64,000 nt of DNA from Bispira polyomma (Eukaryota). The position numbers were made by a program, and so were the translations under genes. Below, one piece after another: positions 1 to 64,000 of this stretch; position 1 is the stretch's first letter, and each line of letters opens with the position of its first letter. The stretch spans positions 15,810,001 through 15,874,000 of the forward strand of contig OZ287753.1 in the NCBI GenBank assembly GCA_965649765.1. Direction: 5' to 3'. Under the pieces are notes generated by a model that worked only from the letters and a program-made list of their open reading frames with translations, had not been told where the DNA came from and made no database searches.

Positions 1-1527
1 AAAATCAAAGTTAAGTAATGAATAGTAAACTTAAAATTGAAAAGATACATTTTTTAGTTTTTACCGTTTTGGTTCTAAAATTTAAATATCTCCAATTGTT
101 TATGCATTAAAACTGCCAGTCTTGTAATTTTTTACACAGGTCAACAAATTTATTTTTGTAGTTTCATGTGGCCAAATTATTCTTGCATAACTTACCAGGA
201 TTACTGCTGGGACTTGAACACCTAATATATATGGGTGTATGGCTATACTTTAATGAAAAGGCATTTTAAATTACTCTTTCATTTGTTCTAAACTAAGCAA
301 GTGTTATAAATGACCATAAACCAGGAAAAACACTGAATTTTCCGAGTGCCAGGGAACCAGGTAAACATTTCAATTATCCTGAACAAGAATTACCTTGAAA
401 AAAGCAGGTCAGAGGGAGATGAAGATTGTTTTTTGTTAGTCTATTATGGACTAATAATTTTGGACACTGATGGGTATTTTCAGGTTCTGCGTGACATCTT
501 TAGGCTCTAGTAGTAACCATTTCGCTTAGCAATTTGACCTAATTTCTCATTAAGTCAGCTCTGATGAGTTACCGGACACAAGAATCTCAGAAGTAAAAGC
601 TTTTCAACATGAATCATGGTATATATACTTCAATTATTTCATTTTTCTTATGAAATAAATTTCTATCAGTTGACCTATATAGAAATATATTAAACATAAA
701 TATGAGACAAAAATATAATATTAACCGAGATAAGAAAGATATAAATTTCCATGAATATTATCAATAAATTTACACCCCATTATATAGTCCATCTTAGACC
801 CATTAAACAACATCGTGGCCCACAGCGAACCATTACATTAAAAGGTTTCCGACCTGAATAGACTGCAGTAGCAAATATTTTCAATCACCAAATGAGGAAT
901 ACCACCAATTATGGCAAAATTGGTATTTGTGTACACAAAAGTCAGGTTCAATGTAAAAGTCAAACTGAAATTGTGTATAAAAAACATGGTGACAGAAGTG
1001 TCTTTTGTACAGTTATCCCACAAGCAGAGTTACTAGGTATTCATGTCATTGGAGAAACTCATACAGAAACACAGGTCAGGTGCACTCATGCACAAGTGCC
1101 TAAACAAGGCCATGTTCAATTTATTTGGCATATTATTTGTTGAAGATCTACACAATTTGATACAGAAAAACTTTGAATTGCTATTTTGCAGTCCAAAAAT
1201 ATCCTTACCTATTGGACGAAATGTTATATTTTTGCTTTGGAAAATTAATGCTTGTTAATACATTTGTTGTTATATCAAGACACAAGACATATTTGTTGCC
1301 AAAAATCAAATATAATTAGTTACGAATTATATGACGCCATGTTATTTATTAGTGCTTATTTAAAGTATATTGCCTTTGTAAAAAAAAAAGCGGTAGTATT
1401 AATAAAATATGTACCTACAATACATAGTGTACATGTAAATGTCACATCAAAGTCAGAAAGACTGTAGAGTAATTTTCACCAACATTACCTGTATAGATAC
1501 AGAACTTCCACTATATGCATTACTTAC

Positions 1528-1641
1528 ATACACACTTATCCCCTCTTGCGCTGTAGCTTATTCCACAAGTGTCACATATGACATCCTGACTGTTTGCTCC
1601 CACGTGACACATTTGACAATTATTAATTTGACTTGAGCAAT
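1528..1641 (-). CDS. Internal exon (A-type module) of the Cys-rich repeat protein
   Basis: Long polypyrimidine tract (tttctctctctctt)AG and GTAAGT donor; 114 bp, phase 1-1. Encodes (D)CSSQINNCQMCHVGANSQDVICDTCGISYSARGDKCV. Confidence 0.88.
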
Positions 1642-2239
1642 CTAAGAGAGAGAGAAAGACAGAAAATAAAATATATAAAATGTATTGAATAATTCTTTTT
1701 GTTTAATGTCCGAATTTTTTTAATTGGTAACACACATTTTTAGTTTCTCATTAAAGCAGTGTCTGTTTTTATAAAAAAAATGTCTTTGCTAAATCTCAAG
1801 TGGCAATTATAACTGCTTATAGGCTTTTACCCATGTTTAAGCTATCTTTAAACTTCAACATGATCTTTTAAAAATATGGCATTGATACATTCCATTGTAC
1901 ATTTGGGCCGTATACAGAGCACACAGCAGAGAAAATGAAAAGGGGGATACTTTTTTATATGCTTAGACGCTTGTGACAAAGTATAGAAATCAGTAAAGTA
2001 CCAATTTTATGTAATATTTCAGACAAATAGTTCATACAAAGTGTAAGTGATATAAGACATATGAAGAGTATACAACATCGTAGTGTATACATATAATTTT
2101 TACTATTTCCCAAATGTGACTACTTGCCATTAAACATTTGAAGTACTTTTAGTATATTTGTCATGTATTATCTATCTATCTCCCATCTATCTATATATAT
2201 ATAGAGAGAGAGAAATACACATGTTTATAATTAATTCAC

Positions 2240-2362
2240 CTGCACAGACTGACCACTCTTGTGCAGGATCAGGGTATGTCCCATCCATACACTTTAGGCA
2301 AACAGGAGTCTCATTCTCATACTTTGCACACTGAGTACAGTTGTTAATTGTGTTGTCACAGC
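2240..2362 (-). CDS. Internal exon (B-type module) of the Cys-rich repeat protein
   Basis: ttgtAG acceptor and GTGAAT donor; 123 bp, phase 1-1. Encodes (G)CDNTINNCTQCAKYENETPVCLKCMDGTYPDPAQEWSVCA. Confidence 0.9.
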
Positions 2363-2897
2363 CTACAATATCTGTAAGTACAACATAACAGTATTAAATT
2401 GCAATCCTACCAGATATGAAAATACTTCGGGTGTTCTTATCTTCACTGGAATATATAATATTAATTGCTCAGACACTGTACATTTAAAATACATTGTGTG
2501 CATGGTGACCATACATTGACAATTTGCTGAACTTTGCGGTTGGGCAGTGCAGTTCATTGGAGGTAGTAGGTAGATGACCTTGAATTTGACTTTAATAGAC
2601 AGTGAAAGATACAGTTTGGAGTTTCATTCAATGCACATTAGTAAAAATATATACAAAGGATTTTGACAATATCATATTTTGTGTGTAAATGCAGGGATAA
2701 GAGATTTGGAAAAAGATATTAGCTCTATTATTTTTACCTCATCCCTGTTTTGTTAAGGTGCAACATATGGTATTAGCACATCAGCTTCATACATGTTAAC
2801 AGCTATATTTTCAATAATTTTTGAAGAGAGATAACCACAAATCTGGGGTTTCATAGAATTTAGTAAATATATGTATACAAACTGCAAGCAAACTTAC

Positions 2898-3014
2898 CTG
2901 CACATTTGTGGTTAAAGTTAAGGGCGTATCCATTATTGCACCGGTTACAGACAAGCTCTGCATGTTCTTTGTTCCATTCACAGTATTGGCAATTACTGAC
3001 TTGATGGTCACAAG
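2898..3014 (-). CDS. Internal exon (A-type module) of the Cys-rich repeat protein
   Basis: attcAG acceptor and GTAAGT donor; 117 bp, phase 1-1. Encodes (A)CDHQVSNCQYCEWNKEHAELVCNRCNNGYALNFNHKCA. Confidence 0.9.
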
Positions 3015-5102
3015 CTGAATTTATATATATAAATTGAAAACAGGCTTATTATGCTTTAGCAATTCAAAGTAGACTTCTTTTATCTGTTGTTTTATTTAAG
3101 ATTTGCATAACTCAAGAATTATTGCTTGAATTTATTTATTATTTTGCTCTATGTTATAGTTACAGAAACATACCACATACATGGACAGTGTGTTTTTGCT
3201 TTGTTTTTATATCTCTAATAACAGTTATAGAGTTGTCAATATTACATGTGAACGTTAATTATTAGCACAAATGCAAAATGGTTACATTAAAGTGTTTTAA
3301 TCTAATGTTTCGAATTAATTTTCATTTATATGATACGGGCAAATAAAATGATTAAATTCTAACATTAGCATCAGATATCATAATTGTCTCGACTGTTCAC
3401 AATCATAATCTGTTCAAGCTTCAGTAAAAACTCATGGACATCAGTATTTTATTGTATCATGGATTTTTAGCGTCTTATTGGTGAAGGCATCTTGTAAAGC
3501 ACAACAACAGAATCAGTTAACCCATAGAGAAATTCAAAACATAACCAAGGTGTTTAATGGAGAAAAAAGAAGGTATTTTTCCCCTTGTAAGATTAATAAA
3601 GGAAAGTCGAGTAGCAAAGTAGGAAGGCTGTTCAGAGATAACAGCTCTGAAAGTAGTTACATGAATTCAATGTAGCTTTTAGAGGTATGGAAAGACATCA
3701 GTACGGATGCTAAATTGAAAAATGACTCGACACAGATAGTTTCGAATAGATTGCAACTTGTTTATGTGAGACTTTTTCGCTCTGAGCAGAAGGAAATGGC
3801 CATACTCATGATGTAATTTAATTTTAATTTGTTCAAGCCTTTACAGATGAAAGACAGTCAGAAAGTAGACCCAAATTTATGTGAGCGTTGAGACGTAATA
3901 CAATTTTATCAACAACTGATTTAGGGATGATAGAAAATGTTTTTTTAGTTCTGTTTAACTAAATCTCAATGACGATATATCAATTTAGCAGAAGATATCA
4001 CAAATATTGTTTTATGAATATTATCACAAATAAAATTTAAATAATTTGATAAGTAACAGTATTCATGTTGATGATACATCATATCAATGTAATTATTACT
4101 AGAATATTACACCATAATGTAATTACAATAATGATACATTTTAGATATGATTAGGTACATTTCATGTACACCAATGTATATATAATCACAATAACATCGC
4201 ACTGTGTATTGCAAATCACTAGAATTCTTCACAGTTACAGTTTCACAGTTATTTGCTTATGTGATTCAATAGTTTGCTTTAACACAATAAATACTATCCT
4301 TTATATTTGTAATGTTTACATAAATAAAAAATATAACATAATTAGGAACATACACAGGAGCAGCATGTACGACACAATGAAATAATAATATTGAATGATA
4401 ATGTTTCAGATATTCTTTATTTCTCTAGCTATTATGTACTCACTTTTTACAGTTTTTTTTCCAAAACACAATATATTGCAATACCAGATAACGGCTAACT
4501 AATTACAATGGTTACAAAGTTTGTAATATGAAAGTAAACTAAGAGTCCACATATTGCTAGTTATTACACATTATCTCTTAATAATACAATTGATTTAGTT
4601 TATTTTCTCCAATATAGTTAGTTTTTTATATATTAATAATGAGATTTACCTTTACTTGTTGTTTGCAAATAAATTTAAAAAAAAGATTCTAGGTAATGTA
4701 CTCAATACTTAACTCGAATTAATATATCAAATAAACCTTTTAAACTATTTTATCAAAGTTAAAGTTCAAATATTTTCTTTTGAATAGTGAGGGTCCATTA
4801 CTGCAATATTTACTGCTGCTATAATGACATAATTCTTACTAACAAAATTATATCTAAACAAAAATTTTCTAATATATATATATATTTCAGACAGGCGTAT
4901 CAGAGATTATACTTAACACTAAAGGTATATTCTAAGTAAAAGGCATAACCTTGTGATATTCTAATATTAATGCAAGAACGAAAACAAGTACAATCACTAC
5001 TTGTTAATAATCCCAGTCTTTAATGATGTTACTGCAATTTTCAATGACACAACTGTAATTTATCACAAAATATATAAAAATAAAACAGATCTGTAAATTC
5101 AC

Positions 5103-5228
5103 CTTCACAAGATGCCCAGTGTTGTTTGGGATCAGGGTACTTGCCAGGGGTACATTCCATACAGAGAGGATATTCATGGTCCTGAGATAATATACATTCA
5201 GTGCAGCTTGCAATGAAGTCTTCACATC
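5103..5228 (-). CDS. Internal exon (B-type module) of the Cys-rich repeat protein
   Basis: attttAG acceptor and GTGAAT donor; 126 bp, phase 1-1. Encodes (R)CEDFIASCTECILSQDHEYPLCMECTPGKYPDPKQHWASCE. Confidence 0.9.
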
Positions 5229-7429
5229 CTAAAATATATCAATGCAGTTCCATGGCTTGGGTATTATCAGTTGAAAATGTCAAAAAGATAAAACATGTAT
5301 AGATGTATATACATACTGACTGGTCTATGTCATTAATGGTGACATTAATATAACAGCTGCGTATTTGGTCAGACGGAGTACATCACAAATTAATGTAAAC
5401 ATTACACTTGTGTTATAAGTTAAAACTTAGTTGAGTGTTTTAAAACTACTAACATGCACATGTGTACACCAACACAGTAAATACTAGTTATTCAAAGACC
5501 TCAGTCTAACATAACATATTAAAAACATACTTTGCCTGCCAACTATTTGAATGTCATCAAATAGTTTGAGGTAAAACGATTGAGTAATAACTTTTGTAGA
5601 GACAACCAGGTTGTGTTTTTATAAATTCCTAAATTTTCTTCATACTGTTTTGTGGCACCATAGTTAACAAAGTTACATCGCAATAATGATTACAACTTCA
5701 GGGAAATTCTCCTCTGCACAAAAATAACTAACAAAATACTGTGCATACAGGACTTCCCTATATTTATACGTTAAGCAAATCACCTCACTCCAAGCACAGC
5801 ATTATCTACCATGTGACTAAAAGTAAGCTAACCTAGGAGTAGATAAAATAAGTACTTGAGAGTGACAGCGAATAATGTTGACAATATTGTTATACAGAAT
5901 TTCTGGGATAAACAAACACACCCAAATTATGGAAAGGAGGTTGAGAGTCTATGAAAGACATTGTGTCAAAAGAATGAAATAAGATTCAACTAAAAGGAAT
6001 GTATGTGTTTTGTTATCTGTTGTTGTGGAGTTTTACAGATACTGTACTAATTTAAGCCACACTAGAGAACCCCCCAGGAATTGTCAATTAAGGAAATCCA
6101 GGCTTCCAACACAATACTCAATGTATATTAGAAATCAAATGAAAATTTGATTAATATTTAATGTATATTAAAAATAACATACAAACACACATTCATGATA
6201 TCAAAAAAATTGGTATCTCAGTATTTGCAAAACATTCACAGGCATTGTTCTAAATCTACCACAAAAGTATACTAGATCAGAGACTAAGTCTAGACTCAGC
6301 CATTTTCAGAATACTGCCTCTGATAACCTACACAAATACTCTCTTCTTTGCCATAAATAAGGTTAATATTTTTTGTCGCAAACTGTCTAAAACAACTGAG
6401 TATTTCATATATTTAGCATAAGGTTTCTGCAATTACATACTGTACCATTGCTTTGTAAATGTGCTACACAACTGGTTAGAAACTCAAATATTTATTCATT
6501 CAATTGCTTAAATAATTGAATTTTTAAGTCTTTACAGATTTAGGGAGATATCAGGAGATAGATTCACGGGTATTGATCAACCCTCTTATACTTTAATGTT
6601 GGGGAATGAAACCTAGACAATGCATCATACCAAAGGTTCCATAATACACACCCATACAGATATAATTTTTTAATGCTATTTATTCGTTTTTTACAGTTCA
6701 TTTACAGTTGCAACAATATTTATATAGTATATATAAGGACACAATAATACTGTAAAATATTGCCAACCATTAGTACAAACAATATAGCAGTACATTCAGA
6801 ATGAGAAAGTCTAGCCATTAGCATAAGCCCCATTGCTAAGTAGTAATAATAGGACAACCAAGACATCGGACCGCCTGGAGAATAGTATTAATTAGATTCT
6901 ATTTTGTATTGAAGAGTTCATATTTTAGGTTTATATTTCCTAGATATTCCTGTTTACAGTATATTTCCCTAATTTTTTAAAGTAATTCAGCCTTGTCAGG
7001 TTGACTGAGACTCGAGAGTATTGAAAAATATAATTTTTGGATATTAAATAGAGTAAGTTAATTGCTGTGTCCTCTATATGATATCCAAATAGAATATTTT
7101 ACGAGACATGTTTATATTTATTACTCAATAGACTCACCACATTCCCTGGATCCTATGGCAACTTACTAGGGAGGTGTAAAATTGTTTCTTTCCCCTTTAC
7201 CCCTAAACCAAACAATACAATTATCCTAAAAAAAATTGAAGTACACCTTGCAAGCCCTTTCCCAGTCAATGTGCCCTCCCCCCCCCTCCCCCCATCATTT
7301 TTTGGTCCCATTTAGTGTAGCATTAACTATAATTGTTACCACTCTACTGTTGCCGCATACCTCTATCTGATTTGTACAGTAATTGTATTTGAATGGGCTT
7401 AATGATTGAATCAGAATAATGTTATTCTT

Positions 7430-8330
7430 TTAGACACTTATTGAAACCTATGGTAGTACCAGAAAATCAACTGATATGTAGAATGTTACACTTTGAGAAA
7501 AACGATTCCCATTTTCATTACACTGTCTCATTATTGTAACCAATATGTATTACCTAAAACATGAAATAATTTAACTTACTCAAAAAACTTGATTAAATTC
7601 TGAAGAAAAAACATCTATGCCAGGTTTTTATTCACTCAGTTTTACTGGGCTTGGACTCTACAAGTTGTTTTTCTAAATCTGACAAAAGAATAGAGTAAGA
7701 TTTGTTTTTGGAATGTTATGGCCATTTTTTTTTTCTTTTATTGTTTTAACATATTTTTTTCATGTTCGAGGGTTCAGCTCTTCCTTTTTTGTGTTAAGAG
7801 GTCCATTATAAAAGCTTTTCATTCCTCTCAAGCAATTAATTTCGGAAATTAACATTTTTGTCATTTTTCCGTCGTTCTTCCTTTATGGTGTCTCACCCCT
7901 TACAATTAGTAGTTAAGTGTTTCTAGAAAAACATCATTATGATGTTATAGTTATTTATATTGTGGACAGGATATGCATAATTTGAGACTTTGAGATTTCT
8001 GGATCCAGCAAGATTCATATTGCAACTTAATAGGGTATAGTCTTGGACTTTATTTTTACATTCAAAAAAGACTGGCGAGTCCTTGTTGGATGCATATACC
8101 ATTAAAAGTTTAATTTTCATCTCATTTAGCTTTAAGTTAATTAGGTTTCCCGAGCTGCCAAAATGTAAATTGCTAATACTATGTTCAAATGTGTTACTTG
8201 TTAGTATGGTTACACCCCGTGTTACTTCCATTAATATAACATTGGCCATAATACTTATTGATTATATGGGGTTGTTATATTAATTTAATACATTGATCCA
8301 TTTCTTAAAATATATGACACATTTGCCTGA
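7430..8330 (-). mobile_element. Decayed L1/Tx1 LINE fragment (AP endonuclease region)
   Basis: ORF 7923-8249 reads RGVTILTSNTFE...SSGNLI...MVYASNKDSPVFF, matching the L1-type APE motifs RGVAIL and N.YAPN.D...FF. Disrupted; boundaries approximate. Confidence 0.6.
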
Positions 8331-8453
8331 CCAATCCATTATAATCTCTGAAACATTTCAATACTGTACAAATACAATATCAACAATATCATACAATACC
8401 AAATATAGTTTTAATTAACACTGAAAACTTTTGTGATAGCATACTACAAAGAA

Positions 8454-8703
8454 TTTGAATTTGGATATTTAATGTCCACTCTAGTACCTTTTAGTAGGTT
8501 ATATTGGGACGGGTAGTTGGAAACGCTGGAGGAAACACTGCATACAGTTGATCAAGGTTCTGCAGAGAAACCAGCGGCCCACAGTAAGGAACTACCACCT
8601 TTCCCACATAGGCATCGACAGGATTCGAACTCATGCCGCCCAGAGGTGAGAGACTAGTGATTGTGAAGCGCATTGCTTGCTAACCACTAGGCCACCGCGG
8701 CCC
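8454..8703 (-). mobile_element. tRNA-derived SINE, copy 1, with 15-bp TSD
   Basis: Minus strand has A box TGGCCTAGTGG and B box GAGTTCGAATCC. GCATACTACAAAGAA is duplicated at 8439-8453 and 8704-8718. Homologous copies lie at ~15.2 kb and ~49.3 kb. Confidence 0.9.
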
Positions 8704-8929
8704 GCATACTACAAAGAAATGGCATTTTACATAGAATAGTAATTCCGTTCTAATAGTAGTTGTTTATTTTGCAAGATTTCCTAGAAAATTTTAGAGAGGG
8801 ATTAATTATAAAAATATGTTAAAATATTCACTTCATCTCTATTGCCCTCTATCCACGAACACTGCATGAAGCATAGCTAAATTATGGAAAGTCACTAGAA
8901 TGTTGAACATATTTGTAATTAATACATAC

Positions 8930-9076
8930 TTGAACATTTCTGGTATGGATCAACAAAATAGCCTTCATTGCACTCTTTACAGATACGCTCTCGACCCTCC
9001 CCACTACCACTGCTACTACCATCATCACCATCATTCCAATCACAGTATCTGCAGTTGCTGATGTCAGCGCTGCAAG
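8930..9076 (-). CDS. Internal exon (A-type module) of a Cys-rich furin-like/VSP-like repeat protein
   Basis: tgtttAG acceptor and GTATGT donor; 147 bp, phase 1-1. Encodes xCSADISNCRYCDWNDGDDGSSSGSGEGRERICKECNEGYFVDPYQKCS and splices in frame to 5103-5228. Confidence 0.88.
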
Positions 9077-9364
9077 CTAAACATATATTGATTTTGTGTT
9101 ACATTTTGTCACCTACCAAAGTACTTTAGTCCCAAGATATCTCTGTAGACTTCTGTCATTAGTACCAGACACAGTAATCCTGATTAGTTGAATGTTCCAC
9201 ACCATTGATGCACTGATCTAAGGTATTTTTGGACAGTAGCTTTTGTCATGATGCACCCAAGCATACCATAACTACCATATATATGTACAGATTTGCCAAA
9301 CAAATTTATTTATTTGGCAAAGACTTTTCACCATATGTGCGCATTGGAACACCATTATCTTTTT

Positions 9365-9560
9365 GTATCTAATTAAATTTTTATTACGCTTATCTAAGGC
9401 GCATGAGACAGGAAATCATTTTCCATATAGCTATTGGCATACAGGGGTCATGACCATGGATATGTTGGAACAGGTAACAAGGCTATGGTGGAAAAGCCTT
9501 ACTAAACAAGTAGGTTTTGAGCTTTTTCCTAAACTAGGTGATAGATAATTGGAATAGATT
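9365..9560 (-). mobile_element. L2-clade LINE 3' end
   Basis: Reads FRKKLKTYLFSKAFPP* followed by a 3' UTR similar to the one at 51170-51360. Confidence 0.7.
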
Positions 9561-9793
9561 GTTTGAGGTGCTAGGGATTGCAGTGGACTACAATATATAT
9601 ACTTTACAAAAGGATTAATTTTATGATTTTCCTAAACTCTGCACACTTTTGTGATTCTAAATTGATGTATTTTTTTTTTGTTTAAATGCCAGCTGGTATC
9701 TTAAAGCATAACTTGTCATGGTATTGTGAGTTCCCAACATACTTATATATTATGTAAGTGGTAAATCTGCGAATATTGTCAAGTTTAAAGTAT

Positions 9794-10243
9794 TAAGAAC
9801 AGTGAAACTACCTTTTTGCACACAACAATGAAAGTATTTTAAGACGGCATGCTATTTTAGCCAGTCTTGGTTTTATGCAAGGTGATACTGCTTAGACCTT
9901 TAATTCCAGGTTAGTAAATCTGCTTTTCGTCATTACCAACTGAGTGCCAACCAGGAAGTAACTAAGATGGGGGATATGCCAGTCTGAACAAGTGAGTCTT
10001 GAGCTGGCTTCAAAAACCTAAGAACAGTGAAACTACCTTTTTGCACACAACAATGAAAGTATTTTAAGACGGCATGCTATTTTAGCCAGTCTTGGTTTTA
10101 TGCAAGGTGATACTGCTTAGACCTTTAATTCCAGGTTAGTAAATCTGCTTTTCGTCATTACCAACTGAGTGCCAACCAGGAAGTAACTAAGATGGGGGAT
10201 ATGCCAGTCTGAACAAGTGAGTCTTGAGCTGGCTTCAAAAACC
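9794..10243. repeat. Essentially perfect 225-bp tandem duplication
   Basis: 9794-10018 is repeated at 10019-10243 (TAAGAACAGTGAAACTACC...GGCTTCAAAAACC). Confidence 0.92.
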
Positions 10244-10249
10244 TAAAAG

Positions 10250-11990
10250 TGTCTGCTGGGATCTGACATTTTGACTTGATTAAGGAAGATAGGTAGGGAT
10301 GTTAGGAATAGTTAATAGCCTTAAAAAATAGCAGGTTGTAATTAAAAAAAATGCCAGTGGAGTTTTTGAAGGTAAGGGGTGACATGGCTGAATTTGTCAA
10401 GTCTGTAAACAATACGACAGAGAGCATTTTGGACTCTCTAGAGTTTGGCAATATTAGCCTTACTGACCCTGTATAGTAAAGAGTTGCAGTAGTCCAAGCG
10501 ACTACTGACCATAGCATTTACCACCAGAACTGCAGTATCAGCGCTAAGGAATCTACAAATTCGTCACAAGTCACGTAGATGATAGTAACAGGCACAGCAA
10601 ACCTTGGCAATATGATTGTTAAAGGAGTTGTCTGAGTCAAAGATGACACCCAGGTTTTTTACCTCCGCTGACAGAGTGACATTGTTTTCGAGGAATGAAA
10701 TAGGAAATCTTGGCGTAAATGACTCTGTGGTGGGTTTGTTACCTATAATAATTACGTATTATTTTGCAAAGTCCATCCACTCCTGGACTGATTTTAAACA
10801 GTCAGTGAGCTCGGAAATACTTGAGTCAACCATTCAGGTGATGGGTAACATTAAAGTTTTAAATGACTTGACTAAGTGGGGTAGTGTACAAGGTAAAAAG
10901 CAGAGGACGCAAGACAAAACCTTGGGGGAGCAGAAAAACCCTAGAAAAAATGCTACCAATTTTGATTTAGGAGGTAGGATTTGATCCACAGTAATACAGT
11001 CCCATCAATTCCAAACCAGTCCGATAAACAGTCATATAAAATAGAGTGATCGATGGTGTCAAAAGCTGCAGAGGGGTCTAGTAATGTAAGGGCCACTGCC
11101 TTTCCCAAGTTGACTGAAGTAGCTATATCATTTTGAATCTTGAGTAGAACGGTCTCTGTGAAGTGGGAACTCTTGTATGCAGATTGGTTAACATTTGCAA
11201 TACCTTCTTGGGAGATGAATCCATTAAGCTGTTTAGCCACGACCTTCTCAATGAGTTTTAAAATAAAACTGAGATTTGACACCAGTCTGTAGTTCTTTAG
11301 GATGTTTCTGTAAAGGCTAGGATTTTTTAAATAAAGGGGTGACATGAGCAGTCTTAAAGCAGTTTGGAAAACTGCCCTCCTTGAGTGAGTAAATGACAAT
11401 GTTGGTAATAGCAGTTATGAGTATGTCAATACACTCCTTGACCAGTGAGGTCGGAATGGGGTCGAGGTCACATGATTTAGAGGGGGAGGATTGTAAAGTT
11501 TGAGCAAGTCCTGCTCAGATACTGGTGTAAAAGTAGACAAAGTGTGTTTTATGAGGTCAGGTCTAGTGATTGCCGCTGATAATGAAGAATGTAATGTGGG
11601 CCTAATCTTGACTATTTTCTTTAAAAAAAGTTACCAAGTCGGCAAGGTTTGTGTAGTCTGGCAAAACAACTGCCGAGGATTTATCTAGAATGGTTCTTTG
11701 GGATGGCAACAGTAAAGGTGATTGCCAGGTGATCTGATAAACTGCCTACTACTTTTAAGCAAACAGCTGGCGAAAGGGATTCCCTGATGCACAAAACATC
11801 CAGGGTGTGGCCGTGAATGTGTGTAGAGGAATTAATTTCTATTATGCAAAGATATTGAAAAGTCAGTTTTATCTGTGCTAGTGTGGTATACTGTGGTATG
11901 AATGTGTGTAGGGGAATTAATTTCTATTATGCAAAGATATTGAAAAGTCAGTTTTATCTGTGCTAGTGTAGTTTTCTATATCAAAGATTT
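10250..11990 (-). mobile_element. Degenerate L2-clade LINE ORF2 (APE remnant plus RT)
   Basis: Motifs THIHGHTLDV (~11790-11820), CDLDPIPTSLVKEC, LKNYRLVSNLSFILKLIEKVV, NQSAYK..HFTET and LLD.SAAFDTIDH; many stops and frameshifts. Contains an internal 85-bp-period duplication at 11814-11969. Confidence 0.85.
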
Positions 11991-13918
11991 TTTGAGAGCG
12001 TTGGGTACACATTAATTAATCAGTAAACTAAGTGCTCAATCTCCAAACACTCATGGAGTTTAAGGTGTCACATTCAAAAAAGGTGTGTATCATAAGCTGC
12101 TAACCAAAAAAGGGTTACTGCTTCTCATATGCAGGAACTTTTATTAATCAGGATACCAGTTGGGAAACTCACTTATAATAATGGATTTATACTAGGACTC
12201 ATCATATCTCTGGAAATTACCTAACCATAGACAATGGAACATTATATATTAATTCCCACAATATCTCTAAATTTAACCAAACCATCTACAATATACTCAA
12301 TATCTAGCCATCAAAACAATACACGACAGAAACACAATTGGAAAAATAAAAAAAAAATAAAAATGCTATAGCGAACCAAGTACTTCTTTAAAACTAGCAG
12401 TTCTGTCTTGGCTAATGTGTACATCTTGTTCTGAATTCAGCTTCCATTTTAAAGTTTTCATTAAGCTATCCAAAAATAAATCCCTTGTTTTTCCTAGATT
12501 TGCAGATAAAATATTCTCAGTAAATATAACATAATTGACCATTTATAAAATATATTGCTAATACCCCATAAAACCCCCAAAACTGAACTATTGAGTTTCA
12601 AATTGCAAGGGACGAGATTACACAGCCACTTTTGGACGTGACACCAGAAAATAACATGGACACGTGGAAAATGCTGCTATTATTATGATTTTTATCAGGA
12701 CTACCTGTTTCTGCAGTAGATAGATCTATCGATCTGTCAAATTCCAATGACATCTGCCGCTGTGTCTTAATCCAAGACCCATTACACAAAGATATAGTTG
12801 TTCATTGTATACTTATAAATTCATAAATTTCCGGTGTTGTTTCCTGTGGCCAAGTGTTAGAGAGTGATCTGCTGATCGAAGCATATTAATTTAATTCAAG
12901 GCATTGATATATTGGTTATTGGTGGATAATATCCTTGGGCAAGATTTGAACATGTCATTGCCTTTGTTGTATATCTGTCTCTTTTTGGTTTAATGTTAAG
13001 TGATGCTCGGCATAAGAAATGCCTGGCATCAGTTGGAAATATACAAACTGTATCAACTAAAACCGAAATAAATTAAAGACCAACAAATTGATGACTTTCA
13101 CACTCTCAATGATAAAACAAGCATTCAGTGACTGATGACTCTGTCACATATCTTCGATAGGATGTTAGAAACAACAGACAGAAATAAAAAAAAAAATATC
13201 TTGCCAGAATACAAGCATTTAGTGTCCGATCGATCACATTACTCAAAACGCTACACCCAAAAACATTCCTAATTACTGTAAGCAGATATCCAGCGAGTGA
13301 ACCACAGTCGCTAGTTAAGGTGGTGCCCAAATATTCTTCTGTTTTCGCTTGCAGAACACGTTGGTTGTATATAATTATCTTCTACCGCTGCGATGACTTT
13401 TGGTCAAATACACAGGGGACCATTCTGATGTCAATGACCAAGTGCTACATTGTCCTCAGAAAACCAAATTAGATGTCGTAATATGGGTTAAATTATGCAT
13501 TCGTACTCAAAAGTACAGTTACAATATATATAAATAGTTTTTTTTAACAACTAAATGACAGAGGTGCAATTAAAAATAATTGTGCGGTATAACAGTAAAG
13601 AGACTATTTTACACATAATATTCAAGCATACAAGCAATTTCATCTTCTGAGAGAAATAAACTGTCATTACCTCTTTTGCATTTAAGACTGTCTCTGGTGC
13701 TAAGGAGACTTGCAATATGACTAACTTTTACATAATCGTGAGTTGTACCCTCAAAACATGTTATCTTTATACAATTATGGATAAAGTCATTACTGTAGGA
13801 CTTACTATTGTCAACATACTAGGCTGGCACATAACTTAATAACTGAAAATGACTACTGACGATACTTGTCATTATTAACTCTTCATCAATACATGGTCCT
13901 GTTCTCTTTTCATACATA

Positions 13919-14678
13919 CAGTCTGGAACACATACCTCGATATGAAAATCTCGAATTTTAGCTTACCTCGACTGTCTGTCAAAGTCCCGGTGGATATATT
14001 GTACATTATACACTAAACAAGGTCTTTTTATCGACCTCACAGCCCCTTGTTATAATTTATACCGAGGTGTTTTCCCACAATGACGGCAAAAACTGATAAC
14101 ATATCCAAACACACAAGACTGACTATCCCCGGTAAATCTGCATTTAATTAGATAAACACACACCACTTTACCAACAACAGGTCCATTTATATCCTAGAAC
14201 AATAAAAAGACAAGCATGCTTTGAAAGGGGAAGAGGGGGGACAAGATCAAAGCTAGTGATACCAAAACGGGGAGAAGGCTGACATCAGCCAACTAGGGGG
14301 AATGTGGAGGGGGGAGAAAAAACAATATGCTGCAGTAGAAGCTTTATACAGGGAGACAAGGTGTGGTGTTTGTGTGTGTGTGGATATGCAGACATATATG
14401 GGAGGGAGATCGGGAGGGGTAGTGTGTGTGTGTACTTGTACACTGCAGTAGAAGCTTTACACAGGCAGACATGGTGTGTGTGTGTGTGTGTGTGTACCAA
14501 GTTTTTATTTTGTTGTGTATATAATAGCTGGTTTACGGTGTGCTTTATACAGTGTCTCTGTATATATGACTGATAAAAATAGCCTTGTGGTTTTCTCGAG
14601 AAAATGATGTCTCGAGAAAATGATGTCTCGATCAAATGTGCCTGGTCCCTTGCCATTCGAGAAAAGTGTTCTAGACTG
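13919..14678. mobile_element. pogo/Tigger-type (Tc1/mariner superfamily) MITE
   Basis: TA|CAGTCTGGAACAC at 13917-13931 and GTGTTCTAGACTG|TA at 14666-14680 (12/13 inverted match); subterminal CTCGA repeats; internal (GT)n. Confidence 0.75.
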
Positions 14679-15179
14679 TATAAACAAAAGATCAGTAACA
14701 TTTTACCAAATAATGAAAATGTAAATTATATATAGCTAAAGGCTGTTATTGTTTTTATTTTCTTCCATTTTCGCTACTCCACATGCTTTTTTACTAACAA
14801 TGTTTGTTGTCAAGATCAGTTGTGTAATTTCTTGTAATATTGATACTCCATATGCTTTCCTTATGACAATGTGGTGTAGTGTACCAAACAGTTAAGATTT
14901 TGACAATATTTAATCTATAGGTTTTGGATTATATCTTAAGTAGAAAAAACTTATCCTTTACCAAATAAATAAATATTATACTTTGCTTACACTTAACTTC
15001 TATCTCTCATCCCAGATCACACCATTCATGACTGTTAACTTTATATGTTAACTAATACATTTTACCCTCTCAGATTTCAATGCAGTTTTTTAGCCATCTA
15101 AAACATGGTATAAATAGTTCATATATTTCAGTAATATCAAATATATATAATCTTCAATTCTATAATTCTATTTATATAT

Positions 15180-15406
15180 ATTTTTTTTAATTGGGATATT
15201 TAACATTCACTCTAGTACCTGTTTAGGTTATATTGGGACAGGTAGTTAAAAACACTGGAGAAAACACCGCATACAGTTAGTCAACATTCTGGGAACTACC
15301 ACCTTTCCATCATAGACATCGATGGGAGGCGAACCCAGATCTCCAGATGTGAGGAACTAGTAATTGTAAAGCGCAATGCTTGCTAACCACTAGGCCACTG
15401 CGGCCC
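15180..15406 (-). mobile_element. tRNA-derived SINE, copy 2 (older, diverged)
   Basis: Colinear similarity to 8454-8703, including the TGGCCTAGTGGTTAGCAAGCA head. No clean TSD. Confidence 0.85.
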
Positions 15407-18400
15407 CTATTCACATACTGGAATTAACAGATTCTACGCAATAACTTTCCAACATTACATATTAATATTAGTTTAGATTCTGATATAACATCCAAAATTT
15501 ACCATGTAAACCAAATAGTAGGTTTTACTTCAATCAATTATTCATATAAACCTATAATACTAAATTAAGCTAAATGTTCTACCCCTGGTGGCTACCTCAC
15601 AATGTCCTTCTGGCACCTCCCTCAACAGCAACAAGACTATGAAAGCAACTCCTTTTATACAGAAACCCCAGACACCACAGATTTTCAGACACCAACATAA
15701 TTCAGATACAATGCCTTCCATTGGCCGAGAATTTAATATGCACCTAACTTTTGAGGAGACAATTTCCCATTTTGAATGAAATGAAGTCAAAAATCTTTAT
15801 GAGGTTGATCACATACTAGATTAGAAATACACAATGATATCAACGTTATATTATTTACAACATATTTACCATAACAATGTAATGGCCGACACCTATAATC
15901 GCTACAGTAACATTTGGACATTGTTATAAGAAAAGTCTGTTAATTATTCCAACCCACGTTAAAAGGTAAGATAAATTAAATTCCCCTTAAATTATAAAAT
16001 ATATTGTACTTTTAAATAAGTGCGAAAAGAAATTAATATCAAATAACGGACTTCTCTTATAACAATAACCAAGTACTACAGCAGTCATTGTACTGTCACA
16101 GTTTGTCGACATCTAGGGAGAAATCTACAAACTGAACCCATAATGAGTGAAGTTCCCTAAGTGGCTGATTAAATAGACTTAAAGTTAAAGGCTTTAAAAT
16201 CAGTTTTGAACTCTGTAAACAAGTAATAAACCATGGTACTACACCAGGGCCTTACAAAATTGTGAGAAAATGTAGATGGCAGTAAATGTATGTTCAACGG
16301 ATACATTTTAGGGTAGAAATACATTTGTAAGTCAGTCTGGATACTGTTACAACTATATGTATTGACCATAAGCAGAAACAAATCAAATAATTTTAATCTT
16401 ACCAAATAGTAGAATAAATCCAATCCAGTAATTCTGTAACATTTTGAAATGTTCGACTTCTTGCAAAATAACACAACTCCTCAATGGAAATTTGAAACTA
16501 AAACAGAACGAGGCACTAAAGCAACTTTTCACAACCAATTCCAACCTGTATGTGACAAATGACTGTCAAGTGATGCAATTTTGTTAAATATACCTTTAAT
16601 TATACTTCATTTAAGTCATAATGGATACAGGTTTTCAAATTAACTTTTTTTAGTTAATTGAACTGGACATAAAGAACATTTTCTGACAGAGAGCAGTATA
16701 ATTTGCACACTGTTTATTAATAGTACCAAACCCACATGTTAATTTTCTCTATATTATAAAGTTATTAATTATACTTACAATGAAAGATTACTAAAAATGG
16801 ATTGTCAGTTACTGGCACTGTGTAAATTCACCTCATACTATAATTTGTTGTAAAATTTTTTTTTTCAATTAAACAAATAATACATTTAATGGTTTCAGAC
16901 ATTAAACAACTGAAGATTAAACATTACTTGAACACAGTGTATGAGCTATGGTGAATATAATTAGTTTTAAAACGAATTACATCATCATTTTACATCTGTG
17001 CCTTTCAAACAAATTATTGTCTCAGAAATCTTTGCAAACCATTGTTTTGTAGGGTCACAATTTCTACAATTATATTGTGGGATAAGAGGTATATAGATTT
17101 TGAGATGAGTAAGGAGAGATCCTTTATTTGCTCAAAGAAATTAGGTATATATTTAAGTCTAAAATTTATGCAAAATACTATGCGAATCAGAATATCAGAC
17201 GAAACCAAAATTATGGTGAAGATGTTTCCAAGCAAATTCCACCTTGAATAAAACCTATCTTCTTGGTATCTTCTTTTCATCCCACTTTGTGAACAGTATA
17301 TGCTCAAAGAGTAACTCTTTGTGGAATACCAAAATATATATTTTCTGGAGAATAACAGTTTATAATTAACGGGTCAGGAGGTTTATAATTGGTATCTTAA
17401 TTCCAATCTTATTTAGAATCCATCTCTGTATATTTTTCTATTGTTGGCAAACACTTTAATTAATGTCGAATATTTTTGAGACATTCACTACAAAAGGTAA
17501 TTAGTTTGCTGACTGATAATTTTATTTTGCGTAAAAGATTATTTGTTTAAGATTTTATATTAAAAAAAAATTAAACTCTTGTCATCTAGAGTTTTAAAAC
17601 ATATTCGATAAATTACTGACCAAATGTTTTCGGACATGTATTTTTTTTAATTTGATTTGTTTATTATAGTGACATGCAATATAATGACAACAATATGTAA
17701 CACAAGTAAATAAAAATTGCCCAGCCCCAATGGGCTTCTAAGTCTCTTTGACAATAAATATATTATTAACAGTGGATATAGTTGTTATAATTTTACACAT
17801 CCTTTGTAATAATACAATTTTATTTGTAATAATTAATACAATCATAATGTTCTTGATCAGACTTCTGGGCATCTTTAGTACGTTAGGCCTTTGATGTGGG
17901 CTAACAAAAAGATCTATAAAGAAGCCCAGCAGACCTTTCCAGTACATTATTACAATTTTTTTTTTTTAATTTGATAGATAAGTTGAATTTTAGTAAGTCA
18001 TATTTCCATACAAACACATATACAAGTACATATGACACAGAAATAATTATTTATTAACTATATTTTGTCTTATTTTCCAGGAATCAGCTAAGAATGACAA
18101 TACAAGTTGTTTTTCGAATCAATATTATATTAAGTTTATCTATATCTAAAATTGGTGAAAAGTGAGATAAATTCTCTTGTATTATATTAAATAACCTTCG
18201 TGTAACATTCATCTTATCTTGGTAGCCATTGTGCAGAGAAAAGATTTTTTTTAATATTTAGCACTTATCTATAGGGCCCTTTAGTCATGACTGTTTTTGG
18301 GTGTGTATGTGGTCATGACCACGGGTCAGTTAAAACTAAGTATTCTGTGTAAAACTCCACATGGCTTGATCAGTGTAGAGTTTGGTCACCTGGCCGAAAG

Positions 18401-19264
18401 ACCTGCTTTTAAAACATTCCCTCCCACCCAGTACTTTCCTGTATTAAAATATTGTTTTGTATATTTAAGGCTGTATTACACATGACTGGAAGTGTTTTGA
18501 AGGTCACAGAAGCTCTACCTCCATGGATGATGGTTTGTTTTATGTCTGAAATTTCTATGCATTGTCAGAAGTTATCTCTGGAATTACAAGGACTCACTGA
18601 TGTTTATTTCTCTGGAAATTTCTGTTATATCTGGATTGCGTGGGAAGGATGGAATTGCTTGTTATATCTGGATATTACACGGAGGATTCCCTGCTGATGT
18701 GTGGCGTGTGGCTTTTTCCTTAATTACCTTTAGGGTCTGGACAATATATGCTTGCCTACTTGGCCTCATGTATGCCTTATAAACTTGTATTTTATTTTTT
18801 AATATTATTTTGCTCTACCAGGACGGGACTTGATGTAATTGTTGGACTAACAACTAATATACCTATATTTTAACCATGTAAAGTTATGTACAGTTTTAAC
18901 ACATATATTAAAAAAGCTAAAAACTAAAACTCCCAAAGCGTTGTGTAACATGGTGTTTATTTTATGTTGTATATTTATGGTTGGCTGCTTTCGTTGGCCT
19001 GAAAACTATAATGCTTCATCCATGGTTCCTCTCCAATCTTTCATCTCTTGGCATTTCGAACTTTGCTTCTTTCACTGGAACACCTTCCTGTGGAACGCTT
19101 CAATCACTATGAATCTAAGTTTGATCTTGGCCCGAAGTATAATGTAGATATGTGTGTTTATGTTAGTTTGTTTTACAAAGTTGTAATAAGTGATCTGTTT
19201 TGATTATTTTTACAGTGGTGTCTAAGAATTGCATTGTGACTATTCATTTAGTAGCTGTCATACT

Positions 19265-19815
19265 ACCGTTCTTATATTCACATAAAATTGTAATTCTCAC
19301 TGTATTGAAGAAGTCTTTTGTATTATGTCCAGTCATATAAAAACATATTTCCATTAGTTAAAGATAGTATATTTCAAACAAACCATGTAAAAAGCTTGAG
19401 AAACATCCCAACACTAACACTTGCTACAGAACAAGGGATAATCTCAAATCTATTTTAAGTTAACCCCTCTGCTAATATTTTCATATTGATATCAAATTGT
19501 AATTTTTACTACAATGAAGAAGTATGTTGCAATATGTCCACCCTTAATAAAGTCTATTTCTATTTGTTGAGGAAAGTTTATTTAAATCAAACCATGGTAA
19601 TACATTAATAAATGTACTTTAAATGCCAAAGAAGAGGGGGGTAATGTATAATCTATTTTATGTGACCCCCTATAATAACATTCTTATATTTACAGTAAAT
19701 TTTAATTCTCAATAAAATGTAGAAGTTTAGAATATTATGTCCAGTTTTCTTTAATTCTATTCTATTTTAATCAAACCACGTGAAAACCTTAATATATGTA
19801 CTCAAACATTAATGA
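19265..19815. repeat. Old diverged tandem repeat, ~205-bp period, ~2.7 copies
   Basis: Recurring TTCTTATATT..AAATTGTAATT...GAAGAAGT...TATGTCCA...AAACCA at ~19270, ~19478 and ~19681. Confidence 0.6.
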
Positions 19816-21016
19816 TCAAGACCTAGTGATTTGTATTGTTATTTATGATGATTTATATGTATTTTAGTAGTACTTGTAAATAACACAATTGTCCTCCACA
19901 GGGGACCAGGCCAACTGTCCCAACCACCCGGGCACAAAAACCTACCTCAAAAGACAAATCAGATGAATCTGTCAGGGAAAAAATAAATACCTCAAACATT
20001 AGTTTCACTGTCTTTAACAATTATACCCACTTATCACCTTTCACCTTCTTATTTTGACCTCTCACGTTTACCAAATTGAACTTTGAGATTCAGCCACAGA
20101 GAATCTACTGTTCATGACACAGTAGTACAGTGAAAAGTTTTTATATTGTAAAATACAATCTTCAACACTTCAACAGTGTAATCACTAGGTGTGACCAAAG
20201 TTGGTGGTTTTGTCAAGTTAGTTTTTTAACTAATCTTTACTGGTGAAGTACTGTGCAGTTCCTTTGGTGGGTTACCGTGGAAACCACTTGCATTGCACTC
20301 AGACCTATTGCCTCCTATAGATGGGTGAGTTCCTAAGTAAACTGCCTATAGTTTAAATATAGGACAAATTTGTTCTACTATATGTATTAAGGGGTTGTGT
20401 TTGACCATATAAAGTAGAAGCATATCAGGAGGATAATAACTCCCAATAGCTTGTTCAGTAATAATATAAGTGACCATTAGGATGAGGTATTTTATTACCA
20501 TAAGGGATAAGTAAAAAGCCAGATTCTTTTATTGGAAATAATACTTTTTATTAAAATATGACCATTGTGTCAATAAAAAATAAGTAATGTTATACTTAGT
20601 AATTTGGGTAATAATTATCTGGTAATATTACCAAGAACAATAAATATTGTTCATAGGTGTAATCAAAAATAATTGTTGTTCTGATTAAAACAGAGGCATT
20701 TATTGAACCTCATCTTCGCTGTCTGTTATGTTCCCAAAAAGCTTTCTTAGCTGGGCCACATAACTGGAACTGGTGTTGATATTGAGGTTCATTGGTGTAG
20801 AGGCATCCATGTTGTGGCAAATTTCTGGTGCGGATGGTGAGTACCCAGTCGAACAGGCTGACCAAGGGTTTATTACAGGGGGGGAGCACAGCGATTCGCA
20901 CGAAATTTACTGAAATTTAACAAATATGAGCAAAAGGAAATAATGTTTACGGAATTTACTGGTAATTTGTGGAGGTCGTTCCATTGCATATAAATCTGAC
21001 TCGTATCCAGATATAT

Positions 21017-24000
21017 TACTTTATTTTATTTTATTTATTTATTCATACACAAGGTATAATATTACAAATACAGAATACATAAATGTTTTTTCAACCAGGA
21101 ACAAGGAACAATGTTATTAAACACTATTTACAGTTTGGCAGTTACATTAAATTTTATACAAATCTTCAAGATGTACATAAACATTCTAACATACAACTAA
21201 TCTCAGTATAATTAAATTTAGTATGATTTCTCTCTTTAATACTAATGAGATCTCTAATATTTCCACATATTATTTCATCCTCTATGTTAATCTGAGAGTT
21301 AACATGCTTGTCACTTATATTTTTAAATTCTTGAGGTGCTTTAAGAGCACATTTATAACTACAATTAAGTTCCTTTGAAATTACATTAATATTTTTTCCC
21401 ACATTGGAATGACTTCCATAAACAGCCAGTCTACCAGCAAGTTCTACACAATTGTTATCACTGGTCAGTATTGTATTTATAAATTTGTTGAATCTTTTAT
21501 ACAACTGCACATTCATTGGGACATCATTGCATACTAAATGTATGTATCTACTATGAGTTCTGTTTGACAGGTTAAATAGTCTTCTTATTGCTTTTCTCCA
21601 TGCTGTATAAAATTTTAAAATTTCTCTAGATTCAAAATCCCATAGTACACAGCCATAGAGAGGCATACAATAACTTTTAAACAATTTGTATTTCACTGAC
21701 ACAGATGCATTTTGAAATGTATTAAGTATACTATTTAAAGCAACATTAAATGAATTTATAGCTTCATCTATCGTTTTTACTTTTGCATTTAAACCAATTA
21801 TGTGACCTAAATGCACAGACTGTGAAACACGTTTAATATAAAAATTATTATGACATACGCCTGCAATCATTTTCCCTTTTGAAGCTGGAAAGTGCAGAAG
21901 TTGATATTTTTCTGCATTAAACAACACATTATATTTATGTCCGAAAACATCACATATTTTAAGCATTTCTTTCATTGAAGATAGTGTAGGAGATATTAAT
22001 ACAGCATCATCAGCATACCCTAATCCACCCATAAACACATTGTCAATATAACAACCTAAACCACTCCCTTTTAATTTTTCAAACATTTCATCCATATAAA
22101 TTGTGAAAAGCACAGGGGATAGAATGTCCCCTTGTTTTACACCATTTGATATTTTAACAGATTTTGAAACATAATGGTCCCATTTAATTCTAATTGATTG
22201 ATGTGTGTACAGAAAGCCAGTAGGCGACATATAAAAGGACATAAACCTTTCTCTACCAATAGAGAAAACAGTCTTGTATACTCTACACGATCAAAGGCCT
22301 TACTGGCATCTAACATCATTACATATACGTCATTACTATTATTATTATAATATTTGATTACTCCATTTAACACAAGTGTACATTGAGTAGTTGACTGTTG
22401 TCTTTTAAAACCAAACTGTAAATCACTTGATTTTAGAATATTTCTACTGCTGGATAAAATTAACAATTCAAGAACCTTACCTGTGATGCTACTAAGGGCT
22501 ATACCTCTGTAATTTTTTTAATCATTCAATGATTTCTTTCTATTTTTGGGGATTGGTATAACTGTTGATACAAGTAGGTCGCCAGGTGAAAAACAATGCT
22601 TTAACATAGAGTTGTACAGTAAATTCAGATATACATATAATTTATGACAACCATGAATAATGTTATCAGACCATTGATTAACTCCATCACTTTTGTTATG
22701 TTTTAGTAGTTTAACAGCATCAATAACTTCACTAACATTAAAGAAGTGTTTAAAGTAGCAGCTATCTGAAGTACATTTTGGCACAATTGACTCATTCATA
22801 TTTGAAACAAGAGACTGCATTTCATTAACATTATAACCAACTGAGTTGTATAACTCTTTGTATTTATCAGAAAAATGGTTACTTATATTTATACCACCAA
22901 CAACACTATCTATATTGTTAGGATTAACTGATTTAACTCCTTTGACTTTTTTTATACTGGTCCAAAAATCATTAGTTTTATTGCATAAAACACATTCAGC
23001 CAGTTTATTTGCAAGAATAACTTCTTTGTCTCTCTTTACTTGCCTTAGAGCATAATGGTATTTGGCTCTAGTTTTCTTGCGAATCTCAGGGATCCAGCCT
23101 GATCTTGGACAATCATTTTCTTTCCATAACCGATGCCAAAACATACTCTGCTGCCTATGTGGCTCAACATATTCTGACCACCCAGGAATTTTATTTACAT
23201 TTGAACTATTCATTTTTCTTGTTTTTGGTATACATGAATCACAAGCAACACCACAGGCTCTGACAATCATATTATAAAAGTTTTCAATAGCTTGACACTG
23301 ACTCCTGTTTTCACATTTTAATGTTGTACAGTTAACAACACAGGATGGAATATTAATACTGGATAACATTGAGTCTAACATAGTTTTGTAGGAATTTAAA
23401 TCAGAAGCACTTGCTTTATGCCACAGTGGCACATTTTGTTTATTATCCGCAGAATAATCCGTAGGTACATTTAATTGCATTAAAACTGGACAGTGATCAG
23501 AAAAATTATCATGATCATGTAAAGATCTATACTGTAAAACCTTATTCATAAGTACGTCGGTCAGTAGAAAATGATCAATTATTGATCTAGATCCATTTAC
23601 CTTACTTTCAAATGTAAACTGAATTTCACAATTATCATGATTTAAACCACAATTCAATTGTTCTCTACTCATAAAAGATAACAGTGCATCAGTATTATAA
23701 CCAGTTCTGGAAAATGATGTATTGAAGTCCCCACCAATAATTATATGTTCTTCATCAGATTCTTTTATTAAAGACTCTAAATCATTGAAGACACCAGTTA
23801 GTTCTTCTATATATGAATTTTGAGCAGCCTGATAAGTAGGCATGTATACATTACACAATAGGTAACTGCAAGGGCCAAATTTTACTTTTACTCTTTTTGA
23901 TTGGTTTACAATAGGAGTAACAGATGCTATCAGTGAGCTATTCCATAGTATTGCACATCCACCAAATGGGCGTCCATAATTAATTTCACTGGAGGACATG

Positions 24001-24500
24001 GGTGTCACACTATGAAAATTAATATTAGATAGTTTTTTACTAAAAAGACAGGACCAACCCAAACTGATTATCAGCTAACCAATGTTCTTGTACTATAACT
24101 ATATCAGCCTTTGCAAGAAGTTTGTTTAAATATTCAAACCTTCCTGCACCACTACCGTGAGAATTATATGTACAGATAGAGAGTAATTTGTTCACTTTCA
24201 GTTTTAAAACTATTACACCAATAAATCATGAATAATATACATATTATTTGTGTTCATCAAGTTGTTTCTTGACATTACGAAACCTTCTAACACCTATCCC
24301 AATTGGCCATGCTTCTTCATTGAGTAAATCATTCAAACTGGATATAGGAATTGTCACTTTGAAAGATTTATACTTGGAATTATCGTGTGACATTTGTTCT
24401 ATCTTTAGCACAGATACCTTCTGAGCCTCTAAGTAAAATTTCACATCACTGTCTGTAGTAACCGGGTCCAGTCAAAAAACAAACAAATCACAAATAAGGT
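21017..24500 (-). mobile_element. Non-LTR retrotransposon, Proto2/RTE-X-like, 5'-truncated within ORF1
   Basis: ORF1 C-terminal RRM-like segment at 24244-24444 (SFKVTIP...WPIGIGVRRF). ORF2 is split into APE (TYNSHG, QEHWL, GGDFN, SDHCP) and RT pieces (LDASKAFD, KQGDILSPVLF, YADD) at 22518-24062, 22137-22466 and 21166-22242. (TAAA)n tail at ~21017-21043. The clade name is from motif memory. Confidence 0.85.
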
Positions 24501-24917
24501 ACTTCTGATGAATTTTAACCACAAGTTAGAAACTAAAGTCACTGGGTTAATATAGATTAGAAGTGGACAGCTTTTCGCCATTTTCAAACAATAGCAAATA
24601 TTTAGATTAAAATATTACCTATAACTTTTATTAACAATAATAATTATATTATGAAATAGTTTATGTACACGATAGATAATATGAGAAACAGAAAAGAAAC
24701 CCCAATACAGCCCAATAGCCAATAATTAGTACTGTCTAAACATCAACCTCAAATTTTGTGCAGTACCACTGTTTATTTAGCTGTGTTGGTACTTTAAATT
24801 CATTTAAAATTTATTTAGGCAGACAGTATTCTATATATTTGTGGTGTAGGCATGTGTATGTTATATGAATATTATAATGCGAAAATAATTCCTTTAAAAT
24901 GAATATTATACAGTCAT

Positions 24918-25390
24918 TAGGTGTAATAACCATATTAATGGCGAAATGCTGTCCACCACGAATTGCTGTCCCCCCCCCCTGTATACCGAAGCATTTTTAA
25001 GTTTTTGAATAAAAGTAGTCTTTCAATAAGGAATTTTGATCCCGACGTCTATTTTTGCGGAGCTTCGAGGTTTAGTAGTGCCCCTAACTCCCGTCACGAG
25101 TATATCAACAATTTAACCACGGCAGAAGAAGACACCGGTGTATCAAGAACGTTTAACAGCAAATTCAATATAATGTATCTACATTTGTTTAATTGTGTGT
25201 TAAACTATAAATTTTTAATATCCCTTGTATGAAAACACAAATAACCGCCAATGGTGCTTGCTAAACTTTACAAGTGATATGGCCCGCTGCAGTGATTTGG
25301 CCCCCAACTCCCGGGCCATATCAGGAAATATGGTATGTCATTTGATCGCATTTTAACCAATAGGATCGCTAGATTCGCCGCCGAGGTATA
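24918..25390. mobile_element. Possible Crypton-like non-autonomous element
   Basis: CpG-rich island with an internal hairpin (GATATGGCCCG...CGGGCCATATC) and a terminus CCAATAGGAT...GAGGTATAATA, which resembles invertebrate non-autonomous Crypton ends. Confidence 0.3.
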
Positions 25391-25438
25391 ATATATATAT
25401 ATATATATATAAAAATAAATATATATATATATATATAT

Positions 25439-25466
<28 letters not shown>
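25391..25466. repeat. 76-bp perfect AT-only palindrome inside a (TA)n tract
   Basis: (AT)10-AAAAATAAAT-(AT)8-ATTTATTTTT-(AT)10, centred at 25428/25429. Confidence 0.9.
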
Positions 25467-25469
<3 letters not shown>

Positions 25470-26424
25470 CTCCTGGATTCATCATTAGGCAGACAGTTCG
25501 TAGTAAATACACCACCTTAAGTAGACATTTACATTAAGTAGACATTTTCGTGTCTACTTAATGTTTAGGCCTCTTAAAAAATATTTTTGGATCAATTTAA
25601 ATTAATATTAGCAATGCTTTCCTGTTTTTGGTTACCCATATTTTTTAATAAAAATATTCACTATTTTTATTTTTTATGTAGTAAAGTGACAATGAACATG
25701 TAAAGTTTTGAAGCTTATATATTCCTTAAGTAGACAGTGTGTAAAAACCTCACTTGAGTAGACAGAAATCAAATTTCAAATTATACAAAAGTTAATAGGG
25801 TATATTTAAATTATAATTGTACAGTGTTCAAAAGGAATTTTTAAGGAATCATTTTATTGATATTATAAATTTTCATCTCCGAAAATAAGGAAAAAAAACT
25901 GACATATACTTTTTTCATCCTAAGTATACACTTAGGGTATGACTTTCTGTATGAGTACATTGTATATTGTGTACTCATACAATGCCTTTAGATATTTTTT
26001 TTAATGCATGGATGTTGCTGTCTTTTATTAACCACTGTTGAACTCTTTTAGCTAATTTTTATAAATAAAGTAAATTAATGTCACAGTTACAAAATAATTA
26101 AATGTAAGACAGCACATAATTGAATATTCAAATAATTTTACATGTGAGTCAGAACATTGAAAAAGTTAGCGCTCCCAGTTTATCTTCTTAGTTATATGTA
26201 AAGGTGTGTCACAATTTACAAAATTAAGTTATTACAGAGTCATAAGAAAAAATTGTACTTCAAAAAGTGTGTTTGTCCTATACTCCCTGAACACCTACTG
26301 AGGAGGCTTTTTCAAAACGAATAGCATCAAGATTTTTTTTCAAAAGCAGGTTCAGTGACAAAACAATCCGATAATACATAACACATTCAGCCCCAAGACT
26401 GTTTAGATCAATTGACAATACATT

Positions 26425-29400
26425 ATCTATGATCTAGTACAGTGATGAGACCAACCAGTCCCACTATCAGTTAGCCAATAATCTATTACAGTGATCAGAC
26501 TCAACCAGCCCCACTACCCAGTTAGTCAATGATTTAGTACAGTGATCAGACCCAACGAGCCCCACAACTAAGTTAGCCCTAGGATCTAGTACAGTGATGA
26601 GACTTAACCAGCCCTACTACCCAGTTAGCCAATGATCTAGTACAGTGGTGAGACCCAACAAGCCCCACTACCCAGTGATACCCATAATCTTGTACAGTGA
26701 TAAGACCTAACCAGCCCGCTACCCTTTTAGCCCCATGTTCTGGTACAGTCATCAGAACTAACCACCCCACTACCCTGTTAGCCCTATGATCTAATACAGT
26801 GATTAGATCTAACCAGTCCCACTACTTAGTTAGCCCCATGATCAAGTACAGTGAAGAGATCCAACAAGCCCCACTACCCAGTTAGTCCCATAGTCTAGTG
26901 CAGTAAAAAAACCTAGCCAGCCCCATTACCAAGTAAGTCCCATAGTCTAGTACAGTGATGAAAAGTAACCAGCCACATTATCAAGTAAGTTCCATAGTCT
27001 AGTAGAGTGATGAAACCTAACCAGCCCCACTACCAAGAAAGTCCATAGTGCAGTACAATTATAAGACCTACCCATCAACGTTACCCAGTGAGCCCTATGA
27101 TGAAGTACAGTTGTGAGACCCAAACAGTCCCAGAATGCAATTTCTTAAGAACAAGAGTTATATTAGTGTATCGACTGGTGTTTGACACAATTCTAGCTGC
27201 ACTATTTTGAATGCATTGTAATTTGCGTAAATTAAACTTTGAGAGACTCCTGAAAAGTGACTTGCAGTAATCCAGTCTACTACCGACAAAAGCATTGGCC
27301 ACAAGTATAGAAGCATCATAAGTGAGAAACCGTCTGACACGTCTAAAGTCATCGAGTTGCATAAAACAGCTTTTGCAGACACTCTGAACGTGTTTAGGGA
27401 AAGAAAAGTCAGAGTCAAACCATACACCCAGGTTCATGACAGAATCAGCTGGACTGAAAGGGCTACCCAGGATGTCAACTGGAAACAATGCTTTCAACTT
27501 ATCCCTCTGTTGTTTTGAGCCAAAGATTATGAACTCAGTCTTGTCGGGATTAAGTTTGAGTTTACCAGTTAACATCCACTCTTATACATCGTCAAGGCAC
27601 CTGTTCAACTGTTCAAAGGCAGTAGATGTGTTTTTATGGGATAGGTGCACATAAATTTGGGTATCATCTGCATAAAAATGAAACTTTATTCCTGTGTATT
27701 TGCCAATAACCAATCTGAGAGGGGAAGTGTATATTGAGAACAACAGAGGGCCCAAAACAGAACCTTGAGGAACACCAAACAAGAGTTTACAAAGATCGGA
27801 CAGAGTAGAGCCAATTTTTATCGACTGATAACGATCAGTAAAGTAGGAAGTGAACCATTTAAGAACAGAGCCCCTAACTCCAAACCAAGTCTGAAGACAA
27901 CTGAGAAGTGTGGAATGATCAATGGTATCAAAGGCAGCAGAGAGGTCGAGCAATACCAGGGCAGTAGGTTCCCCTCTTGACAAAGATAGGTGAACTTCAT
28001 TTTTTATAGACAGAAGAGCTGTCTCAGTCGAATGACCAGTTTTGTACGCAGACTGGTATGGGTTGTCTAAGTCGTGGACAAAGATGTGATCTAACAGTTG
28101 CCTAGCAACCACACGTTCAACCAGTTTTGATATGAAACTAAGACCAGATACAGGGCGATAATTCTTCAGGTCATCAACTGGAAGAGAAGCCTTCTTAATA
28201 AGAGGAGTAACCACAGCTGTTTTAAAACCATCAGGTACATGTCCCTCTGTAAGTGAGCAGTTTACAAGCTTTGTAATGGATGGTAGTAATATATCACTAC
28301 ATTCTTTAATAAGAGATGTTGGCCATGGATCCAACATGCAGGATTTTGTAGGCGAGTTATTTAATATTTTACTAACATCATCTTCAGAGACTCTGGTAAA
28401 GCAGTAATTTCTGGGGGATCAGAAAGAGGATGAACATCAATTTTAGTTCCAGAGACTACCCAGTGAGCCCCATGATCAAGTATAATGAAGAGAACCTAAC
28501 AAGCCCCACTACTCAGTTATCCATATGATCTAGTATAAGGAAGAGACCTAACCAGCACCCCTACCCACTTAGCCCCATGATCTAGTACAGTCATGAGACC
28601 TAACCCACCCCATTACCCAGTGAGCCCCATAATCTAGTACAGTGAATAGACCTAACAAGCCACACTACCCAGTGAGCCCTATAATCTAGTGCAGTGAATA
28701 GACCTAACTAGCCCCACTACCCAGTGAGCCCAAAAATATAGTACAATGATGAGACCAAACAAGCCCCACTACCTATTTAGGCCCGTGATCTAGTACACTG
28801 CTAAAACCTAACCAGCCCCACTACCCAGTTAGCTCCATAATCTAGTGCAAGGAAGAGATCTAACCAGCCCCACTGCCCTGTTAGCTTAAAATATAGTAAA
28901 GTGATAAGCTCTAACAAGCCCTACTACCCAGTTAGCCCCATGATCTAGAACACGGAAGAGACTCAAGCAGCTCCATTACCCAAAAAGCATCATAATATAG
29001 TACATAGATAAGCTCTAACCAGCCATATTACCAAGTAAGTCCCATAGTCTTGTACACTGCTGAGACCTGAGCATCCCCGCTATCCAGTTAGTCCCATGTT
29101 CTAGTATAGGGATCAGATCCAACCAGCCCCACTACCCAGTTAGCCCCATGTTCTAGTACAGTGATCAGATCTAACAAGCCCCACTACCCAGTGAGTTCCA
29201 TGATCTAGTACAGAAAGAGACACAACCAGCCCATTACTTAGTTAGCCTCATGATCTAGTACAGGGAAGATACCCAATCAGCTCCATTACGAGTTAGCTTC
29301 ATGTTCTAGTACAGTGATGATACCTAACCAGTCCTATCATCTAGTACAGTGATGGGAAATAACCACCCCCACTATCTATTTTGACCCATGTTCTAGTACA

Positions 29401-29660
29401 ATGAAGACCTAGCCAGCTCTACTACTCAGTTTCCCCATAATGAAGTATAGGAAAGAGATCAAACAAGCCCCACTACCCAGCTAGTCCCAAAGTCTAGTAC
29501 AGTGATGAAACCTAACCAGCCCCATTACCAAGTACATGCCATAGTCTAATACAGTGATGAAACAGTCAAACAGCCCCATGATCTAGTATAATAAAGAGAC
29601 CTAGCAAGCCCCACTACCCAGTTAGCCCCATGATGTAGTATAATGAAGAGACCAAACATA
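26425..29660. repeat. ~52-bp minisatellite array interrupted by an L2 fragment
   Basis: Approximate consensus CCCACTACCCAGTTAGCCCCATGATCTAGTACAGTGATGAGACCTAACCAGC. Runs 26425-27132 and resumes in register at ~28456. Confidence 0.92.
27133..28455 (-). mobile_element. Internal L2-clade RT fragment
   Basis: ORFs 27582-28337 and 27081-27575: LKNYRPVSGLSFISKLVE, QSAYK.GHSTET, LDLSAAFDTIDH, PQGSVLGPLLF, YADDTQ, LNPDKTE, RLDYC. Ends abruptly at KKLH with no 3' tail. Confidence 0.92.
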
Positions 29661-29772
29661 AGAAATTCCTTTTAGGCCCTTTTGATTACCTCATTGTAAA
29701 ATTGTCTTTGAGGTCATCAACTTTGACACAATTCTTAAATTATGGGTACATTTGGTCAAGATATAAGTATGG

Positions 29773-29942
29773 CAGTTAAACCCCTTTAAGTCAACCCTCA
29801 AGGGATCAGAAGAAATACTTCTACTTAAGCAGGATTTCCACTTAACAAGGTAGATTTGAAAAGAAAAGGCCTTAATGGGACCACAAATTTGCCTCCACAC
29901 AACAGGGAAAATGACTGAGTTCTACTTGAAGGGGTTTGACTG
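29773..29942. mobile_element. Short pogo/Tigger-type MITE
   Basis: CAGTTAAACCCCTTTAAG at 29773-29790 and CTTGAAGGGGTTTGACTG at 29925-29942 (16/18 inverted match); TA on the right flank only. Confidence 0.6.
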
Positions 29943-30061
29943 TACTTACTTCTGTGAGGACAACTATATCTCATTTTGTCATTTACTAGCAGTACTTTTA
30001 AATGAAATTACTTAATCTTTTGCAGTTGAATGCAATGGTTGATTCAACTATTACTAATTCC

Positions 30062-30410
30062 TGGAAAGGATAAAGTTGCAGAACGGATTCTTCAAGCCAG
30101 GTCAGCTTTTCAGGCGAAAGTTGAGGCCAGCTGTCTCCCATACAATCCAAATTGGTTAGAAAGGAAAGAAAAGGTGATGGAGGAAGTCATTTGTGCCAAA
30201 GCGAAATGGTGTCAGGACTTTTGTGATGTGCTGGTTGAAACAGATGGTGTTTTTGCTGAAGCTGTACCTGGTGAACTCTTCTGGTCAACTGGTCTGAACA
30301 AAACGGATATTTTCAATGTGAAAAAAAGTTCTTGGCCAGGAAAAAATAAGCTGGGTAAGCTTCTCACAACCATAAAGGAAAGCATTGCAGATCGTAACAG
30401 TGATGAATAA
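30062..30410 (+). CDS. 3' part of LINE ORF1 encoding a NADAR (YbiA-like) domain
   Basis: GKDKVAERIL..RSAFQAK...W....EKVMEEVICAK..WCQDF.DVLVET...FAEA..GELFWSTGL........WPGKNKLGKLL matches the NADAR C-terminal consensus. The stop codon overlaps the ORF2 ATG (ATGAATAA, 30403-30410). Confidence 0.8.
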
Positions 30411-33400
30411 TGTTTCAGTATTGACTTATAACTGTCGAGGACTAAATGACAATGAAAAAAGGTGTAAACTATTTTTATGGTTAGTAAATCAAAACTTTGA
30501 CTTAATATTTTTACAAGAAACATTTTGTACTAAACAATGTAAAGCATACATTAAAGCAGGGTGGAAAGGTAATGTTGTCTTAGCTCCAACTGACTCTACT
30601 CACAGTAGGGGAGTTGGACTTCTAATCAAAGAAAATTTCGAAGGAAAAATTATTAGTAGTTATACAGATAAAGATGGTAGAATTCTTCTGGTAAACATTG
30701 AAATTGATGACAACATTCTTAGTGTTGTTTCAGTGTATGCTCCAAATCATGAAAATGATAGAGTTTTATTTTTTGATAAACTAAAACAGTGGATACTGCA
30801 ATATGCAGAAAATTTAGAAAATTTGATTATTGCTGGGGACTTTAATTGCTTTTTAAAACAATCAGATAGATTTCCACCTTCATGTAAAAATGATAAAAGT
30901 GTGAAAAGTTTTAAAAAATTACTCACGCACTGTGATTTAAATGATATTTGGTCCTTTTATAGGCCTGACGTACCAGGGTATACTTACTATGATAAGAAAT
31001 CAAAATGTTACAGCAGACTAGATTATATTTTAGTTAGTAGTAACATACAGTATGATGTTAAAAATATGGCAATTACACGGCCAGTTAAAAATCATGGGGT
31101 CATAGACCACTCTGGCCTTAAAGTTATATTCAAGATAAATGCATCACAAAGGGGTCCAGGGTACTGGAAGTTAAATAACAGTGTATTATTTGATAAGGAA
31201 TATGTTCAATTAATAAACAGTGTTATTAGTGACACTATGGTTGAGTATAGTGACTTAAACTCTTGTCAATTAATATGGGAAATGGTTAAAGCAAATGTAA
31301 GAGAATTTTCTATAAAATACTGTAAAAAAAAGTCATGATAAAGTCAGACATGCTAGATGAAATTCAACAAAAAATAGATGATATTAATATATGCATCACA
31401 AAACTGGAAACCAAAACATCTCTAAACCCAAAAGAATTAGAACAATTGCAGGATTATAAGTTACGCAAGGGACAACTAGAAAGTAACCAGATAAATCTGT
31501 ATAATGAGAAAGCCAAGGGATATTCAATTCGTGCAAAAACTAAGTGGGTTAAAGAAGGGGATATTCCATCAAAATATTTTTTGGGATTAGAAAAACAGCA
31601 ACAATCCAATAATGTTATAAGAAAAATTCAAAGTACTGATAAGGTGTGTACAAATAATAGAGATGTACTGAAAGAAATGGTAAAATTTTATGATAATTTA
31701 TATGCGGAATCAAACATATCTCAGGAGTCAGTAAAAAAATATATTAATGCATCTACCCCTCCAAAAACTCTTGATGACAATGATAGAAACTTTTGTGACA
31801 AGTCTTTAACAAAAGAAGAAGTAAGACTAACTGTTAAGAGTTTAAAAAGAAACAAATCACCCGGAACTGATGGCTTAACATATGAATTTTACCAAATGTT
31901 TTGGACAAAATTAGAACCAATATATATTAAAATGTTAGAAGAAAGTTTTCACAAAGGAATTTTACCTGACAGTACAAAAAAAGCTATTTTAAGCTTGATT
32001 TTCAAAAAAGGTGACAGATGTCTACTTAAAAATTATCGACCAATTAGTTTAACAAATTGTGATTATAAAATTCTGACATTTGTCCTAGCTAAGCGTCTTC
32101 AAAATGTTATTTCAAAACTTATATCACATGACCAAAGTGGATATATAAAGAACAGATATATTGGATTTAACGCAAGATTAATTAATGATGTCATAGAATA
32201 TTGTGAGACCTTGGAAAAACCAGGAGCAATAATTTGCTTAGATTTTGAGAAAGCTTTTGACAAACTTAACTGGTATTTCATGTTTTATTGTCTGGAAAAA
32301 TTTGGATTTGGCACAAATTTCATCAGTTGGATTAAAATTTTGTATAATAAACCATCTTTTTGTGTAAAAAATAATGGCTGGATTTCTATGGAAACACTTA
32401 TGAGGAGAGGTGTAAGACAAGGCTGCGCAGTATCAGCATTACTATTTATATTAGCTATAGAATTCTTGTCAATTGAAATTAGACAAAGTGATATAATAAG
32501 AGGAATTCGAATATTTGATAAAAGATCATGTTTGATTCAATATGCAGATGATATAACTTTAACATTAGAAAAACATTTGAAAACTCAATAATAAATGCAC
32601 TAAAATTGTTAAAATCATTTTCTGCAGTGTCAGGTTTAACACTAAATCTTGATAAGTGTGCAGGATTATGGCTTGGAACGATAAAAAACAACCCAGATGT
32701 CTTTGAAAAAATTAAATTTAGTAGAGGTCCCATAAAATGTCTAGGAGTATATATAGGAATTGATTCAGATTCATGTGAGAAAGCAAACTGGGATAAAAAA
32801 GTAAATCAAGTTGAAAAGTTATTATTAAACTGGAGTAAAAGAAAATTAACACTATATGGCAAATCCACTATTATAAATAACATTATTATTCCAAAATTGG
32901 TATATAATTTGACAATACTGTATACACCACCTTATATAATTAAACAATTGGAGAATTTAATTTACTCCTTCCTGTGGGGAAAACATCACAAAGTCAAAAA
33001 GTATATAGTTATTGCAGAACATGAAAATGGAGGTTTAAATGTAACTGATATTGAATCCAAAATAAGAGCTCTGAAGATATCATGGATCCCAAAATTGTTA
33101 AACAATCCAAAAAGTAAAGTATTTAGGATTTTACAAATGTATCTTGTATCAATTGGCATAGACATTAATATACTATTACAAATGAATTTCCGCAAAATTG
33201 CTGCTTTTGAAACTATTACAAAAATTCCAAAATTTTATCAAGAAATTTTTATTTCATTCAATAATTGTAAATTAATAAAACCAATAAATAATTTAAATAA
33301 CACTGAAATATTTTGTCAACCAATTTGGGGAAACGAATACTTTAAAGTTAAAAATAAACATCTGTACTACAAGAACTGGGTAGAAAGTGGTTTTATATAT

Positions 33401-34222
33401 GTTAAAGACCTTTTCGACCAAAGCGGTGCTCTTTTAAATGAGACACAAGTTCTGAGAAAATTAGGAGATAAGTCAAACTGGATAGCAGAATTTTTTACAC
33501 TTAAAAATATCTTTGTAAAATTAGTATGTAAAAAGTATGACACTTCAAAATGCAAATATATTCAAAACACAGTGTGTAAAAATGTTAGCTTCTGGGCTAA
33601 TGGTAAATTTAATCACCCAGATTCTTTAAAATCAAATGAAATATATAAAATATTGATAAAAAAGAAATATGAAAAACCCTATATAGAAAATATGTGGAAG
33701 AGAAAGTTAGAAATTGAAATAGACAGAAATAGATGGAAAAAAATATACCTCATGAATTTTAAATCTTTTAAATATAAAAAGTTTTCAGAATTTAAATTCA
33801 AAATACTTCACAACATATTAAGTTGTGGTGATAAATTGTGTAAGTGGAACCGAAATTTTACAGGCTTGTGTGCATATTGTAATCAATCCGAAAATATCTG
33901 CCATATGCTATATAATTGTCCAAGAGTAAAGCAGATCTGGTCGATTATTAGTAATTGTTTAAAATTAAACGTATTGTTAAAGCACATAATTTTAGGAGTA
34001 TCTGATGATAACTATGTAAATGAGAATAAAGCTCTTTGTATAGTGATAATAAGCTATGCCATTTATAGCACTTGGTGTAAATGTAACTTGAACAATATGG
34101 ATTATAAGTTAGTATGTATAAGAGATCATATAAAACAACAACTATTATTCTATGGTGAAGTATATCAAACTATACTAGCACATAACCCTACTAGAAGATC
34201 ACATATGAAATGTATCACATAA
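30403..34222 (+). pseudogene. L1/Tx1 ORF2 (APE endonuclease, RT, C-terminal CCHC) with two frameshifts
   Basis: TYNCRGL, LQET, VYAPN, GDFN, SRLDY, DH; KSPGTDG, NYRPISL, LDFEKAFD, VRQGC, QYADD; CAYCNQSENICHMLYNC. Frameshifts at the A8 run 31324-31331 and near 32570-32590. Confidence 0.93.
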
Positions 34223-34534
34223 TGTATTGTATACCACCTGCATTAGTATGATTTTGTTGTCAATTGTAAAAAGAATTTAAGAAATGTTAGGGTGGACATA
34301 GTTTATATCAAGTAGTGCTGGAATATAAATCTTGTAACTTAAAGTTTTCAGGTAACATTAGTCTTTGTAATGGTTGAAAGCATTGTTTATATTACTCATA
34401 CTGTGTATGAAACTGTTGTTAAAAACCTGATGGAAGGTTGCCACTCTCGCCTTCCCAGGTTTCACCTATTATTGTTTGTGAAAAAAGAGTGAATAAATAA
34501 AATGAAACCTTTTTTAAAAAAAAAAAAAAAAAAA

Positions 34535-35693
34535 TTTGTTATTTCTTTTTTTATTTTTTGCAAGTAAAAAGTTTTGTGGCGTTGGTGGCGGCGATGGCGG
34601 CGGCGGCAGCAAATTTATAATTTTTTCTTTCAAGGATAAAAGTTTCGTGGCGACGATGGTGGCAGCGCCAGCAAATTTGTTTTGTGGCAGTCAACTTCAT
34701 CTTTCCCTCCCGTCCACCCACCCCAAATAGAAGAAGTTCCGTGGGTCCCCCACGAATGTGAAAATATTTTTGGGTGGAGAACTTTATTTTGTGAGTATAT
34801 ATTTCACGGGAGTTACCATGAAGGACAAACCTTTCTACTTTTGGGGCTATTTTTTATGGTCTTTTACTGTAACATACCTGGATAACTATCGATATACAGC
34901 AAAATGGGGATAAATGGAAATTTCTTGTTTTACATTAGTAGTAGCACTAAAAAAAAAAAAAAAAATTGTCAACCACATATTTTTCTGATTTCCTTATTTC
35001 TAGGTCCAAACAAAAGCTGGAAAATCTGATGTTCATCAAACTGTAAAGCGAAAACTTCGTTCAAGAAAGCATCGACAGAATTGATGAACGTTACTCAAAT
35101 GTTTTGTGGTTTAACTAGCCGGTGTTGTGCCATACTTGTATCAATTGTTTAATACATATATTCTTTGTGTTTTTATGATTTTTGATCATGATCAAAAATG
35201 GTCAACATATTATTCTCCACTTCTCTCCCCTTGTAACAGTAGGACTGCAGTTTTATAGGTGGGAAATCTGTGCTAAAATGTAAAAGTCAGGCTTTGTAGT
35301 TTACCTTGCTCATATTGCTAGTAGCGCTGTATGTATGTGATATGTTAAAAGTGATATGGTACTTGCTAATTTGAGTGAATCTGTAATATTGTATTATCCT
35401 GTTTTGAAATGTGTAATATTTATAATTACTCAACAGGTAATTCCTAATTTGAGTGAACTTGTAATATATTATCTTGTATTGAAATGTGTAATGTTTATAA
35501 TTACTGAACAGGTAATTGCTAATTGGAGTGAATCTGTAATATATTATTATCCTATAATCGGTAATCTTTGTAATTATTTAAGACGTTCTTGTCCTGTATT
35601 AAAATTTATATTACTAGTTTCCAGATATCTTTTATGTTAATAATTATATAAAAAAAAAATTATATATCACAATAATCACTCCATTCTTAGAAT

Positions 35694-35695
<2 letters not shown>
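34535..35695 (+). other. 3'-transduced flanking DNA from the source locus
   Basis: Lies between the LINE poly(A) and the terminal poly(A)/TSD. Contains an internal A17 (34949-34965), GGC-rich repeats, a candidate terminal exon (35004-35084) and a ~76-bp tandem repeat (35358-35555). Confidence 0.82.
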
Positions 35696-35738
<43 letters not shown>

Positions 35739-35969
35739 ATTACTAATTCCATGTGTAGTGTGTATCAACAGAGTAAATAGATGAATGCAGGTTCAAACAA
35801 AATTATTATTTAGGTTTTAGGCATTTCACTGCTCTAATTGAAACTAGAAATTAGTAAGACAAAAAAAACTTTACAGGCATTTACAAAATAATATACTAAT
35901 TGAAGTATTATTAATAGGATTTTCTAGTAATAAAATAAAGCACATTCATATAGTGAGTGAGAGAGCATA

Positions 35970-37490
35970 CAGGGAACTCAGGCCATTTGATAAGGGTTAA
36001 TTACATCACAGCATGTGTTAAACAAGCATAAAACTGTGTTCACACTGTAAGGAAGATATGCCTTGATGTTTTGATGGGGGGAAAAGTTAATTTAACATTT
36101 TTAGTTGTAAAATTTTTCATAATAGTTTCAGTATGGTGTGAGATGAAGTTTGTATTATAGTTGATAGAAGCTACACTATAAATTTCCATTTGACACAGTA
36201 TATCTTGTTTTTCATAATAGATACTAACTTAAAATTAAATAGGACTGTTATACCTGGGTTCTCATTATACATAGAGTCTTGTGTGAATAGAAATGAGCAA
36301 TGACCAAATTGTAACATTTTAGGTCTAGAAGTCCCAAGTTACAAACAAATTAAGTGCAGTGTTATATGAAATTTTATTTTGGTAATTTATGCTCTTTAAA
36401 TTAATAGCTTCTTTCAGAGTTTTTTTTCCATATTTTTTATTTACATTATATACAAGTACAATACAGGAACAAAACACATACACAATCACACATACACAAT
36501 CACATTACAAAAAAAAAAATAAAAATAAAAAACAACAAAATTTGAGACACAATGAAACTATACGGAATACCAGTGTATGATTAAAGCCAAGTCGATATCT
36601 AAGTATTATCATTTCTAGATCAGAAACCCTTTAAATAATTTTGTGGTACATATACTTGGTCAGGTGACATCTTATTTAGGAGGACCAGGTTACAGTATTA
36701 TATGTTTTGTTTTAAATATCTGAAATAAAAACTGTGGCCTAGACCCTTTAATGATTAAATCCAAATTATTATCCAAATATTTACATGTCTAGACATGGAA
36801 GCTCTAATTTGACAGTTACTTCACAGCACAGTGTTATTTAAATTCTTGTTTAGGTGGAAAACACTTCTAATAGAAGAAAACAATTAGGTTAAACTTTGTA
36901 AATAAAAGCAAGTTTATATCCAAATATTAACAATATTAATGCATGGAGCTCCTGAATTTACAGTTAATTTGAATGTACAATGTAAATTAAGTTTTTTATT
37001 TTTGCAAATAAGACTAGTAATTTATAGGTTCATTAAGGGGCACTAAATTCAAATACTTTTAAACAAAACTCTATCGCCTTTTATGATTATAACCAAATTT
37101 TTATATAAATGTTTCTTATATCATCAATCGACAGTTAATTTCATAAAATAAGGATGTCAGGTGACCAATGATAAAATATTTCATGATCTCCTGTAGATAT
37201 ACTGATTTCAAATAGAACAGAACTATTATCTGAAACTTTTTGTGATTAAAACAAAGTTTATACTCATATATTACATTTTTAGGTTACCTGTGCTATATTT
37301 ACAGTAAACATTATATGCTGTATTTATGCACTTTCAGTGAGTTTGTGTAAAACCTAAATAAAAAAGGAGTATATATATTTAGACACACAGGGAACTCAGT
37401 GGATGAGATAATTACTAATTACATCACAGCATGTGTCAAACAAGCATAACTGTGTTTACACTGTGTAATGCAGGAAAGCCTTGTTTGTTT
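35970..37490. repeat. Diverged direct repeat pair (~100 bp, ~1.42 kb apart)
   Basis: GGGAACTCAG...TAATTACATCACAGCATGTGT.AAACAAGCATAA...CTGTGTT.ACACTGT at ~35972 and ~37390. Confidence 0.7.
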
Positions 37491-38029
37491 ATGGCATGTG
37501 CCAGGGTTGGGGTAATAGGTTGGGGTAATTAGTCTTGCACAAGGCTTGCATCAGGTTTGATTCGAAAATAGGCAATTTAATACTAAAGAAATAATGACAA
37601 ACAATCCATTACACCAAATTAATATTAAGCGCTTTGAATATTTTCAATGGACAAGTTTACTTAAAATAACCTTGTGTTGTATTAAACTGCTTAAAGTTTT
37701 AAATGAGTGACAAAGTTACAAAAGTTGATAGCCAGGAAGAAGGCTACTATAGTACTTACTTGTGTGTATTTTGTTAGAGACCTCAGATAACTATTACAGA
37801 GAAAAAAATTATGTATAATATAAACCACTGAGTTGACATCTTGGCCTTTTCTTTATTTTTTTTAAAAATATATTTGACACAAAAACAAAAACATTGTATA
37901 GTCTACTGGTTTCTCTAGTGTCCACCTCATAAAATATTTTAAAGTTTACTGCATATTGAAGAGCCCAGATCTAAAATGTTGTAATTTGCATAATATCTTT
38001 TTTTCAATCAGAAAAAGACACATAGTTAG

Positions 38030-41000
38030 TTAGATTCCTATTGCAGATTTAAAAACCTATATAATTGGTTTCCCCATACAGGGACCCCAAGTTCAAATCA
38101 CATGCAACTCTAAGACACATATAGTTATGTCCCATTCTCAGTTAACTTTCTAATATGAACAATTTTAAGTGTGGAATGGTCAATTTACAGTAGGTTTAGG
38201 GTACTCTGTCACCTCAGATTCCTATTGAGGATTTAAAAACCTATGTAATTGTTGTTTACATTGAGAGACTCTTAACTTTAAATCACATACAACCATAGGA
38301 CACATATTGTTACTGTTCCATTGTCAGTTAAATCTCAAATATAAATAATTTTAGGTGTGGAAATGGTCAATTTACTGTAGGTTTCAGTGTACTCTGTCAC
38401 ATCAGATTCCTATTGAGAGGTAAAAGACCAATGTAATTGGTGTCTACATTGAGGGACTCTAAGTTCAAATCACATACAACTATGAGACACATATAGTTAT
38501 GTCTGATTCTCAGTAAATTTTCATGTATTAATAATTTTAGGTGTGGAAATAGTAAATTTACAGTACATTCTAGGATACTATGTATCCTTAGACTCCTATT
38601 AGGGAGTTTAAGACCTATGTAATTGGTGTCCCAATTCAGGGACCCTAAGTTCAATTTACATACAACTATGAGACACATATAGTTATGTCCCATTCTCAGT
38701 TAAATTTCAAATATAAACAATTTTAGGTGTGCAAATGGTCAATTTACAGTGGGTTTTAGTGTACTCAGGGTTCGATGTTTGCGATAGTCTGGTAGTCCGA
38801 GACTACCAAAAATTGAAACGGACTACTAAACCCCTTGTAAAAGGTAGTCCGACAGACTACTTCATATAATTTAACATATATCAGCGAATTTTTACCTTAA
38901 CTTCAACCAACACTGCAAATATGATGTTTAAATGAGGAAAAGACACAGCTCTAAAATCGCCCAATTCTAGGGAGGTAGCTTGAAAATTGCCTAAATCTTG
39001 GAAGGTAGCTTGAAAATTGCCTAAATCCTAAGAAGTAGTAATATTTTAGTAGTGATCAATAATTTTTATTGGTTTGTGGTTTCCATGTCAATACTTCTGC
39101 CAATAGTATTTAATTTTACAATTTCAAACTGTAAGGACTCTGATTTTTGGCCTGATAACTTACTAAATGGCCAGCAATAAAAAACAAGGCACAATCTCCT
39201 TTTTTTTCTGGAGCTCAGCCCCACCTAAACAGTGGTGTGTTACCTGGTTTGTAATACTCCTAGATCCTGTGGTATGTTACCTGGCTTCTAATATTCACTC
39301 TATCTTGCACCGTTATAGGTCACTCTAATAGATTGACTACATTTCGGCTGGACTACCAACTTTTTGTTCGGACTACCAAAAATTAAAATCAGGTAGTCCA
39401 GCAGACTACCACCATATTTTGTGAACATCTAACCCTGGTACTCTGTCACCTCAGATTCCTATTGAGGATTTAAACACCTATGTAATTGCTGTCCATATTC
39501 AGGGACACCTAGTTCAAATCACATACAACTATAAGACACATATACTTATGTCCAATTCTCAAATTATTTTCAAATATGAACAAGCTTATGTGTGGAAATA
39601 CTCAAAATGCCTTAGATTTCAGTGTACTCTGTCACCTCAGATTCCTATTGAGGATTTAAAAACCTATGTAATTTTTGTTTACATTGAGGGACTGTAAGTT
39701 CAAATCACATACAACTATGAGACAGATATAGTTATGTCTGATTCTCAGTAAATTTTCATGTATTAATAATTTTAAGTGTGAAAATAGTCAATTTACAGTA
39801 CATTTTAGGATGCTATGTATCCTAAGACTCCTATTAGGGAGGTTAAAACCTATGTAATTGGTGTCCAAATTCAGGGACCCTAAGTTCAAATCACATGCAA
39901 CTATAAGACACAAAAAGGTATGTCCCATTCTCAGTTAACATTCTAATATGAACAATTTTAAGTGTGGAAATGGTCAATTTACAGTAGGTTTCAGTGTACT
40001 CTGTCACCTCAAATTCCTATAAAGAGGTAAAAGACCAATGTAATTGGTGTCTACATTGAGGGACTCTAAGTACAAATCACATACAACTATGAGACAGATA
40101 TAGTTATGTCCCATTCTCAGTTAAATTTCAAATATAAACAATTTTAGGTGTGAAAATGGTCAATTTACTGTAGGTTTCAGTGTACTCTGTCACCTCAGAT
40201 TCCTTTTGAGGATTTAAAAACCTATGTAATTGTTGTTTACATTAAGGGACTCTAAGTTCAAATCATATACAACTATGAGACACATATATATAGTTATGTC
40301 CCATTCTCAGTAAATTTTCATATATAAATAATTTTAGGTGTGAAAATAGTCAATTTACAGTACATTTTAGGATGCTATGTATCCTAAGACTCCTATTAGG
40401 GAGGTTAAAACCTATGTAATTGGTGTCCCAATTCAGGGACCCTAAGTTCAAATCACATGCAACTATAAGACACATATAGTTATGTCCCATTCTCAGTTAA
40501 CTTTCTAATATGAACAATTTTAAGTGTGGAAATGGTCAATTTACAGTAGGTTTCAGTGTACTCTGTCACCTCAAATTCCTATAAAGAGGTAAAAGACCAA
40601 TGTAATTGGTGTCTACATTGAGGGATTCTAAGCATAAATCACATACAACTATGAGACACATATAGTTATGTTGCATTCTCACATTATTTACAAATATGAA
40701 CAAGCTTAGGTGTGGAAATACTGAAAATGCCTTAGATTTCAGTGTACTCTGTCACCTCAGATTCCTATTGAGGATTTAAAAACCTATGTAATTTTTGTCT
40801 CCTTAGATTCCTATTAGGGAGGTTAAAATCTATGTAATTGGTGTCCCAATTCAGGGACCCAAAGTTCAATTCACATACAACTATGGGACACAAAAAGATA
40901 TATCCCATTCTCAGTTAAATTTCAAAAATAATCAATTTAAGGTGTGAAAATGGTCAATTTGCAGAAGTTTTAGTGTACTCTGTCACCTCAGATTCCTTTT

Positions 41001-41330
41001 GAGGATTTAAAAACCTTTGTAATTGTTGTTTACATTGAGGGACACTAAGCTCAAATCACATACAACTATGAGACACATATAGTTATGTCCCATTCTAACA
41101 TCATTTTCAAATATAAACAAGCTTAGGTGTGGAAATACTCAAAATGCCTTAGATTTGAGGGCACTTTGTCACCTCAGATTCCTATGGATATACTCAACAT
41201 AAAGTAAGGTCATCTGTCACATCAGATTCTTGTTGTATAGTTAAAGACCTTTGTAATTGATGACCAAACTTAGGGACACTAATTTCAAGTCACATAGAAC
41301 TATGAGATAAATATAGTTAAGTCTTATTCT
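38030..41330. repeat. ~187-bp satellite array with a local 3-mer (562-bp) higher-order repeat
   Basis: Units contain GTACTCTGTCACCTCAGATTCCTATTGAGG...AAATCACATACAACTATGAGACACATATAGTTATGTCCCATTCTCAG. A diagnostic variant recurs at 39796 and 40358. Confidence 0.92.
38766..39437. mobile_element. Non-autonomous TIR element with a 5-bp TSD (hAT5-like)
   Basis: TIRs CAGGGTTCGATGTT and AACATCTAACCCTG (13/14). GTACT is duplicated at 38761-38765 and 39438-39442. Multiple GACTAC/GTAGTC subterminal repeats. Confidence 0.85.
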
Positions 41331-41334
41331 AATT

Positions 41335-42545
41335 AAGGTGGAGATTTGATATATATCTTAGGAAGTAAAAGCCTAACTTAAGGGGACATTTAGGGTATAT
41401 CTTAGGTTGAAAAAAACCTAACTAAAGTGGACATTAGGGGTATATCTTGTGATGGAAAAACTTAAACTTAGGTGGACATTTAGTGTATATCTTGCAATGT
41501 AAAAAACTAATTTAAGTGGACATTTAGTGTTTATCTTGTGATGGAAAAACCTTACTTAAGTGGACATTTAGGCTATATCTTGTGATGGAAAAACCTCACT
41601 TAAGTGGACATTTATTGTATATCTCAGGATGAAAAAGCCTAACTCAAGCAGACATTTAGTGTATATCTTGTGATGTAAAAACCTAACTTAAGTGGACATT
41701 TAGCGTATATCTTTTGATGGAAAAACTTTACTCAAGTGGACATTTAGTGTATATCTTAGGATGTAAAAACCTAACTTAAGAGGACATTAAGGGTATATCT
41801 TGTGATGGAAAAACCTAAATCAAGTGGACATTTAGTGTATATCTTAGGATGTAAAAACCTAACTTAAGTGGACATTAAGGGTATATCTTAGGTTGTAAAA
41901 ACCTAACTTATGTGGACATTCAGTGTATGTCTTAGGATGAAAAAACCTAGCTTAAGTAGACATTTAGGCTATATCTTGTGATTGAAAAACCTAACTCAAG
42001 TGGACATTTAGTGTATATCTTGTAATGGAAAAACCTAACTTAAGTGGACATTTAGTGTATATCTTAGGATGTAAAAACCTAACTTAAGTAGACACTAAGG
42101 GTATATCTTGTGATGGAAAAACCTAACTTAAGTGGACATTTAGTGTATATCTTAGGTTGTAAAAACCTAACTTATGTGGACATTCAGTGTATGTCTTAGG
42201 ATGAAAAAACCTAGCTTAAGTAGACATTTAGGCTATATCTTGTGATTGAAAAACCTAACTCAAGTGGACATTTAGTGTATATCTTGTAATGGAAAAAACT
42301 AACTTGAGTGGACATTTAGTGTATATCTTAGGATGTAAAAACCTAACTTAAGTGGACATTAAGGGTATATCTTGTGATGGAAAAACCTAACTTAAGTGGA
42401 CATTTAGTGTATATCTTAGGTTGTAAAAACCTAACTTATGTGGACATTTAGTGTATATCTTGTGATGGAAAAAGCTAACTTAAGTGGACATTTAATGTAT
42501 ATCTTAGGATGTAATAAAGGCCTAACTTAACTTGGCATATAGTGT
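41335..42545. repeat. 44-bp satellite (~27 copies) with a 264-bp (6-mer) higher-order repeat
   Basis: Consensus AAAAACCTAACTTAAGTGGACATTTAGTGTATATCTTGTGATGG. The variant CTTATGTGG has its TGTGG at 41911, 42175 and 42439. Confidence 0.93.
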
Positions 42546-43261
42546 ACACTTTGATATATAATCTAAAATATTGATAAGCAGCTCTATTTTTAATGGACGT
42601 AGAATTTGAGATATAATTAATTAATTAAAGATATTATTTAATAATATAAGATATTTTGAAGAAGTATCAATATTGAATTTTTTAAACGATAATGATCTAT
42701 ATTTTCAACTTAAACATTTCAGGTAGCGGCCATAATCATTACACATATTTTTGTGAGAATGTAAGATGAATATCTTTTACAAGGCTATTTCTTTATTGTA
42801 AATGATTGTTTTAAGACTTTTGAAAGTTCTAACACATTTGAAAACAGCTGTAAATGTGTTGACCTAAATATAATGTGTTCATTAAGTTTTCATAATACCC
42901 ACCCTGTTTTTAAAATTTGTGATTAAGAAAATATAATTACAAAACTTGCTATATTTTTAAAATTAACATTGGTGAATTTACAAAATAGTGCAAACTTTAT
43001 TTTTTCCATTCTTATCTTATTTATATTTCACATCCCTGTATGTAATAATGTGCACTTAATGTGGTTGTTTTTACATCACTTAAGGAGACAGTCTACATAA
43101 TGATGATTTTAAGTGGTGAAAACATTAAGTAGACATTTTAAGGTAGACAGTTGGGTGATATCTTTTAGTTCTGATTAAAACTCTTAAGTGAATATATATT
43201 TGATATCCCCAGCCAAAAATTAAGAAATTTTTAAAAATTGATATTATTATAATTACAAATT

Positions 43262-44700
43262 TTGCGGCAGTAAAGTTACTTAAGCCCAATAAGAATGACA
43301 GTAAAGCTCAAAATATGTCTAATTTTGTGTTAAATGCTCCCCATAAATTTTTTGTTTGTGTATCATTATTGTTTACAAGTGTGTTTAAACATGGTTTTGT
43401 TCCAGATGAAATGCTTACTGGTACTATAGTTCCCATACCAAAAAATAAGCGGAAATCACTAAGTGACTCAAGTAACTACCGCTCCATTGCCTTAAGCAGT
43501 ATTTTTGGTAAATTATTTGACAATATACTTTTAAATAGTAATAAACATGTATTTGAAACATCAGATTTACAGTATGGTTTTAAATCTAAACATTCAACAG
43601 TGCAGTGTTCCTTTGTAGTGAATGAAGTTGTACAATATTATATTAACAAAAATAGCAACATTTACAGTATGTTACTCGATGCATCGCAGGCATTTGACAG
43701 AGTAGAATATGTTAAATTATGTAAATTGTTGTTAAGTAAAGGTATTTGTGGCATAGTAGCACGTTTTCTGGCTAATATGTATACTCGGCATTATCTTAAG
43801 ATTAAATGGGGCTCTGCAGTGTCAGATGTATTTTTAGTTAAGAATGGTGTCAAACAAGGTGGAGTACTATCACCTTTTCTGTTTTGTGTATATATTGATG
43901 AGCTTTTTAATAGATTGAAAAAATGTGGTTTTGGATGTTATATTGGTAAAACTTTTGTAGGTGGGCTCGGTTACGCAGATGACGTAACCCTGTTAGCTCC
44001 TACAATGACAAGTTTAAAACGTATGCTTAATATTGTTAGTCAGTATGGAAAAGAATATAATGTCAATTTTAATCCTGGAAAAAGCCAGTTCATTGTATTT
44101 GGTCAGAGTATAAACAAGCAAGTAACCGTCACTTTTGACAAGGTTAATATTCAAAGTGTAAATAACGCAGGTCACCTTGGAAATAACATAGGGTCTAATT
44201 CATCTGAAGTTCAGGTTAGGAATTTATGTCAAGACTTTGTAACCAGAATTAATTTTTTAATTGCTCTCTCAATTTAGTTACTGTACATCAGATGTTAAAT
44301 ATCAGTTAGTAAGAAGGTATTGTATGTCTCTATATGGGTCTGTACTTTGTGATTTTACATCAGAAGCTACTAATGTTCTTTTTACAACTTGGAGAAAATG
44401 TATACGTAGATTACTTAATCTGGATCCAAAAACCCATGGTATATATTTACCCTTAATATTTGAAGATACACCAATTAATGCTCAGTTGCATAAAAGATTT
44501 ATCAAGTTCATGAAGAGAATGGTCATAATTCAATTACGAAGTTATGTGCCAGCCTAGCTCAATGGTAGTAAATCTGTAGTTTGTAAAAATATAAATTTTA
44601 TTAGATTCAAATATGGTATCAGCTTGGATAATAGTATGTCCTACTGTAATGACTTTATCCATAATTGTATAAAGAAAATATGTTTTAAAGGTTGTACAAC
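43262..44700 (+). mobile_element. 5'-truncated Proto2/RTE-X-like LINE (RT and C-terminus)
   Basis: ORFs 43315-44277 (IPKNKRKSL..SSNYRSIAL, LDASQAFD, KQGGVLSPFLF, YADD) and 44261-44557 (YCMSLYGSVL). Same group as 21017-24500 but clearly diverged from it. Confidence 0.87.
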
Positions 44701-44850
44701 TGAAATGTATGCACCACTTTAGTAAGGGTAAGGCTAAAGGTGAAAGGGTAAAGGCAGTTGCTAAAATATACTGCCTGCACCTACCCCCCTCCTCTTACCC
44801 ACCTCCCACCCCCTTGCCCTGCTGTTTCTCTTACGTACTCCTCATTTATT

Positions 44851-45038
44851 GGTTGGATTTGAAAGTTCAAATGATGTCATATATCTGACGTCTAAATGAC
44901 ATCCTATTTCTAATGTCATTTAGACGACAGAAGCATGATGTCATTCCAACTTTCAAATCCAACCTGAAAAAGATGTCAGTTAGACATCGGGGTGGTACGT
45001 CATTTAGACATCATATCGACATCCTTTTGCCCACTGGG
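44851..45038. mobile_element. End of an EnSpm/CMC-like non-autonomous element
   Basis: Inverted repeat GGTTGGATTTGAAAGTT / AACTTTCAAATCCAACC, many GACATC/GATGTC subterminal motifs, and a terminus ...TGCCCACTGGG. The other end was not found. Confidence 0.45.
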
Positions 45039-45480
45039 TATGCTTCTTCATCTAACTCTGACCCTTTGTTGTTTTGTGAAGTGTCCTGTTTGGACAAGTG
45101 AGCATGTTTAGGTTTAGTTTGTCTGATGGAAAATATTTCTTAGAAAGTTTGTTCAACTTGTGTTTGATTTGAACATTCTTGGACTCTTTAGCTGTTGGTG
45201 TAGTGATTACATTACTTTTGTAAGTAATTGGTCATGGGTTATCTTGTGAATCTAGTGTGATGTAAGATTCCCTGTTTTTATGGTGTTTTTCTGCTTTTAG
45301 TGTATTTGGCTTCTGGTCATCTACCAAGGTGGTTTCATTTGTTTTCTTTGGTACTGATGTAATGACTGCAGTATTATTTGTGCTTATATGGGCCTTCAAA
45401 TTTTCGTGGTAGGTTAAAGAATAATGCCATCATCTAGACTATCAATGTATATTCGATCAAAAATGATCATGGGCTCTGTA

Positions 45481-45924
45481 TTAGTAGGTACATGTGTTTT
45501 GGTGCCATGTGTTTGTGCTATTATCTTTCATACGTTTATAAGGGGTGTTTGTGCCCACATGTTGTGTTATTTTGGGGACAGGCAATATTGTGATACAAGT
45601 TTGTGTACTCATATTTTTAGTACCTAGTTCAGAGCTAGTTGAAGGTTGTTGAAGTAAGTCCATCTCATCTAGGATATTAACTAGGAAACAGATAGTGTAA
45701 TTTTCTTCTTTTAGATTAATGACAACTGCCGTTGGCTGTTGGTTAGAGGTTGATGTTCGATGTTTCTGTATGACATGTTTCTTCAGATCCTTGGGTCGTT
45801 TATATTGAAGTTGACAAAACTGACAATTATGTGAGCCATGCATATGTTGGTTATGATATGTCTGTTCATATAGTATTGTTGCTTGAATGATTTGCGGCAA
45901 ATATGGCACACAGAATGTTGATAG
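45481..45924 (-). pseudogene. Frameshifted double C2H2 zinc-finger exon or relic
   Basis: ttttttttcAG acceptor, then CHICRKSFKQQYYMNRHIIT (1-bp frameshift near 45848), then QHMHGSHNCQFCQLQYKRPKDLKKHVIQKH. Confidence 0.65.
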
Positions 45925-47104
45925 CTGAAAAAAATAAAGTGTGTTTATTTAGTTTAGATATCAACTCTATATAATGCTATAGCGAATATTTTTGATGTCC
46001 CTGTTTATTTTTTAGTCCAGTTAATTGGGATAATATATTGATATGATAATGTTCTAATTAGTTACTATAATATTAGATAGTACACAGTGTCCCAAACAAA
46101 ATAAAAACACTAGTGTCTAATCATTTAACTTCAAAAAACACACAATATCACATGAAATTTAGTGTCATACAATGGTTGAGAAATAAAATGGGCCTAGACA
46201 GCACCAACAGGTGCAGGCGACGAGAAATGCACCTTATCTGGGACATCCCTACAATTGCACCAACTGGCATGAACCAATATATATAATTCTATCTCTCTTA
46301 ATGTTGGAAATAGTGCCACCAACACCATACTTTTGTGACGGTTAAAAGTATGTCAAGTTTTAAAATATATAATAATTTAAAAGCACCCATCACACGTGAT
46401 GCACATAAACATAAGACTAAAAAAAACTAGTCACACAAACCAATACCAGTGTATTTGGAAGACTCCAACGAACTGAAAGAGTCAGACATATATTAGTCTG
46501 AATTAACAATAATCACAAAATAGCCCCCTATGGCCACAATGTATTATAGACAACCAAACCATTCACAACCTCTGAATGTTTCTATTTCAGAATACATGAA
46601 TTATAATATCCACATTTTATGGCCTATACTACCATCCTTATTGTAAATCCGAGTTTAGTTTCCACAGTACTAAGAAGCCCTTATTCTGTAAGTGCCATTA
46701 TTATCGTTAATTTCGGAGGCAAAATGATAAATGCCACAACTAAAGCTAGGAACCTGGATTTCAGACACCTAATTGCCTAGCAGGGGCAGGTTCCCCTTAG
46801 CAGAGCTCCTAATGCTCCCCGGTAGCCCACACCAGACGGTAGTTTACTAAGAGGAACCTGGCCCAACACAGTCTGGAATTTCAACCCGTCACCCATAATC
46901 TGAAAAGATTAAAAAAATTTTGAAGACGTATAATATCTGCTACTCCAATTGAAACCACATAAGGATGTTGCTTTTTAGTTAATTGATATTTTTAAGCATA
47001 AATGTTGCATGAATTTGTGTCTAACTTGGTTAACCCACATCATAAACTGGCCAATAAACTCAACAAGTGTCTATTTCTCAACCTATGTGCTAACAATTGT
47101 CTAC

Positions 47105-47209
47105 TTAAATTTTTTTACTTTTATAGCGCCACAATCGATGACCAGGCATCCTCTGTGGCGCATATCCTAGTAAGTATGCAAGAGCATAGTCCGGCAGACG
47201 GAAAAAGGT
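47105..47209 (-). mobile_element. L2-type 3' tail fragment
   Basis: Minus strand TGCGCC..AGAGGATGCCTGG...GCGCTATAAAA resembles the tails at ~53090 and ~58200. Confidence 0.5.
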
Positions 47210-49190
47210 TGTGATCAGAGAATTAGTCGCGAAAGCCTGGCCACAGAGTAGGGTTTATTGAGTTGGTGTGCTATATGAACTGCTATACTGTGAAACACTT
47301 TCTTTCTTTTCCTGTGGATATAAACTGATTATTATATACGTTTTGTGGTGAACGCATTGGAGTGAACTGGATTTAAAGTTGTGGATCTACCAGGGATTGG
47401 ATTTGCTGCATATTGGATATTGTTTGCATCCTGGACTGGATACCTTAGTTGTACAGACTCTCTAGATATATACATTTTGTGTTCGTGGACACCGAACGGA
47501 TAACAGGATACAGGCATTGTGTGTTAGTGGACACCGAGCGGATCTCAAGACAGATTGCTGGATACAGTGGACAAACTTGTTTAGTTGTTAGTTATATGGA
47601 CAGGACTGTGATCAGGTCAGATTGGTTTCATTATTGTATTATTGTACAAACTATTAAGAGTATCCCAGTTGACTTTAATTGTGTAATTGTTATTTTAATT
47701 GTTAAATACATTTGTTAAGTGAAACTTTTTGTCTTTTCCTGTTACAACTGGAAAGCAACCAGTAATTGCTACAGCGCTTACTCCCATGACCGTAACACAC
47801 CTAACAGGGCACATTAAAAGAGCTTGCATGAAGAAAAGAAGACGATATGTCAATCAAGGTGTTAAGCCAAAGAGTCAACATAGACAAGATTACCAAAAGA
47901 AAGTACATAAATTGGATGAAAAGTCATGTAGTAGCTCGTCTGATGATAACCCACTTCAGTCATGTTTAAAACAATCACTGGTCAGTTAGTGAAGCCAGTG
48001 GGGAAAATTTTAGATCATGTTAAAATAAATGGTAAGCACAAGAGACTGTCTTTGTTTGTAGTTGGGTAGAGACTGGTTGAGAGAAATCAGGCTAAACAAG
48101 ACAAGTGATGAAATGTGCTGTAACACAGAACCCAACCACCAACACAGAAAAACTTGACAGCCTTGTGAAAGAGTTAATGATAAACACAAGAGACTTTTCT
48201 GACTGGGTGTTGGTAAACTGAAGCACCTAACTGCAAAATTCAGGTGCAAGCCAGGCAGTACACTTAAATTTATCAAGATCAGATCAATCCCATTTTCACT
48301 GAAGAAAAAGGTTGGTGATGAATTAGACTGTCTAGAATCTCACGGGATCATATCAAAAATATCAGATTCTGAATGGGCATCACCCATTGTTTGTGTGCCA
48401 AAGAAAAATGGTGATGTTCGCATTTGTGCTGATTTTAAAGCAACTTTAAATCCCGCACTGATTCCTGAACAGTACCCATTGCCAAAGATACAAGATTTGT
48501 GTTCATCATTCAAGGGACAGAAATTTACAAAGATAGACTTAACTAAAGCCTATCATTGCATGAGTGTTGATCCAGAGCACAGAAAATATCTATGCATCTT
48601 GACACACAAATCACTATATGTCTACACAATTCCTCTAGGGATCACTTATGGACATTACCTATGTGATCACTGATGCCAGTGCAAAATAGCAAAAAATTGT
48701 GTTGAATGGGATATACAATGTGATTGTGAACCAAGATGACATATGCATCACCGGTGCCAATGATGATGAGCATTTGCAACTCTATCTCGAGTTTTCACCA
48801 GGCTTGAAGAGTATGAATTAAGATGAAATGTTGTAAAATACACATTTGTGCAACCTTCTGTTGTTTTATGTGGACACCGTATCACAGAGCAAGGCATACA
48901 GCAGGAAGAAGATAAAATCAAAGCCATTACTAATGCTCCCAGCCCCACAAATCTAAAGGAATTACATAGCTTACTTTTGGGGTTCATCAATTACTATAAC
49001 CGCTTTGTCCCCAACGTCTCACAAATTCGAAATCACAATATGACCTCACTTTGAATCATGTGGAGTGGCAGTGGACAAGTGCACACGAAACTGCCTTCAC
49101 ACAGGCAAAACGAGAAATAGCAGGCGACCGAGTACTTGCTCACTATGATCCGACTTTGCCTGTGTATGTACAGTGTGATGCAGATTCGGT
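47210..49190 (+). mobile_element. Degenerate Ty3/Gypsy LTR retrotransposon (putative 5' LTR, gag knuckle, RT, start of RNase H)
   Basis: Putative LTR TGT...TTACA (47210-47746) followed by ACTGG (PBS-like). Motifs GHIKRAC, SEWASPIVCVPKKNGDVRICADFK, YPLPKIQDL, FTKIDL..AYH and LAHYDPTLPVYVQCDA; many disruptions. Confidence 0.85.
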
Positions 49191-49298
49191 GTCCCTGATA
49201 ATGTTTGCTAATTCTATCATTTGCTGTGGAGAAGTTATATGTATAAGAGCCCTGTCGGGCCCTTGAAATTGAAATTTTGTTTCTGATAAAGCCAGAAA

Positions 49299-49552
49299 TT
49301 TTATTTTAAATTTGGATATTTAACGTCCACTCTAGTACCTGTTTAGGTTATATTGGGATGGGTAGTTGGAAACGCTGGAGGAAACACTGCATACAGTTGA
49401 TCAAGGTTCTGCATTGAAACCAGCGGCCCACAGTAAGGAACTACCACCTTTCTCACATAGGCATCAACAGGATTCAAACTCACACTGCCCAGAGGTGAGA
49501 GACCAGTGATTGTGAAGGGCAATGCTTGCTAACTACTAGGCCACCGCGGCAC
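49299..49552 (-). mobile_element. tRNA-derived SINE, copy 3, with 14-bp TSD
   Basis: High similarity to copy 1. GATAAAGCCAGAAA is duplicated at 49285-49298 and 49553-49566. Confidence 0.9.
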
Positions 49553-49979
49553 GATAAAGCCAGAAAACCCCTACTTTCATCCTGTAAATTGAAATAGGTA
49601 CAGTGGTAGCACCCGTGGTACGAACACAGTCAAACTCTTTAAGTTCTGGAGAAAAGTGGAACAGCCATAGCTTACCTTTGTTGCAGATTTAAACTGCATT
49701 TACCTCTGTGGGTCTAACCTTATTGACTGGGGACGCTTTATCGTCCCTGTAGTTAGCCAACAATTTTTTAATGACATCAATTACATAATCAGTATAATCA
49801 ACACTAAAATTTTCTTTATAATAAAGTCTCTTTGAAAATTATGCCAAGCATTTTTACCAGTATGTCTGCAATTGGCTTCCATACTTTCCACATGATCATA
49901 TTCAGTGTCTGCTTGTTGGGCTATCAGTGTGACATAGCTGTTAACCGTTTTAATGACCACAATCTCATTGACAATCTCA

Positions 49980-50560
49980 CTGACAATTTCAACGACAACA
50001 CAACTTGTTGTATAACTTCGCCTGAAACTACGGGATCTGTAATTTGTAATGTGTTAGCCAGTTGGCCGGATGCCCACTGGGGTATAGAAAGTTTATCATA
50101 AAGTGAGCGTTTCCTGGCAGAACTGCCGGTCCAACTCAGAGTTTGGGGTTATTTAAGGGAATGTCTGTGCTGTTAAAGCGACCCAACTTCTGGGAAAGGG
50201 CTGCCTTACCTTGTGTGAAGATGGCTTGAGCTTGGAGAATATATTCTGTCAAACACTGGTTTACCATAACCTGGACATCGGCCATGGATTCGGGAATGTT
50301 CGTTTGTGGAACAATTCAGTCTCTAACATAGTCCCGTTTCCGATGAGAGAACCTTGAAGTGGCTGTGTGAGATGAGCCGTGGTCCTGGGCACCAAAGCAG
50401 TCTGTAGTGGCACTCGAGATGCATGTAAATGTGGGAACGTTGTCTGGATATTTGTGTCCCTAGTTTTTACTCTGTGTAGCCAACGTGTAAGTACAGCATT
50501 CGATTGCTCTAATTGTCTAATATGGACAGCATTTCTGAGTTGTCTGACTCGACACCCACC
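49980..50560 (-). mobile_element. DIRS-like (tyrosine-recombinase retrotransposon) gag relic
   Basis: Minus strand reads QGKAALSQKLGRFNSTD...YDKLSIPQWASGQLANTLQITDPVV...QVVLSLK, resembling the gag core of invertebrate DIRS-like elements. Confidence 0.55.
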
Positions 50561-50609
50561 ATCAGAAAGTGCTTCAACAACTGGCCGAAGTTGAAATTAG
50601 CTTGAATAA

Positions 50610-51362
50610 AACAGATCCTTAAAAAAACATGCGTCCAAATGGCTTACAGAATCATACAAGACTGCTAAAACAAGTGAGGCGGTACCCATATACCTGCACT
50701 GCAAACATGGTGGCAAATGCCTTGGCCAGCAGTCGGCTTGATTACTGTAACTCTCTTTTTAAAGGACTTGCTGGGACTGACCTGCGCACATTGCAGTGTG
50801 TCCAACACAGTTGGGCTTAGATAGTAATGAGGCAGTCCATGTTGACTCACATTACTCCTGTTTTAAAAACCCTCCACTGATTGACTATTAAGTATAAAGC
50901 AATATTCAAAACTGCTATTATAGTCTATACATATCTTAATTTAGGATTCCGTCGGTATATTAGTCCTTACTTGTCTCCCTATACATGTCAATGCAATAGT
51001 AAGCGTAGTATGCCTAAAACTCTTCTTAAGTGTCTGTACCATCTTTGTATGATCAGTGCACAAGTCATTTGTAAAAAAGGCATTTTTACAATAGTTTCTC
51101 ATATGATGCTTCTAAGCAGTGGAATGGTCTGCCTCATGATATTCGCACTGCCTCCTCACTTGCCTGTTTTAGGAAAAAGCTTGAAATCTAACTATTTAGC
51201 AAGGCTTTTCCATCTTAGCTTCTTTACCTATTTCCAGTGTCTCCATGGTCACGACCCCCGCATGTCCAATGTCTATATGAATTTTTCCAAATAAGTTTCT
51301 GTCTCATGTGCCTTAGAATCTGCTAGCACAGATAAGAGCTATAAAATATAGAATTAATATTG
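50610..51362 (+). mobile_element. L2-clade LINE 3' portion with 3' UTR
   Basis: ANALASSRLDYCNSLFKGL, HITPVLKTLH, WNGLPHDIRTAS..ACFRKKL; tail TGTGCCTTAG...AGCTATAAAA. Confidence 0.85.
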
Positions 51363-51814
51363 ATATGGTAGGAGTCCCCTGTAGCCAGGTGGCGCCGCCT
51401 TAGAGCCAGATAATAACCAGCTTTTATGGACTTCCTGTTTGCTGTGTCCTGTTTCTTGATACAGAGTTGCATTAGCTCATCCAACATTGTAGGCTCAACC
51501 ATCATGAAATTTCTTAACCCTGACTGATCATCGACGGCTAATTCCCCATAACTGATAGTAAGATTTTTAAGGCCTCCCTTAAATCAGGTTTTGCCAAGCC
51601 TCATTTGATTCTACTTACCAAAGGGTTTTCCCTTAAACTATAAGAGGGAGATATCACTTTTATCCAATGAAAATACTTGTTTCATTTGTAAACAAAAACA
51701 AATTATAAGCTTTTGAATGTTATCAAAATTAAATTAAATCTCCGGGGAATTTTTGGATAACATAATATATGATACTTTGAAGTAGTAAAAATAAAGCACT
51801 GTCACCTTACCTTA

Positions 51815-52074
51815 CAGTAGCCACAAACATATCCAACTGAAAATTCTATGTGCTACAGTGCTTTTCACCTAGGTAGTTTATACATGATTTTAAAATATGG
51901 CAACCTTAAGTTGACTACCAACTTAAGGTTGCCTAAAGGGAAGTTAAGGGTAGACCCAAATTTTATTTTGGGATAGCTACTAAAAGTTAAGGTTACGCTG
52001 CAATTTAAGGTAACCCTAAGTTAAGTTAAAATAGTTCAAGGTTAGTCTAAAGTGACCTTTTGGTCAGGCTACTG
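51815..52074. mobile_element. Small TIR element nested in a decayed Harbinger-like MITE (~51570-52522)
   Basis: TA|CAGTAGCC ... GGCTACTG|TA, with an internal GGCAACCTTAAGTTG/CAACTTAAGGTTGCC palindrome. The outer element ends GGTAAACCGGCCC. Confidence 0.5.
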
Positions 52075-52769
52075 TAAATTAATTTACCTTATGTTTTTAA
52101 GCTAACCTAATATTAGTTTGAATTGAAAGATGGTATATAAATTTGATGGTAATATTGAAATGATTACCGAAGGTGGCTCTAGATATTTATTCTTTAACAT
52201 TATAGAGAATTTATTATATGTAAAGCTTTATGTATTAAAACCCCCAAAAGGAAGTATTAAATATAACTGCATGTCTCCTACAAAAATTATTCATAAATAA
52301 AAACCTGATTTTCACTGAATTACAGTTACTTTAATTCCATAAGGCTATTTTCTTGAATCAAAGGTAGCTCCTCAGTTTCCTTAGATTTCAAGTGCATTCC
52401 CTTAAAATCTAAGGAGCTCCTTTATTAAAGGAGGTTTGGTGAAACTGACCTTTAAAAAAGAAGGGGAAAACCTTAAATTTCAGGTGCGCCTTGATAAAAG
52501 GAAGTTTGGTAAACCGGCCCTAGGTAAAAAGTAAATATCATTTTATAGCTGTTAAAATTTATTCTGTTAAGATTTATCCATAAATGTTAAAAATAAGGTG
52601 TTATATTATAATTGTAAAGTGTAAAATGTAAAGTGTTATTTTATAATTGTTTACTAGATTTGTGTGAACCACTAAATTTATGGTATATTTAAAACTAACT
52701 ATATAAAAAAAATTTTTTTTAAAAATATTGTCCATCAAAAGATCCTTTTGTGTCTTGTTCTGAAAATCT

Positions 52770-53157
52770 GGAGCCTGGTATGACACAACAAAACTCAGCT
52801 GGATCCAGATAATTTCTGATAACCCTACCAAGCATGGACTGTCAAGACAATTGAACGATTGTAATGGGACTGTAGAATTACTTGATGTACTGTGGATCAT
52901 ACTATGTACTGGCTACGGCACCCTTCACCATGTGAACCGTGAAAGGGAGTTGCGCCCCTTGCCGCTGGATGCTACGGGGTGGGTTAATACTCAATCTGGT
53001 TGCTTGCTGATCAACCAGCTGTTAACCCCTCTACCCTTACGACCTTGCTATGCCCATGGACTTTACGATTGGATCACTGATTCTGCTGTTGCGCTTTAGA
53101 AGATGCCTGGCATCAATAAAGCGCATTAAAAATGCATTATTATTATTATTATTATTA
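52770..53157 (+). mobile_element. Retroposon (SINE-like or LINE 3' UTR) with an L2-type tail
   Basis: Ends GTTGCGCTTTAGAAGATGCCTGGCATCAATAAAGCGCATTAAAAATGC(ATT)n. The 5' boundary is uncertain. Confidence 0.5.
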
Positions 53158-54659
53158 CTGGTATGCCACATCCATGTACATTTGAACGGTAGTTTACACC
53201 TCCAGTGTTTCTCAGCTGTTCACCCTATCTGGAGTTTAATGTGGCTTGTGTGTGCCTCGCAGTTTCTCCAGTCATGACGTTTTTCAAGGGGTGCAGGACA
53301 ATCTAAAAACCACTGCATTATGGCAGCTTCCTGACATACCATTACTACATGAAGGAGGAACTAGTGGGATTTGGACACTGTCCTCATATGTGTGAACTAG
53401 GGTAAAGCATGTGCGTCTAACCACTATACTGACAAGCACAAATAGTAACAGGTGGGCTAGCTACCTATTTACACAACTGGATGGACACACAGGCAGATCC
53501 TCTCCCAATCTCCAGACAGGAAAAATTTTATCATGAGACTTCCCGGTGAAAAGGGACTTCCCTTGACTTTTAATCTATTGTTCTGCCACCTGTTTACAAC
53601 ACAAGAATACACTTTTCAGTTTTAGGAGAGCAATAATTATTACCTTAAACTAGCTCACAACTTTGATGAGATAATTTGAAACTATTGTTGACTGCTTATT
53701 TATCTCAGGATCTGCCATACAGCATATTTACAGCATATTTGTGTACATGTATTTGTGTATATATACATATTTGAGTTTCTTTGTTAAAATCTTTATTCAA
53801 CTGGTGATACATCTAGGTTATTCCTGTTAGTAACAACATCTGTAGTCATACAAACCCTTTTAGGTAGAACTCTGTTGAGTTAATTTATTTATCATGCAGA
53901 GTAAAATTTGTTGTTTTTGTCTGAGAGATTGCTAGTGCACAGGAGGCACAGGCATATGGCTATAACTTGAGGGGCTATCAACGTAAACACAAAAATCTTC
54001 ATTTGTACTCTGTATAACGACTATGATGACCTTAAGTGTATACTTTAGCAAGGTTTTCAACTATTTTTATATGTTCAGACAAATGAAAAGGTTAACACTT
54101 TGCTATGACACTGTAGAAACACCCAGAAAGCAATTCTTGTATTGTTGTATAAAAGTCTATGATGGAATGTCATATTTGTAAACAAATATTAGAGAGACAA
54201 CTTTCAATCCTGACACAGTACATGTATTGATTCAGCATATATCAACACATCATGTACACTACCCTACTTTAAAAAAAATATATATATTATTGTGAGAGAT
54301 ATACTTTTTCGAATATCTTTCCTTATTTTATAAAAACGAAAATCAAACTAAATATTCATAAAAAAGAAGATAAAACAGATGTTAGATGATCGCTCTTCTA
54401 TATTCCTAATTCAAGACTAAAACAAAAAACCTTGAAAACATTCAGCTGGATTAACGATGTCTTAGCAAAAATTTTAATTGGAAGAAAACTTTACTAGTTA
54501 TAAATTTTAATTTAATGCACTCAAAATAATTTTTAGTATTGATCATTTAATAAAGGATTAATAAAAATTAAATTTTCACTAGAAATATATTTCACTATCT
54601 AAAATAGTACCGGTACAAACACAATATTTAAACGTAAATGTGTGTAGGTTTATAGTATG

Positions 54660-54960
54660 ATATCACCTCTAGTGAGGTCTCAGCCGACTTAACAGTTTAC
54701 ACCCCCAGTTTGGGTTATTCCACTTGTCAACCAATTGTTTAGTCTGAGCTCCCAAGCCATGCTGCCACATAATGCGCACAAAGACTAACACCCATTAGCC
54801 GCCAGATACCCATTAATACACCTGGGAAGAGAGGGACAACCTTGTGTAAAGTACCTTGTCCAAGGGTACAATCACTAAGACTGCAGCGAGGATCGAACCG
54901 GGACTCTTAGATCACTCAGATCCAATGTCCGACACTCTACCCACTAGGTCCTAGAGACCG
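54660..54960 (-). mobile_element. tRNA-derived SINE with a Meta/CORE-like central domain
   Basis: Minus strand: GACCTAGTGG (A box-like), GGTTCGATCC (B box), then GTACCCTTGGACAAGGTACTTTAC...CCCAGGTGTATTAATGGGTATC. Confidence 0.75.
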
Positions 54961-56687
54961 TCACAGAGACCATCTAGTGTAATTTTATGGTTGGATTTCA
55001 TCTCTGCATCCAAACAATGTCTAAACACATGAAATGGCAAAGATAGGGAGGGAAATTTAGAAAATACGATAGTCCATGTAAATACATAGTACTAGTTCAA
55101 AATGTCTTAGTTATCACACCTATACATTAAGCCATTAAGAGAGAAAATATATTCCATACGTACAATCATAATCACTTAAAACATGCTTGCTCCCTTCATT
55201 TCGTCCTTATACATACACACCCACATTCTTCCTCATGACCTTGGCTATTATTTTCTTGGACTTTTTGATGGTTGTTGCTCTATATTTTAATTCTTAATTC
55301 ACCTCCATAATAAGAATTAGCACTATCTTGACTCTTAAGTCAAAGAATAATAAAACAAATTGCATATCTACTAAAAAAAAAGATTCTTTGCATCTGCATG
55401 TCATTAGGATATTTGCACAACTTTTAGGTAATGACAGGGAGGCAGGGTGTATACAAAGCAACAATTATTTTCCAATTTTGTTTCATCCACAGTCAATTCG
55501 ATAATGCCTGATTTGCCGTTAAAAGACATCTGTAGGCACAGAACCAATTGGCTGAGCTGAAACCTTCTGTGGTCACCAGTAGAAAACAGACCCAAGCTAT
55601 GACTGATGTTAGCTTCCCCATCTCTTAAAGTTGTGCTTGCAAGATATGGCAACAGCCTGTAATGAATATGCTGCAGGCATCTGTTCCTCTCGAACACTTA
55701 CAGATAGGTCTACCATGAATACAAAACAATACCCACTGTTTAGTTCATTCATGAAACTTAATTTTTCATGAATGCCTTCCACACCAAATCCATTGTTTAT
55801 GATCTAATGAAACAAACAAATTAAATCGTGCTTTTGTCCAATTGTTCCACTTCTTTCCATATTTTGATACTTATCAAGCTCGTTCGCTTCCGTGCCTTTG
55901 TCCACAATTCGGTTACCCAAACTCGAGAGGGGTGTAAACCCATATGTGAAATCAGTCTGAGAATGCCAATGTTTGTATGTGGGATTTTGTGCCGCCTTTA
56001 AAAAAACAAATGTCTTTTGTTTCTTTTCTGTTTTAACTCCCAGGAGTATTTATCAAAGGAGGTAGAAGCCAAACAATCTGTGACATTATTGTTCACTATG
56101 TTTTCCTATCTAGTGTTCCCCCTTTGTGTTTCCTCTGTCACTACCCAAGGTGTGAACCCGAACGCCCCCCTTTTCATTTTTTCCCTGTGTTGTTTCTGTC
56201 AACACTGAAAACCTCTTGTACAGAGCAGGGTGTGAATTATGCTTGAGTATTTGAATGGAGCTGTTTTCCACACCTGTTGTGTGTACACTACCATTGTAGA
56301 AACAATAGGTGTACACAGGGTTTTCTTAAGGGCCGAGCTGGCATAAAAGGTGTCAACATTTTTAACTTGTATTTGACTTTTGTCATGAAATAATTTTTGT
56401 CGCCCAATGTTTTCCCTCTTTTTTGACACCTTGTTGTACTTTTCCCTTCCATTGCCAGCCCTGTACCTTTTCACAGTATATACAAACACTACTTTTAACA
56501 CTACTTTTCCATTTTACTACATCACTATAACTAACACCAGGCCTTGAACCCTTGTTATATTTACAAGTTTTATATATCACCGACTTGTCTAGCAAGTGAA
56601 AACCTTGAAAGTTCGAATTATATACAGTTTTTGACTAAATTTCATCAACTACATTATTTCTATCTACTGCTCGAAGGCAGTGGCTCT

Positions 56688-57687
56688 TCAGTTTTTTTAC
56701 CCCTTTCTTTGACAAGAACTAGTCCTGTGACAGGTATCACAGCTGTGTTTATAAAACTGACCCCCAGTATTATGGCCGTGCTGATGTTTACACATGCCTT
56801 CCTGTAAAAACTGACAAGATATGGCCCCATAACCTTTTTTAAACGCTACTTTCTTACTGGTACTCTTACTCGAGTTTTGACTGCCGAAAGCGTTTTTGTT
56901 TTGAGATGATCCGACATCTCTTTAGGCATGAGCCCTCCAAATTCTGTCAACTTTATCTACTTCTAACCAAGATAATTTGTCCATTTCCATGTTACTCAGT
57001 ACCACCGTGTGGCAAGCCTTCTTGGCTTCCCATGAAAAATCCTGGGCATCTTCCAGCAAGCCCCCCATATAATCAAGAATTGCATTTTTTACTTCTACCG
57101 ACTTTTCCTTATGGGCTATACGTGTGAATCTGCACCCTTGTTGCACCAATGTCAAATCGTCATGAGAGGGATGAGCTTTAGAACTGTCAGTAAGGATATA
57201 GTTCTAAGGCCATTCTACTGCCTTTTTTATCAGTACATCATTAGCCCCTGTACGTTGATATTTAAGTTTACCTGGCTGAATCTTGTTTAACGTCTTAAGA
57301 TCTTTCAGTCTCTGATCAACCTGAGCCCCAACCTGTGTATTTTGCTTCAAATATTCAACACTAGGTACAATACTGTCAGTACCCTGTCTACTACCTTGGT
57401 CTTTACTTTCGTTTACAGGAATTACTGAAATTGAATTACTGCCCTGTTTAGATGTGAGGTTCGCTGCCAATGCAGCCTCCGTAGACCTGCAATAATGACT
57501 GTAACTGTTGTAACATAGCTGAAGATACACCAGAGGTCTCACTTGATGAAGTTGTCAGTGGATTTTCCCCATGTGGCTCAGCATTGGCTGCCTCTGCACC
57601 AACAGTCTCCTTTGTACAATTTCTGCCAAAAGGCCGTTCGTGGTTTCCCAAATATTTTGGACAGAATACCGACTTAATACCTGGCAT
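56688..57687 (-). mobile_element. DIRS-like gag ORF relic (disrupted)
   Basis: N-terminus MPGIKSVFCPKYLGNHERPFGRNC; core LDYMGGLLEDAQDFSWE.KKACHTVVLSNMEMDKLSW...VDRIWRAHA; C-terminal CQFLQEGMCKHQHGHNTGGQFYKHSCDTC finger; TGA at 56688-56690. Confidence 0.75.
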
Positions 57688-58039
57688 GACTCCCGAGGAC
57701 TTTAAAATATATAAAATAAAATGACTTATAAAAGCAAGTAAAACACAATAAAAGAAGCTCGAGCCACGCAGGTATTTTGACTACTTCACTACTTCACTCC
57801 TGTAAACAAAACGGTAAAAGGCAGGAACTTTTGAAAGGGGGTTGACTTTTATACTCAGCCAGCCATCCCATAATAATCATCAGACTGGTACCCTAGAAAT
57901 TACCTCGCTATCACTTTGATGCTACCTTGCATCCTCGACATCATGATAAGACATTTACCTAAACCTTGAACCCTTAAGACAGTAGTTGAATGTGAAAAAT
58001 TTAGGAAAAGTATAACAATTCATCAATTTTTGCTTCTAC

Positions 58040-58265
58040 TCGTCTTTCCTTCAGTGGGGATGAGACTTTCTGTTTCCCTGTAAAACCGACCAAGAAGGCT
58101 GGATCTAGAGCTTTCCATGTTGCTGTCTTTAATTACCCCCTGTATACCCCCACATTCTTCCTTATGGCCTTGACTATGTTCTTTTTGGACTTCTCAAATG
58201 TTGCGCTTTAGAAGATGCCATGCATCAATGAGGTGCTTCAAAAATACAATAGAATACAATTGACG
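58040..58265 (+). mobile_element. L2-type 3' end fragment
   Basis: PTKKAGSRAFHVA followed by a TTGCGCTTTAGAAGATGCC tail. Confidence 0.55.
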
Positions 58266-59803
58266 ATTTATTTGACAGGTGTTAAAAAATTCGATAAAAA
58301 GGGTTATGAATTGCTATAAACTTGAATAAACCACTTTGAGCAAGAAGGCCTTGTAATGTGCACACTTGAAATCTGAAAAATTAATCCAAGATGTTACAAA
58401 AATTTATAATGACACAATACTATAAATACTGATGTTGAAGCTGAACACCCCAATTTTACATATAACTTTGCATGACATATCCTGATTTTCAGGTGGAAGG
58501 AATGAGGGTATAAAAAAATTCCAATGCTGTTTTCTCCACAGTCAATTCGATAGTGCCTGATTTGCTAATATAAGACACCCACCTGTAAGGTACAGAACCA
58601 GTTAGCTCAAATTCACAGCATGGCTGAGCAGTACTAATAAAAACCTCCCGTGGTCACCAGGGGAAACCCTAAACAATAATACTGACCTCCACTTACATTG
58701 GCATGCAAATAGGACATTTACACAAAATGAGTTTTTTCTTTCATTTTCTAACATGTGAGCATTAAATGGTTTTGATAATAATACTTATATTTATATAGCG
58801 CCAAAATTCAGACAAATTTCTCTACCAAGGAACTTTACAAATGGCAACAAGTCACTTACAACAGATTACACTCTTACAACTTATTTGTCATGGAATACAA
58901 TAGCAATTATCAGTCTGACATCATTAGACACCATATTATCCTTGTTTGTTTTGTTATTTATATTTAACACAAAGTCATTGTTGTGATGTTTCAGTAGCAC
59001 ATGTTTTTTCACCAGGCACAGTCTCATATTGTTTTCACTCTGCGAAAGGGCATGGCCATGTTGGAAAGAGCCGACATGGTGGCAATAATATGTAAGGTCT
59101 TCATGGATTGCTCGTAAGCAATCAACCTGGCCAATCTGAGGGGGTGTCAGAATAATATTTCCCACATTGTGTGTCTGTGTCTTTTAAAAAAGACAACCTT
59201 CGTTAACGGCAGTATAGAACATTTTGTGGGAGAGAAGCCGTTTGTTCACATTCTACATTATTTCCAATGCGACTTTTACTAACACGTTTGCATAAACTGG
59301 TCAGTATTGGATCAAATCAGTTCATACATCAAAACAATTGTATATGTAACCAGTAACAGTTTATTAAATTAATGACGCCTAAGTGACACCTTGCTTAAAA
59401 AAGTCTGATAGCTCAACAGCAATAATTGAATTGATATAGTCATATGTTTTTGTTTTAAATGTGCTGTAACTTATATAAGCTATATGTTGTAATATGTCAG
59501 TTTGTTTTGTGTTATGAAATTGTAATTTATACAAGTCACTATATTAAAATAATTAATAGTTAGTGGTGTGCAGTATTTTTTTAATATAAACATCATTTGC
59601 CTGTTGACAATTGATAAAGTTGTGTACAAATGCTGTAAACATAATAGTTACAAACAAATATAATTATTTTTGCTACAAAGACAATTGCAAATAAGTGAAT
59701 TGTAATGGTATACATATAACCAAAACAAGATTCTACATTAAATAATTGCCAGTAAATCTGTGAGTTTCAGTATATATATACTTATGTTACTCAAATGAAA
59801 ATG

Positions 59804-60209
59804 AAAATATTGGTTGAGGTACCGAAGCATTTCTTCCCTTTGAGCAGCAAAGCATGGACATATCAAGAAATAATGAGTTGTATCTTATCTGTCAGCTTGC
59901 TCATAAGGACAACAACAATATCAAGACACCTTAGAGTTCCATTATTGCATACATATTCCTCTTCAGAGTTGGTGACCCCAATTACTGGCCCCAACTACTG
60001 ACGTCAAAATATTGGTTGAGGTACCGAAGCATTTCTTCCCTTTGAGCAGCAAAGCATGGACATATCAAGAAATAATGAGTTGTATCTTATCTGTCAGCTT
60101 GCTAATAAGGACAACAACAATATCAGGACACCTTAGAGTTCCATTACTGCATACATATTCCTCTTCAGAGTCGGTGACCCCAATTACTGGCCCCAACTAC
60201 TGACGTCAA
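59804..60209. repeat. 202-bp near-perfect tandem duplication within a decayed CR1-group LINE C-terminus (minus strand)
   Basis: Copies start at 59804 and 60006 with only a few substitutions. The minus strand reads DTTHYFLICPCFAAQREEML, a zinc-knuckle remnant. Confidence 0.85.
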
Positions 60210-61923
60210 TACCTGTGGCTTTAATGTCAAAAACGACTATCATGATCCCCGCTTGTGAGGTGTTACTGGCAGGAGATTGAGAATTATCTTTCCTTATTAT
60301 AATGTCAATAAAAATCTATCCAGCACAGTGGCATTGATATTGCCATGGAGGTGGGGTATTGTTTTGGCCACAAATTTTTGGGCAAAAAAGTTTATGAGAC
60401 AGAAATTACATACACAAAAGTATATTATATTTAATATTCTTGATACCATAAAAATCAATAAGCACATTGTAAAAACGCAATCAATTCTTATAGATGTGTA
60501 CATACACATGTACATATGATTAAGGGGATAAGTCTACTTTACTGGTTCAACATTTAAACAAGATTTTGGGTACAGCAAATGTGTAAGAAAATAAATTTTT
60601 TAAAATAAAACTTTTTGTAGTGTGATGGCATAAGGTAAATTAAATATAAATCCTGTCGTTAATTTTGGACTAAACGTACGGCGAAGGACAGAGCTATTAC
60701 CTTGTAAGAAAACCTTGACAAATCTCACACGGCAGTTTACTATGTTCTATACGATGGGACATTTACGTAAATATTATAAAGTAATGATATATTAATGCAA
60801 ATAAGTACTTATAGGTTGGTTAGTCTAAAGTTATAATATTCTTTATGGCAATTGGATTAATTAATATACCACTACAAACTAAATGGAAAGATGATACTTT
60901 TTGTGTTATAGGTGCTGTGTCCGATTTTTTAAGTTTTGCCAACGGTAACCGCTCTTTCATCAGTGGTTACAAAAGCCAGGGAATGGCAGCCATGTAAACC
61001 TCTGTCTAGCCCCTCTAATGGATTTTATAATTCAAAAGAAAAGAAAAATCTTTAAAATCATTAAAACTTTTTAATGACCTAGCTGTCGACCTGTCAACAC
61101 GCCTATTGGTATATATTACATATAAATATTCGACGGAACCACTTTAATTGGTACTACTTTTTGGAATGGCGGCACAGTAGGGCAATTCTAGAATTTAGCT
61201 GTAGTAGATTCTACCACATGAACTTGAACTGGGTGAATTGTTTTCTCAAATTGTCCAGAATTTAAAATTGAAAATATATTTGTAAAAATCAATGGGCTAC
61301 GGAGTATATATAGAGACTGTTCCTATTGTTCTAACAGACATACCACCCTAACATTATCCCACTGATTTATTCTCAAGTCACGTCATTATTGATACACCTA
61401 TAGTAGTTTATGCAAAAAGCCCCCCCCCCCCCCCCTCTCTCTGTCCAATTATAACCACCCGGCTCTATTTTAAGGAGATATCGTCAGATCAATCATTTAT
61501 ATGGCATACAAATAATTAGGCAGGTTTACTGCACTATAATATTATGACACATTCTTACATCTCTCCATCAGGCAGTGTAGAAAATGGTAAAACAGTGAGA
61601 TTATTTTACATTGTAATGCAGATTTGACTACATTGGGGTGTGAGGCTAAATCAATGTATGCTACAGACTGATGTTTATTTAACACACTAACATGTTATGT
61701 AGTTGATCAGCGTCAGCTCAAAATAAAATATAGATATTTATTTGAAAAAAAAGGATCTTCTTATTGATATATTTTTAGTTATCTATCATTTAAGGTGATA
61801 TTCAAAGGTCACCTTCCTATGGCCATTTCTCCATCATTAGGTTAGCGTTAGGTTGGTCATTGGTTGGTCAACACTGGGTTTGACATCTGGGAACTTGTCT
61901 GCTACCAACTATTGTGAAGACTG

Positions 61924-62210
61924 CAGGGGTCGTATTCACGAACATTCTCATACTTAGAAAAAGAATTATTCTTAAGCTTAGAAAATTTTCTTTAATTCTT
62001 AGAATAAGAATTTTATTAGCTTAGAATTGTGAATAGAAATTTTGGCAAACATGTTTTTTGATAACCATGCGACCACTGTTGACAATACTCTCTTCTCCAA
62101 ATATGGAGAGCAAGATTTCCGCAAATACCAAAAATTCCTGGGTTTTCTAAGAATAATTCTAAGTGTAAGAATATTTCTAAGAATAAGAATGCTAGTGAAT
62201 ACGGCCCCTG
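61924..62210. mobile_element. PIF/Harbinger-like MITE
   Basis: CAGGGGTCGTATTCAC and GTGAATACGGCCCCTG (15/16 inverted match, CWG flanks); multiple CTTAGAA/TTCTAAG subterminal repeats. Confidence 0.8.
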
Positions 62211-62849
62211 ATTAGTTCCTATATTTTTCAGTGTATTGTACTGACACATGCACAGTTCTTTTATATATCAATACATTACTACATAAATAGGATTGCCCAG
62301 CCCACATGGGCTTATATAAGTCACTTTAATGTATAACATATTTTTGTGGTATGGCGGATACTATTTAGATTTGCAGTATTTTGCAGCTACTAATTATTAC
62401 ATAAATTTAGTTTTTACAATTGTTTTACATTATATCATATATCATAACAAGTTAATTTTAGATAAATTTCACATTTTCACTATTTTGCTGTATCATTACC
62501 AAATTTAACTTTTTATTTTTATACAACTGTATTACCATTACAATATATACCATAGTTACAATATATACCATAGTTAGTTACAGATCAATTTTGTTTACCA
62601 TTTACAAAATATGTATGTTCCTATGATTCCTCAAGGTAGTTTGCTTAAACCTTGTCAATAAGTGTTTTACAATAGTTTTAAAACTTTTCAGTATCAGGGA
62701 TAGTAAAACATTAAGGAACAATTCTAGCATTATTTTGAGTTACTCTTGGTTTGTTGTAAGCAGGACTGTTACAAAGAACATGTATTTCACCTATACCATA
62801 GTTAAGAATCCAGCTGTTCCGTGGCCAGTTTAATTACCACAATATGTTA

Positions 62850-63050
62850 ATCTAATTTAACTTTTATAGCGCTTGTCTCTGTTGTAGCAGAGACAGAAAA
62901 TCATTTTGACACCAGAAAAGGGTAAAGAGGCTATGGTGAAAAAGCCTTTCTGAATAGGTAGGTTTTGAACTATTTCCTAAAACATTCAAGTAAGGAGGCA
63001 GTGCGTATATCATGAAGCAGATCATTCCACAACTTAGGAGCATGAAGGGA
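62850..63050 (-). mobile_element. L2-clade LINE 3' end
   Basis: HAPKLWNDLLHDIRTASLLECFRK*FKTYLFRKAFSP* followed by an AAGCGCTATAAAA tail. Confidence 0.75.
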
Positions 63051-64000
63051 AACCTGAATTAAGATGATTATACACTAAAGTAGCAGTTGTGAATATTGCT
63101 CTATACTTAATAGGCAGCCAGTGGAAGATTTTTAAGGCGTTAGTAACGTAAACACACAAATGCATAGCCCAATAATTATACCTCAGTTACGAAAATGTTT
63201 GAGGGATACCTGCGGTATTTTGGGTTTGTGTCCCTCACCACATTTATGTTAATATATAATGGTTTTTTAAGTCACTTGTGTGATGTAATCAAATTTTAAA
63301 AATGTTGTATGCTTGGTTTAATATATACATTTTTGTCAGTTGAATAAACTGGCCATTTCAATCCACATCTTGTGTTTTTATCTTTGTTTATAAATATTCC
63401 TGAATTTGGGCTGATATAAATAATGATTATATCAAATATATAATCACATTTATATCGCCAAAGAAAGGCTAACTTTGTATGTGAGGCTTAGTCCTTCACT
63501 GATATTTACCAGATGTAGTTGAACTGTTGAAAAAACCTGTGTGTGTAGCCAGTTGAAGCTTTGCTCTTCACTGATACAGATATATATAATTATATTGTTC
63601 TTCCCTTTTATGAATTAATACTAGTGGAAAAAGTAACCCACCTCCACCCCAGTCTCCACTCTCAAATCTGTATACTATAAATGGTACTTTTCTGTATTAC
63701 CATTTCTGTATGTTTGTTTTGTACATTATACTTTTTAATATTGGTGGGTTTGTGTCCCTCACCACATTTATGTCAAAAATTAAAACTCAAGCAGTGTAAC
63801 AGTAGCCCTCAAATATATAAAATATAAAGGTGAATATGAAATGGATGAATAAAATAAACTGCTAAAGTTGCAGACATAGAAGAATACAACTAAATTAAAA
63901 TTTACATTGTCTAGTTATGGACAATTAAAATGAAACACAAACAGTGTAACAGTAGTTGTATTAGATGTTAAGGTGAATATGAAATGTATGAATAAAATAA

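Follow-up and report, generated by a model that had tools for sequence, protein, structure and literature searches.

3' transduction is well known in mammals and has been described mostly for mammalian L1. In a survey of human partnered transductions by L1 and SVA (PMC9311842), non-reference sources were common and accounted for 51 of the 268 transductions by L1 (Table 4), and the transduced pieces measured 8–997 bp, a range limited by the method of that survey. The insertion analyzed here shares with the human cases a 5'-truncated LINE, an internal A-tail, unique flanking DNA from another chromosome, a second tail, and a single target-site duplication (TSD); a poly(A) signal ahead of the second tail is present in the donor allele but not in the window copy. 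As in the human survey, the source may be non-reference, and 2 of 31 callable copies show the phenomenon here, compared with a rate of 2.72% per L1 there. It differs in that the LINE belongs to a non-mammalian L1/Tx1-group family with a NADAR domain in ORF1 and a WC^AW target, in that we infer the source from an empty site, and in the length of the transduced piece, since 1.16 kb exceeds the human range.

Tx1 LINEs of the oyster Crassostrea gigas (Repbase families) carry a YbiA-family NADAR domain in ORF1 (PMC12477816). In our family, too, this domain is located in the C-terminal part of ORF1 (residues 237–352 of 373 aa in the intact copy L085 on chromosome C1), and an ORF2 with APE and RT (1288 aa in L085), a poly(A) tail and a TSD are common to both. 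The likeness to the oyster elements is one of description, not of sequence, and transduction is not mentioned in the parts of that article that were accessible. Template-switch chimeras of the U6/L1 type (PMC4476161) likewise hold the sequences of two RNAs within one TSD, but most of the cases presented in that article have the host RNA on the 5' side and the LINE on the 3' side, whereas here the LINE and its tail are 5'. No report of 3' transduction by Tx1 or mollusc LINEs was found in the open literature, a negative result of little weight. Both the mechanism and the NADAR fusion had been described before; the family and the host are new for 3' transduction, and the locus is probably a clean case in which a non-mammalian L1/Tx1-group LINE carried along its 3' flank.

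The window, i.e. the whole stretch of 64,000 nt that was analyzed, corresponds to C6:15810001–15874000 in a genome of 1.04 Gb. The 16-mer AACTATTACTAATTCC occurs in it at 30046–30061 and at 35735–35750 (both on the plus strand). No other match was present in the window with up to two mismatches allowed, the expectation from shuffling being 0.15 matches, and the 16-bp TSD proposed in the initial annotation was thus found at both of its positions. The left copy has the context TC^AA, which fits the WC^AW target of the family. The insertion target of the block is an interspersed host repeat, which occupies 35751–36350 (plus strand) on the right side and extends left of 30046, and other copies of which represent empty sites. 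A search of the genome gave 40 scored candidates for this repeat, the best approximately 91% identical, and 12 copies were fetched. In 11 of the 12 paralogues, the left flank, a single 16-bp site, and the right flank follow each other without interruption; the twelfth has a small deletion at the site. Since these copies join the two flanks over one site, 30062–35734 is one foreign block, and since they carry one copy of the 16-mer, the duplication is genuine, the empty sites being paralogous and not orthologous. The same paralogous sites are devoid of 34535–35695, in agreement with the initial annotation. The block between the TSD copies comprises 5.67 kb, i.e. the truncated LINE, an A19 run, 1.16 kb of C5 DNA, and a second poly(A), so that the LINE, the extra segment, and the terminal poly(A) are all enclosed by one TSD.

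The LINE (30062–34515, plus strand) is a 5'-truncated member of the youngest subfamily of an L1/Tx1-group family. Its first base corresponds to position 1141 of a natural full-length copy of 5586 bp, so that the first 1140 bp are missing, confirming the proposed 5' truncation; C30061 is one base held in common with the TSD. The remaining 3' end of ORF1 (30062–30410, plus strand) contains the NADAR domain (Pfam PF08719, 54.3 bits against a cut-off of 35.1), as the description of a NADAR-bearing family implied. ORF2 (30403–34246, plus strand) contains an APE endonuclease, an RT, and a zf-RVT-like end, the last being a sub-threshold Pfam match. Relative to L085, ORF2 has A8 in place of A9 at 31324–31331 and 5 additional nt near 32572. 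The earlier statement that it has only two frameshifts, one of them in an A8 run, was correct as to the frameshifts and the A8 but overlooked a premature stop at 34220–34222, 8 codons ahead of the stop of the family. Comparison with 39 aligned siblings (L107 left out) showed that the window copy diverges by 0.4–0.7% from the 13 nearest of them and has 12 private substitutions, none of which is shared by any of the 39. The LINE's own AATAAA (34492), a T6 run (34510–34515), and the internal A19 (34516–34534) make up its 3' end (34492–34534, plus strand), the signal and the A19 being exactly where they had been claimed. The A19 is likely the tail of the source copy, and its last four As are also the AAAA of the donor.

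Full-length copies of the family measure approximately 5.59 kb, and a 27-nt pattern for the 3' end had 50 exact matches in the genome; the family is small and young. In a structure-library comparison, in which the matches comprised L1 and R2 proteins only, the closest solved structure to the ORF2 of L085 was human L1 ORF2p (E 6e-89), R2 giving E 8e-20. Judging by its predicted proteins, the family is a non-LTR retrotransposon of the L1/Tx1 group, with two ORFs and an N-terminal APE plus an RT in ORF2. None of the 120 best homologues bears a clade name that would assign it to Tx1 or to L1. The poly(A) tail and the TSD of variable length, both features of the group, are present in 29 copies. TSDs were called when at least 10 exact bases recurred after an A-rich run, 10 being the lower cut-off set. 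By this rule, 61 copies were divided into 29 with the TSD directly after the tail, 2 with a displaced TSD (the window copy and L087 on C7), and 30 with no call, L154 (3' end mis-delimited) and L144 (5' end off its stretch) being counted among the latter. The 29 ordinary copies have TSDs of 10–21 bp (median 14), a range that includes the 16 bp of the window copy, and tails of 11–41 nt.

In the same 29 copies, C precedes the TSD in 23 and A is its first base in 26, and A or T is present in 27 at position –2 and likewise in 27 at +1. Because the tail forces a non-A base before the TSD, the counting was made conditional on TSDs starting with A: WC precedes 21 of these 26, compared with 21% of the A-run starts in the window. 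The family thus has the target preference WC^AW on the sense strand. The consensus target of the mammalian L1 endonuclease is 5'-TTTT/AA-3', which is not the target of this family, and the label L1 given to it in the initial annotation therefore applies in the sense of the L1/Tx1 group but not in that of a mammalian-type L1.

The extra segment (34535–35695, plus strand; 1161 bp) is copied from C5:69265038–69263622, minus strand, from which it differs by 14 substitutions and one indel across 1091 aligned nt (98.6% identity). Only one of 135 genome matches covers the segment in full length (C5:69263622–69264757, minus strand, 98%), and it is located on another chromosome than the window (C5 vs C6). 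The claim that the segment was copied from elsewhere in the genome is therefore substantiated by a unique donor. The segment is not the normal 3' UTR of the family either, as it was present in 0 of 29 siblings by blast and in 0 of 60 siblings overall. The copied DNA showed no coding sequence, and its effect on the host is therefore probably small. The first part of the segment (34535–34831, plus strand) belongs to a GGC-rich tandem array, copies of which form inverted, foldback-like pairs at several loci. At an 8-bp repeat, GTGGCGGC (34585–34592), the segment omits 247 bp of the donor array, and the first 58 nt of the segment match an array unit further upstream, with the junction at C5:69265038. 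This skip may reflect either an allelic difference of the donor or an RT slip. Splicing was rejected as its cause, since neither GT-AG nor GC-AG was found in any register.

The segment is followed by a second poly(A) tail (35696–35734, plus strand). The reported run of 41 As has this length (35696–35736), but its last two As are the first two of the right TSD copy, and 39 lie outside the TSD. Only the first two As of the tail match the donor, which diverges from there on, and the tail is therefore untemplated. In the donor, an AATAAA is located 37 nt upstream of a CA cleavage site, with a T-rich stretch downstream; an AATAAA so placed is found at 4–5% of positions in the surrounding 45 kb at C5. 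The corresponding position of the window copy (35653–35658, plus strand) reads AAAAAA, an A at 35655 replacing the T of the hexamer, and the source allele may have lacked the AATAAA as well.

Both junctions of the segment consist of As shared with the donor, 4 nt on the left and 2 nt on the right, which could suggest that a break in the tail of an ordinary LINE copy was patched at the DNA level with C5 DNA through these microhomologies; the microhomology at the internal skip also agrees with such patching. In that case, the original tail would have measured approximately 58 nt, which is longer than all 29 sibling tails (maximum 41). Given the lengths of the sibling tails, A19 and A39 look more like two tails than like one split tail. 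Such patching does not explain why the right end has a context resembling that of a poly(A) site and the left end lies at the target motif of the family, and we regard it as highly improbable.

The other copy with a displaced TSD, L087, has a 14-bp TSD with a displacement of 290 nt; of the extra piece, 230 nt match C9:21895810–21896039 at 98%. The C9 junction reads AAC^ATGTTT and has the same WC^A motif. L087 is likely a second 3' transduction, in C7 and from a C9 donor. We also considered that its extra piece is a solo LTR; this was rejected, as the repeat family of that piece extends past the junction. No LINE was found in 19 kb around the C9 donor. The rate of displaced-TSD copies is therefore 2 of 31 callable copies, and both donors (2 of 2; C5 and C9) are empty.

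At C5, neither blastn nor tblastn detected a LINE in 69246001–69291000 (45 kb; one assembled haplotype). The BLAST comparison suggested in the initial annotation thus revealed the donor but no LINE upstream of it. L1-mediated 3' transduction, as proposed there, is still the best reading of the locus, although a source element next to the donor was not seen; the source copy is absent from the assembly. The designation of this source as a master copy is not supported, since only one offspring is present in the assembly and no two of the 61 copies share a 3' flank, so that source-offspring pairs with common flanks did not provide a positive control either. The C5 junction reads GAC^AAAATT, which fits the target motif; of the 23 A-runs of at least 3 As within 350 bp, no other is preceded by WC. 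Locus-wide, WC is present at 17% of A-run starts at C5 and at 21% at C9. An earlier insertion at the donor predicts both W and C, and a template switch does not, because both bases lie outside the copied DNA. The motif match gives modest support, approximately 4- to 5-fold per junction, and is not proof.

Template switching would mean that reverse transcription was primed on a polyadenylated host RNA from C5 and that the RT jumped to the tail of the LINE RNA via the 4-A match, yielding a chimera within one TSD, with no LINE ever present at C5. LINE RTs are known to switch templates (PMC4476161), and the emptiness of both donors as well as the AAAA microhomology at the LINE/segment junction agree with such an event. 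The presence of WC outside the copied part at both junctions, as at an insertion site, argues against it, and the RT would have crossed a run of 16 As inside the segment (34950–34965) without switching. Moreover, the validated switches described in PMC4476161 mostly have the reverse direction, from L1 or mRNA to U6/U6atac, and a host transcript from C5 is hypothetical. We therefore consider a template switch unlikely. It is similarly doubtful that polyadenylated host RNAs are the regular starting point of the family, which then continues on its own RNA tail, no source ever having existed. If this were true, routine chimeras with the LINE 5' and the host RNA 3' (2 of 31 callable copies, both with empty donors) would be the reverse of the U6/L1 type and would mimic 3' transduction.

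An identical final structure and an empty donor would also result from two retrotranspositions, in which the LINE was inserted first and a retrocopy of a C5 RNA later entered its poly(A) tail, its TSD being hidden in the As; PMC4476161 discusses cases in which the 3' end of one insertion receives another. In a genome of 1.04 Gb, this would require a second event within a stretch of approximately 30 bp, and it would have had to happen in two of the 31 callable copies. Moreover, a pure A-run does not have the WC^A target of the family. Since WC at the donor junctions is not predicted either, we find two successive insertions very unlikely.

Our preferred reading, which we consider quite probable, is a 3' transduction from a source LINE that would have been located at C5:69265038 on a haplotype absent from the assembly and the TSD of which would begin AAAATTTG. 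Transcription of this source would have run past the LINE's own AATAAA, and the RNA would have been cut at the CA 37 nt downstream of the AATAAA of the flank and polyadenylated. Target-primed reverse transcription at C6 would then have copied the tail, the flank, the old tail, and 4.45 kb of the LINE, and its halt inside ORF1 would have produced the 5' truncation. Such a course of events would add a young L1/Tx1 family from outside the mammals to those with 3' transduction, at a rough rate of 2 in 31 callable copies. The junctions (C5:69265038; C9 near 21896040) would serve as base-precise addresses for unassembled, once-active source alleles, and the WC^AW motif would provide a means of spotting vacated or polymorphic source sites.

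Public contigs from 3 runs of 2 samples (S1 and S2) in 1 study were compared with the locus outside its two A-run junctions. The junctions lie within A-runs and a repeat array and no bridging contig could be read, as might be expected if the assembly had falsely joined C5 and C6. A mis-join would, however, not yield a 16-bp TSD together with an untemplated tail, and 15 differences separate the copy from C5. Furthermore, there are public contigs that are identical to the window version and stop at the poly(A) site, although they come from one study and possibly from the assembly's own sample. An assembly chimera is thus extremely unlikely. In S1, the poly(A) site is crossed by a contig that continues into flanking C5 DNA, and window-type letters (4 sites) occur in contigs alongside C5-type letters (3 sites). 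These observations hint at allelic differences between the window and C5 and at the lack of the insertion in S1, although contigs cannot prove such a lack. In S2, a single contig of 749 nt has the window letters and stops at the poly(A) site, and another of 68 nt spans the array skip; S2 is possibly the assembly's own sample and in that case not independent. Depth ratios in S2, which are not equivalent to copy number and were not used, were approximately 27 in the segment, 22 at the skip, and 11 in the C5 flank, values that two copies of the window type plus a single C5 allele would produce.

When the sibling copies of the NADAR-bearing LINE family were compared, we observed that L087, a copy on chromosome C7, likely represents a second transduction by this family. 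The locus (L087:7970-8340, corresponding to G000:C7:61596570-61596940) was arranged as a 3′-shortened LINE, A10, 33 nt that could not be placed, A14, 230 nt from chromosome C9, an A-tail and a 14-bp target-site duplication (TSD), and the 230-nt piece ended 17 nt past AATAAA. Its donor (L131, G000:C9:21895810-21896039) was empty, with no LINE found in the 19 kb examined. Possibly, the structure of L087 arose in two rounds.

The segment copied into the window contains 2.5 copies of a 75-bp tandem repeat (window 35358-35547), which its donor on C5 likewise carries. The donor junction falls within one array of a foldback-like element of about 7 kb (G000:C5:69264480-69271600), bounded by inverted GGC-rich tandem arrays, in which no coding frame was recognised; similar inverted array pairs are present on C1, C4, C6 and C11. 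The window also holds tandem arrays with units of 52 bp (26427-29378), 186 bp (38032-41185) and 44 bp (41329-42546), the first of which seems to belong to the host repeat that took up the LINE block.

Among 12 full-length copies scanned, only L085 (G000:C1:102443577-102449162), flanked by a 13-bp TSD, had both ORF1 (373 aa) and ORF2 (1288 aa) open at this length. The results from 29 copies showed that the family prefers WC^AW as its target, which is unlike the mammalian L1 consensus, and that the median TSD length is 14 bp. TSDs were not called in 30 of the 61 copies, some of which displayed short or mismatched TSDs, additional 5′ bases or 5′ inversions (the last in L107, L147 and L153). In several copies with a called TSD, 12-42 nt separate it from the element start.

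In L114 (G000:C11:35217700-35224300), the terminal 1.1 kb and tail occur in three tandem copies within a single 16-bp TSD, and the two junctions are identical; tandem duplication, re-priming by the reverse transcriptase or an assembly error could account for this triplication. The T-run between the LINE end and the poly(A) tail ranges from 0 to about 20 among the window copy (34510-34515) and its siblings.
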